A stretch of 64,000 bases of DNA from contig NC_091988.1 of NCBI RefSeq assembly GCF_044704955.1, positions 160,146,001-160,210,000 on the forward strand, read 5' to 3'. Every line of letters starts with the position of its first letter. The stretch's first letter is position 1. Position numbers and translations under genes: made by a program. Under the pieces are notes generated by a model that did not search any database, was not told the origin of the DNA, and saw nothing but the letters and a program-made list of their open reading frames with translations. This document shows, piece after piece, positions 1 through 64,000 of the stretch. The stretch is from Pristiophorus japonicus. Its lineage: Eukaryota.

Positions 1-345
1 GTTACAGTCTGAAATTGTTGAACTCGATGCTGAGTCCAGGAGACTGTAAAGTGCCTAATTGAAAAACGTAAGCTGTTCCTAGAGCTTACGTTGAGCTTTG
101 TGGAACAGTGTAGGAGGCCAAGGACAGAGAGGTCAGAGTGGGAGCGGAGCAGAGAATTAAAATGGCGGGCGACCGAAAGCTCAGAGTCACACTTACGGAC
201 TGAATGGAGGTGTTCCACAAAGCGGTCACCCAATATGCTTTTGGTCTCCCCAAAGTAGAGGAGACCACATCGTGGGCAGGGAATACAGTTAAATACAAGA
301 AGAACGAGTAAATCGCTATTTCCCCTGGAAGGAGTGTTTGGTGTG
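1..345 (-). mobile_element. Decayed non-LTR retroelement fragment (clade uncertain, possibly Penelope-like or L2)
   Basis: Common repeat-type sequence with no intact ORF. Confidence 0.4.
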
Positions 346-1600
346 TTGGACGGCTTTGTGCTACTTTTATTTTCCTGCCCAGATCTCTCCCACTGGCTCA
401 TGAAGTTTAAAGTTCCCCACTTCGCATGTGTCCTGTCATGTGTGCATTTGGTTGCTGCTCTGGATACATCCCCATTCCCCCACCCCCCACCTCCATTCTT
501 TCTTTCAGCCATCCTTGGTATTGTTTTAATTTTTCCCTTTTGACTTTAAAAAATGGTTATGGTGCTTCAAGTCTTGTTGCAGAATGCCATTAGTCTTTTA
601 CACAGTGATGGACGCCACAGTAAGGATTATGCCACACCCTTGCCTTTTGCGATGCACCTTATTGGGAGGTAGTTGAAGGAAAATAATCACAAGCCCCCTT
701 GGCAACTGCCGACATCACTCGCCTCAGTCTCTCCTGAGCTATTAACAATTGCTTCCCTACAGAAGAGGGAATTCACCGCTCTCTTCAACCACCTTCCTTG
801 ATGACCGGGCATTCGTTCTAAGCCTCCTGGAATGAACAGAGAAGCCTTGCAGTCAAACCAGTACCCTCTTCCTATTCTCGCACATAAATACTTCGTACAC
901 ACACTTGTTTTCCCCATTCCTCCACGACTGTAAGCCACCACAGTGCCACCTCCTTAGCAGTTACTTCCAAAACAGGCTGCAGCTTAGGGTGTTACTGCCA
1001 CTTCAGCCATGACCTAGTAGCGTAACCTTATTCATGCGATGGAAGCTTTACCTAAGTGCAAAGACCAGCAACATGTAATTCATAGATTCACACAAACGTA
1101 CGTTAATTTAAGAACGCACCATTCTTCATCAGAAAGTGCCCAGATTAAAATCCAACCCCATTATCTGCAGAACAAATCCTTCTGACTCTCCTATGGTGAT
1201 TTAACTCTACCTTCTCCATTAATGGTATTGGTGCCTTTAAAGCCCAGGATGTTCTTGGTTTTCACTTGTTTTCATGGCTGCAGCCAATACTGCGCTCCCA
1301 AGTGTGTATGTGTGACAACTATTATATTTGAATTAGGCACTACAGCAAGTTCGGATGCAGAGCTCTGGGTCCCCAATGGAGCAACTTTCCAGTGTCTTTC
1401 ACACTAACTGCTACCAGAGAGTGAAAGAACAGCTCTATTCTGTCACAATGTCATTAAGCAACTCCCAATTAATGCTCAGATATTGTTAACAATTTTTTTA
1501 CTGTGCTTATGATAATTTAGATTCTGTCATGTTATGCTAAATATTGGTTACTTGTACTGTGATCACTGACACTGAGCCTTGTCATGATGTTTGCCAAAAT

Positions 1601-2339
1601 AGTCCAGAAATTGCTGGAGCAGTGCATCTCGCAAGGAGTGCCATGAATTGGATTTTTTAAACTCACCCTTCAAATGTTATTTTTGAGTTGCAAATAGCAG
1701 GAAATGTAAGTTAATAATGGCATGGTGACATCAACGGAGCATCTGGGATCTCGTGAACATCAGGTCTAATGGTCTATCTGTTTAACCAATTACATTTAAG
1801 GATAGAGAAAGAAACAGAGCGAATAACAAAGAAACAAATAGGGTGAATTAGAGTCAAATAAGATACAGAAAGAGAAATAAAGAGATGGAAAGGAAGGAAG
1901 AGGATTAAGAGAGAAAACATAGACAAAAAGGAAAAATAATATAGAAAAACCTCCAGGAACAAATTACTACCTGCAGGAGTGATACTCCAAACTTTCATTG
2001 TTCCCTTTCAGGGCCTTCTAGTTTGAATGGTATGTCAGGATCATAACTCACCTCAATAACCAGGTCCTTACGACATGAACTATCAGCCTTAAATGGCTGC
2101 AGCACAATTAGTTCGCATTAATGAGACAAATTCAGTAATTTCATGACACAATATGGGGAAGCTCACGATGAGATGGTAATTTTTTCCATTTTAATGAGGC
2201 TAACAGTGGATCGGCGTAAATCGTCCAGCAATTTGTGGCAAATCGGAACTCATTGCGTATTTTTTCTTCGCCACAAGTTGCTGTGCTTTTTACGCATTAA
2301 TAATGGTGCCACTGTTATTTTTCCAGCAATTTCTGGGCC
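1601..2339. mobile_element. Harbinger-type MITE
   Basis: TIRs (A/G)G(T/C)CCAGAAATTGCTGGA with AAT target duplication on both sides. Confidence 0.8.
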
Positions 2340-3207
2340 AATGTTACAGATGTAGTTAAATCAAATTGCTGGTTGAGATACATCTTTGTGTCTTATTCAG
2401 TCCTTAAACCTTTGATGAGCACTTCAGTCCATATTAAACCTTAGATCTGTGAGTGGCAGAACATTAGCTTGTTAACATTCACCTAATTAGTATATGCCAG
2501 ATAATTAAAATCAAGCTAAATTAGGCATCATATATTAAATGTTAGGAAAAACATAAATTCTACATATTGGAAAAGCGGGAATGTTTAGCTTAGACCACCT
2601 TGCTCATATCTGTTACACCTTGTGATTGCAATTACATATTTCCTACATACCGCTTGTCCAATTATGATTTTATTCTTATTTCTCCCACATTTGCTTTTCC
2701 AGAACAAGCAAGACCAGAAAAGTTACTATTTTTAGTGATTTGTGAATACCTTTTTCATAAAAATTGCTAGTTTTCATAGTACACTTTTAGATATGCAGGG
2801 TAGTAATACTGTATGACAGATTTGGATGACTCCCCTGCCCTTAGAAATCTATAAACTCATGTATTTGTCTCAACTTTTATAATATTGTGAAATTATTATG
2901 CTACTAAAGGCTGCTTGACTAATGAATGCTTCCATGGTGCTATGAGTTGTGTTAAATGTAAACATGACATCTAAACCATGATTCTAGGTACTTACTGAGT
3001 CTGTATTTTTATATTTTTTAGAATTTCCTGCTGTTTGCCACAGATCTCACCTACAATTGAATATCAAAGAATTTGCACACCAATGATTCAGTGGTCCCAA
3101 ACTGAAACATTCAGGAAGAAAATTATTATGCACATTTTTCTTTCCAAATGATGTTTGTCTAAAGCAATTGTCCTTGCATTTCATAATACTTTACATGTAA
3201 ACACAAT

Positions 3208-3945
3208 GGCCTGGAATTTGCGGTCAGCAGCGAAGCAAAGGTGTTGGCCCCGAAGTACGCTTCGCGCAAGGATCTCACAATCTCTGTGTCAAGAACTTCG
3301 GCTTTCCCGACCTTCAATTCAAATCAAAAGAGATTAGTGGGGATCCCCTAGTGCAAGCTGCTGTGACATCAACAGATTGTCTAAGCAGCCAATCAAAATG
3401 CAGAATTCTCACAGACAGCGAACAAGGAAGTGGGTAAGCTCTTAAAATTCTAACTTTTAAAAAATGTTGAAGAGAGCAAAACAAAGATTGGGGCTCTCAC
3501 ATGATGGACAAACTTTAAAAATATATATATATTTTTTAAAGGTACTTAAACATTTTAAATGTTTTATTAAAATGGACAAATTTCACACTGCACAGAATTA
3601 AAATTAGATTTTCAGCCTCTTAAACTTTGTTTAGCAGTCACTATGCTGTTAAAACCCCAGTTACACCAAATCCCTTTGGACCTAACTTTCAGTGGGGAAT
3701 TTAACAGCGTAATTACTGCTGAAGAGCCAAAGTTTACGTCAGTTTCCCTAATTTGGGTGATTTCACTGATTGTCGTCTCTCTCAGGGCGGGGGGCATAGC
3801 GCAGCCTGTGAATGACAGTCTGCAACTTCAGGATTTCTACAATAGCCTGTGCATGCTCCAAATCCCGAAGTTGCAGTCAGTTTCAAAGGCGTAATGACGG
3901 CGAATGCTGTTAGTTTGCTGTCAACCTGACTACAAATTCCGGGCC
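3208..3945. mobile_element. Harbinger-type MITE (family shared with 32490-33044)
   Basis: TIRs GGCCTGGAATTTGCGGTCAG / CTGACTACAAATTCCGGGCC, flanks AAT/ATT. Confidence 0.8.
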
Positions 3946-4869
3946 ATTAATGCTTTATATTATTTTACTACAATTACCAAGGTCCGAAGGCTGATAATAA
4001 ATGGATCTGTACAAGAAACTGATCAATATTCCACTTTTTAAAAGTACATAATAAAGGCTACAAATGTTTGCTTCTGTTTCTTTTATGTATTTGTTTACTT
4101 CTATTGCCTCAGTAAATTGAACACAATATCTTGTAGTCTCACTCAATCCTGTACCTATGTTTTCTTGCTGGATACTATTCGCTCCCCAAATCACGGAGGT
4201 TCAGTTGTCCTCAGTATATCATTTCATTTGTATCTGTCATTCTCCATCTCAGCGCTTTATTCCACATGCTTTGTGACCAGTCGTTCACATTGAGGAAGTA
4301 CAGGAAGAGACAATATTTGGCTGACTTTGATCATCGCAGCATATGAGAAGGTGAATTATTGATCATACATTTCATCTTCATGTACAAATATGGGGGGGAG
4401 GGGGAATCATGAGCGTTCTATTTGAGGTGACATTCCCAATATTCTGTGTAAAAGACTCCATGTAAAAGCACGTTTAATCTTTTCCGCCTAGTATTGGCTG
4501 CAGACTTTTATGATGTCTGATGCATCCGATGTAATTCATTCATCAGTTCTCTTTGGTTCAGCTTTATACTTAATCACAGTCACTATTGGCAACCAGGTAA
4601 TAGCAGCCAGCAAATAATTGTGCAGTGGAATTAGCCTTGGTCTTCTCAGTCTCACCCTCTTCTCAATACCATCTCCTAGTTTCAAGACCTTCAGGCCTTA
4701 TTGGGGGACAAAAGAAGAAATATTATGTCTCAGAATGAGGCCACATGCACAGTGTAGTGGAAGGCGGTTGTCTAGCTTGTGCTTGTAGTGAAATTCTTAG
4801 AAGACTATTCCCCTGTGGAATAATAGCATTATGCTATTGATGTGTAATGATTGAATTTATTTGTTCACA

Positions 4870-5520
4870 ATATATGGGCAATGCTGATAAAGCTTCATTT
4901 TAATTGTCCATCCCTAGTTTCCCTAAGAAAGTTGAGGTGTGCCTCCTCCTTGAACTGCTGCAGACTTTGTGATGTTGATGTTCCCACGATGATGTTGGGC
5001 AGGGAATTCCAGGATATTAATACAGCAAAAATGAAGGAATGGTAGTATATGCCCAAGTAAGGACTGTGTCTGCCTTGGAGGTGAAATTGGAGGTGATGGT
5101 GTTCCCATGATCTTACTGCTCCTGTCCTTCTTAGTGGTTGCAGGACTAGGAGGGGCTGTTGAGGTTAGCTTGGTAAGTTGCTGCAATGTATGCTGTAGAT
5201 AGTATGGCAACCAGAGTATGTCAGTGGTGGAGGTGGATGACTACAGAGTCCAGTGGTAGGGGCACCGATCAAGGGACTACTTGCGTGGATGGTATCACAC
5301 ATCTAGTGTTGTTGCAGCTTCCTGCATGAAGGTGAATGGTGAGTATTCCATGTAAGCTTTGTAGATGATGGAGCGGCTCGTGAGCCACTAATCAGAGTTC
5401 CCAGCCTTTGTCCTGCTCTTGTAGCCAGATTGTTGATAGAGTTGGTCCAGTAAAGCATCTGGTCAATGGTAATCCCCAGAATGTTGATCGTAGTGGAGGC
5501 TCAGCGATGGTGGTGCCAAC
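4870..5520 (-). mobile_element. Old 3' fragment of the LINE family seen at 16130-18690
   Basis: Degenerate similarity to 16180-16830 (cttgaac..cag, ttcccatg...ctgc..ctgtccttct). Confidence 0.7.
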
Positions 5521-5777
5521 GAACTAAAAATGCCCATCCTCTATATCTTCCATGCTTGCACAATCTGTCAAGGTATGAACATAAGTGCTGATGTATAAAA
5601 TAGTGGAGGAGCTTGACTCAGGCTCTCCCTTCACTCTTCCCACCCCAGGATAATCATCACTCTGCCATTAGGACAGTATTGCTGCAGGCCTGGGAGGAGG
5701 CAAAGGAAGAAGACTTGAGGGAGCAACTCGGTATTATCACCACTGTCAGTGACAAGCCTAATGTGAATGTTAACTGT

Positions 5778-6235
5778 GCCAGCTGTGGCTCAGTGGGTAG
5801 CACTGTCACCTCGGAGTCAGAAGGTTGTGGGTTCAAGACCCACTCCAGAGACTTGAACACAAAAAATCTCTTCAGTGCAGTGCTGAGGGAGTGCTGCACT
5901 GTCAGAGGTACTGCCTTTCAGATGAGACGTTAAACCGATGCCCCGTCTGCTCTCTCTAGTGGATATAAAAGATTCCATGGCATTATTTTGAAGAGCAGGA
6001 AAGTTATCCCCAGCGTCCTGGTCAATATTTATCCCTCAATCAGGATAGCAAAAAAACAGATTATCTGGTCATTATCACATTGCTGTTTGTGGGAGCTTAC
6101 TTGTGAGCAAATTGGCTGCCACGTTTCCTACATTACAACCGTGACTACACTCCAAAAATACTCCTTTGGCTGTAAAGCTCTTTGAGACATCCAGTGGCTG
6201 TGAAAGGCGCTATATAAATCCAACTCTTTTTTTTT
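5778..6235 (+). mobile_element. tRNA-derived DeuSINE (SacSINE1-like)
   Basis: A box tggctcagtggg, B box ggttcaag, Deu-domain-like gatgagacgttaaaccg..., L2-type tail ggcgctatataaat. Confidence 0.8.
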
Positions 6236-7672
6236 AACCACAGGGATCCTTGCAGCACAATCTGCACCTGGATGTCTGCTGATCTAGAGCCTGTATAGCC
6301 ACTTCCACACAGTCTCTGCCAGATTGCTGCGGATTGGAAGATATAGGTCTTCCTCTGATAGAACCTAGCTTACCTGCTGGCATCCCTACATTTTTTATCA
6401 CTTCTTCCTCTAAAAGACATAAATTAATTAGGAATCCCAATGGGAAAGCCACTATCCCAATATCTTGGTCACACAAAAATGGCAGCACCAAAACATTTGG
6501 CACAAAGCTTCCTCACTAAGTGGAAATTGAAAATAAATAAAAAAGTAAAAAAAAAATACATGACAACCTCAAAATGCTGCTACTTATTCTAACATTGTGC
6601 TCTTTAAATGTATTTCCAGAAACAGCACAACTAGCAGCCCCAGATCCTTAATTCATGACTGATTAATAATTGACACAAACATGGGAAATTATGCAAATAT
6701 CCAAGTAATATCATTGGAGCTAATTGTAATATAACGAATTACAAATTGATAAATTGATACCGGTCTAGCACAGATGCAAAACCTAACTGGAGAATTCAGT
6801 AAAATGGATCTCTTCCCATTTTTCCAATCGGTTACACCAACTTTATGGGAGCGAGATTGTCCCTTTTTGCGATGCCTGTTAGCACCTCCGGGGGGCGTTA
6901 ATGGGCCACAAAGCACTTTACACCTGGGGGCGCTACCGGATCTTGGGAAATTGCCCAGGATTTTACGGAGGCGCTGTCATGGCATCGCCACACCCCACGA
7001 GTAGCGACCCGGGCCACTGCACAACAGGGGGATATTGCCCCGCGAGGCTGGTGCGATGGGTGTCAGCACCAGCTTCACAGGTTGCGAATCAGGTTGACAT
7101 CCGCTCGCAGGGTGGAAGTTAAAGGGGAGGTCACCAGCACCCAGCAGCACCATCTTACTTGTTTTGCTGACTCTCAGGTTGGCTCTGTTGGTTCCCCCCT
7201 AGCATGGCCCAGGCCACCATCGTGTAGCCCGGCAATCCAGTTTGGATGCTGGGCTGCAGCCCAGGTACCACGCTGCCCTGGTGGTCTAATGGAGGCCTTA
7301 CAGAGTGCGTAGCGACCGTCCCCTTTAAGTGAAGGGGCGTTGAAACACATCAGCGCTACACGGAGCAACCGTGTAGTGCTCCCAATCGGTCTGTGTAGCC
7401 TGCCATATGTGGACATTTTGATCAGAAATATAGCTCAGAAAAGAATTAATAAGTGGTAAACTATAATGAGGATTTTGATTCGTAGGGTTTGAATAATGAG
7501 CTCAGACCTGCAATGTGTCTGCATCCCCATCCATCAGATATGTTTGTAAGTACCATATTGTAAGTGTGTGTCTAAGTACTATTGTATGTACTGTATGCTT
7601 AATAAGACTATGAATGCTTGACCTCCATGCTTCAAGAATCATTTTGATTTTGAGTAACAGATAGAACATCTT

Positions 7673-8416
7673 GGGGTAGAAATTCACCCCCGCCAGAAAC
7701 CTGGCGCACCTACTGTTTTCCAAATGTTTTTACCGTCGTGTCAGAAGAGGCGGACTGTTGATCCATTTTCAGCTCTTTGGCAATTTCTTTGGAGCAGACT
7801 GGAAGTCCATCATTATGGGGGCGAAAGTGCAGCGGTAAGTGCTGGTGAGAGGCGGAAGTAGGAGCGGGATGGAGTGTCCACCGCTGTCACTCAGTGGCGG
7901 AGTGGTGGAGGCGTTACTGCGCATGTGCGTCACCAAGTATTTCACCTCCGTTAAAGGGGAGAGAAGTAGCGATTGTTTAGGTTCGGCCCACTGGGCCACC
8001 AGGAAGGGTTTCGGCCAGGCCAGCGGCCTGGCACCCAAGAGGGGGGTGCCATGCTGCCTGTTGGTGGCCCAGCCAAACCCAGGGCCATAACTGTCTGGCC
8101 GATTGGGAAGTCGGCCGGCAAAAAGAAAAGAAAAGAAAAAGAAAAAGCTGTCGGGGGCACCGCGCGCCGAATTCTTTCACCTAAATTTCGCGGGGGGGGG
8201 CCATGGAGGTGAGGGAGATTGGCGGTGCGCGCTTTGATGACGTGCATAGGACGGTCAGCAGCAGCAGGGCAGAAGTGGGGACCGCCAGAAAATTCCCCGA
8301 GGTGAATTTCGATCGTAGCGGCCATTGGACCGGAAGTCGCAGCCGCTAGACTCCGCCGCCTGGCCGCCACTTTCTGGCGGTAAGTGGCCTTTTTGGGAGA
8401 CTAAATTTCGTCCGCC
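7673..8416. mobile_element. GC-rich Harbinger-type MITE
   Basis: GGGGTAGAAATT start, degenerate AAATTTCG...CC end, CpG-rich block in AT-rich DNA. Confidence 0.6.
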
Positions 8417-9674
8417 ATAAATCATAAATAAAAACCATCCTCTAACAATGAAAAGTTGGTTTCTTTATAAAATAGAATTATGTCAGGGATAAATATGTTT
8501 TCATTTATGTTTTGTGGCAATAAAGGCAGGCTAATATGTGACAAAGTGGGCAATGGTAGATTTCGAACAATTTGTGTTTATCTTCCCATCAGCATTCCAT
8601 GAGATGGTCTTCAGAATATTATGATTAACATTATAAAAAATCTGTGCTATTGTTTCCTTGATCACAACTGATTATCCCTGGCTTCAAAAAAAATTAAGAT
8701 TTTAAAACATGAGAATATTTCAATGCTGAACAGTTCAAGCATAGCCTTTAATATCTAATGAATGTCCATTTGGATGCATAAACAGCACAAGCATTTGGGA
8801 GCACACATTCTATTATGTACACCTTTATCTAAAAGATCGATCTCAAAACAGCATTCTGTTTACCATGTGATGAAATAAAGCTTGTCCATTTCATTCTAAG
8901 AAATTTGTCCATTCAAAAAACCATATGAAAAGCTGGAAGAAGTTTTACTGTTTGTTCATTCTTACCTTGATAAATCCAAAAATATAACCCTTTGTGGACT
9001 GTTTCCAGATGTTATAAGTCAATGTGCTGTGTACTAGTTGCTTAATATCTTTACTTCTTTAAATTAAATTTAAATAAATTTAATTAGTGGTGTTTAGCTG
9101 TACCAATGCCTTCAGTGTGATATTTTTCATCATTAGAGACAGAGACTGCAGTGAGAATACTGTGGGCCCGAAATTGGTCGTTGTATAAGGTATGCCCATT
9201 TCCCGACGGTATGCCGGCGGTGCGTCGTTTCAAACCGCCGGCATACCGCCGAGACCGAAGAGGACAAAAAATGTTTTGGCATTATGTCAGTTGTATGCCA
9301 ACGATCTGCAGTGGGCAGTAGGTAACATAGTAGTCGATCCAGATCGACTTTCTTTTCAATGGACGGTGTGGCACTGAACTGCGCATGCGTGATTTTTTCC
9401 CCTGTTTTTTTCACAGAAGCGTTTTACACGGGATTTCAGGGGTCACCCGGGCATGCGCAGTGAGGTGAAGAGGAGGGAGAGAGAATGAGAAGGAGCAGCA
9501 AGCTAGTCGACGGTCAGTTACTTTAAAACACATTGCAGAGTTAAAAAATATTCATAACAACTAATAATTCTATAGTTTGACATATTTTACAAAGCAAAAA
9601 GCATAACAATATAAATATAATGGAAATATTAATTTAAAAAGTCAAAGCGCAGGAACATTGAAAAGAACGGGAGG

Positions 9675-11314
9675 TTGAGGGCACCCGCCTTCGACGAGAC
9701 GGAGTTACCTGCCCTTCTCAAGAATATTACAGAGAGGTACACTGAGCTAACGAAGGTTGGTCATGGAAAGCCCCCCCCAAAGGAGTACAACAGGATATGG
9801 GACGAGATCGGAGAGGCTATGTACTCCACAAGTACCATGGTATGCACCGGGGAAAGTTGCCGTAAGAGGTGGAACGACCTGGTGAGGGTAGCAAAAGTAA
9901 TGATTTTATTTATGCACCCCCTACGTGCCATGTACCATGTAAATGTAGGTTCAGTGTCACACGGATGATGTTATTTATCTTAAGGTTTTGCCGATGTATT
10001 CGTGCTTTCAGGCAATGACAAGATGATCAACGCAGTGTTTTTTAATGTGTATGTGTGTGTGTGTGACCCTGTATGTCTGCGATGTTAAATGGATTGAATA
10101 TTTTTACTTTCATTTACTTTACTTTCTGCAGAAGAAGACATCTGCAAAAGCAGCTGATCAGCGGCTTATGGGGGAGGAAGAACCCACAACGCAAGAGCCA
10201 TTGACAGAGATAGAGATCCATGCCCTGTCGCTGGTCGGGGATAGCAACTGTGCCACTACCGGCATTGGAACTGACCCACTCACACAGGATGGTAAGTTGA
10301 ATACAATCCCCGGTCTGTGTTGCAGTTCTGTCATGTCAAGTAATGTAACTGTAACTGTAATGTTGGGCTCATGTAATGTAAGTTTGTTTCACTATAATGT
10401 TGGACTCATGTGATGTACTGCAATGTTGGGGGCATGTAACGCAATGCATATATGTATTGTCTATCTGCGATATGTAATGCAGTACTGCAACAGTGGTGGA
10501 CATTTAAGTAAGACTGCAATAAGTCACTGTACTATGTACTCATGTAACCCTGACCGTCCCCTGGTGACAAGCATTTTTAAATGTTGTTTTGTACTTCCAG
10601 ACTCGGACGATTCAGAACATACCAACACAGAGAGACCAGACGACAGATCCACTGCCTCCAACTCTGGCGTCACCCAGTCCTCTCCTGACTTCACCACTGT
10701 CAGAGATGATGAAAACGAAGAGGAAGAGGAAGAGCCACTCATCCTGGAGCCAGTGGAGGTGGAGGTGGGGGTGGAGATGGAGGAGGATACACCAGCTCCA
10801 TGTGGGCCAACTGGAACATCCTCCACCACCGAGTCTATATTCAGGGGATTCCCCCATGGCTCCTCTGATTCTGTGAGACCAAGTGCTGTGCAGCAATATA
10901 CCCCCAGTGTTGCAGCGACGGAGGTTGGTGCAGAAAAGGTCATTTGCTGCACGACAGATAGTCATGTACCAGGACATGGTGCGTCTGTGGCAGGCCAGCG
11001 TCGACATAGGTCGAGAGCTGCTCAAGGCCATGGCTACGATAGCCGCAAACATCGCAGCTCTATCAGAACGGCAGTCGGAGGATAGTGTCATGTCTGATCA
11101 CCGAGATGGAGCAGACCGCCGACCCCGTCGAAGCCATGTGGCAATCGACGGGATGGGACATGGCGCGGAATCCCCCCGTGCCATAGTAGTCAGGTCAAAA
11201 GCACCTGAGGGTGAGGAGCTGCCAGCAGCTTCCAGCCCTGAAGCCGTGCCTTCCACATCACGAGCTTCTCCTGAGGCCCCATTTATTGCGCCTGCAATGT
11301 CTGACCCCCAATAA
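9675..11314 (+). pseudogene. Harbinger Myb/SANT-like DNA-binding protein gene, 3 exons (about 9675-9896, 10132-10291, 10601-about 11314), frameshifted
   Basis: RAPAFDETEL..LL...WDEIGE...CRKRWNDL trihelix motif; splice phases 0 and 1 join correctly; acidic linker and coiled-coil tail. Confidence 0.8.
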
Positions 11315-11699
11315 CAGCAACAGCACTCAGGGTGCGGTGCTGCACGCCGGCTTTGTACCACCTCGGGCTCAGGGGCAGTGGGAAAGGGAAGGGCGGGAAT
11401 AAGAAAGGGGGGAATAGTCCCAAGGGTGGTGTAGCATGGGGTTGAAGTTGTGGTCGAGGACAGTAAAGGGTCTTTTGTTGTACTTGTTCATTGAATAATT
11501 GAAGTTTGAGAAAAGTTTATTCATGTTGTTAAAGTTTTGTTAAAGTTGTTATTAAAGTTGTTACAGTAGTTATATAGTTATAACTTTCACAAAGTTATAA
11601 AATTGTTGCATATTTTTGACATTTTGACATAAACGTTTAAATTGAATTTAAGCACTCGTGTACAGTGTCAAACTTTTGGGGTAACAGTCATCAGGGTCG

Positions 11700-12880
11700 C
11701 CAAACGCAGCTCTCCACATTCAAACAAAGCATTCATTTATGAGCTGCTGCCGTAACAATTTTGCAGTGGCATACGTTCCGCGCACCCTCTGCTGTGGTGT
11801 TGGGGGGGTGGTGCCATGGGTTCATCTGGAAGCTCCTCATCTTCCTCCCCCACATTTTCCTCTTCTTCCTCCTCTGTCTCCTGCACTCTCTCTCCAGGTG
11901 GTCCCGCAGTCAACCTGTGGCAATTCCTGTCCCTGCTTGATTGCTAAACTATGCAACATGCAGCACACCACTGTGAACTGAGCAACTGCTCAGGGTGGTA
12001 TTGCAGCCTGCCTCCCGAGTGGTCCAAGCATCGAAAGCGCTGCTTCAGCACTCCAATTGTCTTTTCGATAATATTGCTGTGGCTATATGGCTCTTATTAT
12101 ATCGTTGCTCGGCTTCTGTCTGAGAGTTCTGCAGGGGAATCAAGAGCCAGGTGGCGAGGCCGTACACTTTGTCCCCCAGCATCCAGCACTTACCTTGTGG
12201 CTTAGACTTCAACAGGTCAGACACAGTGCTCTCACTCAAGATGTGTGCATCATGGATGCTCCCTGGAAAGTTGGCATTCACTTCCATTACGTGCTGTGTA
12301 TGGTTGCATACGAGTTGCACCTTGAGGGAGTGAAATCCCTTGTGGTTTCGGTACACCTCCGCCTCATGTAATGGTGCTCGCAGGGCAATATGGGTACAGT
12401 CAACAGCACCCTGTACCTTGGGGAAGCCGGCAATGCATGCAAATCCCAAAGTCTGTGCCTCCCTGGTCATTGGGAAGTTTATAAATTCCATCCAGTGTGC
12501 ATACAGTGCTTCGGTTACCTGTCGAATGCACCGATGAGTAGCGTACTGAGAAATATAGCATATGTCCCCAGCTGATGACTGAAAAGAGCCACATGCATAA
12601 AAGGGAAAGTGCCGCAGTCACCTTCACCTCGACAGAGAGTGCAGTAATGTTGGTGGTACTGGGCTGCAGGTCTGCCTTAATGAGCTGGCAAATCTCATTG
12701 ATCACCTCTTTTCAGAAGTGCAGCCTTTAAACGCACTATCAATCAGTCAGGTCCAAGTATGAACGCTTCTCCCTGAAAAATTCTTTGCTGGTAAGGCCTC
12801 CTCCTTCTCATCAGTCTGCGACATCCTCCATTACCCTGATAACTCTGTTCAATAAACCTTCTCACATCTGGATCCTGCAG
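11700..12880 (-). pseudogene. Harbinger (HARBI1-like) DDE transposase of element A, decayed; N-terminal codons resume at about 15580-15625
   Basis: FPKVQGAVDCTHIAL, NHKGFHSLKVQLVC, FPGSIHDAHIL, MLGDKVY; stops and frameshifts. Confidence 0.9.
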
Positions 12881-15577
12881 GTGGGCTAGCGTTAATGGCT
12901 AAAGAGGAGGTTAACACAATAATAAGGAAGAACATTAGCTTGGATGATGTGGAATCTATATGGGTAGAGTTGCAAAACACCAAAGGGCAGAAAACATTAG
13001 TGGGAGTTGTGTACAGACCAGCAAATAGTGTTGGGAGGTTGGGGATGGCATCAAACAGGAAATTAGGGATGCGTGCAATAAGGGTACAGCAGTTATCATG
13101 GGTGATTTTAACCGACATATTGATTGGGCTAACCAAACTGGTAGCAATACTGTGGAGGAGGATTTCCTGGAGTGTATAAGAGATGGTTTTCTAGACTAAT
13201 ATGTCGAGGAACCAACTAGAGAGCAGGCCATCCTAGGCTGGGTCTTGTGTATTAATTAGCAATTTGGTTGTGTATGGCCCCTTGGGGAAGAGTGACCATA
13301 ATATGGTAGAATTCTTCATTAAGATGGAGAGTGACACAGTTGATACAGAGACTAGGGTCCTGAACTTAAAGAAAGGAAACTTCGATGGTATGAGATGTGA
13401 TTTGGCTACGATAGACTGGCGAATGATACTTAAAGGGTTGACGGTGGATAGGCAATGGCAAACATTTAAAGATCACATGGATGAATTACAACTATTGTAC
13501 ATCCCTGTCTAGCGTAAAAATAAAACAGGAAAGGTGGCTCAGCCATGGCTAACAAGCGAAATTAGGGATAGTGTCAAGGAAGAAGCATATAAATTGGCCA
13601 GAAAAAGCAGCAAACCTGAGGATTGGGAGAAATTTAGAATTCAGCAGAGGAGGACTAAGGGTTTAATTAGGAGGGGGAAAATAGAGTATAGGAGTAAGCT
13701 TGCAGGGAACATAAAAACTGACTGCGAAAGCTTCTATAGATATGTGAAGAGAAAATGATTAGTGAAGACTAATGTAGGTCCCTTGCAGTCAGAATCAGGT
13801 GAATACATAATGAGGAACAAGGAAATGGCAGACCAATTAAACAAATACTTTGGTTCTGTCTTCACTAAGGAAGACACGAATAACCTCCCGAAAATACTAG
13901 GGGATCGAGGGTCTCGCGGGAAGGAGGAACTGAGGGAAATCTTTATTAGTCAGGAAATGGTGTTAGGGAAACTGATGCGACTGAGGCCGATAAATCCCCA
14001 GGACCTGATAGTCTGCATCCCAGAGTACTTAAAGAAGTGGCCCTAGAAATAGTAGATGCATTGGTGGTCATTTTCCAAAATTCCATGGACTCTGGATCAG
14101 TCCCTATGGATTGGAGGGTAGCTAATGTAACACCACTTTTTAAAAAAGGAGTGAGAGAAAAAAGGGAATTATAGACCGGTTAGCCTGACATCGGTGGTGG
14201 GGAAAATGCTGGAATCAATTATTAAAGATGTAATAGCAGTGCATTTGGAAAGTAGTGACAGGATCAGTCCAAGTCAGCATGGATTTATGAGAGAGAAATT
14301 ATGCTTGACAAATCTTTTAGAATTTTTTGAGGATGTAGCTAGTAGAGTGGACAAGGCAGAACCAGTGGATGTGGTGTATTTGGACTTTCAAAAGGCTTTT
14401 GACAAGGTCCCACACAAGAGATTAGTGTATAAAATTAAGGCACATGGTATTGGGGGTAATGTATTGACGTGGATAGAGAACTGGTTGGCAGACAGGAAGC
14501 AAAGAGTGGGAATAAATGGGTCCTTTTCAGAATGGCAGGCAGTGACTAGTGGGGTGCCGTAAGGTTCAGTGCTGGGACCCCAGCTATTTACAATATACAT
14601 TAATGATTTAGACAAAGAAATTGAATGTAATATCTCCAAGTTTGCAGATGACACTAAGCTGGGTGACAGTGTGAGCTGTGAGGAGGATACTAAGAGGCTG
14701 CAGGGTGACTTGGACAGGTTAGGTGAATGGACAAATGCATGGCAGATGCAGTATAATGTGGATAAATGTGAGGTTATCCACTTTGGTGGCAAAAACAGGA
14801 AGGCAGATTATTATCTGAATGGTGGCAGATTAGTAAAAGGGGAGGTGCAACGAGATTTGGGTGTCATGGTACATCAGTCACTGAAGGTAGGCATGCAGGT
14901 ACAGCAGGCAGTAAAGAAAGAAAATGGCATGCTGGCCTTCATAGCGAGGGGATTTGAGTATAGGAGCAGGCAAGTCTTATTGCAGTTGTACAGGTCCTTG
15001 GTGAGACCATACCTTGAGTATTGTGTGCAGTTTTGGTCTCCTAATCTGAGGAAGGATGTGCTTGCTATTGAGGGAGTGCAGCGAAGTTCACCAGACTAAT
15101 TCCTGGGATGGCAGGACTGACATATGAAGAAAGACTGGATTAGCTAGGCTTATACTCACTGGAATTTAAAAGAATGAGAGGGGATCTCATAGAAACATAT
15201 AAAATTATGACGGGACTGGATAGGTTAGATGCAGGAAGAATGTTCCCAATGTTGGGGAAGTCCAGAACCAGGGGTCACAGTCTAAGGATAAGGGGTAAAC
15301 CATATAGGACCGAGATGAGGAGAAACTTTTTCACCCAGAGAGTGGTGAACCTGTGGAATTCTCTACCACAGAATGTTGTTGAGTCCAGTTCGTTGGATAT
15401 ATTCGAGAGGGAGTTAGATGTGGCCCTTATGGCTAAGGGGATCAGGGTGGTATGGAGCGAAGGCAGGAGTGGGGTACTGAAGTTGCATGATCAGCCATGA
15501 TCATATTGAATGGTGGTGCAGGCTCGAAGGGCCGAATGGCCTGCTCCTGCACCTATTTTCTATGTTTCTATGTTTCT
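12881..15577 (+). mobile_element. CR1 LINE (5'-truncated) inserted into the Harbinger A nuclease
   Basis: GKSDHN endonuclease end, [22 protein letters not shown], 3' (TTTCTATG)n tail. Confidence 0.95.
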
Positions 15578-16129
15578 GTTAGACAGGCAGTCAGCCACAC
15601 AGGCTGAGATAGTACAGGCTTTTTAAATCTCCAGAATATTTTTCAATGAAAAAATATAACTAAAATGCCTTTGATCTTAATAAATTACTCAATACCAATA
15701 AACATACCTTTTCCACTATAAATTACTGTCACTGTTCACCTCAGAAATACAGAGGTGCTACTTTAGCTGACTGTTCCAGATTTAAAAATTGCGGATCCAT
15801 GCACTCCGCCCTTTCCCACCCACTTAACATCGCGTAAAACCACATTTTCCAGGACAGTATGCAGCTCCAGTGGTATGTCTGTGGTATGCGATGAAAATCG
15901 GACTTTTTGGGCAGTATGCGGGCGGTCCTGCATGGCGGACGGTGTGCATACCGCTCGGCGGTATATCAATGATGAATATTCCACCGAGTGATATGTTGGT
16001 GGTATGTGTTTTTTCACCAAAATCACATTTTTGAGCGCTAAGCGGGCGGTAGGGGCCTATGTAGTTTAAGCAGCATCACTGCCCAATACAGTAACAGTTA
16101 GTCCTGGTTTGCACAACCCAAGATGTATA

Positions 16130-18690
16130 TTTTTTTTATTTGTTCACGGGATGTTGGCATCGCTGGCAAGGCCAGCTTTTATTGTGCATCCCTAATTGCC
16201 CTTGAGAAGGTGGTGATGATCCGCCTTCTTGAACCGCTACAGTCCATGTGGTGAAGGTATTCCCACAGTGCTGCTAAGGAAGGAGTTCCAGGATTTTGAC
16301 CCAGTGACGATGAAGGAATGGAGATATATTTCCAAGTCAGGATGGCATGTGACTTGGAGGGGAATTTGCAGGTGACGGTGTTCCCATGCGTCTGCTGCCC
16401 TTGTCCTTCTAGGTGATAGAGGTTGCAGGTTTGAGAGGTGCTGCCGAAGAAGCTGCAATGCATCTTGTAGTTGGTACACACAGCAGCCATGGTGCACCGG
16501 TGGTAGAGGGAGTGAATGTTTAAGGTGGTGGATAGGGGGACAAGGCGACTGCTTTGTCCTGGGTGGTCTCGAGCTTCTTGAGAGTTGTTGGAGCTGCACT
16601 CATCCAGATAAATGGAGTATTGCCTCACACTCCTGACTTGTGCCTTGTAGATCGTGGAAAGGCTTTGTGGAGTAAGGAAGTAAGACACTCGCTGCAGAAT
16701 ACCCAGCCTCTGACCTGCTCATGTTGCCACAGTGTTTACGTGGCTGGTCCAGTTAAGTTTCCGGTCAATGGTTACCCCCAGGATTTTGATGGTGGGGGAT
16801 TTGGCAATGGTAATGCCATTGAATGTCAAAGGGCAGTGGTCAGACTATCACTTGTGGGAGATAGTCATTGCCTGGTACTTGTGTGGCGCGAATGTTACTT
16901 GCCACTTATCAGCCACTTATCAGTCCTGAATGTCATCCATGTCTTGCTGCATGTGGGCATGGACTGTTCCATTATCTGAGGAGTTGCGAATGGAACTGAA
17001 CACCGTGCAATCATCAGTGACTATCCCCACGTCTGACCTTATGATGGAGGGAAGGTCATTGATGAAGCAGCTGAAGATGGTTGAGCTTAGGACACTTTAC
17101 TGAGGAACTCCTGCAGCGATGTACTGGGGCTGAGATGATTGACCTCCAACAACTACAATCATCTTGGCCTGACGGGCCAAATGGCCTTCTTCCATGCTGC
17201 AACCATCTTCCTTTGTGCTAAGTATGACTCCAGCCAGTGGAGAGTTTTCCCCTGATTCCCATTGACTTAAATTTTACTCAGGCTCCTTGATGCCACACTC
17301 GGTCAAATGCTGCCTTTATGTCAAGGGCAGTCACTCTCACCTCATCTCTGGAATTCGGCTCTTTTGTCCATGTTTGGACCAAAGTTGCAATGAAGTCTGA
17401 AGCCGAGCTGTCCTGGCAGAACCCAAAATAAGCATCAGTGAGAAGGTTGTTGGTGAGTATGTGCCACTTAAAAGCACTGTCGATTACACCTTCCATCATT
17501 TTGCTGATGATTGAGAGCAGACTGATGGGGTGGTAATTGGCCACATTGGATTTGTCCTGCTTTTTGTGGACAGGACATACCTGGGCAGTTTTCCACATTG
17601 TCCAGTAGATGCCAGTGTTGTAGCTGTACTAAAACAGCTTGGCTAGAGGCACGACTAGTTCTGGAGCACAAGTCTTCAGCACGACAGCCGGGATGTTGTC
17701 AGGGCCCATAGCCTTTGCAGTATCCAGTGTGCTCAGCCATTTCTTGATATCACGTGGACTGAATCGAATTGGCTGAAGACTGGCTTTAATGATGGTGAGA
17801 ACCTCAGGAGAAGGCCAATATGGATCATCCACTCAGCTGAAGATGGCTACAAACGCTTCAGCCTTGTCTTTTGCACTAGCGTGTTGGGCTCCACCATCAT
17901 TAAGGATGGGGATTTTCATGAAGCTTCCTCCTCCCGTTAGTTGTTTAATTGTCCACCACCATTCACGACTGGATGTGGCAGGACAGCAGAGCTTTGACCT
18001 GATCCGTGGAATCACTTAGCCCTGTTTATAGCATACTGCTTCCTCTGTTTAACATGCATGTAGCCCTGTGCTGCAGCTTCCCCAGGTTAGCACCTCATTG
18101 TTAGGTACATCTGGTGCTGTTCCTGGCTTGCACTTCTGCACTCCTCATTGAACCAGGGTTGGTCCCCTGGTTTGATGGTAATGGTAGAGTGAGGGATAAT
18201 TCGGACCATGAGGTTACAGATTGTGGTGGAATACCTGGAAGACCTGGGGGTATATGTTGCTGCTGATGGCCCACAGCACCTCATGGATGCCCAGTTTTGA
18301 GCTGCTAGATCTGATCTGATTCTATCCCATTTAGCACGGTGTTACGACCACACATGATGGAGGGTGTCCTCAATATGAAGATGGGTCTTCATCTCCACAA
18401 GGACTGCGCGGTGGTCACTGCTAGCAATGCAGACATGGACAGATGTATCTGCGACAGGTAGATTGGTGAGGACGAGGTCAAGTATGTTTTTTCCTCATGT
18501 TGGTTCCCTCAGCACCTGCCGCACGCCCAGTCTGGCAGCTATGTCCTTCACACCCTCCTGACTGTATACCACTGTGCCGCCACCTCTCATGGGTCTGTTC
18601 TGCCGGTGGGACACAGCATACCCAGTGATTGTGATGGAGGAGTCTGGGACATTGGCTGAAAGGTATGATTCTGAGAATATGACAAGGTAT
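16130..18690 (-). mobile_element. Non-LTR retrotransposon of a second clade (RT plus 3' UTR); 5' part continues at about 23067-23260
   Basis: ANYHPISLLSIISK, DIKAAFDRVWHQGA, KAMGPDNIP; 3' end atgc...gccagcgatgcc..catccc..aataaaaaa. Confidence 0.85.
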
Positions 18691-19434
18691 GATTCTGTGA
18701 ATATTAACAGACATTTGGACAAGTATGGTTTGATTAATAAAAGCCAGCATGGATTTATTAAAGGCAAATCATGTTTAACTAATTTGATTGAGTTTTTTGA
18801 TGAGGTAACAGAGAGGGTTATTGAGGGCAATGTGGTTGATGTGGTGTACATGGACTTCCAAAAGGCGTTTGATAAAGTGCCTCATAATAGGCTTGCCAGT
18901 AAAGTTGAAGCCCATGGAATAAAAGGGACAGTGGCAGCATGGATACGAAATTAGCTAGATAACAGGAAAGAGAGTAGTGATGAATGGTTGTTTTTCGGAC
19001 TGGAGGAAGTTACACAGTGGTGTTCCCCAAGGGTCGGTACTAGGACCGCTGCTTTTTTTGATATATATTAATGACTTGGACTTGGGAGTACAGGGCACAA
19101 TTTCAAAATTTGCAGATGACACAAAACTTGGAAGTATAGTGAACAGTGAGGAGGATAGTGAATGACTTCAAGAAGACTTCAAGAAGACATAGAAAGGTTG
19201 GTGAAATGGGCGGACACGTGGCAAATGAAATTTAATGCAGAAAAGTGAGAAGTGATACATTTTGATAGGAAGAACACGGAGAGGCAACATAAACTAAACA
19301 GTACAATTCTAAAGGGGGTGTATGAACAGAGAGACCTGGGGGTATATGTGCACAAATCGTTGAAGGTGGCAGGGCAGATTGAGAAAGTGGTTTTAAAAAC
19401 ATATGGGATCCTGGGCTTCATAAATAGAGACTTA

Positions 19435-22400
19435 GGGTTAGATTTTCCGTTATTTTTGCATGCATAATGCCCACTTACCGTCCATTTTAATGCTGAAATA
19501 ACATGCAACGCCCAGATATCGCCCATTTAGCCACAAAATGGAAACTGACGCCGATTTCTCGGTCGCTTATCGCTGAGCGTTACTTTCCGCACATGCATAA
19601 CAGCGAGAAAAAATAATACTGCCCGCCCACTTTTTTGGGGGCGGAATCATCAGAATTGGAGATCCCAATGCCCATAATATCGCCAGTGTTACTTTTTGCA
19701 CGTAATTAACGCCGAGATTTAATAATACCGCCCGGCCACTGCTTTTTGTCGTAAAGATCACATTTGACAAAACTAACGCCCAGTATATCGCCCATCCTTA
19801 CTTTTGGTACCTCGCACACATCTCGCCAACAATATCGCTCACTGAAAAACAACGCTGGGAAAAAATGGAACTAAATGAAACCAGTCACAGCGGTATGGGT
19901 GCCATGTTCTAAATCACACGTCGCATCATTTAAAAGGCTGCTCTGCTTCAACCTCGGGGGAGTTCGGATGTACTCTGGAGGTCTTTGGAGGTGATGTGAA
20001 TATCTGTACAAACATTTTATCTCACTGTGGACAATTGGAATTTACTAGGTGTCTTGGTGGGGACATTCATTCTTTGTGAACAATCGGTGGAAAACAGATA
20101 GCTATTGGAATGGAGCCTGTCCTTTCTCACCCTCTCTTGATGACCACTCACATGCTGCAGACTAGAGATGGCAGAAGGTACATTCAACAGCATCATGTGC
20201 CCAATGTAAGACGTGACAGATTGATGAGGAGGACCAGATGTTACACCCCCTGCAAGTACAGGCAGAAGCAGTCTTACCTTAACTTGTGCGACACCACCTG
20301 CCTTCGGAGACTGCGCTTCCACAAAGAGGTTATCAGTGAGATATGCCAGCTCCTAAGAGGAAATCTGCAGCCTGCCAGCACCATCCGAACCGCACTGTCC
20401 ATTGAGGTCAAAGTCATCGCGGCACTGTCTTTCTACGCATCGGGTTCTTTTCAGGCCTCAGCTGGCGACATTTGTGGTATGTCTCAGCATGCCACACATT
20501 GTTGCATTAGACAGGTCACTGAAGCTCTGTACGCATGCAGGATGGACTTTATCAGCTTCCCTATGACCAGGAGAGGGCTTTAGGAGTCTACCGAATTGCT
20601 AACTTCCCCAAGGTGCAGGGAGCAATAGACTGTACGCACATCGCGATGCGGGCACCTTTTCAGAATGCAGAGGTTTTCAGGAACCGCAAGGGATTCCACT
20701 CACTGAATGTGCAACTCGTTATCGACCACCAGCAAATTATTATAGCAGTGAATGCTAAATTTCCAGGCAGCATCCATGATGCTCACATCCTGCGTGAGAG
20801 CACTGTATCTGACTTGATAAACAATCAGCCACAAGGTCAATGCTGGATGCTTGGTGACAAAGGATATGGCCTCGCCACCTGGCTGATGATCCCGCTGTGT
20901 GACACCCACACCGAAGCCGAGAAGCGATAAAACGAGAGCCACAGATCCACTCGCATTATCGTCGAGAAAACTGTTGGAGTGCTGAAGCAGCGCTTTAGAT
21001 GCCTGGAACACTCAGGAGGCGAGCTCCAATACTACCCTGAGCAGGTAGCTCAATTCATGGAGGTATGCTGCATGCTGCACAACTTAGCTATCAGGAGGGG
21101 ACAAGAATTGCCAGAAGGGTCTGACGGTCCACTCAGGAGAGAGAGGATGAGGACGAGGAGGTGGACGCTGACCTCGGGACAGACAATCAGGCTGACACTG
21201 AAGCCATGCCCCCACCCCCCTCTAGACCGCAGGAAAGGGCCTGTGGTGGCTACATAGCTGCAAGTCTCTTACGTCAGGAGCTCATAAGTGAGCGCTTTGC
21301 CGAAAGAACGTTGGTGTATTTACAAGGCTGACACACTGCTGGGTGTGCAGGTCATACATCAATGGTGTGCATCACCTTGGTGACAGTTAAACTTTAAGTT
21401 GATTCAAGTTAAGCATAATTATACCCTTTGATGTTAAGGAATCACCAGTGTGTAACGGTGCAGCTATCTGAGCCAATGCGCAACAAGATTATGTTAAATA
21501 AAAAACATTTAAACCGACCATTTGTCTGAAATCATAAGTATATCTGTAAAAACCACCCCACCCCACAACAAATTTATTACATTTATATAATTACAATGGT
21601 CCCCATTTCCCGCAATACAGAACACAAATGCAAACCAACAAGGTAGCCCTCTCGCCCCGACCCTCCCACCAAAATAGCAGCAGCAACCTAAAAATATGCC
21701 CCAGACAACACCTGTGGCCATGTACCTCATTTTCTGCCCCCCCCACCCTCCTCATCCCCAACTCTATCCCTTCCCCTCCTGACTCCAAGCCGCCTGGCCA
21801 AGGAGTTCCTCAGGCGATGCTTCATTGGGGGGGGGATGACGGCAGAACCGCTGCTTGGACAGATACGGGAGAGGACGGTCCCGAGGTGGGAACATGCTCC
21901 GAGCCAGAAGCAAGCTGTTGCTCCTGGCTCTCATGTGTCATTGGCAATGGGGGTGCGACACCTTGGGGTGCAGTGCCACACTCCGGGACCACTGGGTGCC
22001 CTCTGCCACTAGTGTTCCTGGCTAACAGCTGCAGGGCCTGCTCCATCGCTTCCATGTTAAGTATTATTTGTTGGACAAAAATTCGGTGCCAACTATGTTC
22101 TGGGTGCTTAGTAGGCTTTTTGCTGCTGGTGAATCTCCCTCGTGCCTCTCACAACAGCCAAATAAGCACACACCAAACCCACATATGCTTTCAGTCCCTC
22201 TCTGCTCCCTCTCTCTCTGTCTCCTCTTCTGTGCATGTAATGATGACCCCTGACCTCCTGAATCACGGGAAACGAGCATTGCCATGCCATTGCTAAGGAT
22301 GGCAACACTTTACGGCAGAAGGTCAGAGAAATTTAATGCTAATGCCCATTTCATATCGCTCGCTTAACGCCCAATTTTTAAAATGGAGACTAGGGGCTTT

Positions 22401-22504
22401 GAAAATGGGCGACAAGCCGGTGATCTGAAAACCCATTTTTACCGCCCATGCTGGAAATACCATTCATTTTTGGGTGATCTGTACAAAAGTGTCAAATCTA
22501 GCCC
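19435..22504 (+). mobile_element. PIF/Harbinger transposon B with both TIRs
   Basis: TIRs GGGTTAGATTT / AAATCTAGCCC, 3-bp flanks TTA/ATA; nuclease on +, partner-gene remnant on - (about 21600-22060). Confidence 0.92.
20110..21300 (+). pseudogene. Harbinger (HARBI1-like) DDE transposase of element B, with frameshift and stop
   Basis: RRLRFHKEVISEICQLL, ALSFYASGSFQ, FPKVQGAIDCTHI, PGSIHDAHIL, LGDKGY, LKQRFRCL, CCMLHNLA. Confidence 0.92.
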
Positions 22505-23740
22505 ATAGAGTACAAAAGCAAAGAAGTTATGATGAATCCTTATAAAACACTGGTTCGGCCTCAACCGGGGTATTGTGTCCAATTCTGGGCACCACACTTT
22601 TGGAAGGATGTGAAGACCTTGGCGAGGGTGCAGAAAAAATTTACAAGAATAGTTCCAGTGATGAGAGTCTTCAGTTACGTGGATAGACTGGAGAAGCTGG
22701 GGTTCGCCTTCGAGCAAAGAAGGTTGAAAGGTGTTCAAAATCATGAGGGGTCTAGACAGAGTAGATAGAAAGGAACTGTTCCCATTGGCAGAAGGGTTGA
22801 GAACCAGAGGACACAGATTTAAGGTGATTGGCAGAAGAACCAAAGGCAACATGAAGAAACCTTTTTTATGCAGCGAGTGGTTAGGATCGAGAATGCACAG
22901 CCTCAAAGGGTGGTGGAGGCAGATTCAATCGTGGCTTTCAAAAGGGAAAATATTTGCAGGGCTATGGGGAAAGGGCGATGGAGTGGGATGAGCTGAAGTG
23001 CTCTTGCATGGGCTTGATGGGCCGAATTTCCTCCTTCTGTGCTGTAACCATTCTATGATTCTATGACTGGTGCTTAAGTGGTCTGTGGGGCAGCTCTCCC
23101 AATTTTGGCACAAGTACTCAGTTGTTAGTGAGGAGGACTTTGCAGGGTTGACTGGGTTGGTGTGCTGATTTCATGTCTGAAGCTGGTGCCAAGGTCCATA
23201 CCGAGTGGTCCGTCCAGCTGGTTCTAAAGCAAAGAAGTTCTGTTGTGGGGAATCTGGCACAACTGTTGACATTTTTTTTAAACACAGCATTAATGGGCAT
23301 GCATCATTTTAAACATAATATTATCTATTAATGCTGTTTAAAACCAATAAATTTGCAACAAAAATCTGAATTGTGCTGGAAGACTCAAAACATCTGAAGT
23401 TTTTTTGCACTTAGTTACCAATTATATTAGGTACCTACAAATACCTAAGTGTCACTCTTTTGGAATGAAACTCTATTTTAGTTTAAAAGCTTCCTATTTG
23501 ATGCCTTTTATTGTTAAAAATTGAGTTTTATTTTGAATGAGTTTTCAAACTTTATGTTAATATAATTTTCAAGCCACACATTCGCTCCTTATTGACAGCT
23601 TTCATGAAGAAATATTTCTCCAATCACTTCTGACCAACCTTATTTGCTTTAGGAAACGCTTTGCTAAATACCCCAGGAATAGAAGCAGACGATTCATATA
23701 TTATGCAACTTGGTGGACATTCATTTTAACTAAATTCTCT

Positions 23741-24460
23741 TTCACTAAAATGGCGATGCAATGGCGTCATTAGTGCTTCATGCGTGCGGGGAAGGGTTAG
23801 CTCAATCTACTATACTAAAATGGCGGCGAACTGGCATCACTGCTGCTTCACGCGTGCGGGCAAGGCGGAACTCATGTGCCTTTACCAAGATGGTAGCGGC
23901 TATCCTACACGCGTGCGAGAAGCCAAGACTCATCCTCCTTCACTAAGATGGCCGCGGATCGACGGCACTGCTGCTTCACGCATGCGGGAAGGCGGGACTC
24001 CGCCAACGAAGTCTCGTCCATTGCCAAGTGTCGCGATGAGAGTGGCCGCGGGCCAGTGGTGCTGTCACCGCGATGGGGACTTTAAGGGCCGTGAGCAGGC
24101 TGTTGGATTACAGCGTGTCGCGGGTTAATGGCCAGCTTGGAGTCGGGCTGCGTGCTCCGGTGGCCGGCACCGCGGTCAGACGGTACAGCCCGGACCCGCC
24201 TGCCAGCGCCAACACCTTAACATTGGCCGGCGGGAGAGCCGGAGCCGGCGACGGGCTCGGCCTGCGGGACTTCATCCGAGCGGCGTCCGATGAGCCGGCC
24301 GGCGGGCTGGCCGAGGATGAGGACGAGCCGCCCTACCTGAGCGGGGTCACGGCGGCGGGCGGCGGCCGGAAAGGTGGGTGCCCAGTGCGGCTCCCCCGTT
24401 ACCCTGGAGACGGGATTTTCCAACATCGGAAACACCCAGTTTGGATCAGCCGGGAGTTGC
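23741..24460 (+). promoter_or_regulatory. CpG-island promoter of CDK5RAP1 with repeated YY1-like (AANATGGCG) and NRF1-like (CGCRTGCG) motifs
   Basis: Abrupt CpG/GC-rich segment in AT-rich flanks that covers exon 1; the motifs recur four times at 23741-24004. Confidence 0.75.
24073..24373 (+). CDS. CDK5RAP1: CDK5RAP1 coding exon 1 (Arg/Ala/Gly-rich, probable mitochondrial targeting region)
   Basis: ATG at 24073, ...LRDFIRAAS...EDEPPYL...GRK, donor AAG|gtgggt, phase 1. The start codon choice is inferred. Confidence 0.88.
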
Positions 24461-27400
24461 CTCAACATTCAACAACAACAACAACTTGTGTTTATATAGC
24501 GCCTTTAATGTAGTATAACATCCCAAGGCGCTTCATAGGGCCATTATAAAACAAAAACTGACCCGCCCATCCTGCACTGTTCGATCCCAAATTTACTGCC
24601 GCATTCATATTAGCAAACGCCAGAACGTTAAAAACCAGCCTGGGAAAAGCGCAAATCGTGCACCGTATTTTTAAGTCCCTCTTAAGTATGACAATTAATG
24701 TTTGACATCATCAAACCATCATATACACATGTTAGGTACAGCATGTCTTTTAAAATGCACCTGTGGAAGCTTTATCATTTTTAATGTGAGGCATTCTGAT
24801 GCCATAAATACAGAACCGTCACTTGTCGTCATCATCATAGGCAGTCCCTCAGGGTCGAGGATGACTTGCTTCCATACTAAAAATGAGTACTCGGGTGACT
24901 GATGAATTCATTTTAAACGTGGAAGATGTCTGTGCATGAATTCTTTTAACATGGGGTGGCTATTGCACATCAGCCACCACACGGGCTTGACAGAGCAAGG
25001 TCTTGATCCAGTGGTAAGGGGATCCAAGACAACTGGAGACTAGGCTCTGTTGCATGTGCCAATACATACACACAAACTCAAACATACTCCTCCTGTCCTC
25101 CTTCCCACAGGACCTCTCTCTATGTGGAATTCATAGTACGTAGTGTGAGCCTCATGACCTCACAGCCTCATTTTTGGCCCGTGCTGCACTTTCCCTTGGT
25201 CTTGACCATGCTGCTCCACCTCTGGACTCTGAGCCTCGTCCGTCCTCTCCACTTCCGATCTCCGGACCTCGCCCGTCCAGACGTCGCCGGTCCCTCCTTC
25301 CGCTCCTCACCGCTTCCAACCTCCGCTCCTCGTCACTTTCGAGAACAGTTGCTAGGATGCTTGAAGTTAACATGGACCAAGGGGCTGACACTGCTAGTGG
25401 CAGTAACTACCCGTTGTACTGTTAAGCCCCCCTACCTTTGCCTCCTTCCGTGCTGCCTTATAGTAAGAGTGCCCTGTGGCCTTCTCACGTGCCTCAAACT
25501 GCATCACCTCTACTTTGCTCGCCATCAAACAGATGATTGGAGTGTTGTGCCACTCCATCACTTGGCCATTTACTTGATTTCTTGTTGCCATATTTCTTAT
25601 GACAATCACTGGGTTTTACCAAGCATTCACAAATGCTGAAATTATAGTTTTTTTAAAAAGCCAACCTTTATAATCGCCATAAATATTTTTATTGCCACAT
25701 ACACCTGCTTGTCTTTAACTGGCAACATTACTTCAAATTTACCCATTCCACCCCCCCCCCCCCCCAGTAAAGCTTCCTGCACACAGTTTTCCCATCCCTT
25801 CACCCTTTCAGTGAGCTAATGCCAGGTCCAGTGTGGGCTGGAGCTTGCCTATAATATGTAAGTGAAGCTAACCCTGCATACGAATAGTCTCTGCCTGCTC
25901 TGGCCCAAATTGAAAAATCACCCAATTGTCTTGGTATACTCATACAGTCAATAAAGGCTTCTTTCTCAGATCTGAAAGTATTGGTTTTAATCTTAACTAA
26001 ACAATGTCATCTGATTTCTAGCTCTACTCACATTGGGTTTAACATTAACGATTTAGATGAAGGAATTGAGTGTAATATCTCCAAGTTTGTGGATGACACT
26101 AAACTAGGTGGTGGTGTGAGCTGTGAGGAGGGCGCTAAGAGGCTGCAGGGTGACTTGGACAGGTTAGGTGAGTGGACAAATGTGTGGCAGATGCAGTATA
26201 ATGTGGATAAATGTGAGGTTATCCATTTTGGGGGCAAAAACACAAAGGCAGAATATTATCTGGATGGCGGCAGATTAGGAAAAGGGGAGGTGCAACGAGA
26301 CCTGGGTGTCATGGTTCATCAGTCACTGAAAGTGGGCATGCAGGTACAGCAGGCGGTGAAGAAGGCAAATGGTATGTTGGCCTTCATAGCTAGGGGATTT
26401 GAGTATAGGAGCAGGGAGGTCTTACTGGAATTGTACAGGACCTTAGTGAGGCCTCACCTGGAATATTGTGTTCAGTTTTGGTCTCCTAGTCTGAGGAAGG
26501 ATGTTTTTGCTATTGACGGAGTGCAGCGAAGGTTCACCAGACTGATTCCAGGGATGGCTGGGCTGTCATATGAGGAGAGACTGGATCAACTGGGCCTTTA
26601 TTCACTGGAGTTTAGAAGGATGATAGGGGATCTCATAGAAACATATAAGATTCTGACGGCACTGGACAGGTTAGATGCGGGAAGAATGTTCCCGATGTTG
26701 GGGAAGTCTAGAACCAGGGGACATAGTCTTAGGATAAGGTGTAGGCCATTTAGGACTGAGATGAGGAGAAACTTCTTCACTGAGTTGTTAACATATGGAA
26801 TTCCCTGCCGCAGAGAGTTGTTGATGCCAGTTCATTGGATATATTCAAAAGGGAGTTAGATATGGCCCTTAACCACTAAGGGGATCAAGGGGTATGGAGA
26901 GAAAGCAGGAAAGGGGTACTGAGGGCATGATTAGCCACGGTGCAGGCTCGAATGGCCTACTCCTGCACCTATTTTCTATGTTTCTATAAATTTGTGTTAT
27001 CTTTAGGGGTGCAAGAAAAAGGACATTGACTGTTTCCGATGATTTCGGCCCGTGTTTGTTTTTCTAATTTGAGTATTTTCTAATTCGAATAGTTGGAACT
27101 GTCCAATAAAACCAGTCCGATCAACAGCAGAAAACTTATCTGCTTTGTTTATAATGTAGGGGATCCAAAGGAAAATTGTTGTGGAAGACTATTTTCAGCA
27201 TTTTTATATGGTGCATTTTGACATTATTTGTGAGAGACCCTGAAATAAATTGTACTCTTTTGCTGGAAATAAATGAGATTTCACAAATTGTCAAGTCTAG
27301 AAATGAATTTTGATGAAATTGGGCAAGGTATAATACTTCACTTGTCCTCACAGCAGGGGAAAATGTACAATTGATGGGTGCTGAAATAGTTTGTTATTAT

Positions 27401-30400
27401 TGAGTGTATTGCTGAAATAGTTGGCATTTATATACCAGTTTTAACTATTAAACACAAAACTACACAACAACTTGCATTTATATAACAAATGTAACATCGT
27501 AAAACATTCAACAAGAAGAGGAATACATTCAAGAGATTGCAAGCATGTTCCTTTTGAGTTATGCTACACTTGAGCTGCTGTTACCCACAGCTTGTCTTGA
27601 TTCTTATTTCTAGCATTTGATTTGTTTTATTGTTTTGTCGTTTTCAGTGTATTTTGAAACCTATGGGTGTCAAATGAATGTTAATGACACAGAAATTGCT
27701 TGGGCCATCCTCCAGAAAAATGGTTATGTGAAAGCCAGCAGCTGTACTGAGGTAAACTACATTAATATAAAACAATTATTGTTGATCTATGGCTATTACT
27801 TTAGACATTAAACCACATCGTAGGCAAACCCAAAGTCTATTGGAAACAGAGCTTTACAATACCTCATATAACAAGTCATTTTTTAAAATGTAAGCTTTAA
27901 AATTAGTTGTATTAAAATAATTTGTTTGTCTTGGGTGAAGTGGGGAGATAATACATGAATAATGACCAGAGTTAACTGAATGTCAAAATTCGATGTGCGT
28001 CTCTGTTTCTGGAATTGTCAGATCAGAATCTGATCTCGTCATTTGGGTTATTACCACGAATCTCAAAATGTAAATACTTGCAAACTTGTTGAACCCTCGG
28101 GAGTTGTTCTCAGAACTAATTTGTTGAATGTACCGGGCAAGTGTCAAAAGCAATCAAAACGCAGCACAAAAACTGTGTGTCTATTCACAGTCTTCAATCT
28201 AAAAAGTAACATTGATTAGTAGATAATTATCTGCCTAGTGTTGTAGAACTCCTTTGATCTTGTGTGTTGTATTCTGCCTTGGAGACAGAGAGGAATTATG
28301 TAGTAAGTATCAATTTTTCTCTGTTTCATCAGTTATTTATATGACTTGTCAATTTTTGCATTGTAGCAGTGGGAGGGGTTATGTGGGGCTGAAGAACCCA
28401 TATGATCTTTAGCCACAACTACGTTAAAAGTTTAAAAAAATTATTTTCAGAATCAGTTTAAGTATTATGGAAATCCAGCATTGTATTCCTGATTATTGTC
28501 TGGAATCTCTTGCTTATATGTAATCTTATTCCTTGCAAATAAATTTGACTCGCAGTTTTTCCCCGATCTGTACAATGTGCACAGGAGTACATGGTGGGCA
28601 CTGCGCAGAACCTCTGGTGTGAATTATTGTGATTAAAAAGGTGACGATTAATCCTGTGGAACATTATTCCCACTCGTTGGAGTTCAGAAGGATGAGGGGT
28701 GATCTTATAGAAACATTTAAAATAATGAAAGGGATAGACAAGATAGAGGCAGAGAGGTTGTTTCCACTGGTCGGGGAGACTAGAACTAGGGGGCACATCC
28801 TCAAAATATGGGGGAGCCAATTTAAAACCGAGTTGAGAAGGAATTTCTTCTCCCAGAGGGTTGTGAATCTGTGGAATTCTCTGCCCAAGGAAGCAGTTGA
28901 GGCTAGCTCATTGAATGTATTCAAATCACAGATAGATAGATTTTTAACCAATAAGGGAATTAAGGGTTATGGGGAGCAGGCGGGTAAGTGGAGCTGAGTC
29001 CACGGCCAGATCAGCCATGATCTTGTTGAATGGCGGAGCAGGCTCGAGGGGCTAGATGACCTACTCCTGTTCCTAATTCTTATGTTCTTATGTACTCCAT
29101 GCATAAGATTGCAAATTGCAGATCACAGCAAACAGCACAGCAAGAGAGTTAGGAGAAACTCTGAATTGTGCCACAAAAGTTATCTGATTTTCACATTGTT
29201 GGCCTCTACAGATGTAATGAGGCTTCACTTCTCCAATAGTTTACTTGCTAGTTTTCCTGTTTTCACCCTCCATAAGCTAAAACAGGATCAAAATGCCACT
29301 GCCATCTGCACAAAACACCCCATTTCCATTGTTCCCAACCCCAGTAAGCTCCATTGACTTCCTATGACCCAGTCAACTGATTTTTAAGGTCCTCATTCTA
29401 CATAGCTTTATCCCCCTAACCTTGGTGATCTCCAGCCGTCCTTCACAGCACACATCCTCCACTCCACCAATATTAACTATCTGCTTGTTTCCCTCACCCT
29501 TCTGCGATCAGTCAATGTTCCAGATCCTGTGCCTCGGCTCTCTGGAACTCAACATCTCTGCTTGGTCACCTCTTTACTGCTTTCTAAAGCTACCTAAAAT
29601 CCTTTCTGTACAGCTTTGCCACCCTCCCCTCCCCCATCCCCACCAACTCTCCTCTGCTTTCTGCTCAGTACTGATGGCCAGTAATAGTGTAATTGTGTGT
29701 AAATCTTAATATTGTGATTTTGCAACATAAAATTGTCAGGATTTCGCTATTCAGATTATAAGCACTTTTGCTTAATAAATATGCTCAGTGCCCTCTAACA
29801 GTTAAGTTTTTTTTAATGGACTTTTCAGTTTACTTTTATACTTGAGAGAGAAATCTATCAGATTAATTTCAGTACAGGTATTACAATATGCAATATAATA
29901 AATTGTTGAATGACATTTAAAATCCAATAAAGTGATGTTTCTGCCATGAATCATTGCATAACCTTCTCTCAGTTTGGAAGCATTATTTTTGATACGTGAC
30001 ATTCCACCAATCTTCTTTATAAAGAATTAGCTGGAACAGGCAAAACCACAAGTGTGTGTTACAAGACAGCAGCACCTCCCTGGTTCAGATGATTTTGTGC
30101 TTTGCTATTGTGGGAGGTCATCTGAATCTTTATCATGTATTCCAACAAGACTTCAGTTCAGATGTGTGGTGCAATCACAGGAGGCTGTCATTTGCCATGA
30201 AACTTGTCAGAAACAAGGGAATAAAGTTTCACCCAAGAACAGAATAAAACCACTCGCTTCACCTGTATGTGTTTAATGCAGTAATAGGCTAGTGTGTGGT
30301 GCAGGGCCACGAAACTTGTTTGGGTTTGAATTATGTTGATAAACTGGTCAATATTTATGTTCCTGCCTGGCACAATAATCAATTCTATGTGTTAGCTCAT

Positions 30401-33400
30401 TGTTTCAGGGTATGGCTGCAACACTGGGCTATAACTGTATAAAGTACACTCTGTACATGATTACTTTGCATTTCTATTCATTATTGATCGAATGAGTTCT
30501 CGAGAACCATTCTGACTTGTATTTCTTTTGTTGCAGGCAGATGTGATTTTACTCGTAACATGTTCAATCAGGTATCTTTTTCCATAATCTTTGTATTATT
30601 TTATGCATTAACACTGTTTTAATCAGTATTTCTGAAGTTGTCTTTGCAAGTATTACATTGAATATACAGCATAGAAACCGGCCATTCGGCCCAACCAGTC
30701 CGTGTTTATGCTCCACTCATGCCTCCTCTCGTCTTTCCTCGCCTCCTCCCATCTTTCCTCATCTAACTATCAGCATAACCCTCTATTTGCTTATTTGTCA
30801 TCTGCTTATCTATTCTCCCCTTAAATGCATCCATACTATTTGCTTCAACCACTCCCTGTGGAGCGAGTTCCACATTCTCACCACTCTGGGTAAATAAATT
30901 TCTCCTTATTCCCCTATTTGACTTCTTGGTGACTAGCTTATATTGATGGCCTCTAGTTTTTCTCTTCACCACAAGTGGAAACATTCTCTCTTATCCACTC
31001 TATCAAAACCTTTCATAATTTTAAAGACCTCTATCCAGTCACCCCTCAGCCTTCTCTTTTCAAGAGAAAGGAGACCCAGCCTGTTCATCCTTTCCTGATA
31101 GGTATCTATTGCTAACAGTTGTATATCCAACTTAATCTCATTCAGATACATTGTAGGGTAAATTTTACAAGAACACCTGTTCTGGCAGGGTATTGCGGGC
31201 ATTGGTTGCAAAATCAAGCACCTTGCCTCCCACCACTGATTTCTGGGATAAAAAATAAGGCTGTGCTGGCAATGTGCACACAGATGCAAGATCTTCCTTA
31301 CATTGGCCATCCAGCCGAAAGGAAATTGAAGACCTCTTTATTAGCTGCTACCTACATGTTGGATGAGGGAGGGAAATCATTTTAAGACAACCATGGGGAG
31401 ACTGCAACGTTGGTGTAGCACAATGATAAAGATAAGTTGTGAATGTAACATAAGACTTTACTTTTAATTGCAGGGAGAAGGCAGAGCAGACCATCTGGAA
31501 CAGGTTGAAGCAGCTTGCATCCCTGAAATCCAAGCGGACAAAGTCTCAAGTTCCACTTAAAATAGGAATTTTAGGTAAGTTGGTCTCTCTAATGTTCTTG
31601 ATACAGACATATAGGTAACCAGGCAGGTAATCCATCTATCTCATTTTGTATCTGTGTATGAAAGTTGTCCAGTCCTTTTTAACTAATCCAATCAAATCAT
31701 CCATGAAGAGATTTTAGATAGAATCATGGAAGTTTACAGCACAGAAGGAGGCCATTCCGGTCCGGTCCATGAGCTCCTGACAATGGTTGTCGGAGGTAAG
31801 GGTGAGGGCGACAGGGGAGAGGGTTTGGCAGTGGAGAATAGAAGCCAGGGTTTATCTTTACATTCCGGAATGGCTAAACCAGTTGTCTGCCATATTCCTT
31901 CAAGTCTGCGTCCCTTGGATTTAAAGGAGCAAAGATCGGGGCTGTACCAGGGAGAACGGCCGGGGTGAGAGGGAGTAATTGTTTTAACGGGGACTAGGGC
32001 ATCAAAGGTGGTGGTGAGGGTGTGATTGAGCAGATTGGTAGCTGCAGAAATGTCATGGTGAATGGAAAGCCAAAGGCTGGACAGTTGGGAGTTGATAAGT
32101 GCAGCTGTAAGAGAGTCGACGGGGAAGAGTTTTTTTCCGGGGCGGACACAGGAGGAGATAGGGTTGGGGGTGGAGGGTTGGAAGGGGGCAATTCGAGGAA
32201 GTGGTCAGAGATGGCCTTATCTGTGATTAACATGGTGGGAGTAGCAAGGCCATGAGAGATGGCAAGGTCAAGGGGGTGGCTGTGAATATGGGTTGGGGAG
32301 TTTACATGGAGGGAGAGATTAAGGGAGGATATGAGGCTAGTGAACTCAGAGGAGAGAGAAAGCATGATGAATTAAGATGGAGTTGAAATCACTGAGGATG
32401 AGAAGTCATTTGGTGCAGAGGGAGAAAAGTGGTGAAGAAATAAAACATTTATGGTACTCGGGTAGGCCCTAGAGAACGAGAATTTGAAACGCAGAATTCG
32501 CACAGACAGCGAACAAGAAACTGAGTAAGCTTTTAAAATTCTAGCTTAAAAAATTTTCGAGAGCAAAACAAATAATGGGGAAAAGACAAACCTGCAATAA
32601 AGATGAACAACATTTAAAAACATTTAAAGTGTCTTAATTTTAATTAAAATGATAAATTTCACACTACATAACATTAACATTAGATTTACAGGCCCACAAC
32701 ATTTGTTTAGCAGTCAATATGCTGTTAAACCCCCAGTTACACCTAATCCCTTTGGGTCTAACTTTTGGTGGGGAATTTAACAGCGTAATTACCGTGGAAG
32801 AGCCAAAGTTTTTGTCAGTTTCCCTGATGTGATTTCACTGATTGCCGGCTCTTTGCGGGGCGGGTTGGTGAGGACGGTGGGGCAGAACATAGCCTTTATC
32901 GGAGCTGTGAATGACAGTCCACAACTTCAGGACTTCCACATGCGCCTGCACAGGCGACAAATCCCGAAGTTATGGTCAGTTTCAAAGGCAGAATGACGGC
33001 GAACGCTGCCAGTTCACCATCATCCAGACCGCAAATTCCAGGCCATCACTTACAGGGTGTTGAGTTGTCTATCTAGAGCCAAAGCAGTACACATCAGAAA
33101 AGGTTAGAAGGAATATTGAAGGAAACAAGAGTGACCCACTGATGGCGTTCACATGGGGATAACCTACATCTATAATAAATTTATGTATGTAATGCATTCC
33201 TTGTAATTCTGTCATGCCTCTGACATTTCAATATGATTTTCCCATTGTCAACCTACCTGTTGCGATCATGCACATTTGAATAGTGCGTCATATAGGTATG
33301 AAGATCTGTTGCTCCTAAAGCAACAGATCTTCATACCTATATGACGCACTATTCAGATAGCGGGGATGGAAAACTGGAATGGGGAGCAACATCGGTCCAG

Positions 33401-36400
33401 CAGATGATGACAAGCAGTCGTGCCAGGACCGGTGGAAGCAGTGGTTATCAGGCTGGTGCTCTCGGCCAGCTTGCCCGCCGGGCAGTTTTCAGTTTTATGA
33501 AGAGCAGTGGGGGAAAAATGCCATTCCACAACAGGCTGGTAACTGATGCAGCAGTCAGCTGAAAACAGCCAGGGTGCAAAGGAGTGTGAGGGGCGCTCTC
33601 TAGAATTGGGAGGTTTTGGGGCGCAAAGGCAGTGGGTAGCCAAGCCAATGGCCCAAGGAAATAAATTTTGGGGGCAAAAATCTCCTAGAGGGGGACAAAT
33701 AAGAGGTTAGTATTATTTGCAGTTAAAATATAAATTTAAAAACTTGGAAACTAAACAAAGTAAAGCAACCATCTTGTAAATCAGAAATTTATCATGCTGG
33801 AGAGGAACTGCTCTGACGTACCGCATAGTGGCCAGAATCTGCAACTGCAGGCTGGCTCAAAGCTGTTTTTTAAAACCATATTCTCACTATTAAAGAGCAG
33901 CATTTGTGTCATACTAGGGGATCTACATTGTGACTGAAAACACATCATTGCACCACCTATAGGTTTAACGGATATTGCTCGTAATGTGGACACCTTTCAT
34001 AAAGGGATTTCCTGTTGGAGATGGTTGACTGGAGTGTTCAATGCAACCAGCACCAAAAAATCCTGAATTTAATCCTGAAACAAAACACATGCAATATTTG
34101 GGTTTAAAGACACTGGTTCATTTTTGTTCTGGTTATTAACTTTATCTGCGGCTTGTGGCTTCATTGTTATCGAACAGTGTACATTATTTTCTCTGGATAG
34201 TAATATTTGATTTGAATGTAGCCACAGATGTTTCAATAATGTAGGTCCAGTATAAACTTTTACAGTGTTTAAAATTAAATTGCGTGTAAATGCTGAAAGT
34301 TTAGAAGTGATCACAACATGACCTCTAATTAAAAACAGAATAGATCATACTTTTGTTATAAAAGAAATCACCATTTTTAACCAAGATTTGAATCAGTTAT
34401 AATAGAAAAGTGTAAAATATCTGCTTACGCTTATGATTTGCAATAATTGAATCAGAATATGCCTGCACTACTGAAACATCCAATAGTGCACATTGTTAAA
34501 TAAACATTTCTTTGTTTAAAACATATCCATTCTGGTGAAAATGATGCAATAATTTAAAAATGTAGAAGTGTGGGGTTGCATAATGACATGAATTACTCAC
34601 TTTTAAATTCTTTGAAAGCTGAAATTGAGCGGATTAATACTATTCCTGTATTATGGCGATAGGCTGCATGGCTGAGAGACTGAAAGAGGAGATCCTGGAG
34701 AAAGAGAAGCTTGTCGATGTACTTGCTGGACCAGATGCATACCGCGATCTTCCAAGACTCCTGACGGTGGCCGGCGCAGGACAAAAGGCTGTGAATGTTT
34801 TATTGTCATTGGATGAGACCTATGCAGACGTCATGCCAGTTCAAGTCAACTCTGAGACAAAGTCTGCTTTTATGTATGTGTAATCTCAATTTACTCATTT
34901 ATATTTTGGAATGGGAGCCGTAACGTACTGATCGAAGTACATGCTGATCCTTTGCAACCAGTCCATTAAGAGGCAAGCAAGGATATCGGGGAACTGTAGG
35001 GAAAGCACCATACCATCACTTAATAATTCTCAGGTGGAACAAGTAAGATCATAAATTTGCCATGTTTGGAACTGCAGGTGTGTTACTGACCCCAGTACTT
35101 TAGGGCAACAGGCATGATTCAGAAATTGCTATGTTACTGGGCTTCTCTCATTTTAGATGTGTTAACAATATTTGATTGGTGATGATGTGACAGGAAGCTA
35201 TGTTAAACTCGTATAGATCCTTGGTTAGACTGCACTTGGAGTACTGTGAACAGTTCTGGTCTCCATATTATTAAAAGGATATAGAGACACTGGAGAAGGT
35301 GCAGAAAAGATTCACTATAATGATACCAGAACTGAGAGGTTATGCCTATCAGGAAAGATTGAACAGGCTGGGGCTCTTTTCTCTATTATAGGTTTTTAAG
35401 ATTCTGAAAGGAAATGACAGGGTTAATCGAGAAGATATCTGCACTTGTAGATGAGACCAGAACTAGAGGTCATAAATATAAGATAGTCACTAATAAATTC
35501 AATAGAGAATTCAGAAGAAGTTTCTTGACCCAGAGAGTGGTTAGAATGTGGAATTCACTACTACAAAGAATAGTTGAGGTGAATAGCAGATGTGGAAGCT
35601 AGATTATCAAATGAGGGAGAAAGGAATAGAAGTATCTGCGGATAGGGTTGGATGAAGAAAGGTGTGCGGAGGTTCATGTGGAGCATAAACACCACATGGA
35701 CCTGTTGGGTCGAATGGCCAGTTTCTGTGCTGTAAATACTTTGCAATAGTTTTGTTTTCAGAACCCATTTAATACTTTCCCATTTTCAAAAATTTAGAGC
35801 CGCAAAAGCTTTTTTAAAAAAAACAGTATTCCTATTGGCTGCAGAGATATAAAAGGTATTACGTTCTGGTTTCCCCCCACCCAGAGAATACCGTTGCCAT
35901 TGATCTTTTTATTTTATAATTTATACTCCCTCTTTCCCTTTTGAACTTGAAGTAGTATCCACTATTCCTGTTTGGTTAAGGAGAGTGGTCAGACAGTAGG
36001 ACTTGCAGAAGAATGTCACCATGTGATTTGTCTCTATGAAAGAGTGCCGAGCTTCTGCTTGATGCTCCATCATCGTGAAGTGGCTGAGATCATAGTCTCC
36101 ATGCGATGAATCTCGGTGCTGAGCTCTGTATCTCACTGCTTTGTCTCAAAGCATAGTGGAGATAAACTTTTCAGCGCTAGGGTGCTTCCATACTCTATTA
36201 AAGTTTGTTTAAATATTCAGCAGTACCGTATATTATATAGGTGTTACTGCTCTCCAGGGGTAATTACTAGGGGGAGACTAGCATGGATAAAACTGAACAG
36301 ACTCTAGCTAAAAGCAAGTGTTTCTCTTGTTCTAGCTCTATCATGCGGGGGTGCAACAACATGTGTAGCTATTGTATTGTTCCTTTCACCCGAGGACGGG

Positions 36401-39400
36401 AGAGAAGCAGACCCATTGCTTCTATTTTACAAGAAATCAGAATGCTTTCAGATCAGGTAACCCCAGTTGTGAATGCTTAAGATTTATAAAGCTTTGACCT
36501 TAAACCAGAAAGGAAGGTGCAGTGAGATTAAAATTGTATATATTCTTGCCCATTCGATATTCAAAAAAAATAACTGAGAAATTGTTCTTGACTTTTTGTT
36601 GAAACGACATGCCAGATCAGATCTTCTTTCCACAGAGCTGCTCTGAAGTCACAGATTGCAAGATGCCCCAAGCAATTCCATTGAAATCAGCAGCTAGGAA
36701 GTGTTATCAGCCTAGAGGTGTACCTGACTGGTAGCATGCTTCATAAACAAAAGCAAAATACTGTGGATGCTGGAATCTGAAATAAAAACAGAAAATGCTG
36801 GAAATCTTAGCAGGTCAGGCAGCATCTGTGGAGAGAAACACATGTTTCCTGTTTATTGGCTAAGGATCAGCTCCTAGGCCAAATTGTCAGAAGTGTTGAA
36901 GCAGTTTACCTAGCTGACCTTTTGGTTGACAAATAATTCACATGGGATAATTAAAGAAGGAAAAGTAACTTCTAAAAGTCACTTCATATAAAACTACTAA
37001 CATTTTTGTCTTGGATGATGCATATTATGTCGAATCTGAAAGTTTACAATAACATAATCTGACTCTAATTTTTAACTGGAACGTGCATAACTTAACTAAA
37101 TGAATATGGAGTAAATTGATTAGGTGAATAAGAAACAGCTGAGAATTTTTTTTAGTTGCAAAATGGAGTGACCAATGAAATGCATGACTTTACCAGTGAT
37201 GCTTGGTTCTTTTAAGCAAATCCATAAATATAATTGGAGTGGAATTCTCCTGAAAGGGGAAAAAACATCAGACAAGCTGGCACCAAGAGTTAACCCGCTG
37301 AAGGACTGTAATCTTTACAGGCTGGAATCCACTTCATGTTCTAGATTCAGCACGTAGTGAATTCTCAGTTTGACATCTGCAGAAGCAGCCAGTTATTGTG
37401 TTTTTTTTCTGTGGACAAGTGATGCAGTGATTTCATGTGTCCCAACTCTGGCTAACCAATTACAAAATTACCATGATGAGACGTGGAAGCCCTGCCTATC
37501 CTCTTGAAGAGTAGCAGGTGTGTTGTGTGAGTGATCATCTATAGGGACTTGTAAAAGCTATTCCAAGATAGGGTGAAGATTAATGTAAGAAAGGTAGATG
37601 GGATTCACAGTAATTAGTATGTGCCTCTTGATTACAGGGAATGAAGGAGGTTACGTTACTGGGGCAGAATGTCAACAGTTACTGTGATACATCGGAGGTT
37701 CCATTTGACATGAAGGAGCCTACACATCTGAGCCGTGGGTTTAGGACCATCTACAGGAATAAACTTGGAGGCTTGCGTTTTGCTGACTTATTAGATCAGG
37801 TTTCGAGAATTGATCCTGAGATGAGAATCCGTTTCACATCTCCTCACCCCAAGGATTTCCCAGATGAGGTATAATAGTTAGTTTTGCACCAAACAGGTGC
37901 AATGTCCCAAATCCGGAACCCCAAAAACCAGACATTTTGCACTTAGCTGATGGAGTTGAACAGACTTGTTGTCCAAAATCCAGACATTTTGCGCATCCCA
38001 GATGCAGTCGTCTGGAATTATTGTCTGAAAACTGGACATTTTTGAGGCAGCCAACAGTGGGGTGGTTCAGTTTAGTAGGAGGAATAAAGAGGCTACTTAC
38101 TGATAAAAAGCGCAGCGCCCGGGTGGCTGTGGGCAGTGGGAATCGGCGAGGAACAGAGTGAATCGGGGAGCGGAGTGAATCGGCGAGCAGCAAGGTCAGA
38201 AATCCAACAAACCCCGAAATATGGCACGGATTCAGTTGAGGATTCCGGATTTCAGACAAGAAAATCAGTAGTCTGAAATCTGGAATCCTCGACCGAATTC
38301 CTGCTGGATTTTGGGTTTTGCCAGATTTTGAACCTCGCCGCTCAAAACCCAGCATGGATTTGGTCGAGGATTCCAGATTTCAGACTGATTTTCTTGTCTG
38401 AAATCTGGAAAAACCCAAAAAGCGGCACGGACACGGTCCTGAGGATTCCGGATTTTGGATGTTATACCTATACCAAAGTTTCTCAAAAGTATTGTGGTAC
38501 TTTCTATAGTTATGCATAAATATATTTTGCAATGGTGTGTCAGCAAAATATCACTTGAGGTTTGATTTTGAAGCAGTTGTACATACTGGAAATTCTGGGA
38601 GCAATGTTCCATGAAGCAAAGGGGAACAAGTCCAAGAAGAAATTATAATTTTAAAATTCTATGATTGATGTATACAGTAGGAAACAATCAGCAGACAAAT
38701 CCAGAGATATCTACTACATGGTCCATCTCAATAAAGAACTCACTGTTACAGCGTTGGACAGGCTTGTAGTAAGCTGGTAGAATCTGATCACATTTTGTTT
38801 ATATTTTAGTTTCACTACTCTTTGCATCTTGTTTGCTATTCTCGTAATAAATTTCAAAAAAATGAAATTTGTGCAACATTTATATCTAACTGCGGATAAC
38901 TGTTCAGTTGAAATCTTTACTTTTTTTCTTTTGGTTCAGTATTTGTTAGTGAGTGATCTATCTTAAATGGTGTTTTTTTTCCCTTTTTTCATTTCCACCT
39001 TCATAGGTTTTACAACTTATCCAGGAGAGAGCCAACATTTGCAAACAGATCCATTTGCCAGCACAGAGTGGGAGCACTGCTGTCCTTACAGCTATGAGAC
39101 GAGGGTAAACCACTTACTGCTAATAGAGTTTATAAAAGTCCCCTGTTAAATAGAGTTCATATTATTGACTTGGAGATTACATAGAATATACAGCACAGAA
39201 ACAGGCCATTTGGCCCAACTAGTCTGCTGGTATTTATACTCCCCAGGATTGGTAGCATTGTTACAATTTAAGGGTGAGGCTATACTGCAGATTATAGCTA
39301 GGTTGTACTCTGTTTACACTGCCTGGCTGAAACTTCCATTTTGCTGCCCAGGAGAAAACTGCATGTGCATTCTTGTTCACAGCTGCTCTTCCAACAATTA

Positions 39401-42400
39401 AAATGTAAATGTTGAGTCCCTAAACATTTAAACTAACTCCAGGAAAATGAAGAAATACTCAGAGGAGCAACCTGTCACTGCCTCAGACATTGCATTGAAC
39501 TGTCTGAGCCTTGCTACTTCTTTCCAGAATCTAGTTGGGCACTAACTCCATATTTATACTGCACTTTTACAGTTGCTGCAAATGGAAGCCATTTCACAGA
39601 AATACTGAAAATACTGTTTTTACTTTGTCAGTATCACAGCACCGTGCATGAATAGAACTCCTCTCCAACTCACAGGAAGTGTACTAATTCCACGCTAGCA
39701 GATGTAACGTAACCTGGATCTAAACGTTCTGATCAGTTACGATCTGAACATCTGACATCGGAGTCTCAAGCTACTCTCAATCTCTTCAGTTGGCAAATGT
39801 TAAGTGTCCAGATCAGATTTTGTACAGGCTAAAATTAGTTCTTTATACTTCAATCATATGCACAAAAGGCAAGAATTGAACAGGGTTAACTAGGTGGTGA
39901 ATTGAGATGTAGCCTTATTGATCCCAGGGAATGCATAAACAATGGCCTAGGTCCAAAACCTGGCCTGTATCTCATTTACCTATTGCCCTGTTTTTATTGC
40001 CCTCTAGTGGCTTCTCTGTCTCCCAATACATTAAATTCAAAATCCTTCACAATTCGCTTCATCATCCTATCTTGCCTTGCCCTCTGCAACCTCCTTCAGC
40101 CAAATTTATCAGCATGTTCTTCTGTCTGTGGCCTCCTTTGTATCCCCCACTTCAAATTCTGTGACAGAGCTACTACTCTCTGGAACGCTCCAATCCCTTC
40201 AGCTTGCAAAATATCTCCCCATCTTCAAAAATGTCGTCTTCCCCACCCTCAAATCTCGATGTTTGATCATGCCTGCAGTCACCTCTTCTATTCCACTACT
40301 CTTGGCGTATGTTTTCATCCATATAATATGCCTTTCCTACATTTTAAAGGTGCTAAATAAAAGCTAATTCTGTTGGTGGACTGTGTTCTTTAATTGTCTA
40401 CATTTCATCACAGGTATACTAGAGAAGCATACTTAGAACTTGTTGAACACGTGCGCAGGATCATCCCAGGTAACTTCACCTTCAGGATTTTATAATAATG
40501 CCTTACTACAATATGTGGTATTATTGAATTTAGAAGTTTGTGCATTCAACTTTTTTAAATTTTGCTTCTCTGAAAGTAGAGAGATCTAGGTATGCATGTT
40601 TTTTTTTAAAAATAAGTTAAGATAGAACTTGTCTGATGGCCACAGGCAGGCTCTTGTGATCTGAAGATTAGTTAGGATACAGTAAATTTTGTTTTAAAGG
40701 TGGTGGTTGAATTTGTGGTCCCTGGAAAGCCAATTGTTTATTATTTGTAGAATGCTATCTGATACGAAGAATTGTTGAGCTTGGATGTCAAAAGCAAATG
40801 AAGCTCCTGATGGCTGTGATCACTGGTCACTTGTTATCTAAAATGTTAGAAATTGTTTAGCTTAATTTCCCAGCCATTGAGAATCCTTCTTATTTCGGGG
40901 GGTTTGCTGGATGTGAGCAATGTTGGCATGATCACATTTATTGGCTTCAGATCAATGGAGGTAGGGGAATTGAGGTGTGGAATACCCAATAGGGTATTGA
41001 AAAATAAATTGAGGGGTGGGGGGGTGGAATTCTGTCGTTGGGTGGGGAGGAGGTTTCTGTAAAAGGGGAAATGAAGTGAGATATGGGTATCATGTGAAGG
41101 CCAGCTGCAGCCAGTGGGAGATTGGGGCAGGAGAGACTTGAGAAGGGGGTGGAATTTGTCAGCCAGTGGGTGTTAGATCAGGAAATGCAGCCACTGGGAT
41201 GGGGAGTGGGGTGGGGTTAGAAAATGTGACCTCAGCAAGAGGAGGGGCTGAAATCTTTTTCCGATGAAGTTGCAGGCACCTAAATTCTTGTTGGGCTGAG
41301 AGCCAATAAATTGACTGCGGGAGGGTCTGAGGGTGAAACAATTCCACAGTGGGGAGGGGGTGCTTGAGGTCTGAGATTTGAATTCGTGAGGTGGGCAGGA
41401 TTAGGGCCAAATTCTGGCTGAGTGACGGTGGGCTATAAAATAGTTCTTTTGTGGGTGGATGTTGGGTCTGACCCCATTGAAGCCAAATGTTCATGTAATG
41501 TTACACTTCTAGCGCCACCTGCAGTTGCAGTACTATTCAAGGCTACATGCTGTTTTTAATTTATTATAGCCGGCTTACTGTATTTATATTTAATTTATAT
41601 TTTCCTGTGAATGTACTTTATAAAAACAGGTGTAAGCTTAAGTAGCGATTTCATTGCTGGATTTTGTGAGGAGACTGAGGATGATCACTTTCAGACCATA
41701 TCTCTTCTTAGACAGGTCCAATACAACGTGGGATATCTTTTTGCCTACAGCATGAGAAAGGTGAGCTACACAGACCATTCAATCTTCCTGATATATTTAG
41801 AAGAGGTGGCAATGGCGGAGCATTGAATTTTGTAATAGCATATCTCCATTACTACCATTCTTTTCATTTGTAAGTTGCTTATTCACCTCTGTTTTAACTT
41901 GGCCTATTCACAAAAAATATAAGTGACTTTAGGATGCATAATTTAGGCACACTTATTTAGATCCTTCACTAGCTGTATTCTATTTCAAAACCAGCTCGCA
42001 AAAATAGACTTCTTCCTAAAATGCCTGAGCTTGCTTGTTCTTTAGCCCCATTCCATTCCTCAGCAGAACATGCCCCCATAATTTGGTATTTACTGATTAA
42101 ACCACCTCATTTAGAAAGTTATAGCATGGGAAAATTAAAAAGTCATGGGCGGCCACTTTTCTGATTTTACAATTCAGGCTGATTGTAAAGCCAAATTACA
42201 GGAAGCTTTAAATTGCAGTTAATTTTACTCTTCCCAAAACGTAGATAATTTTCCATTCCTTCATATTGTGGCCTGTCAAATTTGCAACAAAAAGAAAAAG
42301 TTATTCTGAGGGAAGTAGCTAATGTGATGTATAATTCACTGTATTCTTTACCGTCATCTAAACCCCTCAGTTTGCTGTGGACATCATTGCTGTCAGTGGT

Positions 42401-45400
42401 TAGCCACAGAAGCCTACAATAAAGTACATTGCCTTGTAAAAAGTCATATTGTAATTTTTGTCTTTTCTAGAAGACACACTCATATCATAGACTGCAGGAC
42501 AGTGTTCCTGCAATTGTGAAGCAGCGTCGTTTGGAAGAACTCATCGCTGTGTTCCGAGAGGAGGCAGCTAAACTCAACTCTGAACTTATTGGGACTGAGC
42601 AAGTTGTGCTAGTGGAAGGGGTAAGTAGAAGCAATCTTAAAGATGTTTGAAATGGGAGTGTATTTCTTGGAATAAATTTCATCAGCAAGAAATAGTGAAA
42701 TAGTAACATGATCCAGATCAGAATGCTGTGCCGAAAGTTTAAAACAAAATGTAATTCACATATATATAAACACTTGTGTTTATATGAATTAACAGCGTCA
42801 TGGAGCTTACAAAAATGATGATCTGTCCTCTGACTTTGCGAATACCTCATGTCCCTTTACATCCCTGTGCAAAATATTGGAAAAAATGTCTCGATTGGGA
42901 CGTGTATCCAAAGAACAAGTGAACTAACTGGGGATGGGACAAAAATAACAAGCAAAAGTCTGCAGGTCAATCAGAGAAAAGATGATTAAGGACCATGATT
43001 AAGGAACTGAAACAGAAAATGATAAAAACGATTACAGGTGTGCTATGTTGGTCTCCCTGAACTTCACAATCATTTTGTTTAATTGAAGTATCTTTTCTTT
43101 TTTAGCACACACATCTTTAAGTTAACCAATTTTTTCCTTCAGGATCTCCAGAAAGCAATTCTTCCATTCATCACCACCAACTTCATTTTTGTCCTCCGCC
43201 ACGGTATCTCTCTCAGCCTCTACCCCCTGCGATATTGGTCCTTTTGACAGCTCAGAAAGCTGTTCCTTAACTTTCTTGATTTCTGCCTGTAGCTGGTGGA
43301 CGTTGTTTTGAGTATCTTCATTCACTATGGCCGTATTTTTGATTAACTTAGTTCTACAAGCAAACTGAAGTGTAGAGAGTGTTTCACTAAAACACCTCGA
43401 TCCAAGGTGAACACTTGCAATGATGTAGGTCTTTGCATTTCCTCCAAGCGAGTCCCTCAAAAGGAACGTCAGCTTAGAATCTCTAACAGATGTGTCTGTT
43501 TTTTCCATTAGCCACGTAGATTCCGCAGGTGAGGGAGGATTCCTATAGGGATGCCCGCCTCAACCGCACATATCGTTTCTTTCGGACCCTTACTTCAGGA
43601 TAGGGGTGGCCATACCCTTATCGAGGCATGTGTGGAAGGGCAGTGAGAAATTAACACAGGGTCTGCCGGACAAATGAAGGTTGAGGTGGTCCTAGAGGAA
43701 GGGGATTCCCCTCTTCAGAGACAGTACCCCATCAGTCCAGATGCATCAGGATCAGTTACTGAACAATCAGAGATGAAAGCAGTGGGAGAAGCTTGTTCAA
43801 AAGCATTTAAAGTTTCTGTAGGAATGGGCTGTCTCAGAACTGATGAGATGTTCAGTGAAAAGCTCAAATGTGCGAGTTACAAACATGATCTTAAAGGATG
43901 CGAAATAGAAGTTGGATCGTTGTAAATGTCGATCGTTACAAATTCCGAAGGCTGAACTGAAAGAAGGACTGACTATTCAACATTTCCGTTATCCTTTACT
44001 TTATATTGTTACACTTCTCCCACAAAGCAGAGGAAATTGTTAAAAACTGCAGAGGGCAACAGACTTGGTCGAAGACACCGATTGCGAGTTTACATTTCTG
44101 AATGTAAACATCATGGAATTCAGTCGAAAGCATCAAAAATTGAAAGTTGACTTTTAAGTGAAAATGGATATGGTGATCACAGACCAACGGATTTTAAAAT
44201 GGCATCCTGAGAATCTGCATCTGCAGCAATCCTACTTTGACCCTAATCGTGCTGCTATTTGGAAGAAGGAAATGCCGAAATGGAGTACAAGATTTCAACA
44301 GCTACAGAGTTTGAATCAAGCAATCAAATTAGACATGTAAGCTGGTGGGAGTCATTGTTCGGATGGAGTCCGACGGCAACTAGCGTGACGAACACAATGA
44401 TACACCCTGTCCTTATGCTGGTGCTGTTTCAGTTGATTGTGCTGGTCATTTTGATTTATTGGAGAATGCTGTTGAACGAGCTCAAATGGCCATACAAATG
44501 TTACCCAGATAAGACCTGCAGAAAGGCAAAGAGAATAAGTGGTGGAATGTGGGAGCGCAAGCCTGCATTTCTGATTCCATTTAGAAGTCTTCCAAGGGAC
44601 AGAATCCCTTTCAACGTCCATCAACGTGGTGCTTAAAACCCATAGCATCTTAAGTCAGCAAGTTTCTCCCAACGTCCTTGCACCAATGATGGTACACTCA
44701 TGTGCATTTGAAAACAAAACAGCTAAGCCATACAAGACTCCAATCCTTTCCTGACTTTGCTTGCCTGTCCAGGATGTCTAACTTGTAAGACAAAGTATGG
44801 CCAGACTCATCATTGGCACCTTAGAAAATAGAGTAAGTAATTTCAGAAGTTCATTTTAATTTCAAACAAAAATCAATGTACTTTTATTTCATCCAGAGCC
44901 ACGGTTTAAATTATGCACTTCTCTCTGTTCAGGCATCAAGACACTTTACTTAAGAACAGAGCACATTATCTGTGAAAACTTGTTTCAGCCACTGGGAAAT
45001 GCTGGAGAGGGGGCAAATGTGAATGACACCCTCTTCCCTCTTTCCCTGTTGGAAAGTGCTTGCTCTCTATTTGGCACTGATCCCCCAGATAGTATGGCGA
45101 GATAGGAAACTCGGTGTGTGGTAAATTGGGCAAGTGCATCCATAGCATACCAAGTGCTGCACCACATTTACAATGGTTTCCAGTTTTCACATTGTATGGA
45201 ATAAGGAGTATTAGGACATGCTACAGTCCAAACCTTTTGCTTGTTTCCATTTCTCAGATGAAAGTGAACAATGAATCAGATGAGGTACTAAGTTAGCTCA
45301 TATAATTGCTAAAGTGTGTCTAAACAAGCGGTAGGAGGCCTTTTGTCTGTTGTTGTCCCCCAAGATGACAGCCCGTTAACAGCCTCACATTGTCCACTAA

Positions 45401-45411
45401 TTTACATACCG

Positions 45412-45447
<36 letters not shown>

Positions 45448-48400
45448 TATGTATCTATATCAATAAATACACTCTCTTGGGAATATCAATGTGTCCCACT
45501 GTACTATTCTGATTCGCTAGCCAATGATACTTAGGTGGTTGCAACCAAGCTAGCAGGAGGTAGGGAAAAAAAACAGCCTTTCTACTCCTGATTGCCATCT
45601 GGAAACCTGTGCTGAAAGTCTGTGTGTGTGTGTTCTCGATGATCAAATGTCAGACACCATTCAGGCCACTCGGGCAGGGTACTGGAGGGCTGCTAGTTCT
45701 CAATTATACCCTTGCAGTCATCCTTTTCAGGAGAGATTGTTGGAGGGGAGGGGGGTGCGGGGGCGGGGGAAATATGGGATGGAATCCAACAAAAGCATGG
45801 CACGGTCAGTGAAAGATTTTATCTGCCGCCAGTCCTTGGCACAATACTGAAGTCAGGAATTCAAAGGAACTCTTAGAATTCAAACTCCAACTTGGAGTGC
45901 TGCAGCAGTCTGAAAATGATCACCGAAATGGGGTGATGGAGACTCGCAAGTTATTTTTGAGTGCCTGCTTGGGTATTTTAATTTCATTGTGTACTGCTGA
46001 GAGTCAGCGGCAAGATGTTGCAGTACAATTACCTGGTAGGAATTGTCCAAATTTAAAATTCCCCCCAAACCAACCAATCAAAACAGTTACTGGCCATGTG
46101 CAGAGACATAAAAAGCGAAACCGCAATACTTTGATACTAATTAAAGGATAGTTAAGGACAGTAATCCAGTGGTGACAAAAATATACCACTTTCAAACTGT
46201 TCAGTGGAATAAAGAGACAACCATGCCACAAGCTATAGGCTTCGGGAAAACTTTAGCATTAGGTAATTGAAGTTAGTTTAATATAAAATGAAGCACCTCA
46301 CTGGAGGGTAGCTATGCACAGTGTAAGGATTGCAGCAATTGTGACGTAATCAGTTTGACACCATCAGCTTTGCTCAAGGATCCGATACGATGCTTCAAAT
46401 CCGATTGGCGTTAAGAGGTTAAAAAAGGGCAGAATAGGTTTGATAGCACCTAGTAGAACGTGAAATAGAAAAACCCACACACATCTACACATTATTCCTG
46501 CACGTTTTCATTCTATTCCCTCAGCACACAGTCTGACATATCGAGCAAAGTAAACTTATTCAGGTCATGTTTCTTGAGCTCTTTTTAGCTTGGAGTTCTC
46601 CAATTTCAGCACATTCACTTCCTCTAGGAGTCTAACATGGTCCTTCTTGAGCTTAACCAAATCCTGGATTTTTTTGGTGCAAGTTCTGATGTCCCACCAA
46701 CTTTCCATTCTCCAAGGCTGACCACTTGTTCCCTCAGAGTTTCAACTTTCCAAGTAAGTCTTTCTTTCTCTTCACAAGCAGATTCGAGCGCTGACCAAAA
46801 CACTTCCTTGTCATTGAAAGCTTTGACTTCTAAACTCCTGGTCCGCTCCAGCTCCTCCTGAAACTCTTTCATGGAGCACTGAATTGCTTCCAGCGTTGTG
46901 GTTTTCTCCGTCAAGTCAGCTTCCACATTGGCCAGTGCTGCTTCCTTGGCCTTTAATTCTTCTATTAATTTCTTCTCTGGCTCGTTCGGATGCTGCGACT
47001 CGGTGATAGCATTGCTTTTCTGTGCATCTATATGGCTTTCCAAATTCCGACAGTGTCTCTCCAAAGGATCCGTTTCCAGCCGAAGATTTTTTGATTTGCA
47101 TAAGTGGCTCTTGAGTTGTAGAATTTATTCATTCTTGGCCGTCCTTTCCAAATCCATCTCTGACAACAACATTTCCAAGGTGGCCTGGGAATGCCCTTCG
47201 GTCATACAATTCCCTCTGCTGCAACTCCAGGATTCTGACGGGAAATGCTTGGAAAGTCGAAGGGGTTCTTGGAGTCTGTGGCAGACCAGCAGAAATCTCT
47301 GAAGGATTCAATCTGCCTCAGTTTATTTTGTATTCACAAATTTCAACGTTTTTCCCCTTCAGCTGGTCCTGAAGCTCTTTCACGGTTGTTGCATTTTTCT
47401 CAGCTTCTTCCTGCATCATCGGCAATATCGCTGCCCGTTTCTGGGAGTACTCTGTCAGCTGTTCGAGCTGCTGGGTGGCATTGGTCAGATCTTCACAAAC
47501 CATCTCCATCTGCACATTATAAGAGTTCTCCTTTCTTTCTGCAGCCTCTCTCATCTCCAGGATTTCTTTCTCCTTTCTTTCGATAATGGCTTTGTTTTCC
47601 TCCTTAGCAGCCATAACAGTGCTGTACTTCAACCTGATATCCTCCAATTCCTCGGTCAAGACAGAAATAGCTTCAGTTTTCTGACTACATGAGCTTCTCA
47701 TTTTCTGTATTTGATTCATCAGCACGATTACCACTTCCTTATCGGTGGCATTCTTCTTCTCCAGATCAGTAATAACCCTTTTGGCATCCGCCAGGCTCTG
47801 TTCCAGATTTTTCAGCTCCGTGGCCTGTTGCTCAGACTTCAACAATAGTCCAGAAGACTGCTTCTTTAACAGATCTTTTTCATCCAAAGCCTTCAAAAGC
47901 TCTTTGGAGTTGTTCTCTATGTCCTGTTGAAGTTGTGAGCCAAGTTTTTGGTTTAGTTTCTTTTCAGTTTCTAAAAGCTCCATTAAAGAACTAATTTCAG
48001 TCCATAATGTGTCAGCTTCATCCTTCATTTGTTCCAGATTCTCACACAGCTGATCAATTTCATACGCTTTGAACTCCACAACCTCCTGTCGATTATCGTA
48101 AGCGTCTTGGAGTGGCCGCTTCTCTTCCAATATTTTCTCATGCACCAGCCCGAGTTTATCCAACTGTAACTGGACATTGATGAACTGGTCAGAAAGTTGA
48201 CTGCTCTGCATCTTGTTCAATTTTGTAGGAGCTGCATTCATTCTTTACGGTCGTAAGTTCCTTGTCAGCTGAATGCAGCATAACACATATGGACAGTTCT
48301 AATCCCAATGATGATCCCCTTTTCAATTTCATATCTGTATCAATAACAGAATAACAATGATGCGTCTCGTGTGCAATTCCTGTCTATCACACCATGTCAT

Positions 48401-51400
48401 ACACTCATATCTGTGTCACAATGTGTTTTTAAACAAAGCAAGAAGAAACCAAGGCAGTCATTTTGAATATACAGGTGCAATGTCCTGAATCCAGAACTCC
48501 GAAAACCAGAATTGTCCAAAAACCAGACATTTTTGAGGCAAAACCCAAAATCTGGCATGGATTCAGTTGAATATTTTAGATTTTAGACAAGGAAATCAAG
48601 TCTGAAATCCAAAATCCTCAACCGAATCCGTGCAACGTTTTGGCAAATTTCAGATCTCGCCGCTCAAAACCCGGCACGGATTCAGTTGAGAATTCCGGAT
48701 TTTAGACTTGATTTTCTTGTCTGAAATCCAGAAATCCCCCAAAACCGGAACGGATTCGGTCCCGAGGATTCCGGATTTCGGACTTTGTACCTGTATAATA
48801 AAACCAGTCACAATATTTTTTTAAACAAAGTAAGAAGAAACCAGGACTGTCATTTTGAATATACAAAGAAACACTTCAGAAACAATAAGTATTGGAGCCA
48901 AAACACCATATTTGAACTTTTAAGAACTAATCCTGTGTTTATCAGCAATTAGACTTTTGATGGCTTAAAAGGGGATACAGCTTCACTTTAGCAGCATATA
49001 TTTTCAGCATAATGCTCCTTTGCTTATTAAATAGTGTCATCAGACTTAACATGAACAATGTCAAAGCGATACACTAATATAATACAGAATGTAAAAGCAG
49101 TACGCTGTTGGCACACTATCTGCTACGTGTGTTTGTCTATCCATCTGCAGTGGGAAAAGCACTTAATTATTTCCCAGGAGCCAATCAAAAAATAATATTT
49201 CACAGCCTCTGTATGGAATTCTCTTGCAAACTACTGTTTCCAAATTCAATAATTTCTGATATGCACCCATCCTGTATTCCCACGCTAGTCCTCGTTTCCT
49301 CTCTTTCTCTCTCACAATCCACCTCTCCTCCCCCCCCCCCACCCACCCCCTTTGGAACACTATAACCTAAGTCTGCCTCTCAATACTTCCTGCTGTCCCT
49401 ACTTCCCCATTCTCTTCCAGCATGCGTGTCTAATCCTCTACTTTCTATTTCATTTCCATATCCTCTTTTGAATTCTAAAAAAGTAAGCCTAAAAAGGTAA
49501 GATTAAAAAGTGAGGACATGGGTAATAAAAATATATAATAATAAAAAGTGATGATTTTTATAGAAAAAGCAAAGCACTCAATTTGTTCTCAAAACACTGG
49601 TGATATTTCCAGAATAAAATATGAATGCAATCTGATGTATTTAGTCACTAAGTCAGCACCCCTGATAATACATTGTTCATTCCGTAGCATAATGCCCTTA
49701 TGAAGCAAGGATCCTCCATACACTGCCCAAATTGCCATAGCAGATCTGCTGATAATATAATCAATACAGTTGTGTGCACTTTTTGTTTATCATATTTTGT
49801 TCACTGGTTTAAATTTCATATTCATAAAACAAGAAAAATCAGAACTGAAGAGTAGGGAACGTATGAATCAAAAGTGAGGAAAGCGACTAGAAAACAACCA
49901 GTGAGGAATTACTAAGGATGTGTGAAAACTGTCTATCCTAAATGGCCAGTCAGGAAAACATACTGATAAAAGTAAGAAGCAGCAAGCCAATGAAATTAAT
50001 CCAAAGAATTTGGTTTTAACCGACATCTCAAATCTTCTTCCAGCATAACATTTACCGGTAAAAGTTATGTTTAACACAAACTCACTTTAAAAAGATTTTT
50101 TATTTTTTTAAGTTCAGCAACACTAAATAAAATGGTTAATAATAATAATAATCATCATCGTCATCATCATCATCGCAGTCCCTCGGAATCGAGGAAGACT
50201 TGCTTCCACTCCTGAAGTGAGTTCTTTGGTGGCTGAACAGTCCAATACGAGGGCCACAGACTCTGTCACAGGTGGGAGAGACAGTTGAGGGAAGGGGTGG
50301 GTGGGACTGGTTTGCCGCATGCTCCTTCTGCCTGCGCTTGACCTCTGCACGCTCTCGGCATTGAGGCTCGAAGTGCTCAACGCACTCCCGGATGCACTTT
50401 CTCCACTTAGGGCGGTCTTTGGCCAGGGACTCCCAGGTGTCAGTGGTGATGTCTCACTTTATCAGGGAAGCTTTGAGGGTGTCCTTGTAACGTTTCCGCT
50501 GCCCACCTTTGGCTCGTTTGCCGTGAAGGAGTTCCGAGTAAAACACTTGCTTTGAGAGTCTCGTGTCTGGCATGCGAACTATGTGGCCTGCCCAGCGTAA
50601 CTGATCAAGTGCAGTCAGTGCTTCAATGCTGGGGATGTTAGTCTGAACGAGGACACTGATGTTGGTGCGCCTGTCTTTCCAGGGGATTTGTAGGATCATG
50701 CGGATTCATGGAGTTGCACCATGAGAAAACATTTTATCCTGAGGCTCAATTTGGAGCAGTGATTGGAGTTTTAGTTGGACTTTGCTGTCGTCGTTGTGGG
50801 AGCGCAAGTCTGCATTTCTGAAATGCTTTGCTTCGGCCGCAGTCTGGAGAAATCAAAAGGGTTAAAAGTTGGAAGATTCAAGATTGGATTAAAACAGGCT
50901 GCTAGACGATATGGGGTCATATATCTTGAGTATTTGAGTGTAACTTGTTAGTATGCGAATAATCATTTGATGACATCGTCTGTACGTTAAACGATCTGGT
51001 TCGTGTATAGTAATTCAGAAAGCTGTTAGCCGTGATTTCAGGACAATGCCATTTTGATTCTACATCATCTGCATGTTAATTGTCTAAATGTACTATGCAA
51101 AGAAATAAGCGTTTAAAGGCTTTTTTGGTATAAAGATGAGAGTTTGACACTAGACACTGGAATCTTGGAAGGTGTGTGTCACAAGCAACCATGGAAATTG
51201 GAAGAGCTGCCTTTGTGACGTGTCTCAGTAACTTTCATTTAGTATGAATGTCTGAATAAAAGACCTGATCCTGCATTTACTACAACTTTGTGTGTGTGTG
51301 TAATTCGACGTTTAAAGCAACGAAGTGAAAAGAGCACGACAGCCGTACAAGAGCAATCACATTCAACATATTTTCAGTTATGCAGTTGTTCTTCCATCTA

Positions 51401-54400
51401 GTCACTACCTCTGTCCTTTTTCCTTTTTAATGCACTCTGAACTTTCTCAGCACTTAATATGGCGATAGCTCCTTTTTTCTGCTCTTCGGGTGGCTGTTTC
51501 TTTCTTTTATGTTGTGGTTGTTGCTGTATTATTCTTTCATTTTGTGGTTAAGGCTTTCTTTTCTGTCTGATGGTGCTGGTAGCTTTCAGCTTTCTTTCTA
51601 CAGCATCTTCTGCTGGCCCTGATGTGGCAACTTTCTCTGTCCCAGGTTTAGTTATTTGCAAGCCCGAGGAATAATCAACATCAACATCACCACCGCCACC
51701 ACCAGCATTGCTAACACACCCCCGACAGCTATCTTGCCAAGACCACCGTCCCAGTGCTAGTAAAATGCAAGACTTCCACTGTTCTCAAACTCTAGACCCC
51801 CTCACCCCACCTATGCTGTCAGAATTCAGGAACGATCCAAGTATTCCTCCATCATCCCCGAGTGCTCCCTGATCCTAGGATATGCCTGACTTTTTTTTTA
51901 AACTACACTCAGTTTTTGCCAGTACTGACATCCACCTGTAGGGTGGTGTCAGACAGACTCTCTCCCCTGCAGTGCATCAACAACCCAATGCTGCTAACCC
52001 GCTGAGGCCCCATTCACCATGAGTACTTACAGATGGCTACCCTTCATCCAGTACTTTCGTATCCCATCCCTTACTCCACTCCTTCCATGGAACAGCTTCC
52101 TGGTTGGGTATTTCCAATGTTTAAACCTGTCATTTTTGGACAGAAGGTGATGCCAAAAGAATTTGTGAGAGGGAAAGAAACAGAGAAACAGTTACAGGAA
52201 GAGATGACCCAATATCACAGAGGATCAAATGTTGTAATACATTCTCTGTTGCACGGCATAATGCTCTCATGTCAATATAAAATTGCATATCCCCCAATGA
52301 AGCATCAGCGATGACATGTGAGATCTGCCAAAATTATTGGTTAAACATTTTTTTTGTTGATTTAGTTCTGAGTACAATCCATATAAAAATTCTTCATTGG
52401 TTAAATGCAATTTAATATTTTTTTAGCTTTTTTTTGCAAGAGTTAAACAGTGCTGTTTTTCACCGGACAAAAATTATTTTCCAATAGTATTTGTAGTGTA
52501 GAGCACAGAGATATTTCAGAAAACTGCACCCCTAACTGATGGCACGATTTTCCAAGAAGCTCCACAGTGGCTTGCACATCAGTTTGAAGTTGCTGCTCTT
52601 TGTAGTGAAGCTGCCACCAGGTATTACCTTTAATTGGCATTAAGGGAGGCCTTGTTCAAAGGTCTCCTAAGCTGGTAGGAAAGCTGACATGTTCAAAAAT
52701 TAAATTTATAGTAAGTTCTTCTTATGATAAGGGAAGAAGGAACAAAAAGTACTTTCCTTCAGCTTTTCTTTCCCTTTTAATAACATACATTTACAGGGTT
52801 GAGTTGATATTAGTATTTTTTGTGAATGTTTGCCCTAAGCATTTGACTATTCTGACTTTCTTCTTATCCCAGCAGTTAATAGTGTGGGATATTTTCCCAA
52901 CTCTGCCTTTTGATAAAATGCGCAATAAGAGAATGGGGCTAGTTTGATACTGTAAAACGTAGCTATTGAAAATGTAACCTACAATGTACGGCAAGCATTT
53001 TATGCCTGTAACCAATGTTCTCTCTAAGCTGCGCGCGAGCTCGGCCGACAGCAAATTTAAAGATACAGCGCAAAAAAAAAAATTTTAGAGGGAACATTGC
53101 CTGCAACTGTCCTTAGATTTTGTGTCCTAGTTTTAAAACCAATTGTACAGAAACCCATTACCAATTGTTTAATTTTGTCACACATTCGCAGGCTAGTAAG
53201 CGGTCGACGGTGGAATTGTGTGGAAGAAGTGATGGTAACATTAAAGTAATATTTCCTGCTGTGGAGATACCATGCGACTGGTCATCTGGAATGCTTGCTC
53301 CTATCAGACCCGGAGACTATATATCAGTGCAAGTAAGTGAATAACTGAGGTTTTGTAGGAATACTCCTGATGTGCATTGCATGTTTGTGAAATTATGTCA
53401 CATTTTTGTAGAATACAAAATATGCAGTGCAAGCAAAACAGGTATTACATTAATGGTTTTTATTCGTCAAACTGTTTTTAAGTTATGGGGAAGCAGAACG
53501 TCTGCGTCTGTATATCAAACTATTCTATTAATACAACAGAAAATATTGCAAGAATACTGTTAGCCAAATCTCTTGAGGCTTGTTAAAAAATCTTTGAAAC
53601 AATGACCATTTTATAAAGAAAATGTTTACTTTGTTAATGGAGACCTAAACATCTTGTTTTAGAGAGCATGATATGACCTACCACTGCATTACTTCGAAGA
53701 GGCTGTAACAACAGTTTGTGCATCTAATACTGCACCTGCCAGTGTAGCACTGATAACATTACTGCATCAGTGTGCAGTTACTGTTGCCCTATTGTTTATT
53801 AGGAATACCTCCGCAGGTCGGGATGTAAAAGAGCTGGAGCGCCGGGCCCTGGAACATCGTGGCCCCCCCGACCTGCAAGAGAACAGCTCCGCAGGTCGGG
53901 CTATAAAAGAGCTGGAGCGACATACCACTTCAACCTCCAGTGCGAGCTGCTCCAAGTGTGCGACAATTTTGAGATGGGCGACTGGATGACATCATCAAAA
54001 CCCTGGTCGCCGTTTTGGAGTGTGGGTAGGAACATCGGCAGGACCCAGGTACAGAGGAGTGGGAAGGTTGGGGCGGAGCGGATGAGTGGCAAGTGTTTGT
54101 GGCGAGATGCGGTGAATGTTTATGGCGATGAGCGGCAAGAGATTGTGGCGGAGGTGCGACAGATGAGGGTACGGGGCCCAGAAGAACCGAAGGCCCAGGT
54201 GCAGTACAAGCCTGCTCACACTGTAATATGTGAGCGCGCTAGGTCCGTGCAGCAGAGTAGGTCTCCAGTCGTCTTGGTTAATCCTTGCCACTGGACCAAG
54301 GCCTAGCTCTGTCAAGCCTGTGTAGTGGCTAGTGTGCAACGGTCACCACGTTGTTAAAATTCACGCACGGGTATCTTCCACCCCTCAATTGGAGTTCAGG

Positions 54401-57400
54401 ACTGGAACATCGGGTCCTTCATCGAAACACCTGTGAACTCGTGGAAGCAAGTCATCCTCGTTCGAGGGACCGTCTATGCTTGTTTATTTTGCTGTGGAGT
54501 GGTGGTGCAAGTTTTGAAATACTGGCACAGAGCACAGCTATTGACCACCAACTGATTCACATCACCACTTTTCAATTCCGAAGAGCTGACAAGACAGTCA
54601 ACTCTCTTCACTTGCAGAAATTACAAGGTAGTTTGTTTTATTACCAAAATATTATTTTTATTTTTTTGTTAAAATTAAGTTTAAAGAGCAGGCTTTGCAT
54701 TGTTTGCAGTTATATTGTTGCCAAGTATCAGCAGAACAGAGCACTGGCCATCTTATTACTGATGTGGCATCAGTGCCAAAGGTGCAGTTTAAGGACAGCT
54801 TAACTAAGTAACTTTGTGAATTGGTGTGTTTGTATGTTTGAAAGATATTGTGATTGACTTCGTATATTTGAGATTTATGTTAAATGTGAGACAGTGAGGC
54901 CAATATGGTCTTGTAGGCAAATAAGTCTTGGAAAATTGTAATTTTATATTTTGTAATAAATTTATTTTGAGCTATTGCCATTCCAATTTATGAAGTATTT
55001 CTCCTTCCTTCCTCTAATGATTCATTGAGTTATATTTCCATGTATGATTTGCTCAGTTCAATAACTTTCTCGAGGAGCTATTATTTGTTATTGAAGCCAG
55101 ACATTTACATTGTTTTGAATGTGGGGTCCATCACAGTCAAGCCTGAATTTCTCACCCGACAACATCAGGAAAGGATGAACAAGACTGGGTCTCCTTTTTT
55201 TTTCTCTTGAAAAGAGGAGGCTATGGGGTGATCTAATAGAGGTCTTTAAAATTATGAAAGATTTTGATAGAGTAGACACAGAGAGTGCTTCCACTTGTGG
55301 GGATGGGGAAGAGCAAAACTAGAGGCCATCAATATAACATGGTCACTAATAAATCCAGTACACAATCCAAGAGAAACTTTTTTACCCAGAGATTAGTTAC
55401 AATGGCCCCAAGTTTCCACATGATTTGCTCCTGATTTTTAGGAGCAACTGGTGTAGAACGGAGTATCTTAGAAATTGGAATTCTCGTCATTTAGTTTGCT
55501 CCAGTTCTAGTCAGTTAGAACAGTTTCACTTTGGAACAGAATTTCTTTTTCAAAAGGGGGCGTGTCCGGCCACTTGCGCCTGTTTTCAAAGTTTCGTCAG
55601 TGAAAACTTACTCCAAACTAACTTAGAATGGAGTAAGTGAAGATTTTTGTACGCTCCAAAAAACCTTGTCTACACTTTAGAAAATCATGCGTAGTTTACA
55701 AATCAGGCGTAGGGAATGGTGGGGGGGGGGGGTGTTTAAAGGGAAGTTTACAAACATTAAACACTTCAGTTTTACAAATAAAGAGCCATCATCAATAATA
55801 AATGATAAATACATCAATAAATCAATCAAAAAAAATTAATAAGAAATAAAAAAAAATTTTAATCAATAAATAAAACATTTTCTACTTACCGACTGCAGCA
55901 CCGGGAGCCCTCCAACAGCGTGCTGGGATGCCCCTCTCAGTGTGTCTCTGTCAGTGTCTCTATCTCTCTGTCTGTCTGTGTATCTCATTCTCTGTCTGTC
56001 AGTGTCTGTGTTTCTGACAGCGAGGGGGGAGTAGGGGGAGGAAGGGGGGAGGGTGGGAGAAAGGAGAATTGGGGGGGGGGAAGGAGATTGGGGGGTGGGG
56101 GGGAAGGAGAAGGAGGAGGGAGGCTGAACGGGCCGGGCCCGAGACTTCGGGCAGGGCCCGTCCCCAGCACCAGATTTACAGGTAGGTGGCGTTGGGTCGG
56201 GCCGGGGGGGTGGTGGGAGGGAGGTCGGTTCGGTTTGGGTCGGAGGGAGGGAGGGAGAGGGAGGTCAGGTCGGGAGGAGGGAGGTCAAGTCGGGACCGGG
56301 GCGGGTGTCGGGTCCGGTCCGGGGAGGGGCGGGTGTCGGGTCCGGTCCGGGGGGGGTGTCGGGTCCGGTCCGGAGGCGGGAGTCGAGTCGGGTCGGGAGG
56401 AAGCAGGAGCTGGCCGTGGGAGGAGCCTTATTCATGCAGCCCCAGTGAGGCCATTCGGTGAGGGCTAGGGGCTGTGTGCTTCGGGCCCCTCCCACACAGT
56501 TTCGCGCACCTGGAGCTACTGCACTTGCGCGCCCAATGTAGCGCGCATGTGCAGAGGTCCCGGCACTGTTTTCAGCGCAGGGACCTGGCTCCGCCCCCGA
56601 CAGCTCCTGCTGCGCTGCGCCGAGGGCCAGAAGACCTGCAGGGAGGTGGAGAATCTGGAGGTTTTTTTAGGCGCACTTTGTGGCGTGAAAAACGGGCGTC
56701 CAGGTCGGGACTGCGCCGTTCTAGGCGCGGCTCGAAACTTGGGCCCAATGTGCCACTTGCTACCACATGGAGTAGATGAGATGAACAGCAGCACGGACTA
56801 TTAATCCAGAGGCCTGAACGAATGATCCAGCGACGTGAGATGAAATCCCATCATGAAAGCTGGGTAATTTAAATTAAGTTAATAAATAAAATCTGGAATA
56901 AAAAATAGTATCAGTAATGGTGACTATGTAACTACTGGATTGTTGTAAAAACACATCTGGTTCACTAATGTCAATTAGGGAAGGAAATCTGACTTCCTTA
57001 CCCGGTCTGGTCTATATGTGACACCAGATCCACAGCAATGTAGTTGACTCTTAACTGCCCTCTGAAATGGTCTAGCAAGCCACTCAATTAAGGGCAATTG
57101 GGGATGCGCAATAAATGCTGGCCTCGCCAGCGACGCCCACACCTCTTGAATGAATTTTTAAAATGAATAGCATAGATGCATTTAAGGGGAAGCTAGATAA
57201 ACACGAAGGAGAAAGGAATAGAAGGAGGACATGGACAGATTTGAAAACAAGTATGAGAACTTTAAAATTGAAGCGTTGCTGGAGTGGGAGCCAATGTAGG
57301 TCAGCAAGCACAGGGGCGATGGGTGAACAGGACATGGTGCGAATTAGGATACAGGCAGTAGAGTTTTAGATGAGTTCAAGTTTATGGAGGGTGGAAGATG

Positions 57401-60234
57401 GGAAGCTGGCCAGGAGTGCAGTAAAATAGTCGAGTCTGGAAATAACAAAAGTATGGTTGAGGGTTTCAGCAGCAGATTAGCTGGGGCAGCGTTGGAGATG
57501 GGCGATGTTACAAAGGTGGAAGTAGGTAGTCTGGGTGATGGAGCGGATATGTGGTCGGAAGCTCATCTCGGTGTCAAATAGGATGCTAACGGTCTGGTTC
57601 AGCCTCAGTGATCAAGGAGTGGGATAGAGTCGGTGGTTAGGGAACGGAATTTGCTGCAGGGACAATCGCTTTGGTCTTCCCAATGTTTAATTGGAGAGAA
57701 TTTCTGTTCATCTAGTACTGGATGTCGGAGAAACTGTCTGACAATTTAGAAACAGTGGAGGGGTCGAGAGAGATGGTGGTGAGGTAGAGCTGCCTGTCAT
57801 CAGCGTACGTGTGGAACCTGATGTATTTTCCAATTATAAGAAATAATAGGGGACAAGGACAAATCCTTGAGGGACTCCAGTGGTAATGCTGCAGGAGCGG
57901 GAAGAGAAGCCATTGCAGGTGATTGTCTGGCTATAACTACATAGATAAAAATGGAACCAGGCGGGAGCAATCACACCAGCTGGATGATGGAGGAGGGTGG
58001 TGTGGTCAACCGTGTCAAAGAATGCAGACGAGTAGATAAGGATGAGAAGGGACAGTTTACCACGGTCATAGTCACATAAAATGTCATTTGTGACTTTGGC
58101 TAGAATGCATGAACTCATTTCTCTTATTTGGAAGGAGGAGAGCATGCCAGGGGATCTCAGCGACGTCATAATCGTGACCATCTTCAAGAAAGGGGACAAG
58201 TCCGATTATGGTAATTACAGAGGAGTTTCCCAACTGTATGCCACAGGAAAAGTCATCGCAAGAATCTTCCTCAACTGCCTTCTCCCTGTAGCTGAAGAGC
58301 TCCTCCCAAAGTCGCAATGCGGATTCCGCCAACTAAGGGGCACAATGGACATGATCACCGTGTGTCAAATCCAAGAGAAATGCAGGGAACAACATCAACC
58401 TCTACATGGCCTTCGACACTGTCAACCCTGAGGGATTATGGAGCGTTCTCCTCAAGTTCAGCTGCCCTCAAAAGTTTGTCACTATCTGCCTCACGATGAC
58501 ATGCAAGCCGTAATCCTGACCAATGGATCCACGACAGACCGAATTCACGTACGGACCGGGGTCAAGCAAGGCTGTGTCGTCGCACCAACGCTCTTTTCGA
58601 TTTTCCATGCTGCAATGCTCCACCTCACCCTCAGTAAGCTCCCCGCTGGAGTGGAGCTAATCTACAGAACGAACGAGAAACTGTTCAACCTCTCGCCTGC
58701 AGTCCAGATCCAAGGTCGTCCCATCCTCTGTCATTGAATTACAGTACGCAGACGACGGTTGCATCTGCGCACACTCTGAGGCTGAACTCCAAACCATCAT
58801 CAACAATTTCACGAAGCGTACGAGAGCATGGGCCTCGCACTAAACATCCGTAAGACAAAGGCCTCTACCAACCTGCCCCCACCACACAGTAACGCCCCCG
58901 ATTATCAAAATCCACTGGACAATGTGGACCATTTTCCATACCTCGGGAGCCTACTGTCAACAAGGACAGATGTCGATGACAAAGTCCAACACCGCCTTCA
59001 GTGTGCCAGTGCAGTTTTTGGTCGCCCGAGGAAGAGAGTGTTTGAAGACCAGGGCCTCAAACCTGGCACCAAGCTCATGGTCTACAGAGCAGTAGTGGTA
59101 CCCACCCTCCTATATGCTTCAGAGACATGGACTATGTACAGCAGGTACCTCGAAGCACTGGAGAAGTACCACCAATGCTGTCTCCGCAAGATCCTGCAAA
59201 TCCACGCCAGCATCTCCAGCATCAAAGCATTGACCACGCTCGATCAGCTCCAATGGATGGGCCACATTGTCCGCATGCCCGATTCGAAACTCCCAAAACA
59301 AGCTCTCTACTCTGAGCTCTGACACAGTAAGCGAGCCCCAGGTGGGCAGAGGAAATGCTTCAAGGACACCCTCAAAGCCTCCTTGGAAAAAGTGCAACAT
59401 CTCCACCGACACCTGGGAATCCCTGACCCAAGACTGCTCAAAGTGGAGGAAAAGCATCCGGGAAGGCACCAAACACCTAGAGTCTCTTTGCCGGGAGCAA
59501 GTGGCAGGAGCGCATGACAACCCAAGCACCTCATCCAACATCCCTTCAACTACCATCTGCCCCACCTGTGACACAGACTCGGTCCCTCATTGGACTCATC
59601 AGTCACCCAAGAACTCATTTTTAGTGTGGAAGTAAGTCATCCTTGACTCCGAGGGACTGCCTAAAAAGAATAGTAATTTCAATACCTTGATGGGGGCGAA
59701 TTCTTGATTTCAGGGGGTTCAGTACAAACACTATTTTCAGCAGAGATCACTAAATGAAAAATCTTGAGTGGCATTTATTTATGCAGTCCTTAGCCTGATG
59801 GTGCTGGGGTCAATTATATAGCCATTAAAAAAAAATAATGGCTCCTGACTGAGCCTTTAACCCAACCTGCTGCAAGGTTCTATCAGTACTGTGCTTGACT
59901 GGCCCACTGGGACGTACATCAGAGCAGCTCAGATTCACTTTGTTGCTGATATATTGCTTTCTCTTCTCTTTCCTCCTCCCTCCCCCCCCCCCCCACCAAA
60001 GAAAGTGGTAATTGCAAATATATGAACTATTTTAAATAGCATGAAATTATTATTTGTTTTCAATAAAATAAACTGTGTTATGGATAATATTGAATTCAAT
60101 TGTTGTGCCTTTATTTTCAGATAACATCTGCCAGTTCTCAAAGTTTAAAGGGTGCCCCCATCTGCCATACAACACTGAACGATTCAGCAAAGATGATATC
60201 TAAACAATTGCGAACTGTCAGTAGTGGACAATAA
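24073..60234 (+). CDS. CDK5RAP1: CDK5RAP1, mitochondrial tRNA 2-methylthiotransferase (MiaB family): 13 coding exons, 1794 nt, about 597 aa
   Basis: Manually spliced exons translate to [18 protein letters not shown] / [17 protein letters not shown] / [12 protein letters not shown] / radical [11 protein letters not shown] / [13 protein letters not shown] / IHLPAQSGS / [13 protein letters not shown] / C-terminal TRAM domain. All introns are GT-AG and the phases join without a stop. Confidence 0.97.
24830..25070 (-). mobile_element. RTE-tailed non-autonomous retroposon (family of 53806-54480)
   Basis: catcatcataggcagtccctc tail; reverse-complement similarity to 54240-54480. Confidence 0.7.
26040..26990 (+). 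mobile_element. CR1 LINE 3' fragment
   Basis: [23 protein letters not shown]...; tail tttctatgtttctat. Confidence 0.93.
27648..27751 (+). CDS. CDK5RAP1: CDK5RAP1 exon 2
   Basis: ttttcag|(V)[34 protein letters not shown]|gtaaac. Confidence 0.97.
28668..29095 (+). mobile_element. CR1 LINE 3' fragment
   Basis: [20 protein letters not shown]; tail ttcttatgttcttatg. Confidence 0.9.
30537..30571 (+). CDS. CDK5RAP1: CDK5RAP1 exon 3 (35 nt)
   Basis: ttgcag|[11 protein letters not shown](R)|gtatct. Confidence 0.95.
30655..31105 (-). mobile_element. CR1 3' fragment
   Basis: [27 protein letters not shown] on the minus strand. Confidence 0.85.
31474..31574 (+). CDS. CDK5RAP1: CDK5RAP1 exon 4
   Basis: ttgcag|[33 protein letters not shown]|gtaagt. 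Confidence 0.96.
31860..32490 (-). mobile_element. L2-type LINE endonuclease fragment
   Basis: [21 protein letters not shown]...ISDHFL. Confidence 0.75.
32490..33044. mobile_element. Second, 5'-truncated copy of the MITE at 3208-3945
   Basis: Colinear similarity (cacagacagcgaacaa, gaagagccaaagttt, atcccgaagtt); right TIR gcaaattccaggcc. Confidence 0.8.
33277..33355. repeat. Perfect 37-bp inverted repeat with 5-nt loop
   Basis: tgaatagtgcgtcatataggtatgaagatctgttgct-cctaa-agcaacagatcttcatacctatatgacgcactattca. Confidence 0.95.
34663..34873 (+). CDS. CDK5RAP1: CDK5RAP1 exon 5
   Basis: atag|(G)[33 protein letters not shown]...KSAF|gtatgt. Confidence 0.96.
35190..35745 (+). mobile_element. CR1 3' fragment
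   Basis: [32 protein letters not shown]. Confidence 0.85.
36336..36456 (+). CDS. CDK5RAP1: CDK5RAP1 exon 6 (radical SAM CxxxCxxC)
   Basis: tctag|[40 protein letters not shown]|gtaacc. Confidence 0.97.
37638..37868 (+). CDS. CDK5RAP1: CDK5RAP1 exon 7
   Basis: ttacag|[15 protein letters not shown]...[15 protein letters not shown]|gtataa. Confidence 0.97.
37894..38470. mobile_element. Tc1/mariner-type MITE (family of 48472-48793)
   Basis: CAGGTGCAATGTCC ... GGATGTTATACCTA termini; internal repeated ggattccggattt motifs. Confidence 0.7.
39007..39104 (+). CDS. CDK5RAP1: CDK5RAP1 exon 8
   Basis: tcatag|[32 protein letters not shown]|gtaaac. Confidence 0.96.
40414..40469 (+). CDS. CDK5RAP1: CDK5RAP1 exon 9
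   Basis: cacag|[18 protein letters not shown]|gtaact. Confidence 0.95.
41630..41760 (+). CDS. CDK5RAP1: CDK5RAP1 exon 10
   Basis: aacag|(G)[43 protein letters not shown]|gtgagc. Confidence 0.96.
42471..42620 (+). CDS. CDK5RAP1: CDK5RAP1 exon 11
   Basis: ttctag|[50 protein letters not shown]|gtaagt. Confidence 0.96.
43145..43517 (-). pseudogene. KIF15: Processed KIF15 fragment (end of kinesin motor domain and neck)
   Basis: [10 protein letters not shown]/frameshift/[71 protein letters not shown] closely resembles the KIF15 motor C-terminus; no introns. Confidence 0.9.
43518..44574 (+). mobile_element. Highly deleted retrovirus-like (ERV) internal region: gag-stop/pro remnant, RT start, env TM remnant, PPT and 27-bp LTR stub
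   Basis: TAG-GGA-TGC-CCG at 43546; [10 protein letters not shown] (RT N-terminal-like); [41 protein letters not shown] (membrane-proximal region plus TM helix); purine tract aagagaataagtggtggaa followed by TGTGGGAGCG, which matches the LTR at 50795. Confidence 0.72.
45415..45445. repeat. (CA)n microsatellite
   Basis: About 15 CA units. Confidence 0.9.
46565..48284 (-). pseudogene. KIF15: Processed KIF15 fragment (C-terminal coiled coil to stop codon), several frameshifts
   Basis: [10 protein letters not shown]..., NVQLQLDKL...[53 protein letters not shown] across 1.7 kb of uninterrupted, intronless sequence. Confidence 0.9.
48472..48793. mobile_element. Tc1/mariner-type MITE with TA target duplication
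   Basis: TA|CAGGTGCAATGTCC ... GGACTTTGTACCTG|TA. Confidence 0.85.
50150..50703 (-). mobile_element. RTE LINE 3' fragment
   Basis: [26 protein letters not shown]...[12 protein letters not shown]; (GAT)n tail. Confidence 0.9.
50795..51341 (+). mobile_element. Solo LTR (about 547 bp) of the same ERV family
   Basis: TG...CA ends, TATAAA near 51129, AATAAA near 51255, 5-bp flanks GTCGT/GCCGT; the first 27 nt match 44548-44574 at 26/27. Confidence 0.8.
53013..53099. mobile_element. 87-bp hAT-type MITE
   Basis: TIRs CAATGTTC(T/C)CTCTAA; 8-bp target duplication CCTGTAAC/CCTGCAAC. Confidence 0.85.
53192..53332 (+). CDS. CDK5RAP1: CDK5RAP1 exon 12 (TRAM domain)
   Basis: cgcag|[22 protein letters not shown]...RPGDYISVQ|gtaagt. 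Confidence 0.96.
53806..54480 (+). mobile_element. RTE-tailed non-autonomous retroposon with a tandemly duplicated 5' unit
   Basis: 3' gcaagtcatcctcg..cgagggac..ctatg tail like the RTE copies; duplicated ctccgcaggtcggg..taaaagagctggagcg head. Confidence 0.7.
55404..56746. mobile_element. Harbinger-type non-autonomous element
   Basis: TIRs GG(C/G)CCCAAGTTTC, AAT target duplication, G-rich internal (GGGTCC/GGTCG)n array. Confidence 0.88.
56787..57163 (+). mobile_element. SINE sharing its 3' tail with the LINE at 16130-18690
   Basis: Tail agggcaattggggatgcgcaataaatgctggcctcgccagcgacgcccac matches the reverse complement of 16140-16205. Confidence 0.75.
57230..58097 (-). mobile_element. L2 LINE RT fragment
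   Basis: [36 protein letters not shown]. Confidence 0.85.
58098..59670 (+). mobile_element. RTE LINE (5'-truncated, decayed)
   Basis: [42 protein letters not shown]; tail aagtcatccttgactccgagggactgcc. Confidence 0.92.
60121..60234 (+). CDS. CDK5RAP1: CDK5RAP1 last coding exon
   Basis: ttttcag|[37 protein letters not shown]. Confidence 0.94.
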   Translation: MTSASSQSLKGAPICHTTLNDSAKMISKQLRTVSSGQ

Positions 60235-60500
60235 CATTTATCCAGGACAGAAGTTGAAAGAAAAGTCTTTTATGTGCTGAAAGATAATTTGGAGAAAGTA
60301 TCAAGTATGTGCTTCAGCACTTGATATAATACTGAGGATTGCAAAGTGGAACTTGATGCATTCTTTCACCATTGAGGAAGTACATGTCATTTGGAATTCA
60401 CAGCCAGTGCGTCTGTGCTTTTTGAGTTCAGATCCTGATGATGAGTTCACTTCCAATTCAAATCGGAGATGTGATTAAAGGCTTCAGATACTTGGTTGGT

Positions 60501-60511
60501 ATTAAAATAAA
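60501..60511 (+). terminator. Candidate polyadenylation signal of CDK5RAP1 (overlapping ATTAAA/AATAAA)
   Basis: attaaaataaa about 270 nt after the stop codon; usage not verified. Confidence 0.4.
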
Positions 60512-60952
60512 TGTAACAAATTATTCTGGTGATGAGAGACAAATAATTGTAAAAGTAATACATATGTACTTTGTGATAGAGAGATTTCAAAATGTATGCA
60601 GTTGGTTTCTTTCATTTAGGGTGAGGCATTTTGCAATCAAGCTCGTCAGACTTAAGAAGAAATTGAAATATTGAAGTTGTTCAAATCATTTGATTAATTG
60701 AAATTATTGAGATCTGTTTTCACCTGATTAGTCATTGTGTTTTATTTTGTCTCAGTTAAACCTCAGTAGTCTTTTATCATTTTTCAATCTCAGTAATGGG
60801 GAAGCTACCAATAAGCACTAGCTGTGAATATTGCTTTAGGCCAGTTGATGATTTTATTATTTCTGAAGAATTGTGTGTGCCACTTGTGCATTATATAGTC
60901 TCAGATCTCTTGAGCTTGTTGCCTCCCTCAAGCTCATCCTTCACTTTCCCAG

Positions 60953-61270
60953 TCGCAGCTTTGGCTCAGTGGTAGCATTCAAACCTCTTAAGTTAATGTA
61001 CACTTAAAAAAAAATCCCATTGCACTAGTCAAAGAAGAGCAGGGAGTTCTCAGTGGCTGGGCCAATATTCGTCTCTCAGTCAACACCACAAAAGCAGATT
61101 ATCTGGTCGTTTACCACATTTGCGGTTTGTGGACCGTACTATGTACAATGTTGGCTGCTGCAATGCCTTGCACTACAACAGTGACGATACTTCAAATGTA
61201 CTTCATTGGCTGCAAAGTGCTTTTGGAAGTCCAGAGGACCTGAAAAGACGCTTTATAAATGCAAGTTTTT
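60953..61270 (+). mobile_element. Internally deleted DeuSINE (SacSINE1-like)
   Basis: tggctcagtggtagca head; cagattatctggtc and acgctttataaatgcaagt segments match 5778-6235. Confidence 0.7.
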
Positions 61271-61754
61271 TTAATTTAACATTCCCACCCACTTTCGTGA
61301 TCATCTTTTCAATCTCATCTACACACACAATATCTCTCTGGCCTTTTATCAACAATGAGGTTCTTTCTGAGCACTTCAACTCCCTTCTGGTATATCACCC
61401 TCTTTTTGCTCCAAATGTTTCCACTTCCAACTTGCACCCCTGGACAAAAACTTTCCCAACTCCCTCACAAGCTCTAATCTTTCCTTCTCTAGTCTGCCAG
61501 CTTTGCTGATATTGAAGCCTCTGTCTATCTCTTTCACAACTGCATCATCTCCACCCTTTGCTCCTAAATGATCTTGCTGCTTAAATCTATGAATCTAGCT
61601 CAACTGCACATGGTCTGTGACTGACCTTGCTATCCATCCCCTGATCTAGCTGACCACTGTTAAATTTTTTTAGGGGTTTGCCAAATATTTCCCTTTTGCC
61701 CAGCACTGGAGATCACTCCTGCATGCAAACACTCACCCCCTAGAAACCAGAATA

Positions 61755-64000
61755 GAAACATAGAAACATAGAAAATAGATGCAGGAGCAGGCCATTCAGC
61801 CCTTCTAGCCTGCACCGCCATTCAATGAGTTCATGGCTGAACATGAAACTTCAGTACCCCCTTCCTGCTTTCACGCCATACCCCTTGATCCCCTGAGTAG
61901 CAAGGACTTCATCTAACTCCCTTTTGAATATATTTAGTGAATTGGCCTCAACTACTTTCTGTGGTAGACAATTCCACAGGTTCACCACTCTCTGGGTGAA
62001 GAAGTTTCTCCTCATCTCGGTCCTAAATGGCTTACCCCTTATCCTTAGACTGTGACCCCTGGTTCTGGACTTCCCCAACATTGGGAACATTCTTCCTGCA
62101 TCCAACCTGTCCAAACCCGTCAGAATTTTAAACGTTTCTATGAGGTCCCCTCTCATTCTTCTGAACGCCAGTGAATACAAGCCCAGTTGATCCAGTCTTT
62201 CTTGATAGGTCAGTCCCACCATCCTGGGAATCAGTCTGGTGAATCTTCGCTGCACTCCCTCAATAGCAAGAATGTCCTTCCTCAAGTTAGGAGACTAAAA
62301 CTGTACACAATACTCCAGGTGTGGCCTCACCAAGGCCCTGTACAACTGTAGCAACACCTCCCTGCTCCTGCACTCAAATCCCCTCGCTATGAAGGCCAAC
62401 ATGCCATTTGCTTTCTTAACCGCCTGCTGTACCTGCATGCCAACATTCAATGACTGATGTACCATGACACCCAGGTCTCGTTGCACCTTCCCTTTTCCTA
62501 ATCTGTCACCATTCAGATAATAGTCTGTCTCTCTGTTTTTACCACCAAAGTGGATAACCTCACATTTATCCACATTATACTTCATCTGCCACGCATTTGT
62601 CCACTCACCTAACCTATCCAAGTCACTCTGCAGCCTCATAGCATCCTCCTCGCAGCTCACACTGCCACCCAACTTAGTGTCATCCGCAAATTTGGAGATA
62701 CTACATTTAATCCCCTCGTCTAAATCATTAATGTACAATGTAAACAGCTGGGGCTCCAGCACAGAACCTTGCGGTACCCCACTAGTCACTGCCTGCCATT
62801 CTGAAAAGTACCCATTTACTCCTACTCTTTGCTTCCTGTCTGACAACCAGTTCTCAATCCACGTCAGCACACTACCCCCAATCCCATGTGCTTTAACTTT
62901 GCACATTAATCTCCTGTGTGGGACCTTGTCGAAATCCTTCTGAAAGTCCAAATATACCACATCAACTGGTTCTCCTTTGTCCACTTTACTGGAAACATCC
63001 TCAAAAAATTCCAGAAGATTTGTCAAGCATGATCTCCCTTTCACAAATCCATGCTGACTTGGACCTATCATGTCACCATTTTCCAAATGCGCTGCTATGA
63101 CATCCTTAATAATTGATTCCATCATTTTACCCACTACTGAGGTCAGGCTGACCGGTCTATAATTCCCTGCTTTCTCTCTCCCTCCTTTTTTAAAAAGTGA
63201 GGTTACATTGGCTACCCTCCACTCAATAGGAACTGATCCAGAGTCAATGGAATGTTGGAAAATGACTGTCAATGCATCTGCTATTTCCAAGGCCACCTCC
63301 TTAAGTACTCTGGGATGCAGTCCATCAGGCCCTGGGGATTTATCGGCCTTCAATCCCATCAATTTCCCCAACACAATTTCCGGACTAATAAAGATTTCCC
63401 TCAGTTCCTCCTCCTTACTAGACCCTCTGACCCCTTTTATATCCGGAAGGTTGTTTGTGTCCTCCTTAGTGAATACTGAACCAAAGTACTTGTTCAATTG
63501 GTCTGCCATTTCTTTGTTCCCTGTTGTGACTTCGCCTGATTCTGACTGCAGGGGACCTACGTTTGTCTTTACTAACCTTTTTCTCTTTACATACCTATAG
63601 AAACTTTTGCAATCCGCCTTAATGTTCCCTGCAAGCTTCTTCTCGTACTCCATTTTCCCTGCCCTAATCAAACCCTTTGTCCTCCTCTGCTGAGTTCTAA
63701 ATTTCTCCCATTCCCCAGGTTCGCTGCTATTTCTGGCCAATTTGTATGCCACTTCCTTGGCTTTAATACTATCCCTGATTTCCCTAGATAGCCACGGTTG
63801 AGCCACCTTCCCTTTTTTATTTTTACGCCAGACAGGAATGTACAATTGTTGTAATTCATCCATGCGGTCTCTAAATGTCTGCCATTGCCCATCCACAGTC
63901 AACCCCTTAAGTATCATTCGCCAATCTATCCTAGCCAATTCACGCCTCATACCTTCAAAGTTACCCTTCTTTAAGTTCTGGACCATGGTCTCTGAATTAA
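61755..64000 (-). mobile_element. Young CR1 LINE, ORF2 nearly intact (563-aa ORF, one stop, then 144 aa); continues beyond the window
   Basis: [45 protein letters not shown]; tail (TTTCTATG)n. Confidence 0.96.

Follow-up and report, generated by a model that had tools for sequence, protein, structure and literature searches.

Layout of the insert

A composite of KIF15 and ERV sequence lies in an intron of CDK5RAP1 within the window, the 64,000-nt stretch of the Pristiophorus japonicus genome analysed here (Table 1; all coordinates are window positions). Our analysis confirmed this composite, which had been outlined in a preliminary description based on the nucleotide sequence, with corrected limits. 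The insert comprises 4.2 kb of KIF15 and 1.06 kb of ERV sequence (5.3 kb in all) and reads on the minus strand as KIF15 cDNA 2435-6176, an antisense 1.06-kb ERV piece, and cDNA 914-1437, with cDNA positions counted from the ATG of the parental gene. Of 13 CDK5RAP1 coding segments (5' UTR exons left out of the count), the exon upstream of the insert is number 11, and the next coding exon follows downstream, in agreement with the placement in intron 11 proposed earlier. The scrambled order reported there was also recovered, with the C-terminal/UTR piece preceding the motor piece on the minus strand, as was the absence of the middle of the gene: cDNA 1438-2434 is missing, and cDNA 1-913 is missing too. 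The outer flanks consist of unique host DNA, and no ERV-family sequence was found to the left of 43516 in the region 40000-52000. In its present state the insert is a pseudogene, dead and present in one copy, and does not represent a new mobile element.

Table 1. Features of the KIF15/ERV insert and its surroundings in the window
Feature	Position	Strand	Remarks
CDK5RAP1 coding exon 11	42471..42620	+	50 aa; host gene, upstream of insert; matches proteins named CDK5RAP1
10-mer at left junction	43027..43036	-	identical to parental KIF15 cDNA 6180-6189; overlaps end of motor piece
KIF15 motor end and neck, cDNA 914-1437	43032..43514	-	parts of coding exons 9-13; 4 exon junctions
Putative chimeric exon, ERV piece and antisense KIF15 UTR	43511..44832	+	3' end at consensus donor 44832/44833; 5' limit provisional
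Internal 3' part of non-autonomous LTR/ERV	43516..44574	+	internal region, PPT, first 27 nt of 3' LTR (44548-44574)
12-nt microhomology	44563..44574	.	LTR nt 16-27 (plus) equal KIF15 3' UTR 6165-6176 (minus)
KIF15 3' UTR copy	44563..46491	-	about 1.9 kb; stops 55 nt short of parental AATAAA
KIF15 coiled coil and C-terminus, cDNA 2435-4281	46492..48286	-	coding exons 20-35; 15 junctions; frameshifts, stops
Whole LTR, same ERV subfamily	50795..51350	+	lacks a preceding PPT, a following PBS, and a 5-bp target duplication
CDK5RAP1 coding exon 12	53192..53338	+	acceptor of putative chimeric splice

KIF15 pieces

The parental KIF15 gene has 35 coding exons and lies on another contig of the same genome. 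Alignment to this gene revealed that all 19 parental introns in the copied spans are absent (18 joins read directly, one falling within a 9-bp deletion), and the pieces therefore derive from spliced mRNA as a processed retrocopy; their intronless nature had been recognized in the preliminary description. The motor piece carries one 2-bp and one 39-bp deletion and 2 stops, matches the Pfam Kinesin family with E=1.4e-14, and has shark KIF15 as its best matches. An alternative splice was considered for the 39-bp gap and rejected, a clean donor being absent. The identity and minus strand of this piece had been assigned correctly, with limits of 43145-43517 that required correction, since the piece reaches 113 bp further to the left and ends at 43514. 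Similarly, the other piece had been identified properly but measured as a 1.7-kb C-terminal fragment at 46565-48284; it is 3.7 kb long (48286-44563, minus), corresponding to cDNA 2435-6176 and including the 3' UTR that had been overlooked. The two pieces do not overlap in the cDNA and show similar divergence from the parent (K2P 0.080, 0.085, and 0.076).

ERV piece and its family

The ERV piece abuts both KIF15 pieces, which upholds the direct fusion described earlier; its right end, plus strand, and identity as an LTR/ERV remnant also stand, while its left limit moves from 43518 to 43516. The piece was assigned to an LTR element because other copies of the family have paired LTRs, a PBS-like tract (presumably complementary to tRNA-Trp), a PPT, and 5-bp target duplications. 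The gag, pol, and env labels given previously are weakly supported, the piece showing a TLV_coat match below the cut-off (E=0.13) and the upstream ORF of another copy giving a Gag-like lead in Atlas, whereas the LTR-element identity, the PPT, and the 3' LTR stub were retained. Pfam, PDB, and protein searches gave no retroviral family matches for the family. The family numbers in the hundreds, with 675 candidates of which 40 were scored, and its internal deletion is common to the whole family and thus not a scar of KIF15 capture.

The sole whole LTR of this family between 40000 and 52000 lies 2.5 kb outside the insert. It has exact LTR ends and a target-duplication match of 2/5, whereas all 14 properly bounded solo LTRs of the family have 4 or 5 of 5 matches (from 29 LTR loci, after setting aside 9 that adjoin internal sequence and 6 whose 5' ends are misplaced). 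A same-strand ERV-family LTR at a distance of no more than 8 kb had a chance probability of 0.3% at 2172 copies and 1.3% at 10000. The subfamily of this LTR is large (28 of 37 tree rows, the rows having been picked for likeness), and its 26/27 match to the window stub is not special: among 29 other LTRs, 5 reach 26 or 27 matching positions. The 2.5-kb spacer and the insert flanks were also considered as additional captured mRNA; this was rejected, because they hold unique sequence or old repeats only.

Junctions

The ERV piece and the KIF15 3' UTR share 12 nt at their joint, a match that occurred by chance in 1.2% of trials comparing a shuffled 60-mer with any part of the KIF15 cDNA. For the first 60 LTR bases, the longest match to KIF15 cDNA is this one of 12 nt in antisense, versus 9 nt in sense. 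No clear microhomology was found at the ERV/motor joint or at the outer junctions of the insert. The 10-mer at the left junction corresponds to cDNA beginning 3 nt past the point where the KIF15 3' UTR piece breaks off; its null probability was 0.001 for one region and about 0.02 over all junction regions, and, having been noticed post hoc, its link to cDNA 6180-6189 is suggestive only.

The lack of a poly(A) tail and of a target duplication, as noted in the preliminary description, was borne out: neither outer end has an A-tract, and the longest word common to the flanks is 6 nt and lies away from the junctions, although decay may have erased a duplication. The ERV piece is on the plus strand and the KIF15 cargo on the minus strand, and no LTR pair encloses the cargo. 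Because KIF15 is antisense to the ERV, the arrangement would not be a product of ordinary RNA-to-RNA template switching in minus-strand synthesis. The earlier proposal of spliced-mRNA capture with an ERV thus holds for the spliced origin, the fusion, and the absence of LINE hallmarks, but not for a composite element, the cargo being antisense and outside any LTR enclosure.

Copy number and other KIF15 insertions

In genome searches with the KIF15 pieces (17/17, 6/6, and 3/3 candidates scored), nothing came up beyond the window, the parent, and short, unrelated crumbs, and KIF15 was absent from all 72 ERV/LTR locus records fetched. An exact pattern for the LTR break point at nt 27, which misses diverged copies, matched at the window locus alone; a break-point hot spot at this position was accordingly rejected.

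Three independent KIF15 crumbs of 169-198 bp, two of them equal in size at about 169 bp, lie on other chromosomes, indicating that KIF15 patches recur in the P. japonicus genome. Crumbs C1 and C8 lie within repeats; comparison with other copies of these repeats, in which the site is empty, revealed the loss of a few bases and 4-5 nt of microhomology. Descent of C1 and C8 from the window copy was rejected, as they have 0 and 1 changes in common with the window versus 10 and 17 with the parent, and C11 falls in a part of KIF15 absent from the window copy. The same ERV family was not found near the crumbs, in surrounding stretches of 20, 4.5, and 3.2 kb. In a separate metagenome scan, one distant KIF15 exon was seen.

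Age estimates

Polarisation of the KIF15 changes placed 60 on the copy lineage and 25 on the parent lineage, with 13 unpolarised, and scaling the dN of 0.06 by these changes gave about 0.044 on the copy lineage. LTR-LTR K2P values in the ERV family were 0.052-0.107 (12 loci), and in the LTR tree the terminal branch of the window LTR was 0.036, against a median of 0.05. The estimate of 0.044 lies within the ERV family range, which suggests a similar age for the KIF15 copy and the ERV burst; judged by dS/2 (0.07-0.09), the copy may be somewhat older. These estimates are too coarse to tell one event from several in the same period.

Putative splicing to CDK5RAP1

A 238-nt contig joins 44625-44832 to 30 nt of CDK5RAP1 exon 12 with an exact fit, at the consensus donor 44832/44833. 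This one contig, from one run (X5) of unrecorded library type, suggests that the ERV/UTR block splices onto exon 12 in at least one sample, and the putative product is most likely a non-coding or decay-prone by-product. A join of exon 11 to 43512, 43520, or 43529 would create an exon with a stop, whereas a cap near 43511 would make it a new first exon. Within the putative chimeric exon, 270 nt are complementary to the KIF15 3' UTR (91% identical, with 29 of 250 21-mers perfect). If real and regulated, the exon could link CDK5RAP1 splicing to KIF15.

Origin of the insert

We give a probability of roughly 0.5, marginally on the favourable side, to repair of a germ-line DNA break in CDK5RAP1 intron 11 through a single event of cDNA patching from several templates, of the RMDR (RT-product-mediated double-strand break repair) or class 2 TSIP (templated sequence insertion polymorphism) kind. 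The insert bears the hallmarks of these processes: no poly(A), no duplication, truncated templates, and microhomology. Under this model, one new strand (the plus strand of the window) would have copied KIF15 RNA or cDNA from 1437 to 914 and then switched to ERV DNA, likely a neighbouring provirus of which the LTR at 50795 would be the remnant, or to its cDNA. After entering the 3' LTR by 27 nt, the strand would have re-annealed to the KIF15 3' UTR via the 12-nt match, copied 3.7 kb of KIF15, and been connected with the opposite side of the break. The KIF15 copy would later have decayed, and a latent splice donor in the antisense UTR would have allowed the ERV/UTR block to splice to exon 12. 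An ERV link at the time of formation is plausible in view of the 12-nt microhomology and the matching ages. The model also draws on the single copy, on the small independent KIF15 crumbs at other loci, and on the low chance of an ERV-family LTR lying so near. Against the patch model, the outer junctions are without clear microhomology, the LTR subfamily is large, its stub match is not special, and the copied tracts (4.2 kb of KIF15 and 1.06 kb of ERV) far exceed the experimental patches reviewed in PMC5110952, whose median is 191 bp.

A clearly less probable alternative is antisense capture inside an ERV particle. Extension of plus-strand ERV DNA would have halted after 27 nt of the 3' LTR, and the 12-nt annealing would have primed copying of co-packaged KIF15 mRNA; the one-ended product would have formed a circle by joining KIF15 914 to the ERV interior, and this circle would then have opened between 1437 and 2435 with the loss of 1 kb, followed by non-concerted insertion, with an LTR-only piece landing 2.5 kb away. 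The microhomology is confined to the antisense and no other match between the LTR start (60 bases) and the cDNA is as long, which is consistent with such priming; the order C-terminus/UTR, ERV, motor would be the product of one opened circle, the nearby LTR has exact ends and a target-duplication match well below that of the solo LTRs, and the KIF15 and ERV ages match. However, several inferred steps are needed, the ERV family is non-autonomous, the left-junction 10-mer is left unexplained, no second LTR fits the break-point pattern, and the three other crumbs are not near the ERV family. The permutation is also inexact; an exact circular permutation of KIF15 cDNA was rejected, given the 997 nt missing between the pieces. 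Deletions with inverted insertions are known from older retroviral work. If antisense plus-strand priming is right, it would be a new route to gene capture by LTR elements. It is doubtful that the whole chain applies, in which the ERV plus strand primed copying of KIF15 mRNA through the 12-nt U3 match, a permuted circle inserted, and the antisense exon could act on KIF15 in trans or via small RNA.

Also unlikely is a stepwise history, in which a truncated retrocopy came first, a provirus inserted nearby, and microhomology-guided duplication and deletion then rearranged the pieces and removed the poly(A), the target duplication, and most of the provirus. The same-subfamily LTR 2.5 kb away and the dS values, which suggest a KIF15 copy perhaps slightly older than the ERV, are compatible with this order of events, and the left-junction 10-mer might mark where a retrocopy originally ended on its 3' side, before the motor-plus-ERV block was looped into it. 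Nevertheless, at least 3 later events would be required in 8 kb, with break points 55 nt from AATAAA and inside the 12-nt match, and no trace of an A-tail or duplication is left at about 5% divergence. LINE twin-priming inversion was rejected, as both KIF15 pieces are on one strand.

The dispersed mobile element carrying KIF15 that the preliminary description envisaged is very improbable: the ERV part does belong to a family of hundreds, and LTR-made retrocopies are re-mobilisable in flies (PMC5131818), but the pieces and junctions are single-copy, none of the 72 ERV/LTR records holds KIF15, enclosing LTRs and a 5-bp duplication are lacking, and the crumbs derive from the parent (KIF15-only searches scored all candidates, the ERV search 40 of 675). 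Least credible is an assembly artefact; no contig among those listed bridges the motor/ERV joint at 43515 with 31 nt on both sides and the DNA runs may stem from the same sample as the assembly, yet the pieces bear 7-8% private substitutions, frameshifts, and exon joins found nowhere else, and the host junctions on the left and right are spanned by contigs (X4), as is, without differences, the ERV/UTR joint (X5, from another sample and study). Runs X5 and X6 leave most of the KIF15 pieces uncovered and X7 gives no coverage, which speaks neither for nor against an artefact.

Comparison with known systems

The kind of event favoured here, break repair by cDNA patching, is already known, and two twists are unusual. 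In mouse zygotes, breaks are mended with pieces of spliced mRNA and truncated pieces of ERVs, which may also follow one another in series with microhomology (Ono et al. 2015, PMC4516963), and the insert resembles this RMDR in its ERV piece without full LTRs, mRNA without poly(A), serial arrangement, and microhomology. It differs in that it arose naturally in the germ line of a shark, is old, measures 5.3 kb, contains one mRNA in two permuted pieces, and has a 12-nt rather than 1-5-nt microhomology. The insert would be a clear natural shark germ-line case of cDNA patching, so far seen mainly at engineered mouse breaks and in human polymorphisms. LTR-mediated retroposition, including HERV-K/FAM8A1 (Tan et al. 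2016, PMC5131818), also yields partial mRNA copies that lack both ends, with microsimilarity where LTR element and mRNA meet and without L1 hallmarks; there, however, the cargo takes the place of part of the interior in an element retaining both LTRs, whereas here the ERV lies in the middle, with KIF15 outside, in opposite orientation, and without an LTR pair. A LINE-made processed pseudogene (PMC5131818) is likewise an intron-less copy of a spliced mRNA, but the insert lacks poly(A) and a target duplication, is truncated at its 3' end, and has permuted pieces. The putative chimeric exon recalls Type I acquisition (Baertsch et al. 2008, PMC2584115), in which an antisense intronic retrocopy gives its host a spliced exon; here the exon is a chimera of ERV and antisense 3' UTR, seen in one contig and putatively non-coding. 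Among the papers listed, our literature search found none tying a KIF15 retrocopy or pseudogene to CDK5RAP1, no shark study of retrocopy mechanisms, and nothing pertinent on opposite-orientation capture in plus-strand synthesis, although the supplements of PMC5131818 may hold antisense cases.

Like the insert, class 2 TSIP (PMC5110952) draw on a template far from the patched site and show microhomology, with neither a target duplication nor poly(A). Small loss, also typical of the class, was seen for crumbs C1 and C8 through paralogous repeat copies. By comparison, the insert is far longer and older and was copied from more than one template. That a single genome carries four independent KIF15 insertions suggests that cDNA capture of a non-LINE type is common there, and such insertions are countable genome-wide. 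Crumbs C1 and C8 fit class 2 TSIP, as described in PMC5110952, closely.

Structure of the insert

The insert lies on contig C12 of the 5.9-Gb genome, between coding segments 11 and 12 of the 13 of CDK5RAP1, a plus-strand gene; protein matches identify the source as a shark. The parental KIF15 gene on contig C5 has 35 coding exons, and none of the 19 parental introns in the copied spans is present in the insert. On the minus strand, the order is cDNA 2435-6176, an antisense ERV piece, and the motor piece, cDNA 914-1437 (numbered from the parental ATG). The preliminary description had set the C-terminal fragment apart from the LTR stub (the first 27 nt of the 3' LTR), overlooking that the intervening 1.9 kb is KIF15 3' UTR; the insert thus consists of three gapless blocks. 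Separately, window positions 48415-48865 hold a short element with inverted ends (~48472-48795) flanked by a pair of 59-bp direct repeats with 90% identity to each other.

Features of the insert, the neighbouring LTR and the short KIF15 fragments found elsewhere (window positions unless a contig or locus record, L, is named)
Feature	Position	Strand	Remarks
KIF15 cDNA 2435-6176	48286-44563	minus	compared with the parent's spliced sequence
Antisense ERV piece (read on window minus strand)	44574-43516	ERV itself plus	
KIF15 cDNA 914-1437	43514-43032	minus	compared with the parent's spliced sequence
Whole family LTR	50795-51350	plus	same strand as ERV piece
C1 fragment	genome G000, C1:78333812-78333980 (L026)		169 bp, one exon join, 96% to parent, in high-copy repeat
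C8 fragment	L067:1495-1663		169 bp of UTR, 97%, in a different repeat
C11 fragment	L152:1503-1703 (G000 C11, ~65181180-65181380)		~198 bp, exon join, 88%

At the ERV/UTR joint, LTR nt 16-27 and cDNA 6165-6176 overlap by 12 nt, in antisense only; a 12-nt match anywhere in the cDNA arose in 1.2% of trials with shuffled 60-mers. Inspection of the ERV/motor joint revealed no clear overlap. The left host junction carries a 10-mer identical to cDNA 6180-6189, 3 nt past the UTR break and partly overlapping the motor end, a match noticed post hoc with a null of 0.001-0.02. The KIF15 copy stops 55 nt short of a parental AATAAA, and neither an A-tail nor an adjacent target duplication was found at the insert. 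Contigs from sequencing run X4 span both host junctions, and one from run X5, a different sample and study, spans the ERV/UTR joint with zero differences; among the contigs listed, none spans the ERV/motor joint by at least 31 nt on both sides.

Copy number and other KIF15 fragments

The C-terminal query returned the window, 16 parental exon matches and the C1 fragment (17/17 candidates scored), the motor query the window and five parental exons (6/6), and the 3' UTR query the window, the parent and the C8 fragment (3/3). A protein query with the missing middle matched seven parental exons and the C11 fragment (120 of 455 candidates scored). The junction query revealed no other locus aligning left of the ERV start (40 of 675 scored), the window was the only match in a pattern search for an LTR start followed by non-LTR bases, and KIF15 was found in none of 72 partly overlapping ERV/LTR locus records. 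The insert is real and single-copy, and the mobile KIF15-carrying family proposed earlier is therefore unsupported. A metagenome contig (L155:3001-3147) with a 60%-identical stretch of KIF15 coiled coil is probably animal DNA in the sample.

The fragments on C1, C8 and C11 indicate that KIF15 patches without poly(A) or target duplication recur in this genome. The changes carried by those on C1 and C8 are found in the parent rather than in the window copy, and empty sites in paralogous repeats revealed losses of ~8-14 bases and 4-5 nt of microhomology. The C8 fragment could be DNA-derived, being confined to one exon. The C11 fragment is more diverged than these two and derives from a part of KIF15 absent in the window copy. 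The C1 and C8 fragments lie in unrelated repeats and are independent; their equal length by alignment, near that of a nucleosome plus linker, may be chance.

ERV family and neighbouring LTR

The gag, pol and env labels first given to the remnant found weak protein support; its assignment to an LTR element held, since family copies have LTRs in pairs, a tract resembling a PBS, a PPT and target duplications of 5 bp. Members measure 3.8-5.4 kb (five copies), and since the window piece aligns over its full length to copies on C5 and C6, the shortened interior is common to the family. LTR-LTR K2P distances, measured in 12 of the 22 loci, were 0.052-0.107; between the window piece and the 22 copies the difference was 0.071-0.113. 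The family also includes tandem proviruses (LTR-interior-LTR-interior-LTR, middle LTR shared) at L089:1926-8734 and in L131.

The neighbouring LTR probably shares the insert's history, either as a next-door template or as part of one and the same aberrant integration. The two loci that match it best, out of 22 with internal sequence, are also the two best for the window ERV 3' end, and it groups with them in a starred 28-row clade of a tree whose rows were picked for likeness, whose bootstrap had not settled and which covered 12 of the 22 3' LTRs and 24 of the 29 LTR loci. It has no PPT before it and no PBS after it, and its target-duplication bases match at 2 of 5 positions versus 4-5 of 5 in all 14 properly bounded solo LTRs. 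The chance of such an LTR lying this near is ~0.3-1.3%. Directly before it, window positions 50151-50704 hold a LINE-like piece ~85% identical to other copies.

Decay and age

The KIF15 copy is dead, with frameshifts and four new stops among 750 aligned codons. Against the parent, dN was 0.062-0.065 and dS 0.135-0.173, and K2P over three KIF15 stretches was 0.080, 0.085 and 0.076. Polarised amino-acid changes assign ~0.044 to the copy's lineage, resembling the LTR end branches (window LTR 0.036, median 0.05). The parent's last coding exon contains a 21-bp in-frame tandem duplication (G000 C5:3801886-3801927); it is missing from the window copy and from at least six other shark or ray proteins, so the copy likely predates it.

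Mechanism

Judged by its anatomy, the insert is best fitted by a multi-template cDNA patch made during break repair, a process demonstrated in mouse zygotes (PMC4516963); comparable patches, the class 2 insertions, occur in people (PMC5110952). The insert resembles LTR-mediated retroposition (PMC5131818) in having microsimilarity without LINE hallmarks, but its cargo is not enclosed by an LTR pair, which places it outside that class. Capture of KIF15 inside a particle through plus-strand priming is less probable than the break-repair patch, and a stepwise history of the KIF15/ERV insert slightly less probable still.

Putative splicing onto CDK5RAP1

A 238-nt contig from X5, a run whose type is not on record, joins 44625-44832 to 30 nt of CDK5RAP1 exon 12, with lengths fitting exactly; this splice join is seen in one contig of one run. 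The donor of the putative chimeric splice (AGA/GTAAGT) already exists on the antisense strand of parental KIF15, and the join uses the usual acceptor of exon 12. Within the ERV piece, several contigs of X5 equal the window exactly, with varying locus specificity (best fetched copies 81-99% there), and X5 also contains the parent's sequence past the UTR break. Antisense retrocopy exons are already known (PMC2584115). Three acceptors lie nearby, and splicing exon 11 to any one of them would bring in a stop codon early. Lying 12 codons upstream of the donor, an in-frame ATG could be a candidate start of a C-terminal-only frame; the ERV/UTR block contains 32 ATGs.
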